DNA of 64,000 nucleotides from positions 7,552,001-7,616,000 of the forward strand of contig OZ240241.1 in NCBI GenBank assembly GCA_965198115.1. The letters run 5' to 3'. Positions 1 to 64,000 of this stretch are shown here, one piece after another; the first letter of the stretch is position 1, and each line of letters opens with the position of its first letter. Source of the stretch: Candidatus Latescibacterota bacterium (GTDB taxonomy: Bacteria > Latescibacterota > UBA2968). Below the pieces are notes generated by a model. It was not told the origin of the DNA. It did not search any database and saw only the letters and a list, made by a program, of their open reading frames with translations. A program made the position numbers and the translations under genes.

Positions 1-11
1 TTGCGATCTGG

Positions 12-683
12 GTGGCTCTGCTCTGCCTGGGTGAGGGGATTGCGGACGTCGCGGTTTCGGAGAGCCAGGTGCAGGAAGCTGTCGAGTCCTACGTGAACGA
101 TTTTCTAGATTTTAGCGGAGACTTGGAGATCACGGCTCGAAGAAGGGGTCCCGTGATGGTCAGTGGCACGGGCAGCGTGTCAGTCCAGGTCGTTCCTTCC
201 TCCCGACGCGTGAGCGCACGGGCGATTCCCGTTCTTGTGGAGTTTGTGCGTGGTCCGGTCGTCGTCGAGACGATTCCGGTCGTGGCCACCGTGCGCTATT
301 TCGAGCAGGTGCTCGTGGCGGCGCGACCGATTCAACGAGGAGAGAGGCTCGAATCCGAGGCAGTCAACCTGGAACGTCGCGAAGTGACCGCTCATCTGGA
401 CCGCTACTTTACGAATACGGACGATCTGGAAGGCAAGCGGGTGAAGACGCGGATCGGGTTCGGACGAACGATCGAGCCCCGCTACATCGAAGCGATTCCT
501 ACCGTGAGTAAAGGCGATCTGGTTCGAATCGAGGTGCGGCTCAGTGGGGTTACGGCGAGTGTGGAAGGCATTGCATCCGAGTCGGGTGTGACAGGCGACG
601 TGATCGTCGTCAAGAACGCCGCTTCCAGACAGAAGTTGATGGCTGAGGTCATCGGTCCTGGTCGCGTTCGCGTGGCGCTATGA
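12..683 (+). CDS. flgA: Flagellar basal-body P-ring formation chaperone FlgA (true start may lie upstream of the window)
   Basis: SAF domain (VLVAARPIQRGE) and C-terminal VSKGDLV...VKNAASRQKLMAEVIGPGRV; directly upstream of flgH. Confidence 0.9.
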   Translation: MALLCLGEGIADVAVSESQVQEAVESYVNDFLDFSGDLEITARRRGPVMVSGTGSVSVQVVPSSRRVSARAIPVLVEFVRGPVVVETIPVVATVRYFEQVLVAARPIQRGERLESEAVNLERREVTAHLDRYFTNTDDLEGKRVKTRIGFGRTIEPRYIEAIPTVSKGDLVRIEVRLSGVTASVEGIASESGVTGDVIVVKNAASRQKLMAEVIGPGRVRVAL

Positions 684-709
684 ACGTCGGGAGAAAAGGT
701 GAACGAGCG

Positions 710-1297
710 ATGATACGATTGATTTTCACTCTTGCCCTAATGCTGGCCCCAGGGTTGGCCGATGGGCAAAGTTTATTCGGGTCACGGGGATCCGCACGGT
801 CCGAGTCGATGTTCGAGGATCGACGCGCTCCGCGCGCTCAGCGCATCGGTGACATCCTGACGGTGCTGGTCATGGAAAGCACATCCGCCAGCAACACAGC
901 AGTCGTCGACACGGAAAAGGACGCGACGCTGAACTGGACCAGCCCCGGAGGGTTGAAAATCCCGGGATTCGGCCTGACGGGCACGGCGACGAGCGAATTC
1001 GAAGGCGAAGGGACGACGACACGGGAGCAGACCATCACCGCCCGCGTAAGCGTGACGGTCGTCGATGTGCGTCCGAACGGCGATCTGGTCGTGGAAGGCA
1101 GCCGCGTGATCGACATCAATGGCGAAAGCGAGATCATCTACCTGACCGGCGCGATCAATCCGTTCATCATCCCGGCCACGAATACAGTCGAGTCCTATCG
1201 AATCGCCGATCTCCAGGTGTCTTACAAGGGCAAGGGCGTGATTTCGCAGGGTACACGACCCGGATTCTTCATCCGATTCCTGAACTGGGTGTTTTAG
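710..1297 (+). CDS. flgH: Flagellar L-ring protein FlgH
   Basis: Motifs DRRA..IGDILTVLVMESTSAS, ITARVSVTVVDVRPNGDLVVEG, C-terminal PGFFIRFLNWVF; RBS AGGTGA before ATG 710 (alternative start 680). Confidence 0.93.
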   Translation: MIRLIFTLALMLAPGLADGQSLFGSRGSARSESMFEDRRAPRAQRIGDILTVLVMESTSASNTAVVDTEKDATLNWTSPGGLKIPGFGLTGTATSEFEGEGTTTREQTITARVSVTVVDVRPNGDLVVEGSRVIDINGESEIIYLTGAINPFIIPATNTVESYRIADLQVSYKGKGVISQGTRPGFFIRFLNWVF

Positions 1298-1299
1298 TC

Positions 1300-1838
1300 A
1301 TGCGAACGATTTTGCTGATCCTCGGTCTACTGATTCTATCCGATGGTGCTGACGCTCAGTTCGAGGTGGAGTTCGACCCCCAGAGGGTTCGGCTCAAGGA
1401 CCTCGGTGAGATTCAGACGTTGCAGGAAGTTCAGCTGCTGGGCTATGGGCTGGTAGTCGGTCTCGAAGGTGTCGGCGACGGTCGTGGAGCTCCCTTTACG
1501 ATTCAGTCGTTGGCCAACCTGATGCGGAATATGGGTGTGGAGGTGGACGCCGCGCAGATTCGGGCGAACAACACGGCGGCCGCGATGGTGACTGCGACGA
1601 TCGGGCCGACAGCCCGCGTCGGGTCCCGGCTCGATGTGACCGTTTCGTCGATCGGCGATGCGGGAAGTCTGGAGGGCGGGGTTCTGTTGATGACGCCGCT
1701 TCAGGCGGATCCACCGAACGGGCCGATCGTGGCCATCGCCCAAGGTCCGCTATCGATCGGCGGATTCAACGCCGAAGGAGGCGGTGGTGCGGTGCGGAAG
1801 AATCATCCCGTCGTCGGACGGATTCCCAACGGCGCGAT
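1300..1838 (+). pseudogene. flgI: N-terminal half of flagellar P-ring protein FlgI, fused in frame to FlgN
   Basis: RLKDL, QLLGYGLVVGLEGVGD, AAAMVTA, LDVTVSSIGDAGSLEGGVLLMTPL, VGRIPNGAI; FlgI similarity stops after about 180 aa. Confidence 0.85.
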
Positions 1839-2328
1839 CTTTCTGGAACTCGTTGAAATCATTCAACTCGAGGTCGGCGCCTTCGAAGCGCTGCTCAAAA
1901 CGTTGACGCAGGAGCAGGTCGCTCTGGTCAAGCAGAACGTCCACGCCATCGAGGAAGCCGTCACGACGCAGCAGACGCTCGTCGAGCGTGCACGTGCCCT
2001 CGAAACGGCCCGGATTCAAGTGATCGAACGACTGGCCGGACCCACGGACACATCGCCCGAGTCGGTCACGCTCAGGCAGCTGATCGACCGGATCGAAGAC
2101 CCCCAGGCGCAGAAGCTGCGCGAGCTGCGCGAGCAACTGCTCACGCTTCAGGAAGACATCCGGCGGGTGAATCAGCACAATTCTGCGCTGGTCAAGCAGT
2201 CGATGAAATACGTGGACAAGACGCTGAATATCCTGACCGGTGAAGGACCGGCCACGGGCGTCTACGGACAGTCCGGCAAAGTGGCTTCGAAGTCCACTTC
2301 CAGAGCCGTCGTCAACCACGTCGCATAA
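1839..2328 (+). CDS. flgN: FlgN export chaperone, lacking its own start (C-terminal part of the 1300-2328 ORF)
   Basis: Helical protein ending IRRVNQHNSALVKQSMKYVDKTLNIL...YGQSGK, typical of FlgN; lies just before flgK. Confidence 0.75.
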
Positions 2329-2438
2329 TGACCATCCCGAGCCCCAATCGGGACCGTTGGGCCTTTCGGAGCGAGGATTCCACCCACCCCTGGCCTCCTC
2401 CGAGGGCCCGACAATACACTATTCGTGTGAGGTAGTCG

Positions 2439-3784
2439 GTGTCGTCACTCGGTAGAATCATCCAGATCGGTGTCAGCGGCAACGGTCGATAACCTGGGAA
2501 CCGGTGTCGAATTCGCCACGCTGACCCGCGCTCGTGACATCATTCTCGATCGTCAGTCCCGGTTCGAGGCGGGAAACGTCGGGCGTCTGGATTTTCTGGA
2601 ATCCTCGTTCTCGACGCTGGAATCGATTTTTACGGAAGTGGCCGGCGGCGGTACGACGGAAACGGGGTCCATATTCGACATCGACGGTGGCGCAGCCCTG
2701 ACTGGCGCATTGAGTCGATTCTTCACGGCATTCCAGGATTTGGCGAACAACCCGGAGAGCCAGGCCACTCGCGCGGCTGTTCGCGAAGAAGCAACCCTCC
2801 TGACCGAGCAGTTTCACAGGATTGACAGCCAACTCGCAGTGATGAAGGATGATCTGGACCGGGAGCTGCAAAGCACGACGACCGCCGTGAACGCGCTGAC
2901 GCGGCAGATCGCGATCCTGAACGAAAAGATTCTGGCCACGAAAGAAAACGTGCTGGACGTAGCCGGTGACCTGGACGACGAACGAGATCGTTTGATCGAC
3001 GATCTCGCAGAGCTGATAGACGCGACGGCGATCGAGCAGACGGATGGCACGGTGACCGTGACAGGGTCGACGGGCGAGGGTGTGTTGCTCGTCGATCGGG
3101 ATCGGTCGTTCGATCTCGAAATTCGTCTCGTCGCCAGCGGCAGCACGGTTTCCGCGAATCTGGTCACGGTCAACGAGGCCAGCCCCGTGCCCGTGAGGAC
3201 GGGTAAGATTGCGGGGATTCTGGAGGCTCGGGACGAGCACCTCGTGCGATTCGAGGGTGAACTGAATCTGTTGGCCGCCACGCTCGTGGATGAACTCAAC
3301 GCCCAGCACGCGGCAGGATTCGGGCTCGACGGGTCTTCCGGGAACACCTTTTTTCGGTCCGCGGGGACGACGGCTCAGCTAATCGAAGTGTCGGACACGG
3401 TCCTGAATAACCTGGACAAGATGCGCGGCTGCCGGTCCGAGCCAGGGGAACCCCAACGTGACGGCGGGTCCGGGCGACGGCGGAAACGCGCTCGAGTTGT
3501 CGGATGTGAGACTGAAAAAGCTGTTCGGCGGGGGAACCCAGACGATCGAGGAATTTTACGCCGATGTGATCGGGCAGCTGGGAGCGGAGGCGAAACGGAT
3601 TTTCACGTCGGCCGAGAGTCAACGTCTCGTTCAGGCGCAGGTGGACGTGCGGCGGGAAAACGTCCGCGGTGTGTCGATCAACGAGGAGGCCAGTCAGCTG
3701 ATTCTGTTCCAGCGTGCCTACCAGGCGGCAGCTCGCGTCGTGACCGCCGTAGACCAGATGATGCAGACGGTTTTGGACATTTAG
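2439..3784 (+). CDS. flgK: Hook-associated protein FlgK; apparent deletion near 2480 and frameshift near 3421
   Basis: RBS GAGGT then GTG 2439 (MSSLGRIIQIGVSG) jumps out of frame to NLGTGV; FFTAFQDLANNPES; C-terminal GVSINEEASQLILFQRAYQAAARVV. Confidence 0.9.
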
Positions 3785-3810
3785 ACAGGCACATAACCTA
3801 GTGTAAAATC

Positions 3811-3839
3811 TTGAATTAACGGCATATGTGTCCTATAAT
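3811..3839 (+). promoter_or_regulatory. sigma70-type promoter between flgK and flgL
   Basis: TTGAAT-17 nt-TATAAT in an AT-rich gap. Confidence 0.55.
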
Positions 3840-3865
3840 CAGCCAGATAAGGTCAGGTGATCGAG

Positions 3866-5063
3866 ATGCGGGTCGCTGATACCGTTTTATCGTCGACGGT
3901 GACGAATAACCTTCGTCAATCGCTCAGCCGTATCAATAGATTCCAAACTGATCTGTCGACGGGTGTCAAGATTCACGACGCGTCGGACAATCCTGCAGGC
4001 GCGGCGCGATCGCTGCTTCTGCGGTCGGACATTCGGAATAACCAACAGTTTCAGCGGAACATCGGCGAAGCCCTCGGACAAATGGACTTTGTCGATTCGA
4101 CCTCGACAGTCTGATGAACACGGTCATCGATCTTCAGGGGATCGCCATCGCCGGTGCGAGCGACACGGTCAATCCCGAGGATCGCGAGATCATGGCTCGT
4201 GAGGTCAACGAGCTGCTCGAGCTCGCGGTGAGCGTCGGTCAAACCAAGTTCCGAGGTCGGTTCGTCTTCGCCGGGACCGAGACGCTGGAAAAGCCCTATG
4301 AGGACATTCGCGATTCCGCCGGTCAGATCACCGACGTCGGAAACGCGCTTCGTGCGAGCGTTACCTTGAGCGACCGGGCCACTGCGGTAGGCACGCTGCT
4401 CGGTCTGGCGACGCCACCCGCAGGGACGGTCACGGTCGGAGACCAGACGGTTGCGATCGATCTGGCAACGGATTCGCTCGACGACATCAAAGCAAGCATC
4501 GACGCCGCGGCGCCCACGGGTGTCACGGTCACGATCGAAGAGTCAGTCCGCAACGGTCAGCCGTCGTTCAAGCTTCGGATCAGCGGGACCGCGACGGTCG
4601 CCGACAGCAACAACGTGCTCGGGACCCTGAACATCGGGAACGTCGACACGACGAAGGCGATGCTGCGTGAAGTGGGCGCGGGATCCACGTACAGGTGAAC
4701 ACGGCGGGGCAGGACCTGTTCGAAGGCGCCCAGAACGTGTTCACGTCGTTGATCAGCCTTCGGGACGCGCTGAACGGTAACAACATCGACGGAATCCGGT
4801 CTTCGATCACAGACATGCGAGTCGCCCGAGATAAGATTTCGGAAGTACGTGGCGTTCTTGGGTCTCGATCGGAGCGTGTTGAAGTTCAAAGGAGCCTGCT
4901 CGAACGGTTCGAGGTGAACCTGACGAGTTCGCTTTCGATTACCGAAGACGCGGACTTGTCGGAAACGGTCCTGAACCTGCAGCAGGCGCAGACGATCTTT
5001 CAATCCGCTCTCATAGCGGGGCAGTCGGTGTTCCAGCCCACCCTGCTCGATTTCCTGCGGTAG
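3866..5063 (+). CDS. flgL: Hook-associated protein FlgL, split by two frameshifts (about 4100 and 4682)
   Basis: LSTGVKIHDASDNPAGAA; GRFVFAGTET; C-terminal EDADLSETV...PTLLDFLR; both breaks are repaired by adding one base to a short homopolymer. Confidence 0.9.
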
Positions 5064-5131
5064 GGCGCGAGGAAACGATGCACGCCCTCGCAAGCCCACA
5101 ACGGCGCCATCCCATCCAGGGATACACGCTT

Positions 5132-5581
5132 ATGGCCGAAGACTCCATCCGGTTCAGCCACGTTCGATTCGGCGAGCAGGAGACCACGCGGGACAAGGTG
5201 ATCGAGTTCCCCGACGGTGTACCTGGATTCGAGCGCCACCGGGAGTTCGCGCTGTTCGAGGACCCCAACAGCGAGCCGTTCCAGTGGTTTCTCTCGATCG
5301 AAAACGAAGAGCTCGGGTTTGTCGTGATCAACCCGCTCTACCTCTGGCCTGATTACGATCCGAAGATTGGCAAAGCAGACCTCAAAAGTCTGGAGATCAC
5401 CGATACGAACGAGATTCTGATCTATTCGATCGTAACGCTTTCGGACAATCCGGAACTCGTTACGGCGAACCTCAGCGGTCCGATACTCATTAACACGTCG
5501 AACCGCAAAGCCAGGCAACTGGCGCTGCTTGACGATCGGTACACCACCAAACACAAGATCCTGGACGCTGAAACGGTGTAG
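5132..5581 (+). CDS. fliW: Flagellar assembly factor FliW
   Basis: IEFPDGVPGFE, FQWFLSIE, FVVINP, TANLSGPILIN; adjacent to csrA. Confidence 0.93.
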   Translation: MAEDSIRFSHVRFGEQETTRDKVIEFPDGVPGFERHREFALFEDPNSEPFQWFLSIENEELGFVVINPLYLWPDYDPKIGKADLKSLEITDTNEILIYSIVTLSDNPELVTANLSGPILINTSNRKARQLALLDDRYTTKHKILDAETV

Positions 5582-5602
5582 GGCGTCGGGAGGGCGACTG
5601 CT

Positions 5603-5845
5603 GTGCTCGTATTAACACGGAAGTTAGGCGAGAGCATCGTCATCGGTAACCACGTGAGGGTCACTGTCCTGGACATGCAGGGCAAGCAGATCCGGCTGGG
5701 TATCGATGCCCCTTCCGAAGTGTCTGTTCACCGTGGCGAGGTGTACGAGCGCATCGAAGAAGAGAATCGTCGAGCAGCGGAAACGGCCCACGCGGACATT
5801 TCCAAACTCACGCAGGTGGTCAAATCGAAGGGCACCCAGGGCTGA
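5603..5845 (+). CDS. csrA: Carbon storage regulator CsrA
   Basis: [15 protein letters not shown]...[19 protein letters not shown]. Confidence 0.96.
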
Positions 5846-5905
5846 CGCCCGTCAGCCGTCCGTTTCGATTCAGCGCCACCGCCTCCTTCGCTCAGACTTA
5901 AGTCC

Positions 5906-5932
5906 TCAAGGACTTCAGGGACCTGCCGATAT
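5906..5932 (+). promoter_or_regulatory. sigma28 (FliA)-type promoter
   Basis: TCAAG-14 nt-GCCGATAT, within a flagellar cluster. Confidence 0.7.
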
Positions 5933-6108
5933 CGAGGATACAGGCCCGATCCTGCCGGATCGACACGATCTGGATCGGCCCTGACACCCCTCGTCAGCTT
6001 CCCGGCGGACCCATCCCAGCCGACCGGTTTCCAGAGATCATCACCGACCACGTTGCTTTTTGTCTCATCGGGTAACGCCTGAGAGACGCAACCGCTCTGG
6101 AGCGCCGA

Positions 6109-9100
6109 ATGCACCGGCTCAGAATCCTGACCTTCAACTGGCACGACCCCTACATCTACCTGTTTGCCCGAACCAGTCACGACATCCACGTCGGGGACTG
6201 GATGCAGCGCGCTGACGGCACCCGCGGCTGGGATCTCCGCAAGCGGCCCGTGCCCTCGAATGTGACGCTCATCGACGGCGAAGAGAAAGCCCGTGCCGCT
6301 ATCCAGAATGGCTCGCTGTCGCGCACACGCTGCAGGATATCGCTTTCCTGGAGCGTTTCGATATCGCGACGGTGTTCCTGACTCACAATGCCCTCCAGAA
6401 CGACGGCCACAACGACCCCCACGCCATGGGAGAGATTCGCCAGACCGTGCAATCCTTCCTCAGTCGTCGAAACGGCGTTTTCGCGGCGATTTCGGGAATG
6501 AAGCGCGACAGTTGGGGGCTCGACGGTCCGATCGTCAAGCCCGGCATCCCACTCGACGACTACGATGGTTTCGAGGGGTCGGTGGCTGAGGCCTTGTCGG
6601 TCGGAAACCTGTTCGTCGAACGCGACTTCATGCTCGGTTACAGCGCGATCGCCGAAGGTCTGGCCGACCTGCCGTATCGTCTGGTCGGCGTCAATCCAAG
6701 CCTGCCTGGCGTGCGTCAGGCCGAAGACTGGGACGAGCTCAGATCTTTTTACCGTACTCACCGCGTTTACGTGAACGCCACCGTCGAAGCGTTCGAGGAT
6801 GGCTACAACCTCGGTATGCTCGAAGCCATGGCGACGGGGATGCCCGTCGTGACGACGCGCAATGCGACGTCGCCGATCGTGGACGGCCAAAACGGGTTCG
6901 TTTGCGACACGCCAGATCAGATGCGTGAGTGTGTGCAGAAGCTCCTGGACGATCCAGAACTGGCGCGGGCGATGGGATCGTGTGCGCGGGAAACCGTCGG
7001 TCGAGCATTCGGACTCGACGCCTTTCGTCGAGGCGTGGAATGGGATCTTCGGGACCTGCCTGAAGGCTTCAACGAAGGCTCAGGCCGTTGGATCGGAAGA
7101 GCGGCTGTCGGGCGCGTGCCGGCTCGACGTGTCCAGAGACGATCTGTTCCCCTACACGGGGGATGACGTGTCCACGCTCCTGGCAACAGCCAACCTGGAA
7201 GCTGTTTCGATTCCGAGGATCAAGCTCGACCGGACCGGGAACGGCTACCTCGTCGACGTTTCTCTCTACGATGCCGAGACTCAAAAGACCTACGCGTGGC
7301 AGGGCATCGAGGTGCCTGCCGGGGGCACGATCGGGTGGCCTTCCTTCCTGGCGAACCTTCCAGCGGAGTTGAAATCGATGATCGCCGGAGCGATCGAGCA
7401 GACGGTCGATGCCGTCTCCCAGGATGCCCGAGCCTCACAGACACCCACGGTGGTGGTTACGCTGAACGCGTGCGAGGGAGCGGTGTATCGGGTGGGTGAT
7501 GACAGGGTCACACCCGGGGACGCGCGCTCCGATATCTACCTGCATCACGCCAAACGGTATGCGTTCGCGACGCAGTTCTGCGAAGGCAAGCGTGTGCTGG
7601 AGGTGGGTGGAGGAACGGGTTACGGTGCCCGCATTCTGGCGCGTCACGCCGACTCTGTGGTGTCGATGGATCTGTCGGCCGAGGCGATGGCGTTCGGGAA
7701 TCGGACGTTCGCGGCCGACAATGTCGTTCGGGTCACGTCCGATGCCAGAAACATTGCCCTGGGCGATGTCACGTTCGACACGGCCGTCTGCTTCGAGATG
7801 ATCGAACACATCGAAGAGCACGACGCGTTGCTGGACGAGGTCCGACGTCTACTCGCACCGGACGGCACGTTCCTGGTGAGCACACCCAACAAGATCATCT
7901 ACGACCTACCCGGAAACGAGAACGACTACCACGTCGGGATGCTGTCCCGCGATGATTTCGAGCTTCTGATGGGACGGCATTTCGAGGACGTATCGATCGT
8001 GGCCCAGCGCAGGGCGACGCCCAGCGAGCCCTTTTACGAGGCATTCGGTTTCGATGAGAAGGCGACCGACGACCACGAAGTCTTCATCGCGATCTGCAAG
8101 GGACCGCGAGGCCGTTCCTCGATCGCAGGCGCGCACGTGGAGGCGCCACGCGTCGAGGTCCGCGATGAGCGGGCGGAGCTCCAGGACGACGCTCCATCGG
8201 ACGATCGTCTTCGCGTTCTGTTCAGCCACGTGTCGAACCCGATTTCGGCCGGTCGATACTACGTCGACGCCTTCCGTCGTCACTGCGATGTGATCACGTG
8301 CGGGCCGATGATCGATGACAACGAGCTGGCAGCCTGGCGCGAGGCGGAGCACGAGCACGCCTTCAAGACTCTGGAAGATGCCGATCGGGACAAGCTGGAA
8401 CCGATCCGGCGGGCAGCTGAGCCGTGCGACATTCCCATGCCGAGTGGCCGTGTGAACGTGGACGAGGTGCTGAAAGCCCTCCCGGGCGGCTGGATGCCCG
8501 ATCTGTTCGTCTGGTCGGACAGCGCGACAGGGTTCCTGCCCGTCGGTCTGGAGCAGCTGGGTTGTCCCGCGGCTTGTCTGGTCGGGGATACCCATATCGG
8601 GCAGATGGATTGGCGCATCGATTACGCCCGTCTGTTTACGCACACGTTCGTGATGTTCAATCGGCAGCACATTCCACACTTCCAACGAGCGGGAATCCCG
8701 AACGTGACGTGGCTGCCGGGAGCGTGCGATCCGGTCTTCCATAGCGGAGAGCGTGCCGGAAAACGGTTCGATGTCGGGTTCGTGGGTCAGACCCATCGCA
8801 CCTGGCACCCGGATCGCGTCCGTTTGCTTCAGCGGCTGATGGATGCCGGGGTCGACGTGTCTGTCGAGAGCAAGATTCTGGAAGAGATGGGTCGCTTCAA
8901 CGGACAATGCCGGGTCGTGTTCAACCGCAGTCTGAACGGCGACCTGAACATGCGTGTGTTCGAAGCGCTCTGCTCGGGGAGTCTGCTGTTGACGGATCGT
9001 CTGGGTCCGGAGTCGGGTCTGGATGGTCTGTTCGAGGACCGAAAGCATCTGGTACTCTACGACGAACACAACCTCGAAGAGCTCGTGAGTCACTACTTGA

Positions 9101-9567
9101 AGCACGAGGCCGAACGCGAATCGATCGCCGCAGCTGGACGTCAGGCCGTCCTGAACGGCCACACCTACGACCATCGCGTCGCCCAGATTCTGGAAACGGT
9201 TGCCAGCAGTCCTGAACACCGAACACCGAACACTCCGTCCAAGTCGCTCCAACGATCGAACCTTGCCGTACTCAACCGGATGATCCCATCGAGGAACTCG
9301 CCACCTACACCGGCGAAACAGTCGACGCGGTCCGGGATCAGATGGAATCGGCCGGCAGCGACCTGGCCGAGGTCTGGCGCGAGCAGGATCGAGCGTCAGC
9401 ATCGGAGATCGACGCCTTTTACAAGGAAACCGACCGATATCTCTACGACCTGACGGCCTTCAACTACAGCCCGATGTACACGGGCTGGCGTGGTGCGATC
9501 TACAATCTATGCCAGCAGGTGAGCGAGCAAGTGGGTCCACGCGGTTTCGATGTGTTGGATTTCGGGG
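6109..9567 (+). CDS. Giant multidomain glycosylation protein: GT4 + SAM methyltransferase + CgeB-like glycosyltransferase + truncated second methyltransferase; frameshifts near 6312, 7025 and 9220
   Basis: GT4 motif GYNLGMLEAMATGMPVV; SAM motif VLEVGGGTGYG; CgeB-like DLNMRVFEALCSG...HTYDHRV; then FYKETDRYLYDL and VLDFGG; ORF pieces join by single-frame shifts. Confidence 0.75.
9214..9234 (+). repeat. Heptamer tandem repeat (GAACACC)x3 inside the glycosyltransferase gene
   Basis: GAACACC GAACACC GAACACT; related units at 15457-15477, about 35354-35368 and 61003-61031. Confidence 0.8.
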
Positions 9568-10130
9568 GTGAGGCCGAGGCCGAGGATCCCGAGCGTCTCG
9601 CACTCGAGCCGACCGGCGTCCGGCAACGGTTCCTGTCCACCTACATCCAGCAGGTGGAGCAGATGGCATCGGCGTCGCCGTCCGAACAGGCGCTTCTTTC
9701 GGCGGCGATCTACCTTTGGAACGACGACTTGACTCGATCTCACGAGATCTGTCAACGCTTCGAACGGTCGATTCCCGACGCCAGCTTCATACACGGGATC
9801 GTTCACCGCCGCGAGCCCGACTTCAACAACGCGCGAGTATGGTTTGGTCGTGCCGAGGGCATTCGCGGCGGCGAGGCTATTCGCGATGCCGTGTTGGCCT
9901 TGCTTCAGCGTGTCCTTCAGATGCCCGACTACGGGGCCGCCCGGGACACGGCCTTCGCGTTGATTCAGCATTTGCAGAAGGTGGGCACGTGGGACCCCGT
10001 GCGTCTGCTGGCGTTGTGCGAGGAGGGTGAGTGGAAGGAGGACGCGGTTCTCTGTCGGCTTCTCGAGGAGATTCAGGAAGCAGAGCTTCTGGCCGCGATT
10101 GAAGTCATCGGATCACGCTCCGCGGCCTGA
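9568..10130 (+). CDS. Conserved hypothetical protein (HRREPD motif), fused in frame to the methyltransferase stump
   Basis: LWNDDLTRSHEICQ...HGIVHRREPDFNNARVWFGR, recalled as a standalone uncharacterised family. Confidence 0.6.
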
Positions 10131-10640
10131 GCGAGCATCGGCGGCGGGTCCCCGTTTGAGCAGGAAGGGTAGAAGGACGGCGGAGAGGACGATTTCGGGG
10201 ATGAGATAGGACAGGTTGTAGAGAGCGGAGTAGACCCACACGGTCGTACCTTCGGGGGCGTAGCTGCCGAAGAAGACGATGCCCGACAGGAAGTGCGCGA
10301 TGAATCGAGCGCCTCCGCCCACGAGACAGGCCACGACGACCGTAGCGGGGAAAAATCCGCTGATCCCGAGGACCCCGAAGGCAAGGGGGTAATCGAGCAC
10401 GACCTGTATCGGGTGATAGATGTGGGCGCCGAGCAAGAGCTGGATGAGCCCGCACAGGATTCCAGCGCTGACGGCCGGGCGGACACCGCCCCAGATGGCG
10501 AGGTAGAGGATAGGGAGGGATTCGAGAGAAATCGAGCCGCCGTAGGGCAGGCGGGGGAGCGGGAGCGCCTTGAGAATCAGGCCGAGGACGACAGCGAGCG
10601 CTGCCGTGGTCGCGATGAGGGTCAGGTCTCGAACGCTCAC
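10113..10640 (-). CDS. thiT: ECF-type thiamine transporter S component ThiT
   Basis: LPYGGSISLESLP, HPIQVVLDYPLAF, RFIAHFLSGIVFFGSYAPEG, VWVYSALYN. Confidence 0.88.
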   Translation of the reverse strand: MSVRDLTLIATTAALAVVLGLILKALPLPRLPYGGSISLESLPILYLAIWGGVRPAVSAGILCGLIQLLLGAHIYHPIQVVLDYPLAFGVLGISGFFPATVVVACLVGGGARFIAHFLSGIVFFGSYAPEGTTVWVYSALYNLSYLIPEIVLSAVLLPFLLKRGPAADARSGRGA

Positions 10641-11356
10641 GAGAGGCCGGCTTCTTCTTTCAGCCTGGCTTTTCGCTGTTCGAGCGTGTGTTCCTGATTC
10701 TTTTTTTGGTAGGCGAGGTTGACGTCCTGAAAGAAGCTTCTGAAGGGCACCAAGACGTCTTGCTGCAGGTCATCGCGCGCTTTGCGGATGGCCATCCGTC
10801 CGTTGGCGGTGTTGAGATCGCCGTATTGATTGACGTGGAGACTCGCCTGCTGCCCCTGGTCGCTCTGCCACCACTTCAGCAACGATTCGCAGGCATCCCG
10901 AAGGGTCTTTGTTGTGGCCAGGTCCAACTCTTCGAGTGTCGATGACACGATGTCAAGCGCCCGCTGCTCATCTTCGGGAGACGCCTCGATCTCCAGGTTG
11001 CCGAGGGGACTCCCGGCGATCACCTCACCGTCTTTCGTGTCTCCGTCTGGTGCTTCGGAGGGTTCGGCCTTTTGGAGGTTCGACACCGTGAGGTTACACT
11101 CTTTGACCAGGAGCGCATAGCCGGTCAGGGCGGAGTCGTAAATGCGGGTCATGAGCTTCCCCGCTTTGCTCGATGGGTTTAGTCTGTTGCGAGTCTCACG
11201 GACTTGCTCCAGGCTCGAGCGTGCCGACCCAGCCAGCTTTTCTATGTCTGGCACTTTATCTGGGCCGAGGAACTTCAACCGCCGACGTAGGAAATCTTCG
11301 GCAGCCTCCCGTTCCTCCTGGCTCAGAATGAGGAGCAGTTCTTGAGGGTTTTTCAT
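10637..11356 (-). CDS. Hypothetical alpha-helical protein
   Basis: Open frame from ATG 11356 (MKNPQELL), 4-nt overlap with thiT start. Confidence 0.65.
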   Translation of the reverse strand: MKNPQELLLILSQEEREAAEDFLRRRLKFLGPDKVPDIEKLAGSARSSLEQVRETRNRLNPSSKAGKLMTRIYDSALTGYALLVKECNLTVSNLQKAEPSEAPDGDTKDGEVIAGSPLGNLEIEASPEDEQRALDIVSSTLEELDLATTKTLRDACESLLKWWQSDQGQQASLHVNQYGDLNTANGRMAIRKARDDLQQDVLVPFRSFFQDVNLAYQKKNQEHTLEQRKARLKEEAGLS

Positions 11357-11434
11357 AGAAATGGACCTGGACGTGAGGTATAGGAATACAGCGTAAATAT
11401 ATGCAAATAAAGCGGATTTCCAACTGGGGATGCC

Positions 11435-12689
11435 GTGGCTGAAGAAAACGGATCGGAAACCAACGGCACCATTTTGGTCGCGCAATGTGAGCCACAGGAC
11501 CAGCATTTCGCGACGACGCTGCTCAGCACCGTCGGAAAATATTCGATCGTCGAGGCCAACTCTTCGACAGGGGTGATCCGGGGGCTGGTCGAGGGGCCGG
11601 ACCTGATCCTGGCCGATCCGCTCATCCCGGGAGACTTTCTTAGGATCGTCGAACTCATGCGACGCATGCCCAAGCTCAATCACGTGGCCATCGTGGCGTT
11701 GAGCGGCGGCCTGAGCCAGGTGGCCCGGTGTTCGGGGAAGGGTTTCAATGGTTTCATCGAGAAACCCTTCAAACCCGATACCTTCCTGTCGCAGATCTGG
11801 AGGATCCTCGACGCGCAGCCGCCCGCACCCGGCGACGGTAGTCCGGCTGAGCTGAACGTCGAGATCGACAAGATCGAGGGACTACCGACTCTTCCAACCG
11901 TCTACGCGCAGGTCGAGGAGCTGTGTGCCGATCCCGACGTCAATGCTGAAAAACTGGCGAAGGTGATCGAATCCGACCCGTCGATCACGATGACTTCTCA
12001 AGTTGTCCAACTCGGCGTTCTTCGGGTTCTCGCGAGAAATCAGGTCGATCGTGGATGCCGTTTCGCTGCTCGGGAACGAGACCGTAAAGAACGCCGTGCT
12101 GAGTATCTCCGTGTTCGAGGCTACGATGGATATGGAGACGTCGGCCGGTCTGGATATGAAGTCTTTCTGGCAGCATTCGACCGCGGTCGGCTCGGTCGTC
12201 CGGTTCGTGGCACATAAGATGAAGATTCAAAGGGAAGACAGCTTTACGGCGGGAATTCTACACGACATCGGTAAGGTCATTCTGGACTCCCTGTTCTCGG
12301 ACGTATATAAGAATGTGCTGGAGGCGGTAGAAGGACAGAAGATCTCGATTCTGGAGGCGGAAGAGCGGGGCATCGGACTCACGCACGCGAAACTGGGCCA
12401 GGAGTTGGCAGAGAATTGGGGGATCCCTGGGGGGCTGGCTCAGGCCATCCTGAGTCACCATCGACCCAAATCCGCCGACTCCGATGCCGAACTGGCCAGC
12501 CTCGTGCACATCGGCGACGCGTGTGCGCGCAATCTGGGATTCGGATCGGGTGGAGATCCCTACGTGCCATCGATCGACGCCTTCGCTTTCTCACACCTGG
12601 AGGTGAGTGGGAGCAACCTGATCGAATGGGAAGAAGAAATGAAGCAGGTCGTCGAGAAAGACATGGCATTCCTCTCCGCCATCGGGTAG
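11435..12689 (+). CDS. Receiver-like + HDOD domain signalling protein (frameshift near 11990)
   Basis: GFIEKPF receiver end; LPTLPTVY, VIESDPSIT, NSAFFGFSREI, FWQHS, AGILHDIGK, ILSHH. Confidence 0.85.
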
Positions 12690-12694
12690 AACAG

Positions 12695-12733
12695 GAAAGG
12701 CCGTCATCCTTCAAGGACGACGGCCTTTCATTT
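12695..12733. terminator. Intrinsic terminator between convergent genes
   Basis: GAAAGGCCGTC-ATCCTTCAAGGAC-GACGGCCTTTC followed by ATTT. Confidence 0.75.
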
Positions 12734-12758
12734 CATACTCTCTGCTCTCTGTGCGACG

Positions 12759-13031
12759 CTATTTGTGCGCAGCCTCCCAAATCGGCTGGATTTTCTCGAT
12801 CAATTCTTCGTCGGTGGCCGACGATCGGACGATGTCAGTGAACTCATCGGCCGATATGCCCAGTTCCTCCAGGAACCTTTTGTCGGCTCCTCACGGATAA
12901 ATGTAATCACCGATCGTTCCCCGTAGAAACGCGCGTGCCTTGTCGGCGATTCTGGGTAACCAGGGAACACCGCCCATGATGAGTGGCCGACTGCGCGGTC
13001 GAAAGTCCACAGACTCACTCAAGCTGTCCAC
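12759..13031 (-). CDS. DUF5069-like small protein with in-frame UGA at codon 47; putative selenoprotein, not in the ORF track
   Basis: MDSLSESVDFRPRSRPLIMGGVPWLPRIADKARAFLRGTIGDYIYP(U)GADKRFLEELGISADEFTDIVRSSATDEELIEKIQPIWEAAHK; family resemblance continues on both sides of TGA 12893-12891; RBS GGGGTG. Confidence 0.8.
12850..12890 (-). promoter_or_regulatory. Bacterial SECIS-like hairpin immediately 3' of the UGA
   Basis: GCCGA/UCGGC lower stem, GGUUCC/GGAACU upper stem, UGGA apical loop starting 19 nt after UGA. Confidence 0.65.
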
Positions 13032-13076
13032 GTGTGCATCACCCCGCTTTCCTGTTAATTCGTCGATTCCCAGAAG

Positions 13077-13104
13077 AATCTAAGCCCTTTGTGGGGCGTG
13101 TCAA
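13077..13104 (-). promoter_or_regulatory. sigma70-type promoter for the DUF5069-like gene
   Basis: TTGACA-16 nt-TAGATT on the minus strand. Confidence 0.55.
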
Positions 13105-13178
13105 CCGCTCCCCCCGCTCTATCACGTTTACGTGTTGTGCCCCGTGTGTCTCCGCCCTGTGATGCGACCCTTCCGCGT

Positions 13179-13781
13179 TCATTCGGCGGTGAAGGTCGTC
13201 AGTGTCGTCTCCCCATAGGCTTTGCTGCGCGTCTGTGTGAATCCCTCGTGACTCGTGGGGAGAACCAACGAACCGTGGTGCTGGACGAGGATGCGTGTGT
13301 GCGAGACGCAAAGGGGAGAGGCAACGAGCGCTTCGAGTGCGGCCACGGCTAGGGGCACGCCCCGCGACTGCTCGTGGTAGGGCGGGTCGAGATAGGCGAC
13401 GTCTACGGCGCTCTCGAACGGGGGCGAGGAAAGGAACGCGAACCCGTTCTGACGGCTCAGCCGCACCCGCTCGGTGATGTTCCATTCATCGATCAAGTTT
13501 TTGACGAACGCGTAGCGCCGCCCGTCACGTTCGTTCATGACGACGTCGGCACCGCGGCTCCACGCCTCGAGCCCCATCTGACCTGACCCTGCGAACAGGT
13601 CGAGGAACAGCTTGCCCTCGAGGGCGGGCCCGAGCGTGGCGAAGGCCGCTTCCTTCACGAAGTCGGACGTGACCCGCGCGTTGCCGTATCGCTTGTTGTT
13701 GAAAGGGATTCTGCGACCCCGCAGACTGCCCGACACGATCCTCAAGGTTTCCTCGTCCGATCCAAGATTCTCCCTTTCCAA
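13179..13781 (-). CDS. rsmD: 16S rRNA m2G966 methyltransferase RsmD family
   Basis: LRIVSGSLRGRRI, FLDLFAGSGQMGLEAWSRGA, YLDPPY, KAYGETTL; exact start uncertain. Confidence 0.88.
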   Translation of the reverse strand: MERENLGSDEETLRIVSGSLRGRRIPFNNKRYGNARVTSDFVKEAAFATLGPALEGKLFLDLFAGSGQMGLEAWSRGADVVMNERDGRRYAFVKNLIDEWNITERVRLSRQNGFAFLSSPPFESAVDVAYLDPPYHEQSRGVPLAVAALEALVASPLCVSHTRILVQHHGSLVLPTSHEGFTQTRSKAYGETTLTTFTAE

Positions 13782-13801
13782 CCTGTGGCCTGGGAATGGC
13801 T

Positions 13802-13936
13802 GCGGAGTATTGCCGAGTCACTTCCCCGACTAGGGCCACCATCCTCGGGCTGAGGCACATCTGTGTCCATCGGTGTTCATCTGCCTGCCCTGAGTAAGCG
13901 ACCGCTGTACCGAAGGGTGGTTCCTGCCTCTTCCGC
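13802..13936 (-). ncRNA. Candidate structured RNA (about 135-nt irregular rod) upstream of rsmD
   Basis: End-to-end pairing with many G-U pairs on the minus strand; TTGACG-17-TATCGT at 13971-13943. Confidence 0.35.
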
Positions 13937-13983
13937 TCTGATACGATATCCGCCCGACTCGCCGCCGTCAACGGGCGAGAACG

Positions 13984-14013
13984 TTGACTCCGGAGCGAAC
14001 ATTCGCCTACAAT
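13984..14013 (+). promoter_or_regulatory. sigma70-type promoter
   Basis: TTGACT-18 nt-TACAAT upstream of the 14042 CDS. Confidence 0.5.
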
Positions 14014-14041
14014 CGGACCGAACCCTTCACTCGAGGAATGC

Positions 14042-15337
14042 GTGCTTCGATTTCTTCTCCTGAGTCTTCTCCTGCTAACTCGCAATGCCGAAGCCGTCGA
14101 TCTGACGATGGACGGTCTCGTCGGTGCCGTGTCCGTCGACGAGGGCGTCTGGCAACGCATCGATCTGCGGCCGCGTTTACGCTACAAAGCACTCGAGGCG
14201 TCGATCGATCTGGAGCTGTTCATCGACGGGGAGGGCCGGATTCGGGATCGGGGTTGGGACTTCTCGAGCCGACGCAAAGGGCTCGAAAGCATCCTGCGAA
14301 AGATCCACTATGTGCGATACGGACGCCCCGAGGAGCGGGGGCGCCGGGTCTACTTCCGAGTAGGTGCTTTGGAGCGTCTGACGCTGGGGAACGGACTGAT
14401 CGTACGCGATTATCGAAATACGTTCGGTCGTCCCGGTCTCAAACGGACCGGGATCGACCTTCAGGTGCGCGGCTTTCTGTGGGAGTCACTGGCCATTCGG
14501 GGTTTCGTGAATGACGCGGTGGATCTGCTCGATCGTGGATCTCCTCTGGTCGGGGGAAGGGCCACGGCTGCTTCGTGGGGCGGACTGGAGGTCGGTGCGA
14601 CGCTGGCGATCGATCTGGACCAGCTGTCCGCGTTGCCCGATTCCGTGCGCGCGGGCAGGGGCGATGATGCTTACGGGGCCTACGGGATCGACGCGACCTA
14701 CCCCTTGCTGCAGAGACGGGGAATGTTCCTGAGCGTCTACGGGGGCGTGGCGAGGCCCGTCGCAACCGCCCGGAAGGGCACGGGTTTCCACGGGCCGGGA
14801 CTGCGACTCGTGGCCGGCCGCTTCTCCGCGCGAGCCGAGGCGAGATTCGTTCGCGGGGCGTTCGAGCCCGATCACTTCGATGGCCTGTATGAACAGAACC
14901 GGGTCCAGGTTTTCGACGACGGGACCCTGGTGACGCGTGAGGCGGGGGTTGCCGATGTCGACTTGAACGGGCTGCTGGGGCATATCCAGGTGAGGGAGGT
15001 GGGTATGTTCGGAGGTGAAGTGACGTACCAGCACCTACTCGGGAACGGTTCCGACGACCGGTTTTTGCGAGCCGTTCTGACGATCACGCCGGGATTTCTA
15101 GGCCCTTTGAAGCACGTCTCGCTGTCAGAAGCCTACCTCGAGAAACGGGATCGCGCCGGAACGGCGGCGGGCTTTTTCGAACTCAACGAAGACACGCGGT
15201 TCGGGTATCGCGTGGGTCTCCGTCCCGCGGGACGGGTGTCGGTCGTTTGGACCATGGAATTCTCCTACGACCCCGATGGCGCTGGGGGATTCGAGAGACG
15301 CAGAACGCTGAGTCTGCAGACCGTGTTCGGCCTCTAA
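14042..15337 (+). CDS. Exported hypothetical protein, probable outer-membrane beta-barrel
   Basis: Signal peptide, alternating beta-strand pattern, C-terminal LSLQTVFGL. Confidence 0.7.
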   Translation: MLRFLLLSLLLLTRNAEAVDLTMDGLVGAVSVDEGVWQRIDLRPRLRYKALEASIDLELFIDGEGRIRDRGWDFSSRRKGLESILRKIHYVRYGRPEERGRRVYFRVGALERLTLGNGLIVRDYRNTFGRPGLKRTGIDLQVRGFLWESLAIRGFVNDAVDLLDRGSPLVGGRATAASWGGLEVGATLAIDLDQLSALPDSVRAGRGDDAYGAYGIDATYPLLQRRGMFLSVYGGVARPVATARKGTGFHGPGLRLVAGRFSARAEARFVRGAFEPDHFDGLYEQNRVQVFDDGTLVTREAGVADVDLNGLLGHIQVREVGMFGGEVTYQHLLGNGSDDRFLRAVLTITPGFLGPLKHVSLSEAYLEKRDRAGTAAGFFELNEDTRFGYRVGLRPAGRVSVVWTMEFSYDPDGAGGFERRRTLSLQTVFGL

Positions 15338-15349
15338 CCGCGACACGAC

Positions 15350-15393
15350 AAAATGAAAGGGACCGCGCCCAACGGACGCGATCCCTTCGTTTC
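15350..15393. terminator. Bidirectional intrinsic terminator
   Basis: GAAAGGGACCGCGCCCAACGGACGCGATCCCTTC with T/A tracts on both sides, between convergent genes. Confidence 0.65.
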
Positions 15394-15484
15394 TGTCAAC
15401 CCACGGTGCAAAAGCAGTCAGGGTTAGCTCCTGCAGACCCAATGAGTGACTATTTCTGAACCGTGAACACCGAACACCCGTAGT

Positions 15485-16618
15485 TCAAGTCGGCGGAGCC
15501 GTCTCCTCTGTGGCTTCGGCCGAAGCGGGTGTCTGCACGAGGGGCAAGATGAACGAGAACGTGCTCCCCCCACCCTCCTTGCTTTCGACCCAAATTCTGC
15601 CACCGTGCACTTCGACGGCCATCTTGCAGAACGTGAGACCCAGACCTGTTCCGCTCCGCCGCCTGCGGTCGACCTGGCCGAATTTTTCGAAGATCCGATC
15701 GAGATAGTCTTCGGGAATCCCATGGCCGTTGTCGATGACGTCGATCTGCAGCACCTCGTCGAGTCGACTGCACTTCAACGTGATCGTGCCGCCGCGTCCG
15801 GTGTGTTTGACCGCGTTGAGCATGAGATTGGAAATGACGCGATAGATGAGTTCGCGGTCGGCGGGCACGGGCGGCAAACCGTCTTCGAGATCGAGCCGGA
15901 CGTTCTTGCCTTCGGCCGCCGCCGGCGCATCGACTTCGTCCACGACCGTCTGTCCCAATTCGGAAAAATCCATCTCTTCCCGGTTCAGATTGAGCTTACC
16001 CTCTTCCATTCTGGAAATGTCGAGCAGGTCCTGAATCATGCTGTGGAGCAGGTCGGAACTCCGCTGTGCCGCTTCCAGACACTCTCTCGTGTCGGTCAAT
16101 GCGTCCATACCCACGATCTCGAGGTTGGCCTTGATCCCGGTCAGAGGGTTTTTGAGATCGTGTATGATCATCTGCGTCAGGTGCTCTTTCGTATCCTGGA
16201 GCTCCTGTAAGTCGCGATAACTTCGATCCAGGTCGTCGTGCAGTCGCTTGACTCTGACGAGAGATCTGATCCGTGTGAGCAACTCGAGTTTGACGATGGG
16301 CTTGGTGAGGAAGTCGTCGGCACCGGCTTCGATGCTCTTGATCTTGTCGTCGAGATCCTTCAGGGCCGTGACCATGACGATCGGGATGAAACGGGTCTCC
16401 TCGTCGCTCTTGAGCTTTTGGCAGACCTCGTAGCCATCCATCCTGGGCATCATCACGTCAAGCAGCACGATGTCCGGCGTGGATTCCTCCACCCGTTCCA
16501 GTGCTTCGACGCCGTCGAACGCGGTGGCTACCTCGTAGCCTTCGGGTAGCAGATAGGCCTCCAGCAGTTCGACATTCTGGGGGTGATCGTCAACGACGAG
16601 AATTTTGGCGGGTTCCAT
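15485..16618 (-). CDS. Hybrid receiver-histidine kinase
   Basis: ILVVDD...LLDVMMP receiver; HDLKNPL H-box; NAVKH, DNGHGI, GTGLGL boxes. Confidence 0.93.
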   Translation of the reverse strand: MEPAKILVVDDHPQNVELLEAYLLPEGYEVATAFDGVEALERVEESTPDIVLLDVMMPRMDGYEVCQKLKSDEETRFIPIVMVTALKDLDDKIKSIEAGADDFLTKPIVKLELLTRIRSLVRVKRLHDDLDRSYRDLQELQDTKEHLTQMIIHDLKNPLTGIKANLEIVGMDALTDTRECLEAAQRSSDLLHSMIQDLLDISRMEEGKLNLNREEMDFSELGQTVVDEVDAPAAAEGKNVRLDLEDGLPPVPADRELIYRVISNLMLNAVKHTGRGGTITLKCSRLDEVLQIDVIDNGHGIPEDYLDRIFEKFGQVDRRRRSGTGLGLTFCKMAVEVHGGRIWVESKEGGGSTFSFILPLVQTPASAEATEETAPPT

Positions 16619-17021
16619 GGTCAGCTCGTTGCGTCAGCTCGTGGTGTTGGGCCGGGCGTCCAGGTATTCGCACGGTCTTCGGGACGGCGCGCGTGTCGAT
16701 GGGTTTTGAAATGTAGCCATCGCAGCCGGCCTCTTTGGCTTTTTCTTCGTCGCCCCTCATGGCGTGAGCCGTGAGCGCGATGATGGGCAGGTTCTCGAAT
16801 CCGGGTCTCTCTTTGATCATACCCGTGATCGTGAGTCCGTCGAGGCCCGGGAGCTGGATATCCATGAGGATAAGATCCGGTTTTTCCTCCTCCACCATCT
16901 TGAGGGCGTCGGACCCTGAAATCGCGGATTGAACACGGTAGCCGTGCGCTTCGAGGATGTCGCTGATCAGCTCCAGATTGAGCGGATTGTCCTCGACGAT
17001 CAGGACGGTTTCACCTGACAT
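16590..17021 (-). CDS. Single-domain response regulator (DivK-like); 3' end probably frameshifted
   Basis: LIVEDN, LMDIQLPGLDG, IALTAHAMRGD, YISKPID. Confidence 0.9.
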   Translation of the reverse strand: MSGETVLIVEDNPLNLELISDILEAHGYRVQSAISGSDALKMVEEEKPDLILMDIQLPGLDGLTITGMIKERPGFENLPIIALTAHAMRGDEEKAKEAGCDGYISKPIDTRAVPKTVRIPGRPAQHHELTQRADHGTRQNSRR

Positions 17022-19483
17022 CGCTGGCCACGATCGGAATAGGACACTGGTTTTTCATAGACTTAGCGAGCCCCCGTTCATCGAGGACGGCCGCGATATG
17101 GCGCTGGAGTCGCGTATGTTCGGGGTGGTCAGGGTCGATCGCGAGCGCCCGCTTGAGCGTCTCCCACGCTCTTTCGACGTTTCCTGTCCCCATCCAGGCG
17201 GCGGCCAGACCGAGCCAGATTTCTGGGTCCCCCGCGTTCAGACGTGCGGCTCGACCGAATGCCGCGGTTGAGCCACCGTAGTCCTTCTGTCTCAGGAGCA
17301 GCGCCCCGAGGTTTCGGTGGGCCATGTGCAGCTGCCCATCGAGCTGGATCGCTCGCACGTAGCGGGCGCGCGCACTGTCCGGCTTTCCGTGGTGTAAGGC
17401 TTCCAGCCCCAGTTCGAACAGTCGTCGGGCCGCAAACCCGCGCAGGAAGGTCTGTTCGCGGTCCGGGTCACGTCGTGTGAGCAGACGATAAAGGTAGTCT
17501 GTTCCGATGGTCTTGAGGCCCAGGTCGACGAGACCGACGGCGTCCCACCACGTAGGCCCCGCTGTGCCGACCTGCTCTCGCGAGGCGTCGTAGCGTCCGA
17601 GCTTGAGGTAGACTTCGGCGAGTAGCATTCGGGGAAGTGAGGCCCGGATGTCGGGCGATCACGTCCTCGAGGAGCTCGGCGGCTGCCGAGAGTCTTCCTC
17701 TCCGATAGTCCTTCGCGGCCTGGACGACCGCGCCATCGGGTCGAGTCGGGTCATCCAGGATCTCCGTTTTCCAGGCTTCGATCAACGACCGGTCGAACGT
17801 TGTCTTTCGGAAGAGGTCGACTGTCGGTCGGTCGAAGCCGGTGACGCTGGGTTCCGCATCCGATTCGTCGTAGTCGACTCCGAAGAATGTGGGCGCCCGT
17901 TCAACGCTGGCCAGATGGTCGAAACCCAGCTCCCCGGCATACAGCCGGTCGTAGAGTGAGGCGCCGAGTCTGTAGTGTGACCGGGCAGCCTGGTATTGAC
18001 GGGCCCGGTTTTCGCGAATCAGGATCCAGTGGTCGATGGGGTCGAGGGCCTCGCGAACGAGGTCGAGGACGTGAACGTCCAGGACGCCCCCGTGAGCACG
18101 TACGAACAGACTGCCCATGTCGGGTATGGCTCTCGATCCTTCCGGAACCATCCAGCGGGTCGGAAACCCTCCGGTCTCGGCGTAGACGACACTACCGTGA
18201 GGAATGCGCTTTTCGATCTCGCGACGGGCTTCGTAACGGACGTTCTCGGACGTGTAGATATCGGAGATGGCGAAGGCGGCCGGTGCAGTGAGGGCGAGGA
18301 GGAAGATGGCCGGAATCGCTCGGAGATGGACGTGCCAACCAGCCAGACGATGACCCAGCGCCGAGGCACACCACGCAGCGAAGAGAGAGAGTGCCGGAAG
18401 CATTGGCAGTGTGTATCGCACGGGTTTCGAGAACAGACCGCCGACGACGAGGAAGTAGGGCAAGACCCACGCGAGCAGGAACACGGCGTCCCACGTCCGC
18501 CGCCGAACCGCCCACATCAGACCGAGGATCGAGGCAGCAAAGACGGGAACCCCCTGAGCGGTCGGCAGAAGATCGGTCAGGTAGAACAGGTAGGGTGTGG
18601 TGCCGAAGTCGTAGAGCGTCCACATACGGATCTCTGTGCCGACGACGACATCGACGCTCGGTGCGAAGTCCCTCTGGTCGTCTCCCACGTAGAGCTCGCT
18701 CCTGTCGAGCAGGAGGAAGGGCGTCGAGGCGGTCGCGATGATCAACACGATGGCGGCGGTGAGGATCGACCGGGCACTGAAGAGCACGTTGACCCGGGTC
18801 AGGAACGACGAACAGGCCGAGCGAAGCGTGTCTGACGCAACGTAGAGATGCCTAACGACATAGGGAATGACGAGAAGCCCTGCGAGGAGACGATAGCCGG
18901 TCGCTGCGCCGACGGCCAGCCCACAGATGATGTAAGGTTGGATCGAGTCGCGTGGGAGTCTCAGAATGGCCAGCAGGCCGAGTGTCGTGAATAGCGTGAT
19001 CGAAACATCGACGGTGTAGTAATGGCACTGCTGAATGTGGCCGGGTGTCAGGGCCAGAATCGCCGCGGCTACCAGGCCCGTGCGTGTGTTGTCGAGTCGG
19101 GTAGCCAACAGGTAGACGGCCCAGATCGTGAGGACACCGGCCAGCCCCGAGACGGCCCTGGCTACGACGTGGGTCATTCGAAGATCGTCGTTCGCCGAAC
19201 CGTAGGGTGTATACTCCAGGACAGGCGACAGCGTCCTGTTGATCGACCAGAGGAGATAGGCGGGGAGGTGGCCGTAGGCGGTCGTGGTCTTGCGAACGTC
19301 CTCGCTCACCCATCTTGCGTTCGCGATCAGGGTGACTTCATCGGGGTGGAAGGGATGGAACTCGCCCGTTTCCGTCTCGGTTCCCCAATCGAGGCCGGTC
19401 AACCTCAGAACCCCACCCAGGAGCAGGATCGCTGCGAGCGCGATGTGGGTGCGACGCCAGTCTGCCGACGTGCGATCGGGCAT
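17011..19483 (-). CDS. GT-C (PMT_2/ArnT-like) membrane glycosyltransferase with C-terminal TPR; frameshift near 17630
   Basis: LRLTGLDWG..FHPDE, multiple TM segments, HYYTVD, RYTLP; TPR helices in the 17011-17628 piece. Confidence 0.8.
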
Positions 19484-20207
19484 CAGGTGGACCGGAAGTA
19501 GCGGGCGTGGATCCGGAGCAGTTCGTAGGGGGCTCGCAACACGTCCGAAGGACGGATTTTGGAGCCACCCACGTCATGCCAGATTTGCAGGGGGAGTTCG
19601 TAGACCTGCTCGGCGCGGGAGACTCCGCCGGCCGGGAGTGTGAGCCAACGCGCGAGAAGCTCGACGTCGAAAATCCAGCGACTCGCGAACGGTTCGGCCA
19701 GGATGGTGCGCAGCTCGTCGGAGACACGGAACAGTTTTGCCCCGCATTGCGTGTCGTAGACGGCACCGAGAGAATGGCCGAAGCGGCCGTGGCGAAGATG
19801 CGGCCGAGATAGTGTCGGACGTTGCTGCGACGAATGTCTCGGCCGAGCAGGTTGATGCGGGCGCCGAGAACGAGGTCGGTGTTCGGGTTCTGCGCGAGGA
19901 CGTCGATGAACCTCGGGATCTCGTCGAGAGGGGTCGCGAGGTCGGCATCCCAGTATCCGACGCGGGTCGCACCCGCGTCGATGGCTTCCAGCAGACCGGT
20001 TCTGACCGCTTCGGCCTTTCCCATGTTGCGCGGGATGTGAAGCAGACGATGCGGCCCCCCCTCGCACAGGCCTTCGACGATCTTTCGGGTTTCGTCGGTA
20101 CTGCCATCGTCGACGAACAGGCAGGAGACAGAAGCGGGCACGTCCTGGAAGGCGTTCACATCGAGGCGGTGAGCCTCGTTGTAGCAAGGGACGACGATGA
20201 CGGTCAT
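19483..20207 (-). CDS. GT2 dolichyl-phosphate glucosyltransferase-like enzyme; frameshift near 19765
   Basis: VVPCYNEA, FVDDGSTD, GKAEAVR, WDADLATP, YDTQCGAKLF, WIFDVE. Confidence 0.85.
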
Positions 20208-20971
20208 CCGGTCTCCCGTGGGAACTGGAGAACGGCGAACAGACTGACGCCTGTCTTGAACGGCGGGGTGTTGTATCGACGGCCCGTCGCTCGAAGCAGA
20301 TGACGCCCCTCCCCCTCGAAGATTTTCTGTAGGAGACCGTTCACGGGCAACGGAGGCAGCCAGAGATCCGTATCGGCGCCGCCGAGGGTGATTCCACGCC
20401 AGGCGGTGTAGGCGCGAAGAAACCGAACGAGCGGAAAGAGTCTCGAGTTGAAGTGTGTGAGAACCAGTTCGACGACGTTCAGGGCTGCCCACCGTTTTCT
20501 GAGACTCTCGGGGGTGTAGCGCCGGCGATGTCCGTGGCCCGTGTCGTGGGGGCTCCACGCCACATCGGCCGCGGGTACGGTGATGAAGACGTGTCCACCG
20601 GGGGAGAGCACGGAGGCCCAGCTCTGGAGGAAGTCGATGTCGTCGTCGATGTGCTCCAGGACGTCGGCCAGAAGGATTGCGTCGGCCCGCAATCCGGGTG
20701 TCTGGCGTGGGTGAGAGGCTTCGATGAAGCGGATGTCGGGGTAGGCGGACCGAGCGTAGCAGAGCGCGGCTCCGGATGCGTCGATTCCGGTGCAGTCGAA
20801 GCGAGACCCGAAGCGGGCGATGTTGGCACCGGTGCCACATCCGACGTCGACGAGGCGACCGCCTCTCGGAACGTGTGCCTCGATGGTCTCGGCGAGGATC
20901 CGACGGCGGGCAACGAACCACCAGTGATCCCGTTCGATTCGGTCGTGCAGTTCGAATTGGTCGGTTCGCAA
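20204..20971 (-). CDS. Class I SAM-dependent methyltransferase
   Basis: HWWFVARR, VDVGCGTG, DVLEH, GHRRRY. Confidence 0.88.
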   Translation of the reverse strand: MRTDQFELHDRIERDHWWFVARRRILAETIEAHVPRGGRLVDVGCGTGANIARFGSRFDCTGIDASGAALCYARSAYPDIRFIEASHPRQTPGLRADAILLADVLEHIDDDIDFLQSWASVLSPGGHVFITVPAADVAWSPHDTGHGHRRRYTPESLRKRWAALNVVELVLTHFNSRLFPLVRFLRAYTAWRGITLGGADTDLWLPPLPVNGLLQKIFEGEGRHLLRATGRRYNTPPFKTGVSLFAVLQFPRETG

Positions 20972-21000
20972 CCCTGGCTCGCGGCAGGTGTGAGAGGCGT

Positions 21001-23979
<2,979 letters not shown>

Positions 23980-23998
23980 GCTTCTGTATCCTTTGCGC

Positions 23999-25189
23999 TC
24001 AGACTTCGGAGAAGCCGCGGCCGGGTTCGTTCAGGATGAGGGGTTTTCTGGTGCCCTGAATGCGAGCGATTTCCTGCTCGATTTGGCGGACGCTCGATCT
24101 GCCTCGATGGGCGCCGACCGTGAGTGAGAAGGTGCGCGTCTCTCTCGCTCCGAGAGTGACGACACGACCGGCTTTGCGTTCGAATCGTTTTGCGTTCGGA
24201 AAATTCGTCGCGGGTTCGATGCCGGTCACGTAGCCGTCGTCGCGGGCGGCTGTGTTCTTCCAGAGCGTGAAGCAGGGAAGCTCGTCGAGGTTGTATCGAA
24301 GGGATGATCCGAACGTGCCGTTGCGGTTTCGGAGGAGGACGAGGGTTTCGCGAGACCTCCTCCGGGCAGCGAGTTCGAAAAAGTAGACTTGCTCGATGTA
24401 ACCCGGTGTGGGACCGGCGAATCGATCGAACGTGGGTATCCCTTTCACGGCCGTGGCGTCCCGTGGGGCGACTCGGCGGGTCGGAGCGAGGAGGCGGGCG
24501 CCCGCCTCGAGGAGAGGCTCGCCGTAGTTGCAGTGATACAGCAGCTGCAGTTCGGCTTTTTTTCGGTTGAGATTGGTCACGCGGTCCTCGATCCGAACCT
24601 CATTGGAGCCGATGCGGGTCGAGATTCGCGTCGTCATTCGAAGGGCGGGACCATACATCATGGTCTCGTCGACCTCGCCCGTGATGCTGATCGTGTCGTC
24701 TTCGATTTCGACCGACACATATCGTGCGGGGGTGTTTGCGATTTTTCCGTGCAGCGGCAAGGAGACTTCGGCTTCGTTGCCGTTGTTGTCGATCACGACG
24801 TCCGGACCGGGCGCGCCGTTGTTGTCGAGACCGCACCGAACGATCCACTCGTTGAAGCCTTTCAGCCACCCCAACCCGCCACGATCGTTCAGGTTGACGA
24901 ATGCGGGATGAACGGGATCTTTGACCGGCGAATCCCAGCCGAGCTCCATCTCTTTGTACCAGGCCCGGAGGATGCCCATGCCACGGGTCGGCAGGATTGC
25001 GAATCCGAGGATACCGTTGTGTATTTCTACGACATCCACACCTTCTTGCAGCCCACCGTGGAGACGATATTTTACGATGTTCCAGGGTTCGGACACGCCG
25101 AGATTCAACTCTTCGTGGTCGAGGGTGAAATGTGGTCGGTCGATCCCGGTTTCGGCGTCGGTCAGCACCGTTTTGAAGTGCGAGATCAC
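23999..25189 (-). CDS. Aldose 1-epimerase-like DUF4432 protein
   Basis: [39 protein letters not shown]. Confidence 0.85.
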
Positions 25190-25263
25190 AGCAGGGACTA
25201 CTCCGTGGAGGGCTCTACAGTCGCGAAAAAACAGCAGGTTACGGCTTCTTCTCGAGCCGGGTG

Positions 25264-25336
25264 AATATACCGGTCCGCCCATGGTGTGTCAAATCTGAGC
25301 CGTCGCGTTGACAGGGCGCGGCAGGACCCCTATCCT
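25264..25336. promoter_or_regulatory. Back-to-back divergent sigma70 promoters
   Basis: Minus: TTGACA-17-TATATT (25292-25264); plus: TTGACA-17-TATCCT (25308-25336). Confidence 0.65.
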
Positions 25337-25383
25337 TCTCATCCAAGCCCGTTGACCCGCCCGATCGGCGCACGAGGAACGTC

Positions 25384-27486
25384 GTGGACCCAAAGTGCTT
25401 TACGAATCGTGAACTCTCCTGGCTGAGCTTCAATCAGCGTGTGCTGAACGAAGCCCACGATCCGGTAAACCCGCTCCTGGAACGCGTCAAGTTTTTGGCT
25501 ATCGTCGCGAACAACCTGGACGAGTTTTTCGAGATCCGAGTGAGCGGACTGTTACAGCGGCTCGAGGCGGAGATCGTGGAGTCGGCAGCGGACGGCATGC
25601 TTCCGGAGGAACAGCTCGACGCCATCCACGACGAGACGCAGCGGATGGTGAAGGAGCAGTACGACTGCTGGAACGAAGAACTGTTGCCTGCTTTGCGACA
25701 GGCCGATGTTCATCTCAGGTCGATCGACAGTCTGTCGGACTACGAGCTGGCCTTCGTTCGGGACTATTGCCACCGAGAGCTGCATCCTGTCGTCACGCCC
25801 ATTACCGTGAATCCCGCCCATCCGTTTCCCCGTGTCGTCAACAAAGCGCTGTGTATCGCGGCGTTGCTGGAGGATGAGCAGGGGGAAACGCTCTTCGGCA
25901 CGGTGCAGGTGCCGCGTCTTCTTCCGCGTCTTATTCGCCTTCCCAGGGACGACGAGGGTCAGCGCGTGGACTACGTGTTCCTGGCCGATCTGGTTCAGAT
26001 GCATTTGCCCGAGCTGTTTCGTGGCTATCGGATTCTGTCGACGGTGGCGTTCAGGCTTACTCGAAACAGCGATCTCTACCTGGACGAGGAGGAAGCCGAG
26101 GATCTCATCATCGCGATCGAGGATGAGTTAAAGCGCCGTCGAAAGGGGGATGCGGTTCGTCTGGAGATCGAAGCGGACGCCCCCAAGGAAATCGTCGATC
26201 GGCTGATTTCCCTGAACGACCTGGAACCGGAGCAGGTCTACCGTGTCGAGGGTCCGGTCAACCTGAATCGGCTGATGATGCTCTGGAGCGCCACGCCGCG
26301 TCCTGATTTGAAGGATACGCCCTTCCAGGCGAGAGAAGTGACGTTTGGCGAGGATCCGGCCAGTATGTTCATCGAACTCGGGCAACGCGACCACCTGCTT
26401 CATCATCCTTACGACTCGTTCAACCCCATCATCCACTTTGTGAGTAACGCCGCGAAGGATCCGGATGTCCTGGCCATGAAGCAGACGCTCTATCGGACGA
26501 GCGACGATTCTCCAATCATAGCCGCCCTCATCCACGCCGCGGAAGCTGGTAAGGAAGTGACGGTTGTGGTGGAGCTCAAAGCGCGCTTCGACGAGGAGAC
26601 GAACATTCGCTGGGCAAGACGGCTCCAGGATGCCGGTGTCTGCGTGATGTATGGCGTCGTCGGGTTGAAGACCCATTGCAAACTGTCTCTGGTCATTCGT
26701 CGAGAGGGCGGCGGCATTCGTCGGTATGCCCATCTTGGCACGGGAAATTACAATTCGACGACCGCCAGGATCTACACCGATCTGGGACTGTTCACCGCTC
26801 GGGAGGCAATCACGAGCGAGGTGGCAGAGGTGTTCAACCTGTTGACGACGCAGTCGACAAAACCGGTTGTGAAGAAGCTCCTCGTCGCCCCGTTCACGAT
26901 GCTTGATTCGCTGTCGGACAAGATCCAACGCGAGATCGGACACGCCCGCGCCGGACGCCCGGCACGAATCGTCGGCAAGATGAACGCCCTGGTGGATGCC
27001 AAAATCATTCGGAATCTATACGAGGCGTCGGAGGCGGGTGTCGAGATCGACCTGATCGTGCGGGGGATCTGTTGTCTGAGGCCCGGCATTCCGAATGTGA
27101 GCGAGCGCATTCGGGTACGAAGCATCGTCGGACGCTTTCTCGAGCACTCGAGAATCTATTCGTTCGAGAACGGGGGAGATCCGGAAGTCTATATCGGGAG
27201 CGCCGACTGGATGCCGAGAAACCTCAGACGGCGTGTGGAGGTGCTCGTGCCCGTCGAAGATCCTGCGGTAAAATCACGGATCCGGGGCGAGATTCTGAGT
27301 TGCTGCCTCTGGGACAATACCAAATCGTGGAAGTTGTTGCCCGATGGGTCGCACGAACGTATCGGCCCCGGGCAGGACGAACCGTTCTCGGCACAGGGAA
27401 CGCTGATGGATGTGGCACGAGACGCCGAGACCAGCTTTCACAACGCGTTCGACGCGGGAGAACAGGCCGTTCGCGCTCCGGCGTGA
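25384..27486 (+). CDS. ppk1: Polyphosphate kinase 1
   Basis: NRELSWLSFNQRVL, LLHHPYDSF, ELKARFDEE, GLKTHCK, GTGNYN, RFLEHSR. Confidence 0.97.
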   Translation: MDPKCFTNRELSWLSFNQRVLNEAHDPVNPLLERVKFLAIVANNLDEFFEIRVSGLLQRLEAEIVESAADGMLPEEQLDAIHDETQRMVKEQYDCWNEELLPALRQADVHLRSIDSLSDYELAFVRDYCHRELHPVVTPITVNPAHPFPRVVNKALCIAALLEDEQGETLFGTVQVPRLLPRLIRLPRDDEGQRVDYVFLADLVQMHLPELFRGYRILSTVAFRLTRNSDLYLDEEEAEDLIIAIEDELKRRRKGDAVRLEIEADAPKEIVDRLISLNDLEPEQVYRVEGPVNLNRLMMLWSATPRPDLKDTPFQAREVTFGEDPASMFIELGQRDHLLHHPYDSFNPIIHFVSNAAKDPDVLAMKQTLYRTSDDSPIIAALIHAAEAGKEVTVVVELKARFDEETNIRWARRLQDAGVCVMYGVVGLKTHCKLSLVIRREGGGIRRYAHLGTGNYNSTTARIYTDLGLFTAREAITSEVAEVFNLLTTQSTKPVVKKLLVAPFTMLDSLSDKIQREIGHARAGRPARIVGKMNALVDAKIIRNLYEASEAGVEIDLIVRGICCLRPGIPNVSERIRVRSIVGRFLEHSRIYSFENGGDPEVYIGSADWMPRNLRRRVEVLVPVEDPAVKSRIRGEILSCCLWDNTKSWKLLPDGSHERIGPGQDEPFSAQGTLMDVARDAETSFHNAFDAGEQAVRAPA

Positions 27487-27529
27487 CCGGCTCTACTGCG
27501 TAAATTGCATCGATAGCCCTGTGGCAATG

Positions 27530-27620
27530 AGCCCCCGTGCGGAGCACGGGGACGAGCGTAGCGCTTTGTTTGTTGATTAAGCAATGCGTATCGCTCGCCC
27601 CTGGGCTCTGCCCGGGGGCG
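27530..27620. repeat. Inverted pair of REP-like GC palindromes between convergent genes
   Basis: GCCCCCGTGCGGAGCACGGGGACGAGCG ... CGCTCGCCCCTGGGCTCTGCCCGGGGGC. Confidence 0.5.
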
Positions 27621-27625
27621 CTGTT

Positions 27626-28332
27626 TTACTCACCACACGGGTTGCAGGGGTTCTTGCCTCCACAGGGATTGCACGGGTTCTCGCCGCAGGGATTGCAGGG
27701 GTTCTTCTTCCCGCACGGGTTGCACGGGTTACAGGCGTTGCACGGGTTCCCCGAGTCGGCTCCGGCTTCGATGAGCAGAGTCACGCGCACTTCGTCACCC
27801 AGTATACCGGCGGCGTCGGTCCAGCTGTTGACACCGAAATCAGAGCGCATTAGCGTCAACTCGGCCTGGAATCCAGCCACTCCCGCCTTGGTCATGGGGT
27901 GGGTACCGACGCCCAGTACTTCGACTGGAAGGACGATCTGCTGCGTACCGTGCAGCGTGAGATCTCCCGTGACCATCAGAGTCTCGCCCTTTTTCTCGAC
28001 GGTTCGGCTCTCGAAGGTCATTTCGGGATACTTCTCGGCGTCGAAGAAATCCGCACTACGAAGATGATTGTCACGCCGTTCGTTGTCGGTGTCGATGCTG
28101 ACGATCTGAATGGATGCCAGGACGGACGATTCACTGGGGTTGGCTTCGTCGTAGACGATGTGCCCCTTGAAGTCGTTGAACCTGCCGGTCGTCCGGCTGA
28201 CGATATGGCGTATCGAGAAGCTGACGGAAGAGTGGGCGGCTCGATGCTGTAGGCCGCGCCGAACCCGGTGCCTGTGTTGGCGAGGAAGGCTAAAACACCG
28301 AGTGCGAATCCACGGGTCAGTCGAAACAACAT
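27626..28332 (-). CDS. Exported YceI-family protein with C-terminal Cys-rich NPC-repeat tail; frameshift near 28238
   Basis: Signal peptide from 28332; [37 protein letters not shown]; tail [40 protein letters not shown]. Confidence 0.88.
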
Positions 28333-28399
28333 GGATGATGCTCCTTTCGGTAAGGACGCCGATTTGGAGAGAACGCGACGCCATATAGGTCGGGCAAAC

Positions 28400-29602
28400 T
28401 CAGAAAACCGGTCTATTCACCTCTCTGGGGAATGCCGGTGAACGAGCCAACCGGTACATCGACCAGGCGCCGAGCGCCGGCCCCGGAAACAGAAACGCGA
28501 ATGTCCACTCCCACGTGGCCCATTCGACGAGCAACGGGATGAGACGGATGGAGAACAACGTGAGCAGAAAGCCGAGTGATGTCTGAATCGTGAGTGCGGT
28601 GCCCACATACTCTGGATCGGACAATTCGGTGACGCTGGCCGAGAACTGTGCCGAATCGGCGACCACGGCGAATCCCCAGACGAGGCAGAAGGGGAGCAGG
28701 TAGAGAGGGGATGCGCCGAAAAGAAATCCGACGGTCAGACAACAGACCCCACTGAGGACCATCGATCCGATCGTGATAGTGGTGCGGCCATACCGGTCGG
28801 CAAGCAGACCCGCCACCACGCAACCGATCGATCCGATCCCGATCACGCCGAACCCGCCCAGGGCCGCCCAGCCGGCCGCTGCTGCCACACCACGCTCGAT
28901 GAAGCTCTCCGCCAGGAAGATCGGAATCCACGTCCACACTGCATACAGTTCCCACATATGGCCGAGGTAACCGAAGTTGGCCAACCGTACTTCCCGGTTC
29001 GTGAAGGCCTTGATGACGAATCGCCAGTTGAAGCGGGCTCCGCTCGTGCCGTGAGGACCGTCTTTGACGAGGAGGAAACAGATGACCCCCGCCGCGACGG
29101 CGGCGAGGCTCGCCGTGAGCATCAGGTGACGCCACTCCGGGCTCCCGACGACTTTGAGCAGGTGGGGCGAAGCGGAGCCGAGCGTGAGGGCGCCCACGAG
29201 GACGCCAATCGCCGTGCCACGACCTTGTTTGAACCACGTAGCCATGATTTTCATACCCGGTGGATAGACGCCCGCAAGCGTCGCGCCGGTGAGGAACCTC
29301 AACCCGAGCGTGACTTCGATTCCGTCGGCGACGATCGCAATCAATCCGTTGAACATAGCACCGAGAAGCGCGCTGACCGCGAATAGATGCCGTGCGTTGA
29401 GAATGTTCGACAGGTTCAGGAGTGCACTTAGCAATGTGCCCGTGACGAAGCCAGCCTGGACGGACATCGTCAGCCAGGCTTTGCTCGATTCGGTGAGCCC
29501 CCATTCAGCAGAGAGGGGATCGACGATGGCCGAAGCCGAGAACCACAGTCCCATACCCAGGCATTCGGCGACGGAAAGCCAGACGAGCATTCGCCACTTC
29601 AC
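28400..29602 (-). CDS. MFS transporter
   Basis: 12-TM pattern; GVYPPGMK, GYLGHMWELYA, DSAQFSA. Confidence 0.9.
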   Translation of the reverse strand: MKWRMLVWLSVAECLGMGLWFSASAIVDPLSAEWGLTESSKAWLTMSVQAGFVTGTLLSALLNLSNILNARHLFAVSALLGAMFNGLIAIVADGIEVTLGLRFLTGATLAGVYPPGMKIMATWFKQGRGTAIGVLVGALTLGSASPHLLKVVGSPEWRHLMLTASLAAVAAGVICFLLVKDGPHGTSGARFNWRFVIKAFTNREVRLANFGYLGHMWELYAVWTWIPIFLAESFIERGVAAAAGWAALGGFGVIGIGSIGCVVAGLLADRYGRTTITIGSMVLSGVCCLTVGFLFGASPLYLLPFCLVWGFAVVADSAQFSASVTELSDPEYVGTALTIQTSLGFLLTLFSIRLIPLLVEWATWEWTFAFLFPGPALGAWSMYRLARSPAFPREVNRPVF

Positions 29603-29623
29603 GGACCGTTCCTTGTGACGGGG

Positions 29624-29638
29624 GCAAAACTTGTGCCA
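29624..29638 (-). promoter_or_regulatory. sigma54-type promoter upstream of the MFS gene
   Basis: TGGCAC-AAGTT-TTGC matches the -24/-12 consensus. Confidence 0.55.
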
Positions 29639-29809
29639 GATCTCGATCTGCGTTCCTTCGTGCTGAAGAAGCCACGGGGACAGTGTGTTCTGGCCGTTGA
29701 CGGCTATGTTGGACGTGGTATTGGGTCTATCGAAACCATGATAGGCCGGCTGACACTGCTCGCGTCAACCCGTGCAGCAGGAGTGCGGTGTCCGATAGGA
29801 GGATGGTGG

Positions 29810-30540
29810 CTACGCGAGACCCCGTTCGATCAAGATTCGTTGGAGAATGTCCGGACAGTCGGTGGTCATGCCGTCGACGCCCAGATCGACCAGACGGGTC
29901 ATTTCCTCTCCCTGATCGCGTCCCAATCCCCAGGCACGTACGAGGAGGCCCGCGTCGTGTGCCCTGGCGACCAGATCGGCGTCGATCTCAGTGCAGCGCG
30001 GGCCGATCGTGTCTGCACCCAGGTCGAGCGTTTGGGCAACGAGTTCGTCGACGGTCTTTCCGCTGGCGTGGAGTAGAGCCGTGACGGCCGCATTGGGTGC
30101 GAGTGCCTTGACCCGTGGGAGTTTGGGAAGATCGAAATGACGGTAAGGTTCTGGAGGCCGGCTTCGGTGATGGCGTCGAGAACGGCTGGAATGACCTCCT
30201 GCCCTTCGAACTTGAGCTCGACCACGATGTGGGCCCGATGGCCAAGGGTTTCGAGCACGTGTGCGAACGTCGGAACTCCAGTGTCCCGGTAGGATTCGCC
30301 CCGAGAGATTCCAGCGTCGAGCGCCAGAATCTGGTCGAGGGTCAGGTCGGATACCGCGCCTTCGCCATCGGTGGTACGGTCGACGGTCGCGTCGTGCATG
30401 ACGACGAGGTGATCGTCGGCGGTGATCTGGAGGTCGAGTTCGAGCCAATCGACACCCAGCTCCAGGGCTTTTTCGAACGAGAGGAGCGTGTTCTCGGGGT
30501 AGACGGCCGAGAAGCCACGGTGGGCGATGTTCAGAACCAC
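29810..30540 (-). CDS. Glycerophosphodiester phosphodiesterase family; frameshift near 30130
   Basis: IAHRGFS..PENTL, ELD, HDATVDRTT, ELK, GVDGMTTDCP. Confidence 0.87.
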
Positions 30541-30637
30541 GATATCCTCCCGAAATGCGGGTTTTCTCGCGAAATAGGCCATCGAGCGACGGAATCCGGC
30601 ATCGGCCCAACGTCGGCGAGCAAGATAGAGAAATCGC

Positions 30638-30664
30638 TAAAGGTCCGAAAGGACCGGCCGATTA
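30638..30664 (+). promoter_or_regulatory. sigma28 (FliA)-type promoter
   Basis: TAAAG-14 nt-GCCGATTA. Confidence 0.72.
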
Positions 30665-30702
30665 TATGAGAGAGAGGGGACCGACACACATTCTAAAATG
30701 CC

Positions 30703-31323
30703 ATGGATTTTCTGTCATCGACATCGGTAGAAACCGAAGCGCTCATTGCTCGATTCCGCGCCCATCGCAGGGAGACCGAGGCCCGCGTGAGCCGGACCGA
30801 CGTGAGTGTGGACGCGCACGCTACGGCGACGGTTCAGGGCGACAAGGTCGAAATTTCGCTGTCAGCCAACATGACTGTCGAAACCGTGAACGGAATCCTG
30901 AACGACTCCGTCATCGAGCAGATCAACAAGGCGATTCAGGAGGCTGGGATCGACCTCCGGATCGAAGAAGAGCTCGAATCGGATCAATCCCCGGAGGCGA
31001 CAGCGCAGAGAATCGTCGAGTTTGCGGCAGGTTTCCTCGATGGTTTCGAAGCTCAGCACGCGGGTGACACGGCGCTTGCGCGGATTAGCGGGTTCATGAC
31101 CCTGATTCGGGACGCCATACGGGAAGGCTTCACGGACGCACGAGACTTTCTGGAAAGCATCACGAAGCTGAGTGACACGATCAACGAGAACATCGATTTA
31201 ACATTCGAACTGACGAGCAGCTTCCTGGATGAATTCCATCAGGCGCAGCTCGAGGCCCTCAATGCGGAGCCGGATGAATCGGGCGGCTCCGGTGAGGGTG
31301 AAACGAAAGCGGAGGTCGTATGA
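30703..31323 (+). CDS. DUF5610-like protein
   Basis: SPEATAQRIVEFAAGF and AIREGFTDARDFL, recalled DUF5610 motifs; upstream DKVEIS motif. Confidence 0.7.
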   Translation: MDFLSSTSVETEALIARFRAHRRETEARVSRTDVSVDAHATATVQGDKVEISLSANMTVETVNGILNDSVIEQINKAIQEAGIDLRIEEELESDQSPEATAQRIVEFAAGFLDGFEAQHAGDTALARISGFMTLIRDAIREGFTDARDFLESITKLSDTINENIDLTFELTSSFLDEFHQAQLEALNAEPDESGGSGEGETKAEVV

Positions 31324-31502
31324 CGCTCGACGCTGCTTCACAGCAGAGCGCGCTGGCAGCGCAACTGATTGAATCGGTCCTGGGAGCCTCTCAGCAGGCT
31401 CAGACCGATCTGGCCATGAAAATGGCGAAGATCTCGCTGGCTTCACAAGTCAGCACCTCGGCGCTCACGGGATCCGGGGCTGCGATCGATCTTCTCGCAT
31501 AG
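31320..31502 (+). CDS. Small putative motility protein (YjfB-like)
   Basis: 60 aa ending GSGAAIDLLA; coupled to the DUF5610-like gene behind a sigma28 promoter. Confidence 0.55.
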   Translation: MTLDAASQQSALAAQLIESVLGASQQAQTDLAMKMAKISLASQVSTSALTGSGAAIDLLA

Positions 31503-31528
31503 CATTCACGATAGCTTGCGTAGAATGG

Positions 31529-31558
31529 AGGCCGTCTCTTTCACGAGACGGCCTTTTT
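31529..31558 (+). terminator. Intrinsic terminator
   Basis: AGGCCGTCTC-TTTCAC-GAGACGGCCT-TTTT. Confidence 0.8.
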
Positions 31559-31667
31559 GCGTTTGCCTGTGAATCACGGGCAGCTCTGGACAAGCGCCCA
31601 TCGGATCGTCGATGGAACGACCGGAGGAGCGGCTTGACCGTGTGATCGCTCACGTCTATGTTCGGCG

Positions 31668-33044
31668 ATGATGCGAACAGGACCCTACTTTTTCTGCGGC
31701 ATCGGCGGGAGCGGCATGAGCGCCATCGCTCAGGTGCTCGCTGCTCGTGGTTACCGCGTTCGTGGCTCGGATAGGAGTCGCGATCACGGCCAGAACCCGG
31801 AGACGTATGAGCGACTGGAGGCCCAGGGTATCGAGCTTGTCGCTCAGGATGGCAGCGGGATCGATGACGATGCGTGGACAGTCGTCGTTTCGTCCGCGGT
31901 CGAGTCCTCCATACCCGACGTCAAAGCCGCGATAGAGAAGGGACTGCCGATCCGGAAGCGGGCGGAGCTACTGGCCGACCTCTTGCACGAAGGGTTCGGG
32001 ATCGCTGTCGGTGGGACGAGCGGCAAGTCCACCGTCACGGGAATGATCGGACACGTGCTTGTCGAAACCGGTTACGGGCCGACCGTGATCGCCGGCGGCC
32101 GAATGCTGAATGCGGACACGCCGCCCATGCTGGGGAACGCGGTACTCGGCGACGGCGAGAGCGTGGTGATCGAAACGGACGAGAGCGACGGGACGATCGA
32201 GCTCTACCGACCCGCCGTTGGGGTGATTACGAACATTTCGCTCGATCACAAACCCATGGAGGAATTGCGGGTTCTGTTTCGCGATTTTGCACGTCGAGCT
32301 ACGATCGGGGTCGTTGGCAATAGTGATTGCGCCGAGACGATGAATACCATCGACGGGATGGAGGCGGTGACGTTCGCGATCGATGGCGAGGCAGACGTGC
32401 GTGCAGAGTACATCGAGACACGCGTCGACGGAGTGGGCTTCCGTGTGGACGGCGTGTCGTTCGACCTGACGACACCGGGACGTCACAACGTGGCAAACGC
32501 CCTGGCAGCTGTTGCGGCGTGCCGTTACCTGGGCGTTTCCGTCGCTGCGTGTGCGGAGGCGCTGGGCCGGTTCAGCGGGATCGCCAGGCGCCTTCAGGTT
32601 CTGGGCGAGGCGAATGGTATGACGGTGATCGACGACTTTGCCCACAATCCCGACAAGGTCGCGGCTACGCTTGCCACACTGACGGCTCATCCCGGTCGTC
32701 TGCGTCTGATGTTCCAACCCCACGGATACGGTCCGACGCGAATGCTGAAAGATGGACTGATCGCGGCGTTCAGCGAGGGCATGCGGGACTGCGATGCGCT
32801 GTGGCTTCCCGAGATTTACTACGCCGGAGGCACGGTGGTGAAGGATATTTCCTCAGAGGATCTGGTGCGTGCCATTCGGGAGAACGGACGTGATGTCCGC
32901 TTTACGGCCGATCGAAACTCCATCGGGGACGAATTAGTCGCAGCGTGCGATCAGGGAGACCGGGTTGTGGTGATGGGTGCGCGTGACGATACGTTGACGA
33001 TTTTCGCACAGGACATTCTCGGCAGGTTGTCAGAGAGCAGATAG
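31668..33044 (+). CDS. murC: UDP-N-acetylmuramate--L-alanine ligase
   Basis: GIGGSGMSA, GTSGKST, ETDESDG, DDFAHNP, FQPHGY. Confidence 0.88.
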   Translation: MMRTGPYFFCGIGGSGMSAIAQVLAARGYRVRGSDRSRDHGQNPETYERLEAQGIELVAQDGSGIDDDAWTVVVSSAVESSIPDVKAAIEKGLPIRKRAELLADLLHEGFGIAVGGTSGKSTVTGMIGHVLVETGYGPTVIAGGRMLNADTPPMLGNAVLGDGESVVIETDESDGTIELYRPAVGVITNISLDHKPMEELRVLFRDFARRATIGVVGNSDCAETMNTIDGMEAVTFAIDGEADVRAEYIETRVDGVGFRVDGVSFDLTTPGRHNVANALAAVAACRYLGVSVAACAEALGRFSGIARRLQVLGEANGMTVIDDFAHNPDKVAATLATLTAHPGRLRLMFQPHGYGPTRMLKDGLIAAFSEGMRDCDALWLPEIYYAGGTVVKDISSEDLVRAIRENGRDVRFTADRNSIGDELVAACDQGDRVVVMGARDDTLTIFAQDILGRLSESR

Positions 33045-33486
33045 ATGTCGTTTGGGAATCCGCAGGACGGTTGTCATCCCGGTACGCTTCTTAGCCGGGA
33101 TCCATTTTCGCCGCCCAGGCGTCACCCAATGAGGCGGCAGCAAATTGGCCCCCGACTCAACACACTGCCGGGGTGACGCAGTGAAGCAGGAGCCGCTGTG
33201 GGGCGACCACTTCGGCCACCGGTCATCCTGAGTGATCTTTGCACGAGACCGAAGATCGCGAAGCAGCGTTGATGTACATGGAGAAGATCGTATCGAAGGA
33301 CGGCCGGTGGCCACGCGTACTGATTCCGGCAACCGATCGTCCTTCGATACGGCAGACATTCAGATAGCCCAGGTTTCAAACGTCGTTTGCGAGTCGCCAA
33401 CTCAGGATGATCGGTCGGTGATCCTGGACAACAATGAACGTCATACTCGAGAAATGATGCACGTACCACGCGTAGGACGCGACCAA

Positions 33487-34386
33487 GTGAAACTTCCCCC
33501 CAACCTGTCGAAAGGCGATAAAGTTGCCGTCGTCGCGCCGTCCAGCCCGGTGACACGAGAGGCGCTTGCACCCGGCGTTGCGTATCTGGAGTCGTTGGGT
33601 CTGGAGGTTGTCGTGGGATCCTCGGTCGGGCCTTCCGACCGGTTTCTCGCGGGACCTGACACCGAGCGGGGCCAGGATCTCAACAGCCTGTTTGCCGACG
33701 ATTCCGTTCGAGGGATCTTTGCGGGTAGGGGTGGCTACGGATCAGGGCGCACCCTCTCGACGATCGACTGGTCGGTCGTTCGGGATCATCCAAAAGTTCT
33801 CGTGGGGTTCAGCGACACGACTGCCCTTCAGCTCGCGGCCTGGACGCAGGCTGGCCTGGTTTCGTATACCGGGATGGTGTTGAAGGTCGATGTAACCGGG
33901 TCCGGACCGGTCGACGCGATGCTCGACGCCTCACTGCGAGCGGCGCTGTTCGAGGGACGGTTCGAGGAGGTCCTCGGGCTCAGACCTTTGGTTTCTGGGG
34001 GATCGATCAAGGGGCCCCTTTTGGGTGGGTGTTTGTCGCTCGTGGCTTCGCTGGTTGGTACACCGTATCTGCCGAGCTTCGAGGGGGCCATCGTGTTCTT
34101 GGAGGATGTCGGGGAGGCACCGTATCGGGTCGATCGGACGCTGACACAGCTCATTTTGACCGGCGCGTTCGAGCGTGTCGGTGCCGTGGTGTTCGGTGCG
34201 TTCGAACGATGCGATGGAGATGACGAGGATGGCACGATCGAGGAGGTGCTGAAGGATTTCGCTGGACGCGTGACCTGTCCCGTCCTGACCGGACTGCCCT
34301 ATGGACACGGGCCATCCCGCCGTGTGCTTCCGCTCGGGTCCGAAGTCCTTCTGACCGGCGATCGGATCGAATTCGAGGTATCGTGA
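33487..34386 (+). CDS. LD-carboxypeptidase (peptidase S66)
   Basis: RGGYGS, GFSDTTA, FLEDVGE, YGH; GTG start inferred from RBS. Confidence 0.9.
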   Translation: MKLPPNLSKGDKVAVVAPSSPVTREALAPGVAYLESLGLEVVVGSSVGPSDRFLAGPDTERGQDLNSLFADDSVRGIFAGRGGYGSGRTLSTIDWSVVRDHPKVLVGFSDTTALQLAAWTQAGLVSYTGMVLKVDVTGSGPVDAMLDASLRAALFEGRFEEVLGLRPLVSGGSIKGPLLGGCLSLVASLVGTPYLPSFEGAIVFLEDVGEAPYRVDRTLTQLILTGAFERVGAVVFGAFERCDGDDEDGTIEEVLKDFAGRVTCPVLTGLPYGHGPSRRVLPLGSEVLLTGDRIEFEVS

Positions 34387-35252
34387 TGCGCTGGATGGGG
34401 ACGACGATCGTGATCCTGTTCGTCGGAGGCTGCGCGACACTCAGCCAGTTGAACTTTCTGACGACGGCCGATGAAGTCGAAATCGGAAAACAGGCGGCTG
34501 CCGACATCGAGCGACAGTTGCCGATGCTCGAGGATGAGACCGTGTTCGCCTACGTCGACAGTCTGGGTCGGGTGCTGGTGCGACACTCCAAGCGAAGGGG
34601 CATACCCTATTACTTCAAAGTCGTGGAGACGTCCCAGGTCAATGCCTTCGCACTGCCGGGCGGCTGGCTCTACGTCAATGCCGGTCTGATCGCCGCGGCC
34701 GATTCGGAGGCGGAGCTGGCGGGGGTCGTTGCGCACGAGATCGGACACGTGGTCGGCCGCCACGGGGCGCGACAGATATCGAGTCAATATGGACTGGTCG
34801 TTTTGCTGGATGTCGTGTCGGGAGGGCCGGGGGGCGGTTCGATCGTGCGCCAGATCGCGGGTCAGTTTGCGGGCATAGGTGCGGGGTTGACGATGCTCAA
34901 ATACAGCCGGGATATGGAGCGTGAAGCCGATCAACTCGCGATCGAAGAAACCTACGGAGCCGGGATCGACCCAAGCGGGATTGCTGCGTTCTTCGAAAAG
35001 CTGATGGCGATGCACGAAAGGGAGCCGTCAGGGCTGGAAGCTCTGTTCACGACGCACCCACCGAGCGCCGAGCGAATCGCGAATGTCGAAGAAGCCGTGC
35101 GCGCCCTGCCTCCCAAACGTGGTTTGCGAAGCGACAGCGAACGATTCCAGGAAATCCGAAAGCACGTCCAATCACTGATGCCACCGATCGAAGCGCGTGA
35201 GAAGCACCAGCGCGATGAATTGGAAAAAAGAAGAAGAGGAAGAAGCAGATAG
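34383..35252 (+). CDS. M48 family metalloprotease, probable lipoprotein
   Basis: VGGC lipobox-like; NAFALPGG, HEIGH, EREAD, THP. Confidence 0.92.
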   Translation: MMRWMGTTIVILFVGGCATLSQLNFLTTADEVEIGKQAAADIERQLPMLEDETVFAYVDSLGRVLVRHSKRRGIPYYFKVVETSQVNAFALPGGWLYVNAGLIAAADSEAELAGVVAHEIGHVVGRHGARQISSQYGLVVLLDVVSGGPGGGSIVRQIAGQFAGIGAGLTMLKYSRDMEREADQLAIEETYGAGIDPSGIAAFFEKLMAMHEREPSGLEALFTTHPPSAERIANVEEAVRALPPKRGLRSDSERFQEIRKHVQSLMPPIEAREKHQRDELEKRRRGRSR

Positions 35253-35278
35253 GGGGATCGATCCCGTCAGGCCCTATA

Positions 35279-35306
35279 ACCCCGGAGTAGACACTCCGGG
35301 GCTTTC
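35279..35306 (+). terminator. Intrinsic terminator-like hairpin
   Basis: CCCCGGAGT-AGAC-ACTCCGGGG-CTTT. Confidence 0.55.
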
Positions 35307-35526
35307 TATTGCCAAGCCATGTTATGATTCCCCGAGGCTCATTGGAACGATAGCAACACCGAACACCATCGACGTAGCATAGCCCAGGTGCTCAGGGCCC
35401 CCGAATCCCTTCCCCGAATCGGGCCCACGAATTTCGGTGTACTGCCATTCGTGTTCATCTGTGTTCATTTATGGTTCCAGGGTTTTACGTGGACCAATCT
35501 GAGAGCCGAGGCCAAAGGAGAAAGCC

Positions 35527-36648
35527 ATGAAAATCACCGAGATCAAAACCATCGACAACGTCGAGCCCTACCGCGGCGGCAGAAAGTGGCTTTTCATCCA
35601 GCTGATTACCGATGAAGGCATCGTAGGACTCGGTGAGCGGCCCACGGCCCACGCCACCGACTTGGCGCCGCAGATCGCCCTGTTCCACGAATTCGCAGAC
35701 ACGTTCCTGATCGGGGAAGATCCTTTCAACGTGGAACGTATGTGGAATCGAATTTTCGCCTCCCGGCACGACTTTCGTCACCCCTCCCTGTTCTACACCA
35801 CCGCAATCTCGGCGATTGAGATCGCCTGCTGGGACATCATCGGGAAAGCGACGAACCAACCGATCTACAATCTGTTGGGTGGCAAGTTTCAGGAGAAACT
35901 GCGAGCCTACGCCTACATGCCATCGAAGGGCGTCTGGGAGAATCCGGAGATCGCAGGGGGGATCGCTGAGAAACTCGTGGCCGATGGGAATACGGCGTGT
36001 AAGATCGATCCGTTTTCGCCCGCCTATCCGTTGCCGAGGGATGTCTCTCTGAAGACGCTGAATCACGCGGCCAGGATCTTCAAGGCGATGCGGGATGCAG
36101 TGGGGGATGAGTTGGAAATCGGGATCGGCACGCACGGACAGTTCACGACAGCCGGCGCGATTCGGGCGGCCAGCATCTTCGAGGAATATCATCCGTTTTG
36201 GTTCGAGGAGCCCGTGCCGCCGGAGAATGTCGACGAAATGGCACGCGTGGCTGCGCAGACGAGCATTCCGATCGCAACGGGGGAGAGGCTCGTGACGAAG
36301 TATGAATTCACGGAACTGTTGGAAAAGCAGGCTGCCCAAATCATTCAGCTGGACGTCGCACAATGCGGCGGCATCTTGGAGTCGAAGAAGATTGCGGCGA
36401 TCGCGGACGCGCACTTTGCGATGATCGCACCTCACATGTACGTCGGCCCGGTGGCTGCCGCGGCGGCGGTCCAGTTGGATACGTGCTGTTCGAACTTCCT
36501 GATTCAGGAGTTCAACGCAGGACCGCTACACGCAGAGATCTTCAAGGAGCCGATTCACTTCGAAAACGGTTTCATCACACCGCCTGAAGGCCCCGGGTTG
36601 GGCGTGGAGCTCGATGAGGATGTGGTCAAGCGACAGGAGGTAAAGTAG
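35527..36648 (+). CDS. Mandelate racemase/muconate lactonizing (galactonate dehydratase-like) enzyme
   Basis: TDEGIVGLGE, WDIIGK, WFEEP, ATGE, PGLGVE. Confidence 0.92.
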   Translation: MKITEIKTIDNVEPYRGGRKWLFIQLITDEGIVGLGERPTAHATDLAPQIALFHEFADTFLIGEDPFNVERMWNRIFASRHDFRHPSLFYTTAISAIEIACWDIIGKATNQPIYNLLGGKFQEKLRAYAYMPSKGVWENPEIAGGIAEKLVADGNTACKIDPFSPAYPLPRDVSLKTLNHAARIFKAMRDAVGDELEIGIGTHGQFTTAGAIRAASIFEEYHPFWFEEPVPPENVDEMARVAAQTSIPIATGERLVTKYEFTELLEKQAAQIIQLDVAQCGGILESKKIAAIADAHFAMIAPHMYVGPVAAAAAVQLDTCCSNFLIQEFNAGPLHAEIFKEPIHFENGFITPPEGPGLGVELDEDVVKRQEVK

Positions 36649-36732
36649 GATCCAACTTACACTTTCTGAGCTCGCGTGCCGGCAGGTCTTAGTGTAGTCA
36701 TTAGTGCTGATGGCCCAGCGCGAAACCAGCTT

Positions 36733-36802
36733 GTCATTTCGACACGGTCTGGCTAGAAACCAGGCGGACCCGCAGAGGTGACCGGAATCCGTGGAGAAAT
36801 CT
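36733..36802. repeat. REP/MITE-like element
   Basis: Ends GTCATTTCGAC...GGAGAAATCT resemble widespread intergenic palindromic repeats; related GTCACACTGAGCGGAGTCGAAGTG near 61042. Confidence 0.35.
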
Positions 36803-36895
36803 CCGCGTGGGAGCGCTTGTGTGAACAGTGACAGAGTGTGTTTCTTGCGCCGGACCTGTTACGAGGAAGGTTCATTGCGAGTCATCCTATGGTGT

Positions 36896-37948
36896 CTACC
36901 AAGGTCCGATCTGGGCACGAAAGAGCGCCTTCTCGATCCGTCCCTTGATGCCCGTCCATGAAAGAAGCCGATCATAATGACCTTCGATGCGGACTCGCCG
37001 CCAGTTTCCGAAGGGCTCACCCGGTTTGATCCCGCCTGACAGGCTGACGATGGACCAGACGTCGAAGTCGATGGCCAGCCGACGCAAGCGCTCCAGCCCA
37101 TCGTCGGGGAACGGAAATGCAGTTTCGTAGCCGGCCTTGTAGGCTTCGTAGTATTCGTCATTCAGCCCGAGAATGGATACATAGAGGATGACGATTTCCG
37201 GCGCCGGATCGCCAATCAGTATCACGCTGACGTCGACGCAGCCATCGAGATGAAAACGGCCGTTGCTCTGACCTACGATGTAATGTTCGGCCCACGGCTC
37301 TCCGTGCGTCAGTCCCACATCGATAAACGGCTCTATGGTTGCCGAAGCGTAGTGCTCTTCCAGCACGGTGAGTAATTCTGGGGATGGCAACCCCGTTGCC
37401 TTCAACGTCGAAGCAACCGTGTCGAGATTCGTTTTCCCTCTGTTGAATTTTCCGAGGAGACGGCGTGTTGGATTGTCGCTGTCATCCTGCACACGGGAGT
37501 GCAGGCCTGTCCTTTCGGCAATCTTTTGAATCTTGTCCGCCCCGACGGTATGGTAGCGGCCCATGGCCTCACCGAGGGCTGTTAGCAGCGGACGTCGGTC
37601 CGACTCGTCGACCTTCTCCCATAGCACGTCGAGACGATCGCCCGTACACTTCTGCGTCAGCAGATAAGATGCGTCGAGTCGCGCTTCGTGTTCGCACCAG
37701 GCCAACACCTCAGGCGACGGCATTTCGGGTATGTGACTCAAGAAGATCAGGTCGTCAGCGTCTTCCTGCTCAGCCAGAAACTGAAGCGAATAGACATCGT
37801 CGAGATGATAGATCACCTTCTCGTTGCCTCGGGGTTCGGCGTCGATCTTGCTCGGAATTTTCAGTCCGTGGCGCGCGCAGATGGTGTGAATGTCTTCGAT
37901 CTGTAGTTGGTCCCGAAAGTCGTCACCGGGTCGGTGAATGCGTTCCAC
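36896..37948 (-). CDS. APH/choline-kinase-like phosphotransferase family protein
   Basis: PSPEVLAW, LGEAMGRYH, variant Brenner motif LTHGEPWAEH, GCVD..IGDP. Confidence 0.65.
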   Translation of the reverse strand: MERIHRPGDDFRDQLQIEDIHTICARHGLKIPSKIDAEPRGNEKVIYHLDDVYSLQFLAEQEDADDLIFLSHIPEMPSPEVLAWCEHEARLDASYLLTQKCTGDRLDVLWEKVDESDRRPLLTALGEAMGRYHTVGADKIQKIAERTGLHSRVQDDSDNPTRRLLGKFNRGKTNLDTVASTLKATGLPSPELLTVLEEHYASATIEPFIDVGLTHGEPWAEHYIVGQSNGRFHLDGCVDVSVILIGDPAPEIVILYVSILGLNDEYYEAYKAGYETAFPFPDDGLERLRRLAIDFDVWSIVSLSGGIKPGEPFGNWRRVRIEGHYDRLLSWTGIKGRIEKALFRAQIGPW

Positions 37949-37979
37949 GTCGATTCCTTTTCTCGAGATTATAAAAAAA

Positions 37980-39400
37980 GGCTCTATCCGGGTTTCTCAA
38001 CGGTGAAACTATAGAATGACAAGGTCATAGATCGTTCCCTACGCTTGGTTGTGTGTGTAGGACAATCAAAGCGAAGGGGGTGCGACCTATGACCGGGAGC
38101 AGATTACTATCGAAACTGCTGAGATTCAAGGGGTTCCATGTTGTCAGCTGGTGGTTTGAGGGGAGAAGCTGTTTCGTCATCGCCGTAAAGCCACATAAGA
38201 ATGGTTGTTGTTGTCCGGAGTGCGGCCGTCGAGGTAAAATCGTCCGCACAATGCCCCATCCGCGTCGGTGGCGTGACATTCCGGTGTGCGGGTGGAGGGT
38301 CTGGCTTCTCTACCATCCTCGGGAGATTCGGTGTCCTACCCACGGTCGTGTGGTCGAGGAGATTCCGTGGGCGGAGCGGTTCTCTCGGGTGACGTATCGC
38401 TTCGAGTATGCCATGCTGCGCTACTGCCAGACCATGACGCAGAAGGCGGCGTCCGAGTTGCTGCGCATCTCTGCCTCGACGCTGTCGGATCTCCTTCACC
38501 GATCCATCACGCGGCTTCGTGAAGGTCATCGTATCCGAGGGCTCAAAACCATCGGGATCGACGAGATCTCCTACGCCAAGCGTCACAGGTACGCCACGCT
38601 CGTTTACGATCTGGACCGCTCCTGCGTGGTGTGGGTTGGCCGCGGCAGGGCGCGTAAAACGATCGATCGGTTCTTCACAGAGGCTCTCAGTCCCTACCGG
38701 AGATCCAAGATCGAGTGGGGCCTGCTGCGACATGAGCGAAGCTTACATCGGAGCCATCCAGGAACACTGTCCGAATGCCAAGCTGGTCCTCGATCGCTTT
38801 CACATCGTCAAGGCTCTCAATGCCGCCGTTGACGAGGTCCGTAAGGACCAGTGGCGTAAAGCTGCCCCGGATGAGCGCAAAGCCATGAAGGGCCTCCGAT
38901 GGCTCCTCTACCGGCACTCAGCGACACGCTCCAGAGGGGATACTCGGACACTCAAAGCACTGGAGAAGGCGAACTACCGAATCTATAGAGCCTGGAGACT
39001 CAAGGACGAGTTCGAGCAGTTCTGGGAATACAAAGCGCCCTGGGCTGCCGAACGCTTCCTGAAATGCTGGACGACGTCCGCACTCAGAAGTCGACTTGAA
39101 CCCCTGCGAAAGTTCGTCAGGACCCTGCGACAGCACTTCTTCGGCGTCCTCGCATTCGTGAACACGCGTCTTACCAACGCCATCGCCGAAGGCCTCAACC
39201 GAATCGTCCAAATCGTCAAGAACCGAGCCAGCGGATTCCGCACACTCGACGCATTCAACGATATGATCTTCCTTACCGTCGGAGACATAAACATCCCTGA
39301 GCAGATTCCGAAGAGGTTCCGCACACGCTAACCGCGCCCCCATGCCAGGAACCACGGCACCTTCACCCACTTCATCTCGTTGAGAGATCCGGATATAGCC
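37980..39400 (+). mobile_element. ISL3 copy 1 (transposase 38053-39331, frameshifted)
   Basis: IRs GGCTCTATCCGGGTTTCTCAACG / GGCTATATCCGGATCTCTCAACG; TSD TAAAAAAA; zinc finger CPECG, IGIDE, DRFHIVK, NAIAEGLN. Confidence 0.95.
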
Positions 39401-39408
39401 TAAAAAAA

Positions 39409-40828
39409 GGCTCTATCCGGGTTTCTCAACGGTGAAACTATAGAATGACAAGGTCATAGATCGTTCCCTACGCTTGGTTGTGTGTGTAGGACAATCAAAG
39501 CGAAGGGGGTGCGACCTATGACCGGGAGCAGATTACTATCGAAACTGCTGAGATTCAAGGGGTTCCGTGTTGTCAGCTGGTGGTTTGAGGGGAGAAGCTG
39601 TTTCGTCATCGCCGTAAAGCCACATAAGAATGGTTGTTGTTGTCCGGAGTGCGGCCGTCGAGGTAAAATCGTCCGCACAATGCCCCATCCGCGTCGGTGG
39701 CGTGACATTCCGGTGTGCGGGTGGAGGGTCTGGCTTCTCTACCATCCTCGGGAGATTCGGTGTCCTACCCACGGTCGTGTGGTCGAGGAGATTCCGTGGG
39801 CGGAGCGGTTCTCTCGGGTGACGTATCGCTTCGAGTATGCCATGCTGCGCTACTGCCAGACCATGACGCAGAAGGCGGCGTCCGAGTTACTGCGCATCTC
39901 TGCCTCGACGCTGTCGGATCTCCTTCACCGATCCATCACGCGGCTTCGTGAAGGTCATCGTATCCGAGGGCTCAAAACCATCGGGATCGACGAGATCTCC
40001 TACGCCAAGCGTCACAGGTACGCCACGCTCGTTTACGATCTGGACCGCTCCTGCGTGGTGTGGGTTGGCCGCGGCAGGGCGCGTAAAACGATCGATCGGT
40101 TCTTCACAGAGGCTCTCAGTCCCTACCAGAGATCCAAGATCGAGTGGGCCTGCTGCGACATGAGCGAAGCTTACATCGGAGCCATCCAGGAACACTGTCC
40201 GAATGCCAAGCTGGTCCTCGATCGCTTTCACATCGTCAAGGCTCTCAATGCCGCCGTTGACGAGGTCCGTAAGGACCAGTGGCGTAAAGCTGCCCCGGAT
40301 GAGCGCAAAGCCATGAAGGGCCTCCGATGGCTCCTCTACCGGCACTCAGCGACACGCTCCAGAGGGGATACTCGGACACTCAAAGCACTGGAGAAGGCGA
40401 ACTACCGAATCTATAGAGCCTGGAGACTCAAGGACGAGTTCGAGCAGTTCTGGGAATACAAAGCGCCCTGGGCTGCCGAACGCTTCCTGAAATGCTGGAC
40501 GACGTCCGCACTCAGAAGTCGACTTGAACCCCTGCGAAAGTTCGTCAGGACCCTGCGACAGCACTTCTTCGGCGTCCTCGCATTCGTGAACACGCGTCTT
40601 ACCAACGCCATCGCCGAAGGCCTCAACCGAATCGTCCAAATCGTCAAGAACCGAGCCAGCGGATTCCGCACACTCGACGCATTCAACGATATGATCTTCC
40701 TTACCGTCGGAGACATAAACATCCCTGAGCAGATTCCGAAGAGGTTCCGCACACTCTAACCGCGCCCCCATGCCAGGAACCACGGCACCTTCACCCACTT
40801 CATCTCGTTGAGAGATCCGGATATAGCC
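39409..40828 (+). mobile_element. ISL3 copy 2, tandem with copy 1
   Basis: Same IRs; flanked by TAAAAAAA at 39401-39408 and 40829-40836. Confidence 0.95.
39482..40759 (+). CDS. ISL3 transposase (intact)
   Basis: 425-aa ORF with ISL3 motifs. Confidence 0.93.
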   Translation: MCRTIKAKGVRPMTGSRLLSKLLRFKGFRVVSWWFEGRSCFVIAVKPHKNGCCCPECGRRGKIVRTMPHPRRWRDIPVCGWRVWLLYHPREIRCPTHGRVVEEIPWAERFSRVTYRFEYAMLRYCQTMTQKAASELLRISASTLSDLLHRSITRLREGHRIRGLKTIGIDEISYAKRHRYATLVYDLDRSCVVWVGRGRARKTIDRFFTEALSPYQRSKIEWACCDMSEAYIGAIQEHCPNAKLVLDRFHIVKALNAAVDEVRKDQWRKAAPDERKAMKGLRWLLYRHSATRSRGDTRTLKALEKANYRIYRAWRLKDEFEQFWEYKAPWAAERFLKCWTTSALRSRLEPLRKFVRTLRQHFFGVLAFVNTRLTNAIAEGLNRIVQIVKNRASGFRTLDAFNDMIFLTVGDINIPEQIPKRFRTL

Positions 40829-40862
40829 TAAAAAAAGCCACAGCACCCGGAGATGATGTGGC
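40829..40862 (-). terminator. Intrinsic terminator whose U-tract is the ISL3 target
   Basis: Minus strand GCCACATCATCTCCGGGTGCTGTGGC-TTTTTTT. Confidence 0.7.
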
Positions 40863-41060
40863 CACGCGTCTTAACGATACCGGTGTAAACCGGATCGGAC
40901 TCGCTTCAGGTACTCAAAGATCCTCCGCATGCGACTGGGGCGGACACATCTTGACCTGGTTGGAAGCGACGCATTCCATTTCCTCCTCGTACGATACATG
41001 AGTGTGCGTTCATCGTTGGCTCTCTGAAAGGATGAGACGCAGCTGAGAGGTCGGTGGGTT

Positions 41061-41684
41061 TCACGGGTTTTCAGAATTCAAAGACATGAGTTCGTCGAAC
41101 AGCCCGGGATCGGACTGGTATACGACCATGAACCGGTGAAGCGTGTTGGCCAATATCAATCTGCCTTCTGCCGGAAGCTCAGTGTTGGCGCGGACCTCTG
41201 CGCCGAGAGCTTTCACCTCTGCAATCGATATGGAGTCGAAGCCGATCCTCGGAATCAGCTCTGGTTCCGCCAGGACGATGCCCGGGAGATCGCGCGGCTG
41301 CGGATCGTCCTCCACACGAGCGAGGAAGACGGCAACGTGTGAACCGACCACGAAGGTCGGATCGGTCACTTCCCACACCATGGCCGGTCGAACGCCGTCC
41401 AGATCGAAGTCGGATAGAATCCGCACTTCCTCTGGCGTGACATAAGCCGTTCTCTGTGCGGACCAGACCTCGATCGGGCAGCCAATCTCCTCCAGAGCTT
41501 CGCGATGGAGCGCCTGCAAAGGCGTTTCACCGGGCTCCAGGGACCCACCGATGGAGCCGAGGCCGATCCTGGGCGGCTGACCTGGTGCGTACTCCCACCT
41601 ATGCTTCTTTCGCACCTCAAGCACGAGTCGGCGGCCGGAGAGGAGGATGCTACCCGCACCGGTGAAGGATACGTTAAGGGACAA
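41061..41684 (-). CDS. NUDIX hydrolase
   Basis: GGSLEPGETPLQALHREALEEIG Nudix box. Confidence 0.85.
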   Translation of the reverse strand: MSLNVSFTGAGSILLSGRRLVLEVRKKHRWEYAPGQPPRIGLGSIGGSLEPGETPLQALHREALEEIGCPIEVWSAQRTAYVTPEEVRILSDFDLDGVRPAMVWEVTDPTFVVGSHVAVFLARVEDDPQPRDLPGIVLAEPELIPRIGFDSISIAEVKALGAEVRANTELPAEGRLILANTLHRFMVVYQSDPGLFDELMSLNSENP

Positions 41685-41787
41685 AATTCGTGTCCTGTGA
41701 AGGTGCTGGATACTGTCCGTGTCCCACCGAAATTGATGATACTGGAGATGATGTCGGCAAGTATCATGAACTAATGGAGGCTGTGCC

Positions 41788-42522
41788 TTGACAAAGCTGA
41801 ACCACGATCCAACCCGGTTCGCCGAAACGGGCTATTGTCTGTTCCCGAATGTGTTCGGCCGTGAAGAAGTGGATTCGAATCGACTTCTTCTCGACGAGGC
41901 GACTGAAGACAACCTGCTCGATCGCCCGGACTATCTGGGCGAACCTCACACGAAAGACGATCGATGGATGGCGATCTGCGCGCATCCCCGATTGCTGGAC
42001 GCCATCGAATCCATTCTCGGCCCGAACCTGATCCTGGTCTACTCCAGCGTCTTTATCAAACAGCCGAACTCGGCGGATTTCGTTCCCTGGCACCAGGACA
42101 ACACTTATTGGAAGGCCGTCCACGGCACGGATGTCGTCACCGTCTGGCTCGCCATCGACGACGCTGACGCCCTGAACTCGGCCATGAAAGTCATTCCCGG
42201 TTCCCACACCGGGCATCGCGAGATGACCACCATCCCATCAGCGAAAGACGCCACGGTCAGCAAAACGGTCGAGATCACGCCTGAAATGGAAGGAGCAGCA
42301 GTGCCGCTCGAAATGGAGGCCGGGAGCGTGTCGATTCACGATTCGTTCATCATCCACGGCAGCGACGCCAACCTCAGCGACCGTCGAAGGGCAGGCTACA
42401 CGATTCGCTATTGCAGTACCGACACGGCCAGGGTCGACGTCGACCGTCATCCGATCCCGGTTTACCTCTTGCGGGGGCAAGCTGGGGCGCGAGGTGATGG
42501 TTACACGGATGCCAGGCCGTAG
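41788..42522 (+). CDS. Phytanoyl-CoA dioxygenase (PhyH) family
   Basis: WHQD, IPGSH, HGS..N.S..RR. Confidence 0.92.
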   Translation: MTKLNHDPTRFAETGYCLFPNVFGREEVDSNRLLLDEATEDNLLDRPDYLGEPHTKDDRWMAICAHPRLLDAIESILGPNLILVYSSVFIKQPNSADFVPWHQDNTYWKAVHGTDVVTVWLAIDDADALNSAMKVIPGSHTGHREMTTIPSAKDATVSKTVEITPEMEGAAVPLEMEAGSVSIHDSFIIHGSDANLSDRRRAGYTIRYCSTDTARVDVDRHPIPVYLLRGQAGARGDGYTDARP

Positions 42523-42570
42523 CCTTGCGGCCTTGGCGCCCCGTGGTCCGGCCCTGAGTGAGGAAAGACG

Positions 42571-43320
42571 TCAGCTTTTCTGTGGAGTTTCCTCTTTCAT
42601 CACGACCTTTCTGGCCGTGGTGGCGGTCGTGTGATAGTTCCATCCACGGAGTACGATGTTTTCGCTGTATTGATGGATGTCCTCTTTCCTGTCCTTGCCA
42701 GAGAACATGCGTGCGATCACGACCTTCCTGGGTGATTCGGAACGGCTGGTTTCCGATCCGTGCACGATGAAATAGTCGAAGAAAGTGATGTCGCCCGGCT
42801 CGGCTTCGATGACCGTGGCCTCTTCAAACGGATACTTGGCGTGGAAGTCGGGATTGTTCTCTCGCGAGCCCTCCATTCGGCCGTCTTTGTGCGAACCGGG
42901 ATAGACTCTAAGGGCACCATTGTTGGCCGTTGCTTTGCCGAGATGAATCATACCCGCAATCATGGTATCCGTCTGAGTGGGCAGATAGCTCCAGTCCTGA
43001 TGCATGTGGAAGGGCGTTTCCCCCGTCGACTTGCGCTTGACGAACAGCGTGTTGTGATTCAGGACGATGTCGGGACCGATGAACTGTTCGACCAGGTCCA
43101 GGAACTTCGGCTCTAAAAGCGTAGCCATCCACAGGCCGGAATACTGATGGACGTTGCGCGTTCCGAAAACCCCGTTCTCCGTCTTGTCCTCGCCATGCTC
43201 TTCCAACTGCCTCACGATTCGGTCGAACTCTTTTTCGAGCACCGCGACTTCCTTCTGAGAGAAGACGCTCTTGGCCAGGTAATAGCCGTGTTCCTTGAAG
43301 AATTCCTGCTCGTTTTCCAT
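42571..43320 (-). CDS. Phytanoyl-CoA dioxygenase (PhyH) family
   Basis: MHQD, YPGSH, HGS. Confidence 0.9.
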   Translation of the reverse strand: MENEQEFFKEHGYYLAKSVFSQKEVAVLEKEFDRIVRQLEEHGEDKTENGVFGTRNVHQYSGLWMATLLEPKFLDLVEQFIGPDIVLNHNTLFVKRKSTGETPFHMHQDWSYLPTQTDTMIAGMIHLGKATANNGALRVYPGSHKDGRMEGSRENNPDFHAKYPFEEATVIEAEPGDITFFDYFIVHGSETSRSESPRKVVIARMFSGKDRKEDIHQYSENIVLRGWNYHTTATTARKVVMKEETPQKS

Positions 43321-43411
43321 GGATCTCTTCCTGTCTGAATCCGTCAGAACCCTACTACCTTCCGGCTCGGTCTCGCTCAGTCAAGATGCGTCTTTATCGA
43401 AGGAGGTCCTT

Positions 43412-43498
43412 GTGGCCCAGAGCCCATTCGTGATGTCGGAAGAAGAAAAATACTTCTTCGACCTTCGTGGATACGAGGCGGCGCCGAAGTTTACGTAG
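43412..43498 (+). pseudogene. N-terminal stump of a third PhyH-family gene
   Basis: RBS AAGGAGG then MAQSPFVMSEEEKYFFDLRGY, a typical PhyH start, truncated after about 21 aa. Confidence 0.55.
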
Positions 43499-43512
43499 GC
43501 ACCCGACCGGCG

Positions 43513-45724
43513 TTACTTCCCGGCGAAGTCCGTACGAACTCTACCCACGCACCCGATCTCGATCTCCAGGCGCGTATCGTGTACGATTTCTACCAGTTCT
43601 ACGGGAGATCCCGGGATGACCAGACTGCCCTTCTTAAGGGCTATATCCGGATCTCTCAACGAGATGAAGTGGGTGAAGGTGCCGTAGTTCCTGGCATGGG
43701 GGCGCGGTTAGAGTGTGCGGAACCTCTTCGGAATCTGCTCAGGGATGTTTATGTCTCCGACGGTAAGGAAGATCATATCGTTGAATGCGTCGAGTGTGCG
43801 GAATCCGCTGGCTCGGTTCTTGACGATTTGGACGATTCGGTTGAGGCCTTCGGCGATGGCGTTGGTAAGACGCGTGTTCACGAATGCGAGGACGCCGAAG
43901 AAGTGCTGTCGCAGGGTCCTGACGAACTTTCGCAGGGGTTCAAGTCGACTTCTGAGTGCGGACGTCGTCCAGCATTTCAGGAAGCGTTCGGCAGCCCAGG
44001 GCGCTTTGTATTCCCAGAACTGCTCGAACTCGTCCTTGAGTCTCCAGGCTCTATAGATTCGGTAGTTCGCCTTCTCCAGTGCTTTGAGTGTCCGAGTATC
44101 CCCTCTGGAGCGTGTCGCTGAGTGCCGGTAGAGGAGCCATCGGAGGCCCTTCATGGCTTTGCGCTCATCCGGGGCAGCTTTACGCCACTGGTCCTTACGG
44201 ACCTCGTCAACGGCGGCATTGAGAGCCTTGACGATGTGAAAGCGATCGAGGACCAGCTTGGCATTCGGACAGTGTTCCTGGATGGCTCCGATGTAAGCTT
44301 CGCTCATGTCGCAGCAGGCCCCACTCGATCTTGGATCTCCGGTAGGGACTGAGAGCCTCTGTGAAGAACCGATCGATCGTTTTACGCGCCCTGCCGCGGC
44401 CAACCCACACCACGCAGGAGCGGTCCAGATCGTAAACGAGCGTGGCGTACCTGTGACGCTTGGCGTAGGAGATCTCGTCGATCCCGATGGTTTTGAGCCC
44501 TCGGATACGATGACCTTCACGAAGCCGCGTGATGGATCGGTGAAGGAGATCCGACAGCGTCGAGGCAGAGATGCGCAGTAACTCGGACGCCGCCTTCTGC
44601 GTCATGGTCTGGCAGTAGCGCAGCATGGCATACTCGAAGCGATACGTCACCCGAGAGAACCGCTCCGCCCACGGAATCTCCTCGACCACACGACCGTGGG
44701 TAGGACACCGAATCTCCCGAGGATGGTAGAGAAGCCAGACCCTCCACCCGCACACCGGAATGTCACGCCACCGACGCGGATGGGGCATTGTGCGGACGAT
44801 TTTACCTCGACGGCCGCACTCCGGACAACAACAACCATTCTTATGTGGCTTTACGGCGATGACGAAACAGCTTCTCCCCTCAAACCACCAGCTGATAACA
44901 CGGAACCCCTTGAATCTCAGCAGTTTCGATAGTAATCTGCTCCCGGTCATAGGTCGCACCCCCTTCGCTTTGATTGTCCTACACACACAACCAAGCGTAG
45001 GGAACGATCTATGACCTTGTCATTCTATAGTTTCACCGTTGAGAAACCCGGATAGAGCCTTCTTAAGGCACCTGCCTTTTTGGGCAAGAGAGTCGACGAG
45101 CCAGCGCAGAGACTTTAGAGGCCCTCCCATGATCTCGGCAGCCCTCGCCTGGGTGATGATCTCTCCGTCCTTGTAGACACTGAAAAGTTCATCTGCGAAA
45201 GAAATTTTACCCGGTGAGGCTTTTGCGTTGCCCACGACGAGCCCCGCGTGGATTCCACCCGACGCGATCAGTTCTTGTAAAGTCGGTGGGGGAAACCAGA
45301 ATTTGATATGGTGAACTTCGATCCCCGGATGGACGGCTTCGATTGCGCCGATCAGCTGGTCGTCCGACAGTGACTCGCCTTCCAGATCCTTCCCGATCCT
45401 GAGTACCATCTCGGGTTCGATCGCACAGTTGCAGTAATCGGTCCAGTCCAGAGCAATCCCTTCATTCCAGATATTTGGTCTGAACAGCCGGCCGCTGATC
45501 GGATCCTTCAGGCCAAATTGTTCACGGATCGCTGGACTAGTACACCCGACTTTGTAGCCGACGACCTCTTCTCCACGATCGATCCGCATTTCGGTGACGC
45601 GATCCTGGACCTCATACGCTTCTGCGATGGACAGGTCGGAGGGGCGGATGGTCGTCTCACCCAGCCATTCCTTCCCGTAAAAGACCGAAAAGAAACCTTC
45701 CGCTAGTGGACCGATGGAACGCAT
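43513..45724 (-). pseudogene. 2-keto-4-pentenoate hydratase/FAH-family gene interrupted by ISL3 copy 3
   Basis: AYEVQ, GYKVGCTS, IEPE; removing the IS and one TSD restores ...CLKKGSLVIPGSPV...FAGK*. Confidence 0.88.
43639..45059 (-). mobile_element. ISL3 copy 3 (transposase frameshifted as in copy 1)
   Basis: Same IRs; TSD TTCTTAAG at 43631-43638 and 45060-45067. Confidence 0.95.
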
Positions 45725-45743
45725 TCTTGGCTCTCGATGAATC

Positions 45744-47300
45744 TTATTGATGTGAGGTGAGCCGGACGCGGCCATAGCTGAGCGTGGTCGGTGTGTCTGT
45801 GAACAATCCGAAATCGCCTCTACGATACCCGAGCAGGTCGATGGTGAGCGAAGGCTCGCATCCGGCTCTCGGGGTGGCCGTGAAGAACTCCGTCAGGGGA
45901 TGCTTCAGAGGGATCTTCACAGGACGGGAGGCTCGACCGTCTGCACCGATTTCCAGGATTCGATTTTCGGATCGACCTTCGCGGCTGCTTACATAGTATA
46001 TGACGAAGAGTCGACGATCCGGTGTCACGTGAAAGCGCGGCGTGCTGATCGGGTCTTCTACGACTTTCTGCCTCTTGATTTTCCACGGTAGCAAGCTGTC
46101 TTCGTATTCAACTTCTGTCGGAATCCCGTCGGGCGAATCCTCTCCTGCTTCAACCAAGGTCGAGCGATCTATGACCCTGCCTTCCCGAAGTCTCGCGTAA
46201 CAAATCGTATATCGGCGCTGAAGATCGGGGAAGTGCTCGTCCCGAAAGAGACGATTGATGGGTGCTCTGTACCAAAGCAGATGGGACAGACCTTCAGAGT
46301 CGAGGTAGAGATCTCCTGCGAAGACCCAGCCCCCGTCATCGAAGGTATTGTCGATCTCGATCCAGTCGCTGAATTCGGCCCTCGTGACATTCTCGGTCCA
46401 CGCGTAGTAGAGCTTGCGAAACCGGTTGCCGAACTGACGGCCGGCGAGCTCCGGTGTCGTAACCCGGTTCCACGTGTCATACGCAGCAGCTCCACAGAAA
46501 TGAACAGCGCGGCTTTTCAATGCGACGACCGGATAGTTGACTCGCGCGTGGCTGGCTCCGTAGGGAGTCATACCAACGTCCTCGTAGGGGGGCCAGCCGA
46601 GTCTTCCGCTGTGCCAGTCTATGTTCTTGTCCAGCAGGGCCCATTCCGCGTGTGTGTAGCCCACATTTTGGAACAGGATCAGCTCACCGCTGTCCGCGTC
46701 GGCCGCAAAGGAACGGTACGAGTGCTCAGTGAAGGGAGGGTGGCCTCCCCATTCGGGAAGGAGGGTGCGGTAGGGAGCACGCGCATCCGAGTCAAAGGCC
46801 AGGATCTCCGGGCGTGACGGGCCCCCTCCCGTGACCTCCGGTCCAAGCAGCGTAGGATTGTTCGAGAGGAACAGACCCTTCTCGGGGAGAACGGCCAGAG
46901 GACAAGGCTCGCGGGTTCTTTTTACCTCGTCGGCTTGCCGAAGCTCCCAACCACTGGGCGCATGCTTGAAGAGCATCCATCGACAGTCGTTCGGAGGATC
47001 GAACCGATCGAGCTTCTGTTGACCGCTGACGAAAACGTCCTCGCCCAAGCGAACGATACAGGTGTTGCCGTAGCACCACATCGGCGATGATCCGTTGCGG
47101 GGACATATCCCGGTGTAGACACGGCTCTCTTCCTCGACGGTGAAGTCCAAATGATGACCTTCATCTGCGTGATGGACGAATGTGCGTCCAGGAGGGTGGG
47201 AGGTGGTTGCCAGAAGACGAAAGTCAAGTAACATCCCACCGCAACGGCAAGAACCGCCAGCACAGCAGGGGCTGCGTTCCGTAGAGCGCGTGAACGGCAT
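45744..47300 (-). CDS. Hypothetical protein, possibly beta-propeller (BNR-like); start uncertain
   Basis: Long ORF, beta-rich, NGSSPMWCYG and REPCPL segments. Confidence 0.6.
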   Translation of the reverse strand: MPFTRSTERSPCCAGGSCRCGGMLLDFRLLATTSHPPGRTFVHHADEGHHLDFTVEEESRVYTGICPRNGSSPMWCYGNTCIVRLGEDVFVSGQQKLDRFDPPNDCRWMLFKHAPSGWELRQADEVKRTREPCPLAVLPEKGLFLSNNPTLLGPEVTGGGPSRPEILAFDSDARAPYRTLLPEWGGHPPFTEHSYRSFAADADSGELILFQNVGYTHAEWALLDKNIDWHSGRLGWPPYEDVGMTPYGASHARVNYPVVALKSRAVHFCGAAAYDTWNRVTTPELAGRQFGNRFRKLYYAWTENVTRAEFSDWIEIDNTFDDGGWVFAGDLYLDSEGLSHLLWYRAPINRLFRDEHFPDLQRRYTICYARLREGRVIDRSTLVEAGEDSPDGIPTEVEYEDSLLPWKIKRQKVVEDPISTPRFHVTPDRRLFVIYYVSSREGRSENRILEIGADGRASRPVKIPLKHPLTEFFTATPRAGCEPSLTIDLLGYRRGDFGLFTDTPTTLSYGRVRLTSHQ

Positions 47301-47370
47301 CGGAATCTGCGTCGATGAGTCAGCGGATATCTTCGATGCGACCCAAGGCAGCTGCGGTTTCGGGGAGGAT

Positions 47371-47739
47371 CTAGGAGCCCAGATCGATGAGTAGTCGCGC
47401 GATGTCGAGTTGCCCGACGTTGACGGCTTCCTCGATCGGCGTTCGATTCCAGGAGGGACTGCGTTCGTGGACCAGATCGGGTCGCTCTTTCACCAGGGCT
47501 CTGACGGTCTCCTCGTCCCCATACATGGCGGCCGTGAAAATGTCGTGCGTGCCGCCGTGCTCGAGTACCAGCTCCGCCTTATCTCGTCCGCCGTGTTCGA
47601 GCGCACTGAACATCGCCCCTCCCCCGAGGTCCGGGTCCGCGCCGGCTTCCAACAGGATCCGCATGGTATCGAGATCGCCTTCCCAGGCGGCCAGCCGGAT
47701 CGGTGGCGAGATGTCGCAGTTCGCCTGCCCTTTGAGGTA
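47371..47739 (-). pseudogene. 5'-truncated ankyrin-repeat protein
   Basis: PIRLAAWEGDLDTMRILLEAGADP, DIFTAAMYGD, TPIEEAVNVGQLDIARLL; no start upstream of about 47740. Confidence 0.65.
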
Positions 47740-47869
47740 CTAACGATTCAGATTTCGCTTCCAGCCTGTCGCCCTTGCCAGGTAATATCAGGCCCCGGAC
47801 CCTCGACTTGAATATTCATCTCGGGATGCGCGTCCCAGAACATCCTCATGCAAATCTTCTCATACAACG

Positions 47870-48046
47870 CTACTCCTCCTCCTCCACATTCCGCAGCCTC
47901 TTCTCCATTCCGCTCACCTTACCCTGTAGCCCGCTCACATCTTTGCTCAGCTGCTCCACCGCCTTCATCACCTGACCCAACGTCACCTGCACCGCCTCGA
48001 ACGTACCCTCATCAGGCTCGAACCCCTTCTCGTCCTTTTTTGCCAT
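47870..48046 (-). CDS. Small coiled-coil hypothetical protein (58 aa, below the ORF-track cutoff)
   Basis: RBS GGAG; MAKKDEKGFEPDEGTFEAVQVTLGQVMKAVEQLSKDVSGLQGKVSGMEKRLRNVEEEE. Confidence 0.5.
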   Translation of the reverse strand: MAKKDEKGFEPDEGTFEAVQVTLGQVMKAVEQLSKDVSGLQGKVSGMEKRLRNVEEEE

Positions 48047-48367
48047 CCGTGCGCTCCAATATCAACTCCAACAGATTAACCATTTCAACCTTACCCTAAA
48101 TATACCGAAAGCGTTTGCGGACTGATGAAAGCAACCTAAAACGGCGCGTGTGCTCCTAGACACTTCTGACTCAATGACACACCTTGTTCGCTCCGCGCGG
48201 CCGCCTCCTCCATCGTCCGATGTCTGGCCTTCTTGAGGTGGATTCACCGCCCTAGGGCGCCGTTCCGGTCTGTGGCGGTCACCTGCCAGTGAGTTGGGCA
48301 AAACTGACGACCTAAACTTCGCAGCGCCGGTCGCCGATCTTGAACGCGAATAGTTGTCCTGCAAAGA

Positions 48368-48410
48368 AATCCCCCTCTCTCGAGAATTGGTCTGAATGAG
48401 AGAGGGGGTT
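48368..48410 (-). terminator. Terminator-like hairpin downstream of fliG
   Basis: CCCCCTCTCTC...GAGAGAGGGGG inverted repeat with T-rich tail on the minus strand. Confidence 0.55.
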
Positions 48411-48474
48411 CGCTATTGTAATCTGGATGGCGTCGGGTGGAAGGCGATGAATGTGGCCCGCTTGGTGGCCAGTT

Positions 48475-49488
48475 CTACACGAACTGGTCGCTGCTGTCGC
48501 CACGAACGATCGTAACCTGACCTGCTTCTTCGAGCTGACGAACGGTCTGGACGACGCGCAGCTGGACTTCCTCCACGTCGCTCATACGAACGGGGCCGGA
48601 AAAGTCCATCTCTTCCTTCATCATCGTGCCTACGCGTTCTGACACGTTCCCAAAGATCCGGTCTTTCATCTCGTCGTTCGCGCCCTTGAGGGCGGTCGCC
48701 AGATCCTTGGAATCGACCTCACGCAGGATCAGCTGAATCTCACGGTCCGTCAGGTTCGCGATGTCGTCGAACGTGAACATATTGTTTCTCACGTCTTCTG
48801 CGAGCTCCGGGTCCTGAGCATCCAGACGTTCCAACACCGCCTTCTCCGTCGAACGCCCCGTGCTGTTGAGGATTTCAGCCACCGCCTTCGGTCCGCCTAT
48901 TTCCGTCACCTGACCGGACAGAATCGTCTGCAGATCCTGTGCGAGACTTTCCTCGAGTTCGCGCAGAACCTGTGGCGAAATCGTCTCCATCTGCGCGATA
49001 CGGAAGGAGACGTCCGCCTGCAGCTCTTCAGACAGCCCATTCATTACCCCGGCTGCCTGGGCTGCTTCGAGCTGCGACAGAATCAGCGCGATGGTCTGCG
49101 GGTGCTCCTTGGCGATGAAGGGTATAATCTGGTTCGGATCGACGTTCCGCAGCATGTAGAAGCCACTCGTCGTCGTCGAAGTTACTCGGTCCAGCAGCGA
49201 TTGAGCTTTTCGCGGCCCCATCGCCTTTTCCAGCGCACCCCGGGCGAAATCCATGCCGCCCTGAGAGACATATTGGCCCGCGAGCAACATCTGCTCGAAC
49301 TCTTCGAGAACCTCGTCCTCCTGCTCGGTTGTCACGACTTCAAGTCCGGCGATGGACTCGGCGATGCGTTCTATCTCGTAATCGGTCAAATACTTCATCA
49401 CCTCGGCCGTCGTTTCCTGGCCGAGAGAAATCATCAGGATTGCGACTTTCGTTCGCGCAGGAAGTTCATCCCCTTCTTCTTCTGCCAC
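48475..49488 (-). CDS. fliG: Flagellar motor switch protein FliG (stand-alone)
   Basis: KVAILMISLG, EHPQTIALILS, GG.KAVAEILN, MFTFDD, GPVRMSDVEEVQ. Confidence 0.96.
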   Translation of the reverse strand: MAEEEGDELPARTKVAILMISLGQETTAEVMKYLTDYEIERIAESIAGLEVVTTEQEDEVLEEFEQMLLAGQYVSQGGMDFARGALEKAMGPRKAQSLLDRVTSTTTSGFYMLRNVDPNQIIPFIAKEHPQTIALILSQLEAAQAAGVMNGLSEELQADVSFRIAQMETISPQVLRELEESLAQDLQTILSGQVTEIGGPKAVAEILNSTGRSTEKAVLERLDAQDPELAEDVRNNMFTFDDIANLTDREIQLILREVDSKDLATALKGANDEMKDRIFGNVSERVGTMMKEEMDFSGPVRMSDVEEVQLRVVQTVRQLEEAGQVTIVRGDSSDQFV

Positions 49489-49645
49489 GGCGAACCACCC
49501 CCCTCAGACTTTGATCGAGTGACCGGCAATCGAAGAGCGTATGCTCGTTACACTACGAAATATACTCCCTTTTCCCAGAAAAGAAGGCCATTACCTGAGA
49601 ACGGCCTTCCCGTCGATCAGGAAAGGCTTTTGTTTTGTAGCGGAC

Positions 49646-49673
49646 GATACCGTAAAGGTCCGTTATCGGTAAC
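49646..49673. other. dif/Xer-like recombination site (left)
   Basis: GATACCGTAAA-GGTCCG-TTATCGGTAAC, 11-6-11 imperfect palindrome. Confidence 0.4.
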
Positions 49674-50682
49674 AAGGGATCCTACGAAGGCAGTTGGCTT
49701 GCGGGCAAAGTCGGTGTCATCGCCGTTTCTGCTTAGCTCGCTCCTCTTTCTCTCGTCTCGCGATACGGTCCTTCCACCTGTGTCCTTCCCATTTTCGCCG
49801 CCATTCAGCACGAGTCGCCTCCACATCCGCGGGCACGTGATCGCCATAGCTCAGGTTATCGAGGAATGGCATCATGTCCTTCATCTTGCCCTCAATCAGT
49901 CCTACAGAGCCAGGCCGACCTGCGCCAGTGCTTGTCTCCCAGTGGTACCTATGAATCAGCGTGTCGATCAAGACTATCTTTTCCCGACAGTTTCAGCAAG
50001 AGGGAACTTCCTGACGAACTCTTCGATGAATGGTCGCATGCCGCCCGCGTGCAATTTCTTGTATTTGATAGTTTTCTTGTATTCCACCCAGGAACATTTC
50101 CATCCGCAGCCTTCGCAGATTATCATCTTGTCTCCGGTGAGGTCCCTATCCTAGTTGAAACTTAAAGGGCTCAAAACTTACGTTGTGGGTAGACGTGTGA
50201 GAGCGTGTACCCGTAAGAAAGGAGCCCACGATGGAGAAGCTATTTGCAGGGGATGGCGAAGTCAAGGTTGGGTCAGACGTTATGGATTTGGAGACGCGTT
50301 TATCGGTGATCCGGGCGCTGATTCCGCTGGGTCTGGAGGCCGTTGCCGACGTGCTCCAGCAGGAGGTGGAGCAGCTCGCAGGCGTTCGGTATGCGCGTAA
50401 GGGTTCAGAGCAGTCGCATCGTCGATGGGGAAGCCAGAAAGGGTCCGTGTATCTGATGGACCAGAAGCTGCCGTGGCCGTTCCCCGTGTGCGCGACGTCG
50501 AGTCCGATACGGAGGTTTCTCTGGCCGCATACCGGGGGATGCAGAGGCCCAGAGCGATGGATGAGAAGCTGCTGCTTCGTGTGCTCAAGGGAATCTCCTG
50601 TCGCAACTACAGAGCCTGTGCAGAGTCGGTACCCGAAGCGTTCGGAATTTCGGCATCCTCCGTCTCGCGACGGTTCATCAAA

Positions 50683-52102
50683 GGCTATATCCGGATCTCT
50701 CAACGAGATGAAGTGGGTGAAGGTGCCGTGGTTCCTGGCATGGGGGCGCGGTTAGAGTGTGCGGAACCTCTTCGGAATCTGCTCAGGGATGTTTATGTCT
50801 CCGACGGTAAGGAAGATCATATCGTTGAATGCGTCGAGTGTGCGGAATCCGCTGGCTCGGTTCTTGACGATTTGGACGATTCGGTTGAGGCCTTCGGCGA
50901 TGGCGTTGGTAAGACGCGTGTTCACGAATGCGAGGACGCCGAAGAAGTGCTGTCGCAGGGTCCTGACGAACTTTCGCAGGGGTTCAAGTCGACTTCTGAG
51001 TGCGGACGTCGTCCAGCATTTCAGGAAGCGTTCGGCAGCCCAGGGCGCTTTGTATTCCCAGAACTGCTCGAACTCGTCCTTGAGTCTCCAGGCTCTATAG
51101 ATTCGGTAGTTCGCCTTCTCCAGTGCTTCGAGTGTCCGAGTATCCCCTCTGGAGCGTGTCGCTGAGTGCCGGTAGAGGAGCCATCGGAGGCCCTTCATGG
51201 CTTTGCGCTCATCCGGGGCAGCTTTACGCCACTGGTCCTTACGGACCTCGTCAACGGCGGCATTGAGAGCCTTGACGATGTGAAAGCGATCGAGGACCAG
51301 CTTGGCATTCGGACAGTGTTCCTGGATGGCTCCGATGTAAGCTTCGCTCATGTCGCAGCAGGCCCACTCGATCTTGGATCTCTGGTAGGGACTGAGAGCC
51401 TCTGTGAAGAACCGATCGATCGTTTTACGCGCCCTGCCGCGGCCAACCCACACCACGCAGGAGCGGTCCAGATCGTAAACGAGCGTGGCGTACCTGTGAC
51501 GCTTGGCGTAGGAGATCTCGTCGATCCCGATGGTTTTGAGCCCTCGGATACGATGACCTTCACGAAGCCGCGTGATGGATCGGTGAAGGAGATCCGACAG
51601 CGTCGAGGCAGAGATGCGCAGTAACTCGGACGCCGCCTTCTGCGTCATGGTCTGGCAGTAGCGCAGCATGGCATACTCGAAGCGATACGTCACCCGAGAG
51701 AACCGCTCCGCCCACGGAATCTCCTCGACCACACGACCGTGGGTAGGACACCGAATCTCCCGAGGATGGTAGAGAAGCCAGACCCTCCACCCGCACACCG
51801 GAATGTCACGCCACCGACGCGGATGGGGCATTGTGCGGACGATTTTACCTCGACGGCCGCACTCCGGACAACAACAACCATTCTTATGTGGCTTTACGGC
51901 GATGACGAAACAGCTTCTCCCCTCAAACCACCAGCTGACAACACGGAACCCCTTGAATCTCAGCAGTTTCGATAGTAATCTGCTCCCGGTCATAGGTCGC
52001 ACCCCCTTCGCTTTGATTGTCCTACACACACAACCAAGCGTAGGGAACGATCTATGACCTTGTCATTCTATAGTTTCACCGTTGAGAAACCCGGATAGAG
52101 CC
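50683..52102 (-). mobile_element. ISL3 copy 4
   Basis: Same IRs; TSD TCATCAAA at 50675-50682 and 52103-52110. Confidence 0.95.
50752..52029 (-). CDS. ISL3 transposase (intact)
   Basis: 425-aa ORF with ISL3 motifs. Confidence 0.93.
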   Translation of the reverse strand: MCRTIKAKGVRPMTGSRLLSKLLRFKGFRVVSWWFEGRSCFVIAVKPHKNGCCCPECGRRGKIVRTMPHPRRWRDIPVCGWRVWLLYHPREIRCPTHGRVVEEIPWAERFSRVTYRFEYAMLRYCQTMTQKAASELLRISASTLSDLLHRSITRLREGHRIRGLKTIGIDEISYAKRHRYATLVYDLDRSCVVWVGRGRARKTIDRFFTEALSPYQRSKIEWACCDMSEAYIGAIQEHCPNAKLVLDRFHIVKALNAAVDEVRKDQWRKAAPDERKAMKGLRWLLYRHSATRSRGDTRTLEALEKANYRIYRAWRLKDEFEQFWEYKAPWAAERFLKCWTTSALRSRLEPLRKFVRTLRQHFFGVLAFVNTRLTNAIAEGLNRIVQIVKNRASGFRTLDAFNDMIFLTVGDINIPEQIPKRFRTL

Positions 52103-53452
52103 TCATCAAAGCCACCGCAAAGAAGCTGAAGCAGTTCCAGGAACGACCGCTCGACGACTACGACTTGGTCGCCCTGTTCATCGACGGAAAGAGCTTTGCC
52201 GACGAAGAGATCGTGATCGCTCCGGGCGTCACGACGGACGGCCAGAAGATCCCCCTGGGCTTCGTCGAATCGGCGACGGAGAACGAACGGATCTGCCGTC
52301 AGCTGATCCAGGATCTCATCCGGAGAGGCCTGTGCTACGACCAGGGCCTTCTCGTTGTGCTGGACGGCTCAAAGGGACTCCGCAGTGCCGTCACCAAAGC
52401 CCTCAAAGGGGATGTGTGCGTGCATCGCTGTCAGTGGCACAAGCGCGAGAACGTCGTCAGCTACCTCCCGGAGGCAGAACGTCCAAGAGTTCGACGGAAA
52501 CTTCAGAAAGCCTATGACTGCGACACCTACGAGGAGGCAAAGGCCGCACTCGAATCACTCAAACCCGAACTCAAGCTGATGAATCAGTCTGCCGTGGCAA
52601 GCCTCGAGGAAGGACTGGAGGAAACCCTGACCCTCCACCGGCTGGGGATGCTCCCGTTCTTGAAGCGAAGCTTCCGAACCACCAATTGCATCGAGGCGCT
52701 CAACAGCATGACCGGCAACCTGATACGGAAGGTCAACCGCTGGAACAACTCTCCTCAGCGACACAGATGGGTCGCGGCCGCACTCCTCGACATCGAACCA
52801 CGCCTGCGACGCGTGAGCGGATACAAACACCTCCCGCTGCTCAGGCAAGCACTGAAAAAACAACCTGAATCTCGGCGACAATCAAGATGCTCGGCAGAGA
52901 GCATGAATACCACGGAGCCCGATGAGTTTCAACTGACTATGGGACTTGACCTTGTCTCCCGCAATGTAGATCACTTCCCGACACCCAGCGCAGCGCACCT
53001 TTCCTTCATATTTCATGGCCACGTCGAGCATGCTTTGGCAGCGGGCGAGTAACGCATATCCTGCCTCGTCAACCAATTCACTGTCCAAAAGATCCTGGGC
53101 TGAGGCTTCGTACAGGGCAGCGATAACCACCTTGCGACACGAGGGGCCCACTTGGGCAGGATATACTCGGCCTGGGAATCCTTCGAGTATGAGACACGGG
53201 TCACACTTGGGCGATCCATTATACACCCTTTCGAGTAGATCCTTTTCTGTCTGGAGGAACTCATTACAGGACATTTTGAGGGGGACGTGAGTCTTCGGGT
53301 AGGGCTGCAGAGCGGCACGTCTACGATGCGGGTGCCGCGTGGCTTTAGGCAGCAGACCTAAAACCAGTCCAACGAGGCTAAACAAGAGCCCTCTCTCGAG
53401 AGTGTGAGAGGGGGGCATTGGTGCTGCATCAGACGTCGAATCTGCGCGTACC

Positions 53453-53480
53453 AGTTATCGTAAACTCCATTATCGGTAAC
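53453..53480. other. dif/Xer-like recombination site (right)
   Basis: Minus strand GTTACCGATAA-TGGAGT-TTACGATAACT; second arm matches XerD box TTATGTTAAAT at 8/11. Confidence 0.45.
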
Positions 53481-53556
53481 ACGCGCCGCGGAGCGCTCGT
53501 AGTCCGATCCCTTGAGTCTTGCGAGTGCAAGTCGTTGTGCGTTGTCCAAGAACGAG

Positions 53557-53589
53557 AAAGCCCCCGAGTGCGTGACTCACTCGGGGGCC
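53557..53589 (-). terminator. Intrinsic terminator downstream of the Rieske gene
   Basis: GCCCCCGAGTG-CGTGACT-CACTCGGGGGC with TTT on the minus strand. Confidence 0.7.
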
Positions 53590-53678
53590 GTTTATTACTG
53601 TGTTATCACCCCATCGGTGACGATGCTGTGCTGGGCGACCTGGGTGGGTCACTGCTGGCCTGTGACGCAAAACATGAA

Positions 53679-55457
53679 TCAATCGACGGCTGCGGGTTGC
53701 TCCTCGGGTTGGTCTTCCTCCTCGTAAACCGGTTCTCCGCGATAAAGTCGGAGCGCGATGCGAAGGGTCTGAAGCATTTCGCGCTGTGTGGGCGCGTGGG
53801 CGGCGAGGTAACGCGCCGCTGCGACCATGACAAGGCGCTTCTGCTCGTCGTCTTCCAGCTCGTGAAACTGGCGAATGGCCACCTCGAGCATCTGGAAGCT
53901 GTGAAACTCCGCATCTTCGCGAAGCAGGGATTCAGCCAGCACCTTGAAGAGCGCCCCGGGATCGCCGCCGTTATTCAAATACGTGTAGACGCGGGCACCG
54001 GCTTCATCGGTCTGCGCCTGATTGTCCAGGGGGTCGAGGAAGCGACTGTCGAAATCGGAGACCTCTCCGTTTCCGGACGCCTTGCTCGAAGCGGGGAGTC
54101 GGGCGGGTGGGATGTTGAGGAACCGGTCGAGGTAGGTGCGCATGGCGCCGTGTATGACGCCTCGAAGCAGATCGACCGTTGGGGCGCGTTTAATGAGCTG
54201 GTGCACGGCACTGTTGAAGCTCAACGTGTGCAGCACGCCGATCCAGTCGAAGAATTCGTTCTGTATATGGAAGCGCGTCACCCGAAGGGCGGCGGCGTAA
54301 GTCACGGATCGAGCCAGAAGCTCGGGTGTTGCGCCATCACGCAGGGCCTGGCTCAGGGCGGCGAGCGTCTGATGCGGATCGTCCCCCAGCAGCACGTCGT
54401 AGAAGTCTGACGGCGGAGACCACGATTTTCCGGCTCCTTCCTCGAGGAGCGCGGGTAGCTGCGCTTCGGTGTCTGCAACCAGTGGTACGAGGTCGACCGG
54501 GTGGCGCCAGACATTGAGTTCGGCCCCACGCTGGGCTGTGCAGAGCTGCTGAATCAGGGACTGAAGCACTTCCAAGGCGTGTTCCCAGCCGACGCGATCG
54601 AGCATTTCGAAGGCTTTGTTGATGAAGTCGACGACGTGGCCCGTGTCGAGGTAGATGTGGTCCGTCGCAGCGGCCCCGATCAGGTCTGCCAGCTCCGCAT
54701 CTGTGGCGCCGATTTGGACGGCCGTTAGGACGCACCGCTTCGCGCCGTCGACGTCACGCACTTCGACGAAGGTGCGGAACCAGCGCTTGAGTGTCGCGAC
54801 GTCTGCATCCTGGGTCTCGAGCGGGGATAGGTCGATCTTCGGTGGCTGGTTGGCGCAGTCGCGGGCGACGTGAACGAGGCCCTGGTAAAGAGGCGCGATA
54901 CGCTCGTCGCCGTCCAGATGATCCGTCACGTTGGCCATCGCGCTGAGGATGGTCAGTCCGGATGCCCATCCGGAACCGCGGTGGCGGACACCATAGAGAC
55001 CACCCTGAGAGACAATCTCGTCAGGGTCGGCGCCCGCGTTCAACAGCGTCACGACCGCCTTGCCCATCACCAGGCGAAGATTCTGTTCCATTCCTTCCTT
55101 GAGGCGGCGCTTTCCCTTCTCGATCGGATCGCGACGCGCACCGTCGGTGTGGACGTACACGTCGCCGTTTTCGACGGTAACCGGATAAGCGTCGGCGTCA
55201 TCGGCGAAGAGGTCGAAGGTGCAGCCGCTCTTGAGATCGAAACGGGCGTGGTGCCAGTGGCAGGTGAGGATACCGTCGTCGATGGTTCCCTTGTGAAGGG
55301 GAAAACCCATGTGGGGACAGCGGTTGTCGACGGCGCGGGGATCTCCATCGTTGTGCCAGACGACGATGGGGACAGGCCCCTGGGTGATGACGATACACCC
55401 TTCCCTCTTCAATTCGTCGAGTGATCCGACGTGAATCGTTCCGTTTCCTACGGATAT
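53679..55457 (-). CDS. Rieske [2Fe-2S] domain protein with large helical C-terminal region
   Basis: CPHMGFPL...CHWHHARFDL Rieske motif; RBS GAGGAGG precedes an in-frame ATA at 55457. Confidence 0.88.
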   Translation of the reverse strand: MSVGNGTIHVGSLDELKREGCIVITQGPVPIVVWHNDGDPRAVDNRCPHMGFPLHKGTIDDGILTCHWHHARFDLKSGCTFDLFADDADAYPVTVENGDVYVHTDGARRDPIEKGKRRLKEGMEQNLRLVMGKAVVTLLNAGADPDEIVSQGGLYGVRHRGSGWASGLTILSAMANVTDHLDGDERIAPLYQGLVHVARDCANQPPKIDLSPLETQDADVATLKRWFRTFVEVRDVDGAKRCVLTAVQIGATDAELADLIGAAATDHIYLDTGHVVDFINKAFEMLDRVGWEHALEVLQSLIQQLCTAQRGAELNVWRHPVDLVPLVADTEAQLPALLEEGAGKSWSPPSDFYDVLLGDDPHQTLAALSQALRDGATPELLARSVTYAAALRVTRFHIQNEFFDWIGVLHTLSFNSAVHQLIKRAPTVDLLRGVIHGAMRTYLDRFLNIPPARLPASSKASGNGEVSDFDSRFLDPLDNQAQTDEAGARVYTYLNNGGDPGALFKVLAESLLREDAEFHSFQMLEVAIRQFHELEDDEQKRLVMVAAARYLAAHAPTQREMLQTLRIALRLYRGEPVYEEEDQPEEQPAAVD

Positions 55458-55896
55458 GGGAACCTCCTCGAGGTAGCGGGCAAGCGAGAGCGGTCAGAAC
55501 GGTAAAATCGACTGAATTTGAGAATGTAGGTATAGAGCTTTAAGATCGGCCACTGCTCACCTCGAGCGGTGGCCAGGGAAAGAATCGAGCTCTCTTTGAT
55601 CAGCGTGTGGCATGAAGATAGAAGGGAGACGTGATCACGGCATCGGACGGAGGGACAGTCAGGCGGGAAGAATGGGGCAGGGATGGGACTGGACGAAGGG
55701 CCAGGTCACAACGATGGGGCTCCGGCGGGATTAGCCTTGGACGTTGGTCGGGAGGTGCGTAAACCGGCATCATCTACAACACCCCACGTTATAAGTCTAT
55801 CCTAACGCCTCCATCAGCACTTGCCCGCCGTTCCCCGCCGCCTGCCCGCCGTAGCTCGCGCTTGCGAGCGAAGGGCTGGTCGCATCTTGGGTTGCG

Positions 55897-56930
55897 ATGC
55901 GCACCTATGCCACCATCCTCGTTCTGCTGATGTCGGTCCCGGCCTACGCCGTGGACACGCTCCAGGTCACCACGCCCGATCCGGTGACGGAGGCTTGGCG
56001 GTGGACCGAGTTCGATAAGCACGTAGAGACAGTCTTCGACCTGACCGAAGACAGAGATGGCCACGTCTGGCTCGCGACAGGAACGGGAGCGAAGCGGTAT
56101 GACGGGTATCGGTGGACCACCTACACCACGGACGATGGGCTCGCCGACAATGATGTGCGAAGTGTCTATCAGACAAGGGATGGTGCGATGTGGTTTGGCA
56201 CGTTCAACGGGCTGAGCCGGTTCGACGAGCGGGCCCTGAGAACCGGTTCGGCCTCCGTGTGGACGACCTACACTGTGGACGATGGTCTGGCGGCGAGAAC
56301 CGTGAGTGCGTTCCACGAGGCGGAAGATGGTAGCCTCTGGGTGGGTTTTGCCTCTTCTGCCGTAGACTCGAGCGGAACATCAGCCGGGATCAGCAGGTTC
56401 GATCCCGCCGCACATTCCTCGTCTCCAGAATCAGGGGCGGCTGGAAGAATTGCGTGGACCACGATTGAAGTTCCGGATGGTCCTCCAAGGCCAGACATCT
56501 GGGACATCCACCAAGCCTCGGATGGGGCTATCTGGTTCGTCACCTATCAAGGAATCTTACGATACGACGGCCTATCCTGGAAGCGGCACATCAGTGAGTT
56601 TATCCGCTTGCGCGGAAGGATCTGGGAGACCCACGAAGGTTCACTCTGGTTTCCAATGGGGGAGCAGGGACTCAGAAGCTACGATGGGGAAACCTGGGCC
56701 ACATACACAATTCAAGAAATGTCGGGGCGTGATGACCTCCGGGTGCGTCTGGTATGGCAGACGACGGACGGCACGATTTGGGCACGCTGCTATCCCGAGG
56801 TCTTTGCACGCTTCGATGGTGAAAGTTGGAAACGCTATTCTGTCGAGCATTTCATGCTAAGGCAAAGCGGGTTTTACCAGGGAGTGTATCCCGCCAGGGA
56901 CGGAGCGATGTGGTTTTATGGAGCCGCTTA
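55897..56930 (+). pseudogene. Exported two-component regulator propeller (Reg_prop) protein, truncated by IS630
   Basis: Signal peptide; repeats DRDGHVWLAT, TDDGLADNDVRSVYQTRDGAMWFGT; a continuation appears at 58194-58260. Confidence 0.85.
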
Positions 56931-58191
56931 GTACTCCTGTTCTCAAATACGGTGACGTATTCTAAGCAGACTTTGCCAAGGGCGTATCGTAGAACCTGAG
57001 TTTGTCGATCATCTCCGCGAGATCTGTTCGTGTGAACTTCCATTTGAAGGGTGTGGCGATACGTCCGTAGCGTTCCTGAAAACCGAGGATTCTTGCCTCA
57101 AGCTCTTCGAGCGATGCAAATTCGATAGGTGTCAGAGCCTTGCGTTTGAGGATCGAGAAGTAGATCTCGATCTGATTGAGCCAGCTTGCGTGGATCGGAA
57201 GGTGAACGGGGTGGATGTTTGGCCACTTCCCCTGGATACGGTCGATGCATGTTTGCCCTCGGTGCGAGGAGCCATTATCCACGATGAGGTAGACTTTCTT
57301 TGCCGAGCAATAGGGTTTCCGGCTCATGATCAGGCTCAGGAGCCGGTTGAAGGGCTCGATACCCGAAGAAGACTCACAGAGACCGAAGATTCGACCATTG
57401 TGCACGTCGAGAGCAGCCAGATAGGCCAGGGCTCCTTTCCGCTCGTATTCGTGTTTCAACGCGTGCCGCTCTGTTCGAGGCTGGCGGTAGGGTAACGTGC
57501 TTGCGAGCTCGTGCTTGAATACTGGTCTTTTCGTCGGCAGAAAGTACATATTCCCTCGGCCCTAAAGGCTTTCCTTGCCATTGGCGGTGATACAGATCAA
57601 GGACTCTACCTGCTTTGGTTTGGAAGTCCGGGTCCCGTGGGAAAATCCAGGAGCGATGATACCAAGGACGAATCGCGTCCTCGTTCAACCAGCGCCAGAC
57701 AGTGGCGCCGCTGATCTTGGCAACGAAGCCCCTTTGCACTGCCTCGGCGGCAATCTCGGAACAGCTGAACCGCGAGAGCGGTATCCCGCTCTCGCTCGGT
57801 AGTTCACACGCCAGCGCCTTGATCTGAACGACCACCTGAGGGGGGAAAACCGGGCGGGCGCCCGGGACGAGATCTATCTTCGAGTCCCGAAAGACGCTCT
57901 TCGAAAAAGCGCTTACGCCATTTGCTTACGATCGGACGCGGAACATCCAACCGTTGGGCGATAATCTTGTTGGATAATCCCTCGGCGGCGAGAAGCACGA
58001 TTTTCGATCGGATCACTTGATAATACGATAACGTATATTGTCCAGCCATTCGCTCGAGGTCGACCCGTTCCTTCTCAGACAGTAGCACCACATAAGGCGA
58101 ACGTCTTGGCATTGTTCTCCTCCTTTTGAAGGAGAACATAAGCTACAAATAATGTTCAGGACATACGTAATAATATTTATGAAACCATGAC
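56931..58191 (-). mobile_element. IS630-family element (HTH orfA + DDE orfB)
   Basis: Related ends GTACTCCTGTTCTCAAATAC..ACGTAT / GTCATGGTTTCATAAATA..ACGTAT flanked by TA; motifs SADEKTSIQA, DNGSSH, ASWLNQIEIYFS. Confidence 0.9.
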
Positions 58192-58319
58192 TAAGCTGCG
58201 TCGCTTTGATAGCACCTCCACCCGTTGGACCGTGTTTACGGACATTCCTTCGAACGGCCTTAGGGTTTGCCACGAAATAAGTGCTGCACTTTTCAAGGTA
58301 ATGATCTTACGCTCGGAGT

Positions 58320-59528
58320 GTGGACGTCGAAACTCTCCGAACGAAGTATGAAGCCTTGGCTCCGGTGCTGACGGAACGCACGCGTCGTCTGTGGGCCGCC
58401 ACGGAAGCCGAAGCGTTGGGTCACGGTGGGATCGCGATTGTGGCTCTGGCGACAGGAATGTCCAGAGAGCGGATCTTTCGTGGCATTCAGGAGTTGAGGT
58501 CGGACGAACCTTTGGACCCGGCTCGCATCCGGCGTCCAGGCGGCGGTCGTAAGCGGAAGGCCGACACGGACCCGACGCTGTGGCAGGACCTGAATGATCT
58601 GGTCGAGCCAACGACTGCGGGGTCGCCTGACGACAATCCTCTGAGATGGACATCGAAGAGCACTCGCAAACTGGCCGCCGAGTTGCAAGCGATGGGGCAT
58701 TCGGTGAGCCCCAGGATCGTTGCCAATCTCCTGCACGAACACGATTACACGCTGCAGGCGAATCGGAAGACAAGGGAGGGATCTGCACACCCGGATCGGG
58801 ACGCTCAGTTCGTTTACCTCGATGATCGGATTAGCCAGCAGCAGCAGCAGGGCCTTCCCGTTATCTCGGTGGACACCAAGAAGAAAGAGTTGATCGGCGA
58901 CTTCAAGAATCCTGGCCGAGAATGGCGACCCAAGGGAGACCCGGAGCGTGTGAAGGTACACGATTTCATAGTGCCTGCTCAGGGCAAGGCGATCCCTTAT
59001 GGAGTGTATGATCTGAGCCGTGATGAAGGCTGGGTAAGTGTCGGTATCGATCACGACACGGCCAGCTTCGCCGTGAATGCGATCCGAAGTTGGTGGAAGA
59101 ACATGGGACGGCCCGCCTACGGCACTTCGACGCATCTGCTAATCACGGCGGACGCAGGCGGCAGCAACGGCGCCAAGACGCGGCTGTGGAAGTGGGAGCT
59201 GCAGCGCTTTGCGAATCGCACTGGCCTGACGATCACCGTATGCCACTACCCTCCTGGCACTAGTAAGTGGAACAAGATCGAACATCGCCTGTTCTCCTTC
59301 ATCGCTATGAACTGGCGAGGCAAGCCCCTGGTCAGCCTGGCTGCAACCGTGAATCTCATTGCCGGAACGACCACTCAAGCCGGTCTCCGAGTACGCTCCG
59401 AGATCGACAAGCGACCCTACCCTAACGGGGTCAAGGTGACCGATGAACAGATGACCCAAATCGATCTCACTCCGCACGATTTCCACGGCGACTGGAACTA
59501 CACGATCCGGCCAATGGCTCAACATTGA
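58320..59528 (+). CDS. ISAzo13 transposase
   Basis: LRWTSKS, ISVDTKKKELIG, TADAGGSNG, PPGTSKWNKIEHRLF, FHGDWNYTI. Confidence 0.95.
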   Translation: MDVETLRTKYEALAPVLTERTRRLWAATEAEALGHGGIAIVALATGMSRERIFRGIQELRSDEPLDPARIRRPGGGRKRKADTDPTLWQDLNDLVEPTTAGSPDDNPLRWTSKSTRKLAAELQAMGHSVSPRIVANLLHEHDYTLQANRKTREGSAHPDRDAQFVYLDDRISQQQQQGLPVISVDTKKKELIGDFKNPGREWRPKGDPERVKVHDFIVPAQGKAIPYGVYDLSRDEGWVSVGIDHDTASFAVNAIRSWWKNMGRPAYGTSTHLLITADAGGSNGAKTRLWKWELQRFANRTGLTITVCHYPPGTSKWNKIEHRLFSFIAMNWRGKPLVSLAATVNLIAGTTTQAGLRVRSEIDKRPYPNGVKVTDEQMTQIDLTPHDFHGDWNYTIRPMAQH

Positions 59529-59546
59529 GATCGACCGTTTATTTAT

Positions 59547-60966
59547 GGCTCTATCCGGGTTTCTCAACGGTGAAACTATAGAATGACAAGGTCATAGATC
59601 GTTCCCTACGCTTGGTTGTGTGTGTAGGACAATCAAAGCGAAGGGGGTGCGACCTATGACCGGGAGCAGATTACTATCGAAACTGCTGAGATTCAAGGGG
59701 TTCCGTGTTGTCAGCTGGTGGTTTGAGGGGAGAAGCTGTTTCGTCATCGCCGTAAAGCCACATAAGAATGGTTGTTGTTGTCCGGAGTGCGGCCGTCGAG
59801 GTAAAATCGTCCGCACAATGCCCCATCCGCGTCGGTGGCGTGACATTCCGGTGTGCGGGTGGAGGGTCTGGCTTCTCTACCATCCTCGGGAGATTCGGTG
59901 TCCTACCCACGGTCGTGTGGTCGAGGAGATTCCGTGGGCGGAGCGGTTCTCTCGGGTGACGTATCGCTTCGAGTATGCCATGCTGCGCTACTGCCAGACC
60001 ATGACGCAGAAGGCGGCGTCCGAGTTACTGCGCATCTCTGCCTCGACGCTGTCGGATCTCCGTCACCGATCCATCACGCGGCTTCGTGAAGGTCATCGTA
60101 TCCGAGGGCTCAAAACCATCGGGATCGACGAGATCTCCTACGCCAAGCGTCACAGGTACGCCACGCTCGTTTACGATCTGGACCGCTCCTGCGTGGTGTG
60201 GGTTGGCCGCGGCAGGGCGCGTAAAACGATCGATCGGTTCTTCACAGAGGCTCTCAGTCCCTACCGGAGATCCAAGATCGGGTGGGCCTGCTGCGACATG
60301 AGCGAAGCTTACATCGGAGCCATCCAGGAACACTGTCCGAATGCCAAGCTAGTCCTCGATCGCTTTCACATCGTCAAGGCTCTCAATGCCGCCGTTGACG
60401 AGGTCCGTAAGGACCAGTGGCGTAAAGCTGCCCCGGATGAGCGCAAAGCCATGAAGGGCCTCCGATGGCTCCTCTACCGGCACTCAGCGACACGCTCCGG
60501 AGGGGATACTCGGACACTCGAAGCACTGGAGAAGGCGAACTACCGAATCTATAGAGCCTGGAGACTCAAGGACGAGTTCGAGCAGTTCTGGGAATACAAA
60601 GCGCCCTGGGCTGCCGAACGCTTCCTGAAATGCTGGACGACGTCCGCACTCAGAAGTCGACTTGAACCCCTGCGAAAGTTCGTCAGGACCCTGCGACAGC
60701 ACTTCTTCGGCGTCCTCGCATTCGTGAACACGCGTCTTACCAACGCCATCGCCGAAGGCCTCAACCGAATCGTCCAAATCGTCAAGAACCGAGCCAGCGG
60801 ATTCCGCACACTCGACGCATTCAACGATATGATCTTCCTTACCGTCGGAGACATAAACATCCCTGAGCAGATTCCGAAGAGGTTCCGCACACGCTAACCG
60901 CGCCCCCATGCCAGGAACCACGGCACCTTCACCCACTTCATCTCGTTGAGAGATCCGGATATAGCC
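59547..60966 (+). mobile_element. ISL3 copy 5
   Basis: Same IRs; TSD TTATTTAT at 59539-59546 and 60967-60974. Confidence 0.95.
59620..60897 (+). CDS. ISL3 transposase (intact)
   Basis: 425-aa ORF with ISL3 motifs. Confidence 0.93.
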   Translation: MCRTIKAKGVRPMTGSRLLSKLLRFKGFRVVSWWFEGRSCFVIAVKPHKNGCCCPECGRRGKIVRTMPHPRRWRDIPVCGWRVWLLYHPREIRCPTHGRVVEEIPWAERFSRVTYRFEYAMLRYCQTMTQKAASELLRISASTLSDLRHRSITRLREGHRIRGLKTIGIDEISYAKRHRYATLVYDLDRSCVVWVGRGRARKTIDRFFTEALSPYRRSKIGWACCDMSEAYIGAIQEHCPNAKLVLDRFHIVKALNAAVDEVRKDQWRKAAPDERKAMKGLRWLLYRHSATRSGGDTRTLEALEKANYRIYRAWRLKDEFEQFWEYKAPWAAERFLKCWTTSALRSRLEPLRKFVRTLRQHFFGVLAFVNTRLTNAIAEGLNRIVQIVKNRASGFRTLDAFNDMIFLTVGDINIPEQIPKRFRTR

Positions 60967-61101
60967 TTATTTATTATTCCGAACCCTAACCGCTTAAACA
61001 GAGTGTTCAGTGGTTAGGTGTTCAGTGTTCAGGAAGGCACCGTCACACTGAGCGGAGTCGAAGTGTCGGTCGCTGCAACAGGCTTTTGTTCATAGCAGGC
61101 C

Positions 61102-61890
61102 TTATCCCAAAGCCGCAACAAGCGCCTCTTTCGCTGTCGCGCAGTCTTCAAGATTCCTGACTCCATCCTCACCGCGGATACCGATCTCCAGAATCAAGGG
61201 TCCGTCGAACGGCATCTTCTCGATACGCTCGACGATGCGCCCATAGTCCAGCCACGAGTTCTCCGCGAACGGCAGGTGATCCGTCTTGTCCGGAGCCCCC
61301 ACACCGTGCACGTGGAATTGGACGATCTGATCCTCCATCTCGTCGACCATGCCGATCACGTCATCCGTGTCGATCTCAGGTCCTCGGCAGCTCGCGTGCC
61401 CGATGTCGAACAACGCACCGAAATCCGAAGGCCCCACGGCCTGAGCCACCTTGACGTCGAACAGCTCGAACCCGAGCGACATCCCTGATCCCTCCGCGAG
61501 CGCCACCATCTCTTTCCCAACGGCGACATTTCGGTCGAAGGCATCGGGCTCCGGCCTACCAGGATGGACCGTCACCACGTCGGCGTTCACGTCCTTGGCG
61601 AACCGTACCAGCTCCCGGTAGCGTTCCTGCGCGGTCTCCCGTTCTTCCACGTCATCGCTCCCGATGTTACCCATCGACGAAGAGTGGACCGTCGACAGAT
61701 GAAACGACGCCATCAGACTTCGCAGTCTCTCTCGGTGCTCGGCATCGAAAGCTTCCGGGCCCCCGTACGTAATTGGCGTCATCTCGAAAGCACGGAATCC
61801 AGCATCCAACGTCCGCTCGATCCCTTCTTCAGGTGAAAACCCCTTCAGGCACAGGGTTGAAACCCCAATTCGATCAGCCAGCGCAGCCAC
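61102..61890 (-). CDS. Sugar phosphate isomerase/epimerase (xylose isomerase-like TIM barrel)
   Basis: VTVHPG, FDIGHA, FHVHG, DHLP, LILE. Confidence 0.85.
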   Translation of the reverse strand: MAALADRIGVSTLCLKGFSPEEGIERTLDAGFRAFEMTPITYGGPEAFDAEHRERLRSLMASFHLSTVHSSSMGNIGSDDVEERETAQERYRELVRFAKDVNADVVTVHPGRPEPDAFDRNVAVGKEMVALAEGSGMSLGFELFDVKVAQAVGPSDFGALFDIGHASCRGPEIDTDDVIGMVDEMEDQIVQFHVHGVGAPDKTDHLPFAENSWLDYGRIVERIEKMPFDGPLILEIGIRGEDGVRNLEDCATAKEALVAALG

Positions 61891-61928
61891 GATGAACCTC
61901 CCAAGATGTCACAGCATTCTCACTTAAC

Positions 61929-62556
61929 TTAGCCCTCGACGCACCAATCAAGGCAGTTCCGAAGCAGGATCTCGTACGTGCGCTCCCGCCATATCTCAGG
62001 GTTGTGTCCGGGCGTCAACACCGCAACACGTCCATTGGCTTCCGACCTCGTCCATCCGGCCGGCTGTCCCGTGTTCGGAGTGTGTGTGAAGGAAGATGTC
62101 GACGTTCGGGTCGTTCATCTCCATCGTGTAATGTTCATCCTTTGCAGTGAACGACAAGCATCCAGCGGCCAACGGATGCTCCTCCGTTGGCTCGACCGTC
62201 ACATCGCATTGGGGAGGGTGCCCGACGAAAACGCCTCCCATCAAGTTGCGAAGTGTCGGAATCTCCTTGTAGAGCGCCGTGCCTGAGTGGAGAAACAGGA
62301 TCCCGTGACCACGAGTGACGTAGTCGACGAAGGCTTTTCCGGTCTCATCGGTCACCCAGGGAGTTCGATCCTTGTCGGACGTCTGATTCGCCTTCGAAAA
62401 CACGACCAGCGGGTAATCCGCCATCGTCCCGGCCGACCAGTCCGCGGGATCCGTCACGAAATCGAATTCGTATCCGGTGTCCCCCAGCCCATTCAGTCCA
62501 TCCACAGTCAGCGAAGCCGGATGCGCGCAGTCCTCACACAACACCAGCGCTCTCAT
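61929..62556 (-). CDS. ThuA-like (class I glutamine amidotransferase-like) protein; frameshift near 62068
   Basis: GHGILFLHSG, GGVFVGHP, DEHY, PAGWTR, GRVAVLTPGH. Confidence 0.8.
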
Positions 62557-62607
62557 CGGTAGCCTCCAGTCACTACTCAATTTCATAATTTCCCAAAGGA
62601 GTCTGTA

Positions 62608-63357
62608 GTGAATCCAACCACCGAACTCCTTCTCAATCACCGTACCGTCCGCCGATTCAGCGACCAGCCTCTGCCAGAAGGTCTTCTCGAGGAACTCATT
62701 CAATGCGGCCAACAGGCAAGCACATCGAGCAACCTTCAGGCCTACAGCATCATCCACGTGGCCGATCCCGACAAGAAGAAAAGCATGGCCGAACTCTGTG
62801 CCGACCAGCTGCAGATTCATCAGAGCGCAGCTTTCCTCGCCTTCTGCGCCGACCTCCATCGTGACCGCGTCGCATTCGACATGCACGACGGCGAACGATT
62901 CGACGACGAATTCATCGAAGCTGTGCTCATCTCCACAGTCGACGCGGCGCTCGTCATGCAGAACGTCGCCATCGCAGCGGAGTCACACGGCCTCGGCATC
63001 TGCATGATCGGCGCCATCCGGAACAACCCGATTCAGGTGGGCGAACTCCTCGAGCTCCCCGATCACGTCTTCGCCGTCTCCGGGTTCTGCATCGGTTATC
63101 CCGACCCGGATCATCCAACCGCCATCAAGCCTCGACTCCCGACCGAAGCCGTCCTCCACCGCGACCGCTATCTCGACGACGAACAGATGAAGCAGCACAT
63201 GGTCGACTACGACCAGGCCATGGGCGTCTTCTACGAGAGCCAGGGCATGCACGACCGCGATCCACGATGGACGCGTGTGATGTCTGGTCGCGTCGGTCGA
63301 TTCCATCAGCGCGCCGACCTCGACATCTTCCTCAAGAGTCAGGGCTATGACTGGTAA
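62608..63357 (+). CDS. NADPH-dependent nitroreductase (NfsA/Frp family)
   Basis: HRTVRRF, ASTSSNLQAYSII, AAESHGLGICMIGAIRN, KPRLP. Confidence 0.92.
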   Translation: MNPTTELLLNHRTVRRFSDQPLPEGLLEELIQCGQQASTSSNLQAYSIIHVADPDKKKSMAELCADQLQIHQSAAFLAFCADLHRDRVAFDMHDGERFDDEFIEAVLISTVDAALVMQNVAIAAESHGLGICMIGAIRNNPIQVGELLELPDHVFAVSGFCIGYPDPDHPTAIKPRLPTEAVLHRDRYLDDEQMKQHMVDYDQAMGVFYESQGMHDRDPRWTRVMSGRVGRFHQRADLDIFLKSQGYDW

Positions 63358-63422
63358 ATCCTGAAACGGCAAAGGGACCCGACGCCAAGCCGGGCCCCCG
63401 CCACGACACACACGATCCTCGA

Positions 63423-64000
63423 TCACTTCAGCAGATCTAGGATCTTCGTATTCCCATCATAGCTTGCCCACGTGGCCGCCGTCCCTCCGGCTTTATCTCT
63501 GGCCGATTTGTCGGCCCCCGCCTTCACAAGAGCCTGAATGATGGCTCGCTGATCCTCCTCTGCCGGAGCTGAACGTCCGTGGGCCGCCCACATCAGGGCC
63601 GTTCGACCTTTGTGGTCGCGAGCGTTCAGCTTTGCGCCAGCTTTCAGCACGGGCCCCACGACCGCCGGCGATCCCCCATCCGCCGCACACATCAACACGG
63701 TGCGCCCCTCGTGGTTCGCCGCGTCTACATCGGCACCCGCGGCGATCAGAACCTTCACCGCTTCCCCGGCTTGCGCTTTGTAGGCGACCAGCATCAAGGC
63801 CGTATTGCCATCCAGATCGGATGCATTGACATTCGACTTCGCTGCGAGTGAGATCACGCCCGGCCGATTGCCTTCCGCGGCCGCCATCAGCAGGGCCGTT
63901 CTGCCTGTCCCATCGCGCAAACTTGTATCTGCGCCTAGCGTGAGCAGAACGTCGACCGTCTCAGACGGGTCTTCGGCCACAGCCACCACCATCAGTGCCG
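63423..64000 (-). CDS. Ankyrin-repeat protein (5' end outside the window)
   Basis: Repeated GRTALxxAA / GADVDA units. Confidence 0.9.
   Translation of the reverse strand, partial: ALMVVAVAEDPSETVDVLLTLGADTSLRDGTGRTALLMAAAEGNRPGVISLAAKSNVNASDLDGNTALMLVAYKAQAGEAVKVLIAAGADVDAANHEGRTVLMCAADGGSPAVVGPVLKAGAKLNARDHKGRTALMWAAHGRSAPAEEDQRAIIQALVKAGADKSARDKAGGTAATWASYDGNTKILDLLK

Follow-up and report, generated by a model that had tools for sequence, protein, structure and literature searches.

In bacteria, SelB carrying Sec-tRNA(Sec) binds a hairpin and inserts selenocysteine (Sec) at a UGA codon. Among proteins made in this way, formate dehydrogenase (fdhF/FdhA) and SelD are the closest described counterparts of the gene reported here. 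They have a UGA at a Cys-equivalent site, a hairpin with a loop G 16-37 nt downstream and selA, selB, selC and selD in the genome, and the present locus is alike in these features, although the protein families are unrelated. The bacterial SECIS (bSECIS) model, as given in the available portion of PMC13188914, has an apical loop of 3-9 nt on an upper stem of 4-16 bp, a G in the first two loop positions that is mostly followed by G or U, a UGA-to-loop spacing of 16-37 nt and a minimum free energy of at most -7.5 kcal/mol. In fold, the nearest system is PDB 3omd, a 145-residue Leptospirillum rubarum protein of unknown function, which resembles our protein both in fold and in its Cys/Sec column. 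Compared with 3omd and the full DUF5069 domain, our protein has only the first half of the domain, and Sec in place of Cys. Literature searches for 3OMD and for the Leptospirillum rubarum structure found no description of its function.

The window (the whole 64,000-nucleotide stretch analysed) carries a short DUF5069 gene on the minus strand that, with its UGA read through, extends for 90 codons from GTG at 13031 to TAG at 12759. The frame contains exactly one in-frame TGA, codon 47 (12893-12891, minus strand), predicted to encode Sec at the conserved Cys column of DUF5069. This frame is missing from the table-11 ORF list; an earlier note on this DNA had quoted its sequence, and the coordinates 13031-12759 were confirmed. 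The promoter and ribosome-binding site proposed there were also recovered. In a consensus scan, the sigma-70-type promoter candidate TTGACA-16-TAGATT (13104-13077, minus strand) was the sole match in 12500-13400, against 0.3 expected from shuffles, and similar -35/-10 pairs were seen by eye upstream of the gene in several close relatives. The candidate ribosome-binding site GGGGTG (13045-13040, minus strand) lies 8 nt 5′ of the GTG start, where relatives have purine-rich sites. The terminator that the note had placed after the TAG was borne out only in part. A strong hairpin (12696..12728, z -7.6, no strand assigned) lies between the DUF5069 gene and a convergent HDOD gene, and many relatives have a typical bidirectional terminator at this position, but here the U-tail is short, and the consensus scan listed no terminator at this site. 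This hairpin is probably a terminator common to the two genes. From the promoter and the hairpin, the gene would be transcribed as a single-gene unit in the window lineage.

The convergent response-regulator/HDOD gene (11435-12689, plus strand) is split by one frameshift near 11992-11994. The gene is whole in relatives L037 and L040, and the frameshift in the window is either an assembly indel or a real lesion. A ThiT-type thiamine transporter gene lies at 10113-10640 (minus strand); no TPP riboswitch reached the Rfam gathering score anywhere in the window, nor did Rfam give any other match there. On the upstream side, the neighbour is an rsmD-like methyltransferase gene (13179..13781, minus strand), given for context only, which adjoins the DUF5069 gene in part of the order and is not thought to be a functional partner. 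Neither ORF clustering around the loci nor a Pfam scan covering 89 of the roughly 110 neighbours selected found a conserved operon partner, and no redox context was seen among the neighbours. The synteny was lineage-bound only, with rsmD-like and HDOD genes, or with UPF0182 and pheA in Poribacteria. In the latter (L060, L069 and others), the Sec gene lies between a UPF0182 membrane protein gene and pheA on one strand with very short gaps, and may be co-transcribed with them. Fusions to cupin, glyoxalase, DUF2249, methyltransferase and other domains were rejected as evidence of function, being scattered and in several cases resembling frameshift run-ons. Neither neighbours nor fusions decided among the readings of the chemistry discussed below.

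The read-through protein matched Pfam DUF5069 (PF16798) with 66.8 bits against a cut-off of 27 (E=2.8e-18), in agreement with the family named in the note. The match spans model positions 4-74 of 133, and the C-terminal half (about 75-133) is absent; by sequence, the window protein is a short DUF5069 subfamily and not a full-length domain. In a phmmer search, U47 was aligned on the Cys of 3omd (E=7.3e-11). Among the best 150 of 501 DUF5069 representatives, the column at residue 47 holds Cys in 109, Ser in 14 and other residues in 17, and the record ends exactly at this column in the remaining 10. The UGA thus occupies the family Cys position, as the note had proposed. Non-Cys residues (31/140) are mostly Ser (14), Thr (4) and Gly (4). 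Near-invariant residues are R27 and K31 (146/147 each), R33 (137/147), D50 (127/140) and also D30, acidic residues are conserved at D30, D50 and D74, and the local motif around Sec is Y-x-Y/F-P-U-P/G-x-D.

An AlphaFold2 model, made from a 26-sequence alignment with Cys placed at residue 47, had a mean pLDDT of 88.9 and four helices, one of which begins at residue 48 (48-57). When the model was searched against 48,161 chains, 3omd gave Z 10.9 with an rmsd of 2.1 over 81 residues, followed by a next match at Z 3.8; no chain besides 3omd reached Z>=5 among these chains, from which uniqueness of the fold does not follow. Foldseek also returned 3omd (E 3.7e-3, TM 0.76 on the query), with zero matches at E<=0.001. 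No NCBIfam model (June 2026) matched the window protein at E<=0.1, and 26 family members gave weak, scattered NCBIfam matches only. The same genome has five further DUF5069 genes (L085-L092), none with an internal stop. One of them is a triple repeat in which only the middle repeat keeps the Cys, and repeat proteins of this type are also found elsewhere in the class and in Poribacteria.

We then examined whether relatives keep the UGA. In a phylum survey of 168 genomes, 126 had a match at E<=1e-14, and 119 orthologue-grade rows (E<=1.2e-23) were counted by hand; the weaker rows were longer paralogues. An in-frame TGA was present in 104 of the 119 orthologues and absent from 15. The codon position was checked in fetched loci (L007-L132), from which identical copies and the paralogue loci L093, L111 and L112 were removed; the aligned codon was TGA in 76 and TGC/TGT in 29 of the 105 distinct genes. 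Among metagenome loci (the best 80 of 537), it was TGA in 48, Cys in 32 and nothing else; because the genomes are kin and the gene sets overlap, these codon counts, and the hairpin counts given below, are not independent. The closest named matches are mostly from Latescibacterota, and the named set has the TGA form in Latescibacterota and Poribacteria and the Cys form in Chloroflexota, Bacillota and Eremiobacterota. The TGA is therefore not a private nonsense mutation, the alternative that the earlier note had raised against itself. The removed locus L093 is a triple-repeat DUF5069 gene (2154000-2158000 of its contig) with a TGA that looks like a nonsense change or an error; lying outside the Cys column, it was left out of the counts.

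The Sec machinery accompanies the TGA form. A search of the host genome for selA, selB, selC and selD found all four, each above its curated cut-off, with selA and selB at 3.587-3.590 Mb and tRNA-Sec adjoining. In the phylum, selA was present in 102 of the 104 TGA genomes; of the two without it, one is 80% complete and has tRNA-Sec, and the other is 81% complete. In the named set (38 loci), selA was found for 18 of the 20 TGA loci, and for the other two both tRNA-Sec and selB are present. Most genomes with the Cys form also had selA (12 of 15 for the phylum, 12 of 18 for the named set). The gene is accordingly required here, yet its presence does not distinguish one form from the other, and it was rejected as a predictor of Sec or Cys. 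In both the host SelD (4008933) and formate dehydrogenase (1088597) genes, an in-frame TGA precedes a hairpin with a loop that starts with G and is closed by CC/GG pairs, the same closure as in the window hairpin. When the whole genome was scanned for TGA codons with such a hairpin, SelD and the window DUF5069 gene were recovered; the other candidates printed were apparent off-frame noise, and one that was examined further was dropped. Elsewhere in the host genome, 20 tRNA genes lie on one strand within about 2 kb (2870558-2872531), their isotypes duplicated at other sites; tRNA arrays are often located on mobile elements.

The bSECIS-type upper stem-loop lies at 12862..12877 (minus strand), with a 6-bp stem and a UGGA loop (12871-12868) 19 nt after the UGA. 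A lower stem, with outer limits at 12850..12887 (minus strand), is predicted in the host genome and is not conserved in relatives. Thus, of the two-stem hairpin described in the earlier note, the loop, its spacing and the conserved upper stem stood, whereas the lower stem did not prove to be a conserved element and the stability was modest. Compared with the available description of the bSECIS model, the 4-nt loop, the 6 bp, the loop G of UGGA and the 19-nt spacing all lie within the model; the two-stem fold has -14.6 kcal/mol and the upper stem alone -5.8, so that the outcome against the limit of -7.5 kcal/mol depends on the segment folded. Taken alone, the hairpin shows only modest stability (z -1.7 to -2.2), and the minimum-energy structure of a 59-nt segment is a competing one. 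Support for the hairpin consequently rests on its conservation.

The UUCC-UGGA-GGAA hairpin was found in 75 of 76 TGA genes and in 0 of 29 Cys genes. In the metagenome loci, it was found in 43 of 48 TGA genes and in none of the 32 Cys genes, the five misses being a form with a five-base loop. As a background, the hairpin follows 302 of the 251,905 TGA triplets of the host genome, a rough rate because the hairpin rule was composed after the window gene and SelD had been seen. After removal of an inserted codon in four genes, codons +6 to +9 read TTC CTG GAG GAA in 49/49 TGA genes, whereas invariant residues elsewhere vary synonymously. Covariation, which the note had named as a check, was also observed in the flanking pairs. 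Across 43 distinct rows, 14 cells of the three flanking pairs had both partners changed (from G-C to C-G or A-U, from A-U to U-A or G-C), a number reached by 0/500 shuffles, and slid controls gave 3 or fewer such changes. Two of the five covariation measures, pair-count and pair-type, were equalled by 49 and 30 of 500 shuffles, respectively, and the outer two pairs were broken in 18 and 10 of the 43 rows. The four core pairs were constant in all 43 rows; this invariance reflects sequence constraint and not covariation. Variants of the element coupled to an amino-acid change, with U-G for the core U-A (FLEG) or with the five-base loop (FLDG), were seen among loci L121-L124, L129, L130 and L169-L176.

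With U on the Cys column, the sel genes in the genome and both TGA and hairpin kept by relatives, we consider it highly probable, on sequence evidence, that UGA codon 47 is read as Sec. The Sec-containing DUF5069 protein proposed in the earlier note thus stands as a prediction. SelB with Sec-tRNA(Sec) would bind the UUCC-UGGA-GGAA hairpin and put Sec at codon 47, and the product would be a 90-residue helical protein with one selenol.

For the role of this residue, the reading we favour, at about an even chance, is that Sec47 is a single selenol nucleophile at a helix start, redox-active and re-reduced from outside. In the model, Sec47 stands just ahead of the predicted helix 48-57. The helix end, together with R27, K31 and R33, would keep it as a selenolate, and the site formed by these basic residues would bind an anionic substrate such as a peroxide, a persulfide or an oxyanion. 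Oxidised Sec47 would be recycled by an outside reductant, which would be needed because the window protein lacks any further Cys. Of the 76 Sec forms, 33, including the window protein, have no second Cys; 26 have one at position +24 and 17 have one at -8, and no form has both. An obligatory resolving Cys was rejected on this basis, and no CxxU, UxxC or UxxS/T motif was found in the sequence and alignments. Against the redox reading, the Ser, Thr and Gly residues found at column 47 would also fit a structural helix cap.

Among the alternatives, it is unlikely, though still worth weighing, that Sec47 binds a metal or a cofactor, for example Cu, Zn, Hg or Fe-S and perhaps jointly across a dimer, in a small chaperone or sensor. 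The protein is small, has a lone Sec/Cys and conserves the acidic D30, D50 and D74, and fusions with cupin or DUF2249 domains occur in some of the distant Cys members; moreover, ligand binding, mostly of metals, is predicted for about a fifth of selenoprotein families in the available part of PMC13188914. However, the most conserved residues, R27, K31 and R33, are basic, so an anion fits better than a cation. There is also no second conserved Cys or His, and none of the 89 scanned neighbours handles metals.

Somewhat less probable is a one-shot acceptor or carrier, a selenoprotein whose Sec47 would take an alkyl, sulfur or other electrophilic group without turning over by itself. The lack of an obligatory resolving Cys would suit such a protein, as would the distant Cys member L083, which immediately follows a glyoxalase gene and is accompanied by a divergent MarR gene, and the protein records with glyoxalase and hydrolase domain fusions. 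These contexts are isolated and confined to distant Cys members, however, several of the fusions resemble frameshift run-ons, and no conserved transfer partner was found.

We also doubt, a little more strongly, that Sec is inserted at a residue that acts mainly as a helix cap without special chemistry, Sec and Cys simply drifting. Known selenoproteins place Sec at functional sites, and retaining a UGA and four frozen codons in two phyla would be costly for a mere cap. In addition, Cys at column 47 is invariant in a short Cys set of 48 sequences, which was hand-picked mostly for having Cys. What the helix cap would explain is the C-x-x-D pattern at the helix start, the Ser/Thr of distant members and the repeated appearance of Cys forms in genomes that still have selA.

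The remaining alternatives deny Sec insertion altogether. If the TGA were a true stop, the gene would make a 46-residue peptide, or would be a pseudogene or an assembly error, which is very improbable. Public protein records do end at the TGA codon (3/13 and 10/150), and the neighbouring gene is frameshifted in the assembly. In contrast, the frame continues past the UGA without a stop for about 35-55 codons in the genes extracted, and this part can be aligned with Cys orthologues that are intact. In 42 TGA genes pN/pS was 0.22 before the UGA and 0.40 after it, indicating purifying selection on the downstream half, and the stop codon at the site is always TGA and never TAA or TAG. The TGA also recurs in contigs assembled from two runs of a single sample, which span 12400-13400 with zero letter differences and no TGC or TGT at the codon, although this sample is possibly the source of the window, and the agreement is then not independent. 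Decoding of UGA as Trp, Gly or Cys by a variant code or leaky readthrough is the least probable alternative of all. Three database proteins do carry Trp at the site, but one of them (P0005) is otherwise identical to the TGA-bearing locus L011, so that its Trp was put there by the gene caller, and none of the genes seen had a natural TGG at this codon. The host genome shows no sign of UGA reassignment (tables 4 and 25), with TGA terminating 1653 of the 2922 frames that are at least 400 codons long, RF2 present, and tRNA-Sec as the sole tRNA with a UCA anticodon, leaving none for Trp or Gly.

The Sec and Cys forms are interleaved in the trees. In a quick, weakly resolved protein tree (117 rows, 94 columns), all 69 Sec rows fell in one clade of 85 (SH-aLRT 93) together with 16 Cys rows, and the Sec/Cys label required 9 changes, at least 3 of which were forced by strong branches. 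In a DNA tree made without the Sec codon and the hairpin codons, the Cys genes L015 and L017 lay inside four nested, strongly supported Sec clades. A topology that makes these two the sister group of the Sec genes in the same genus survived the AU test (p 0.50), and the nesting in the wider Sec clades was unaffected. The genomes of L015 and L017 keep selA, and in L017 all 12 bases of the hairpin core are retained and the adjacent pair is broken. These results support at least one recent reversion from Sec to Cys and suggest several, and the tree is compatible with a single origin of Sec in the short DUF5069 proteins. Sec-to-Cys changes are rare in bacteria according to the available portion of PMC13188914. 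We propose tentatively, and at somewhat less than even chances, that DUF5069 may be an unrecognised small all-helical thiol/selenol redox class unrelated to the thioredoxin and AhpD folds, whose short form gained Sec once in a lineage common to one Latescibacterota class and Poribacteria and returned to Cys several times in Sec-making genomes, sometimes leaving a relic SECIS.

The predicted protein adds to the bacterial selenoproteins a family whose fold matched only one unstudied structural-genomics entry here, and for the widespread DUF5069 family it points out the residue that is likely functional. Because Sec and Cys forms with about 70% identity occur naturally, the chemistry can be tested without culturing the host. 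Close Sec/Cys pairs in one genus, one of them with a relic hairpin, offer a natural series on when bacteria abandon Sec. The Sec gene is also systematically mis-called in protein collections, where it is cut at the UGA or read with Trp at the site. The surprise is limited, because the decoding machinery is well known and over a hundred such families have been listed.

In line with the note, DUF5069 is absent from Table 1 of a 2026 inventory of 119 families (PMC13188914) and from four supplements of PMC12013277; the accessible parts of PMC13326102, PMC13745706 and PMC12828279 were compared as well. A full-text literature search, which did not extend to subscription journals and current NCBI records, returned no publication with DUF5069 or PF16798. 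Thioredoxin-fold and AhpD/CMD selenoproteins are, like the window protein, small and have Sec predicted at a helix start, and the window protein likely shares their thiol-type chemistry. Unlike the window protein, they have a UxxC/CxxU motif; here, a second Cys is optional in the family and variable in place. In Pfam, the window protein had no match to thioredoxin-fold or AhpD/CMD families, and such chains were not among the VIA-align matches listed, an absence that leaves kinship possible. Taken together, the short form of DUF5069 is well supported as a new candidate selenoprotein family that uses the known decoding machinery.
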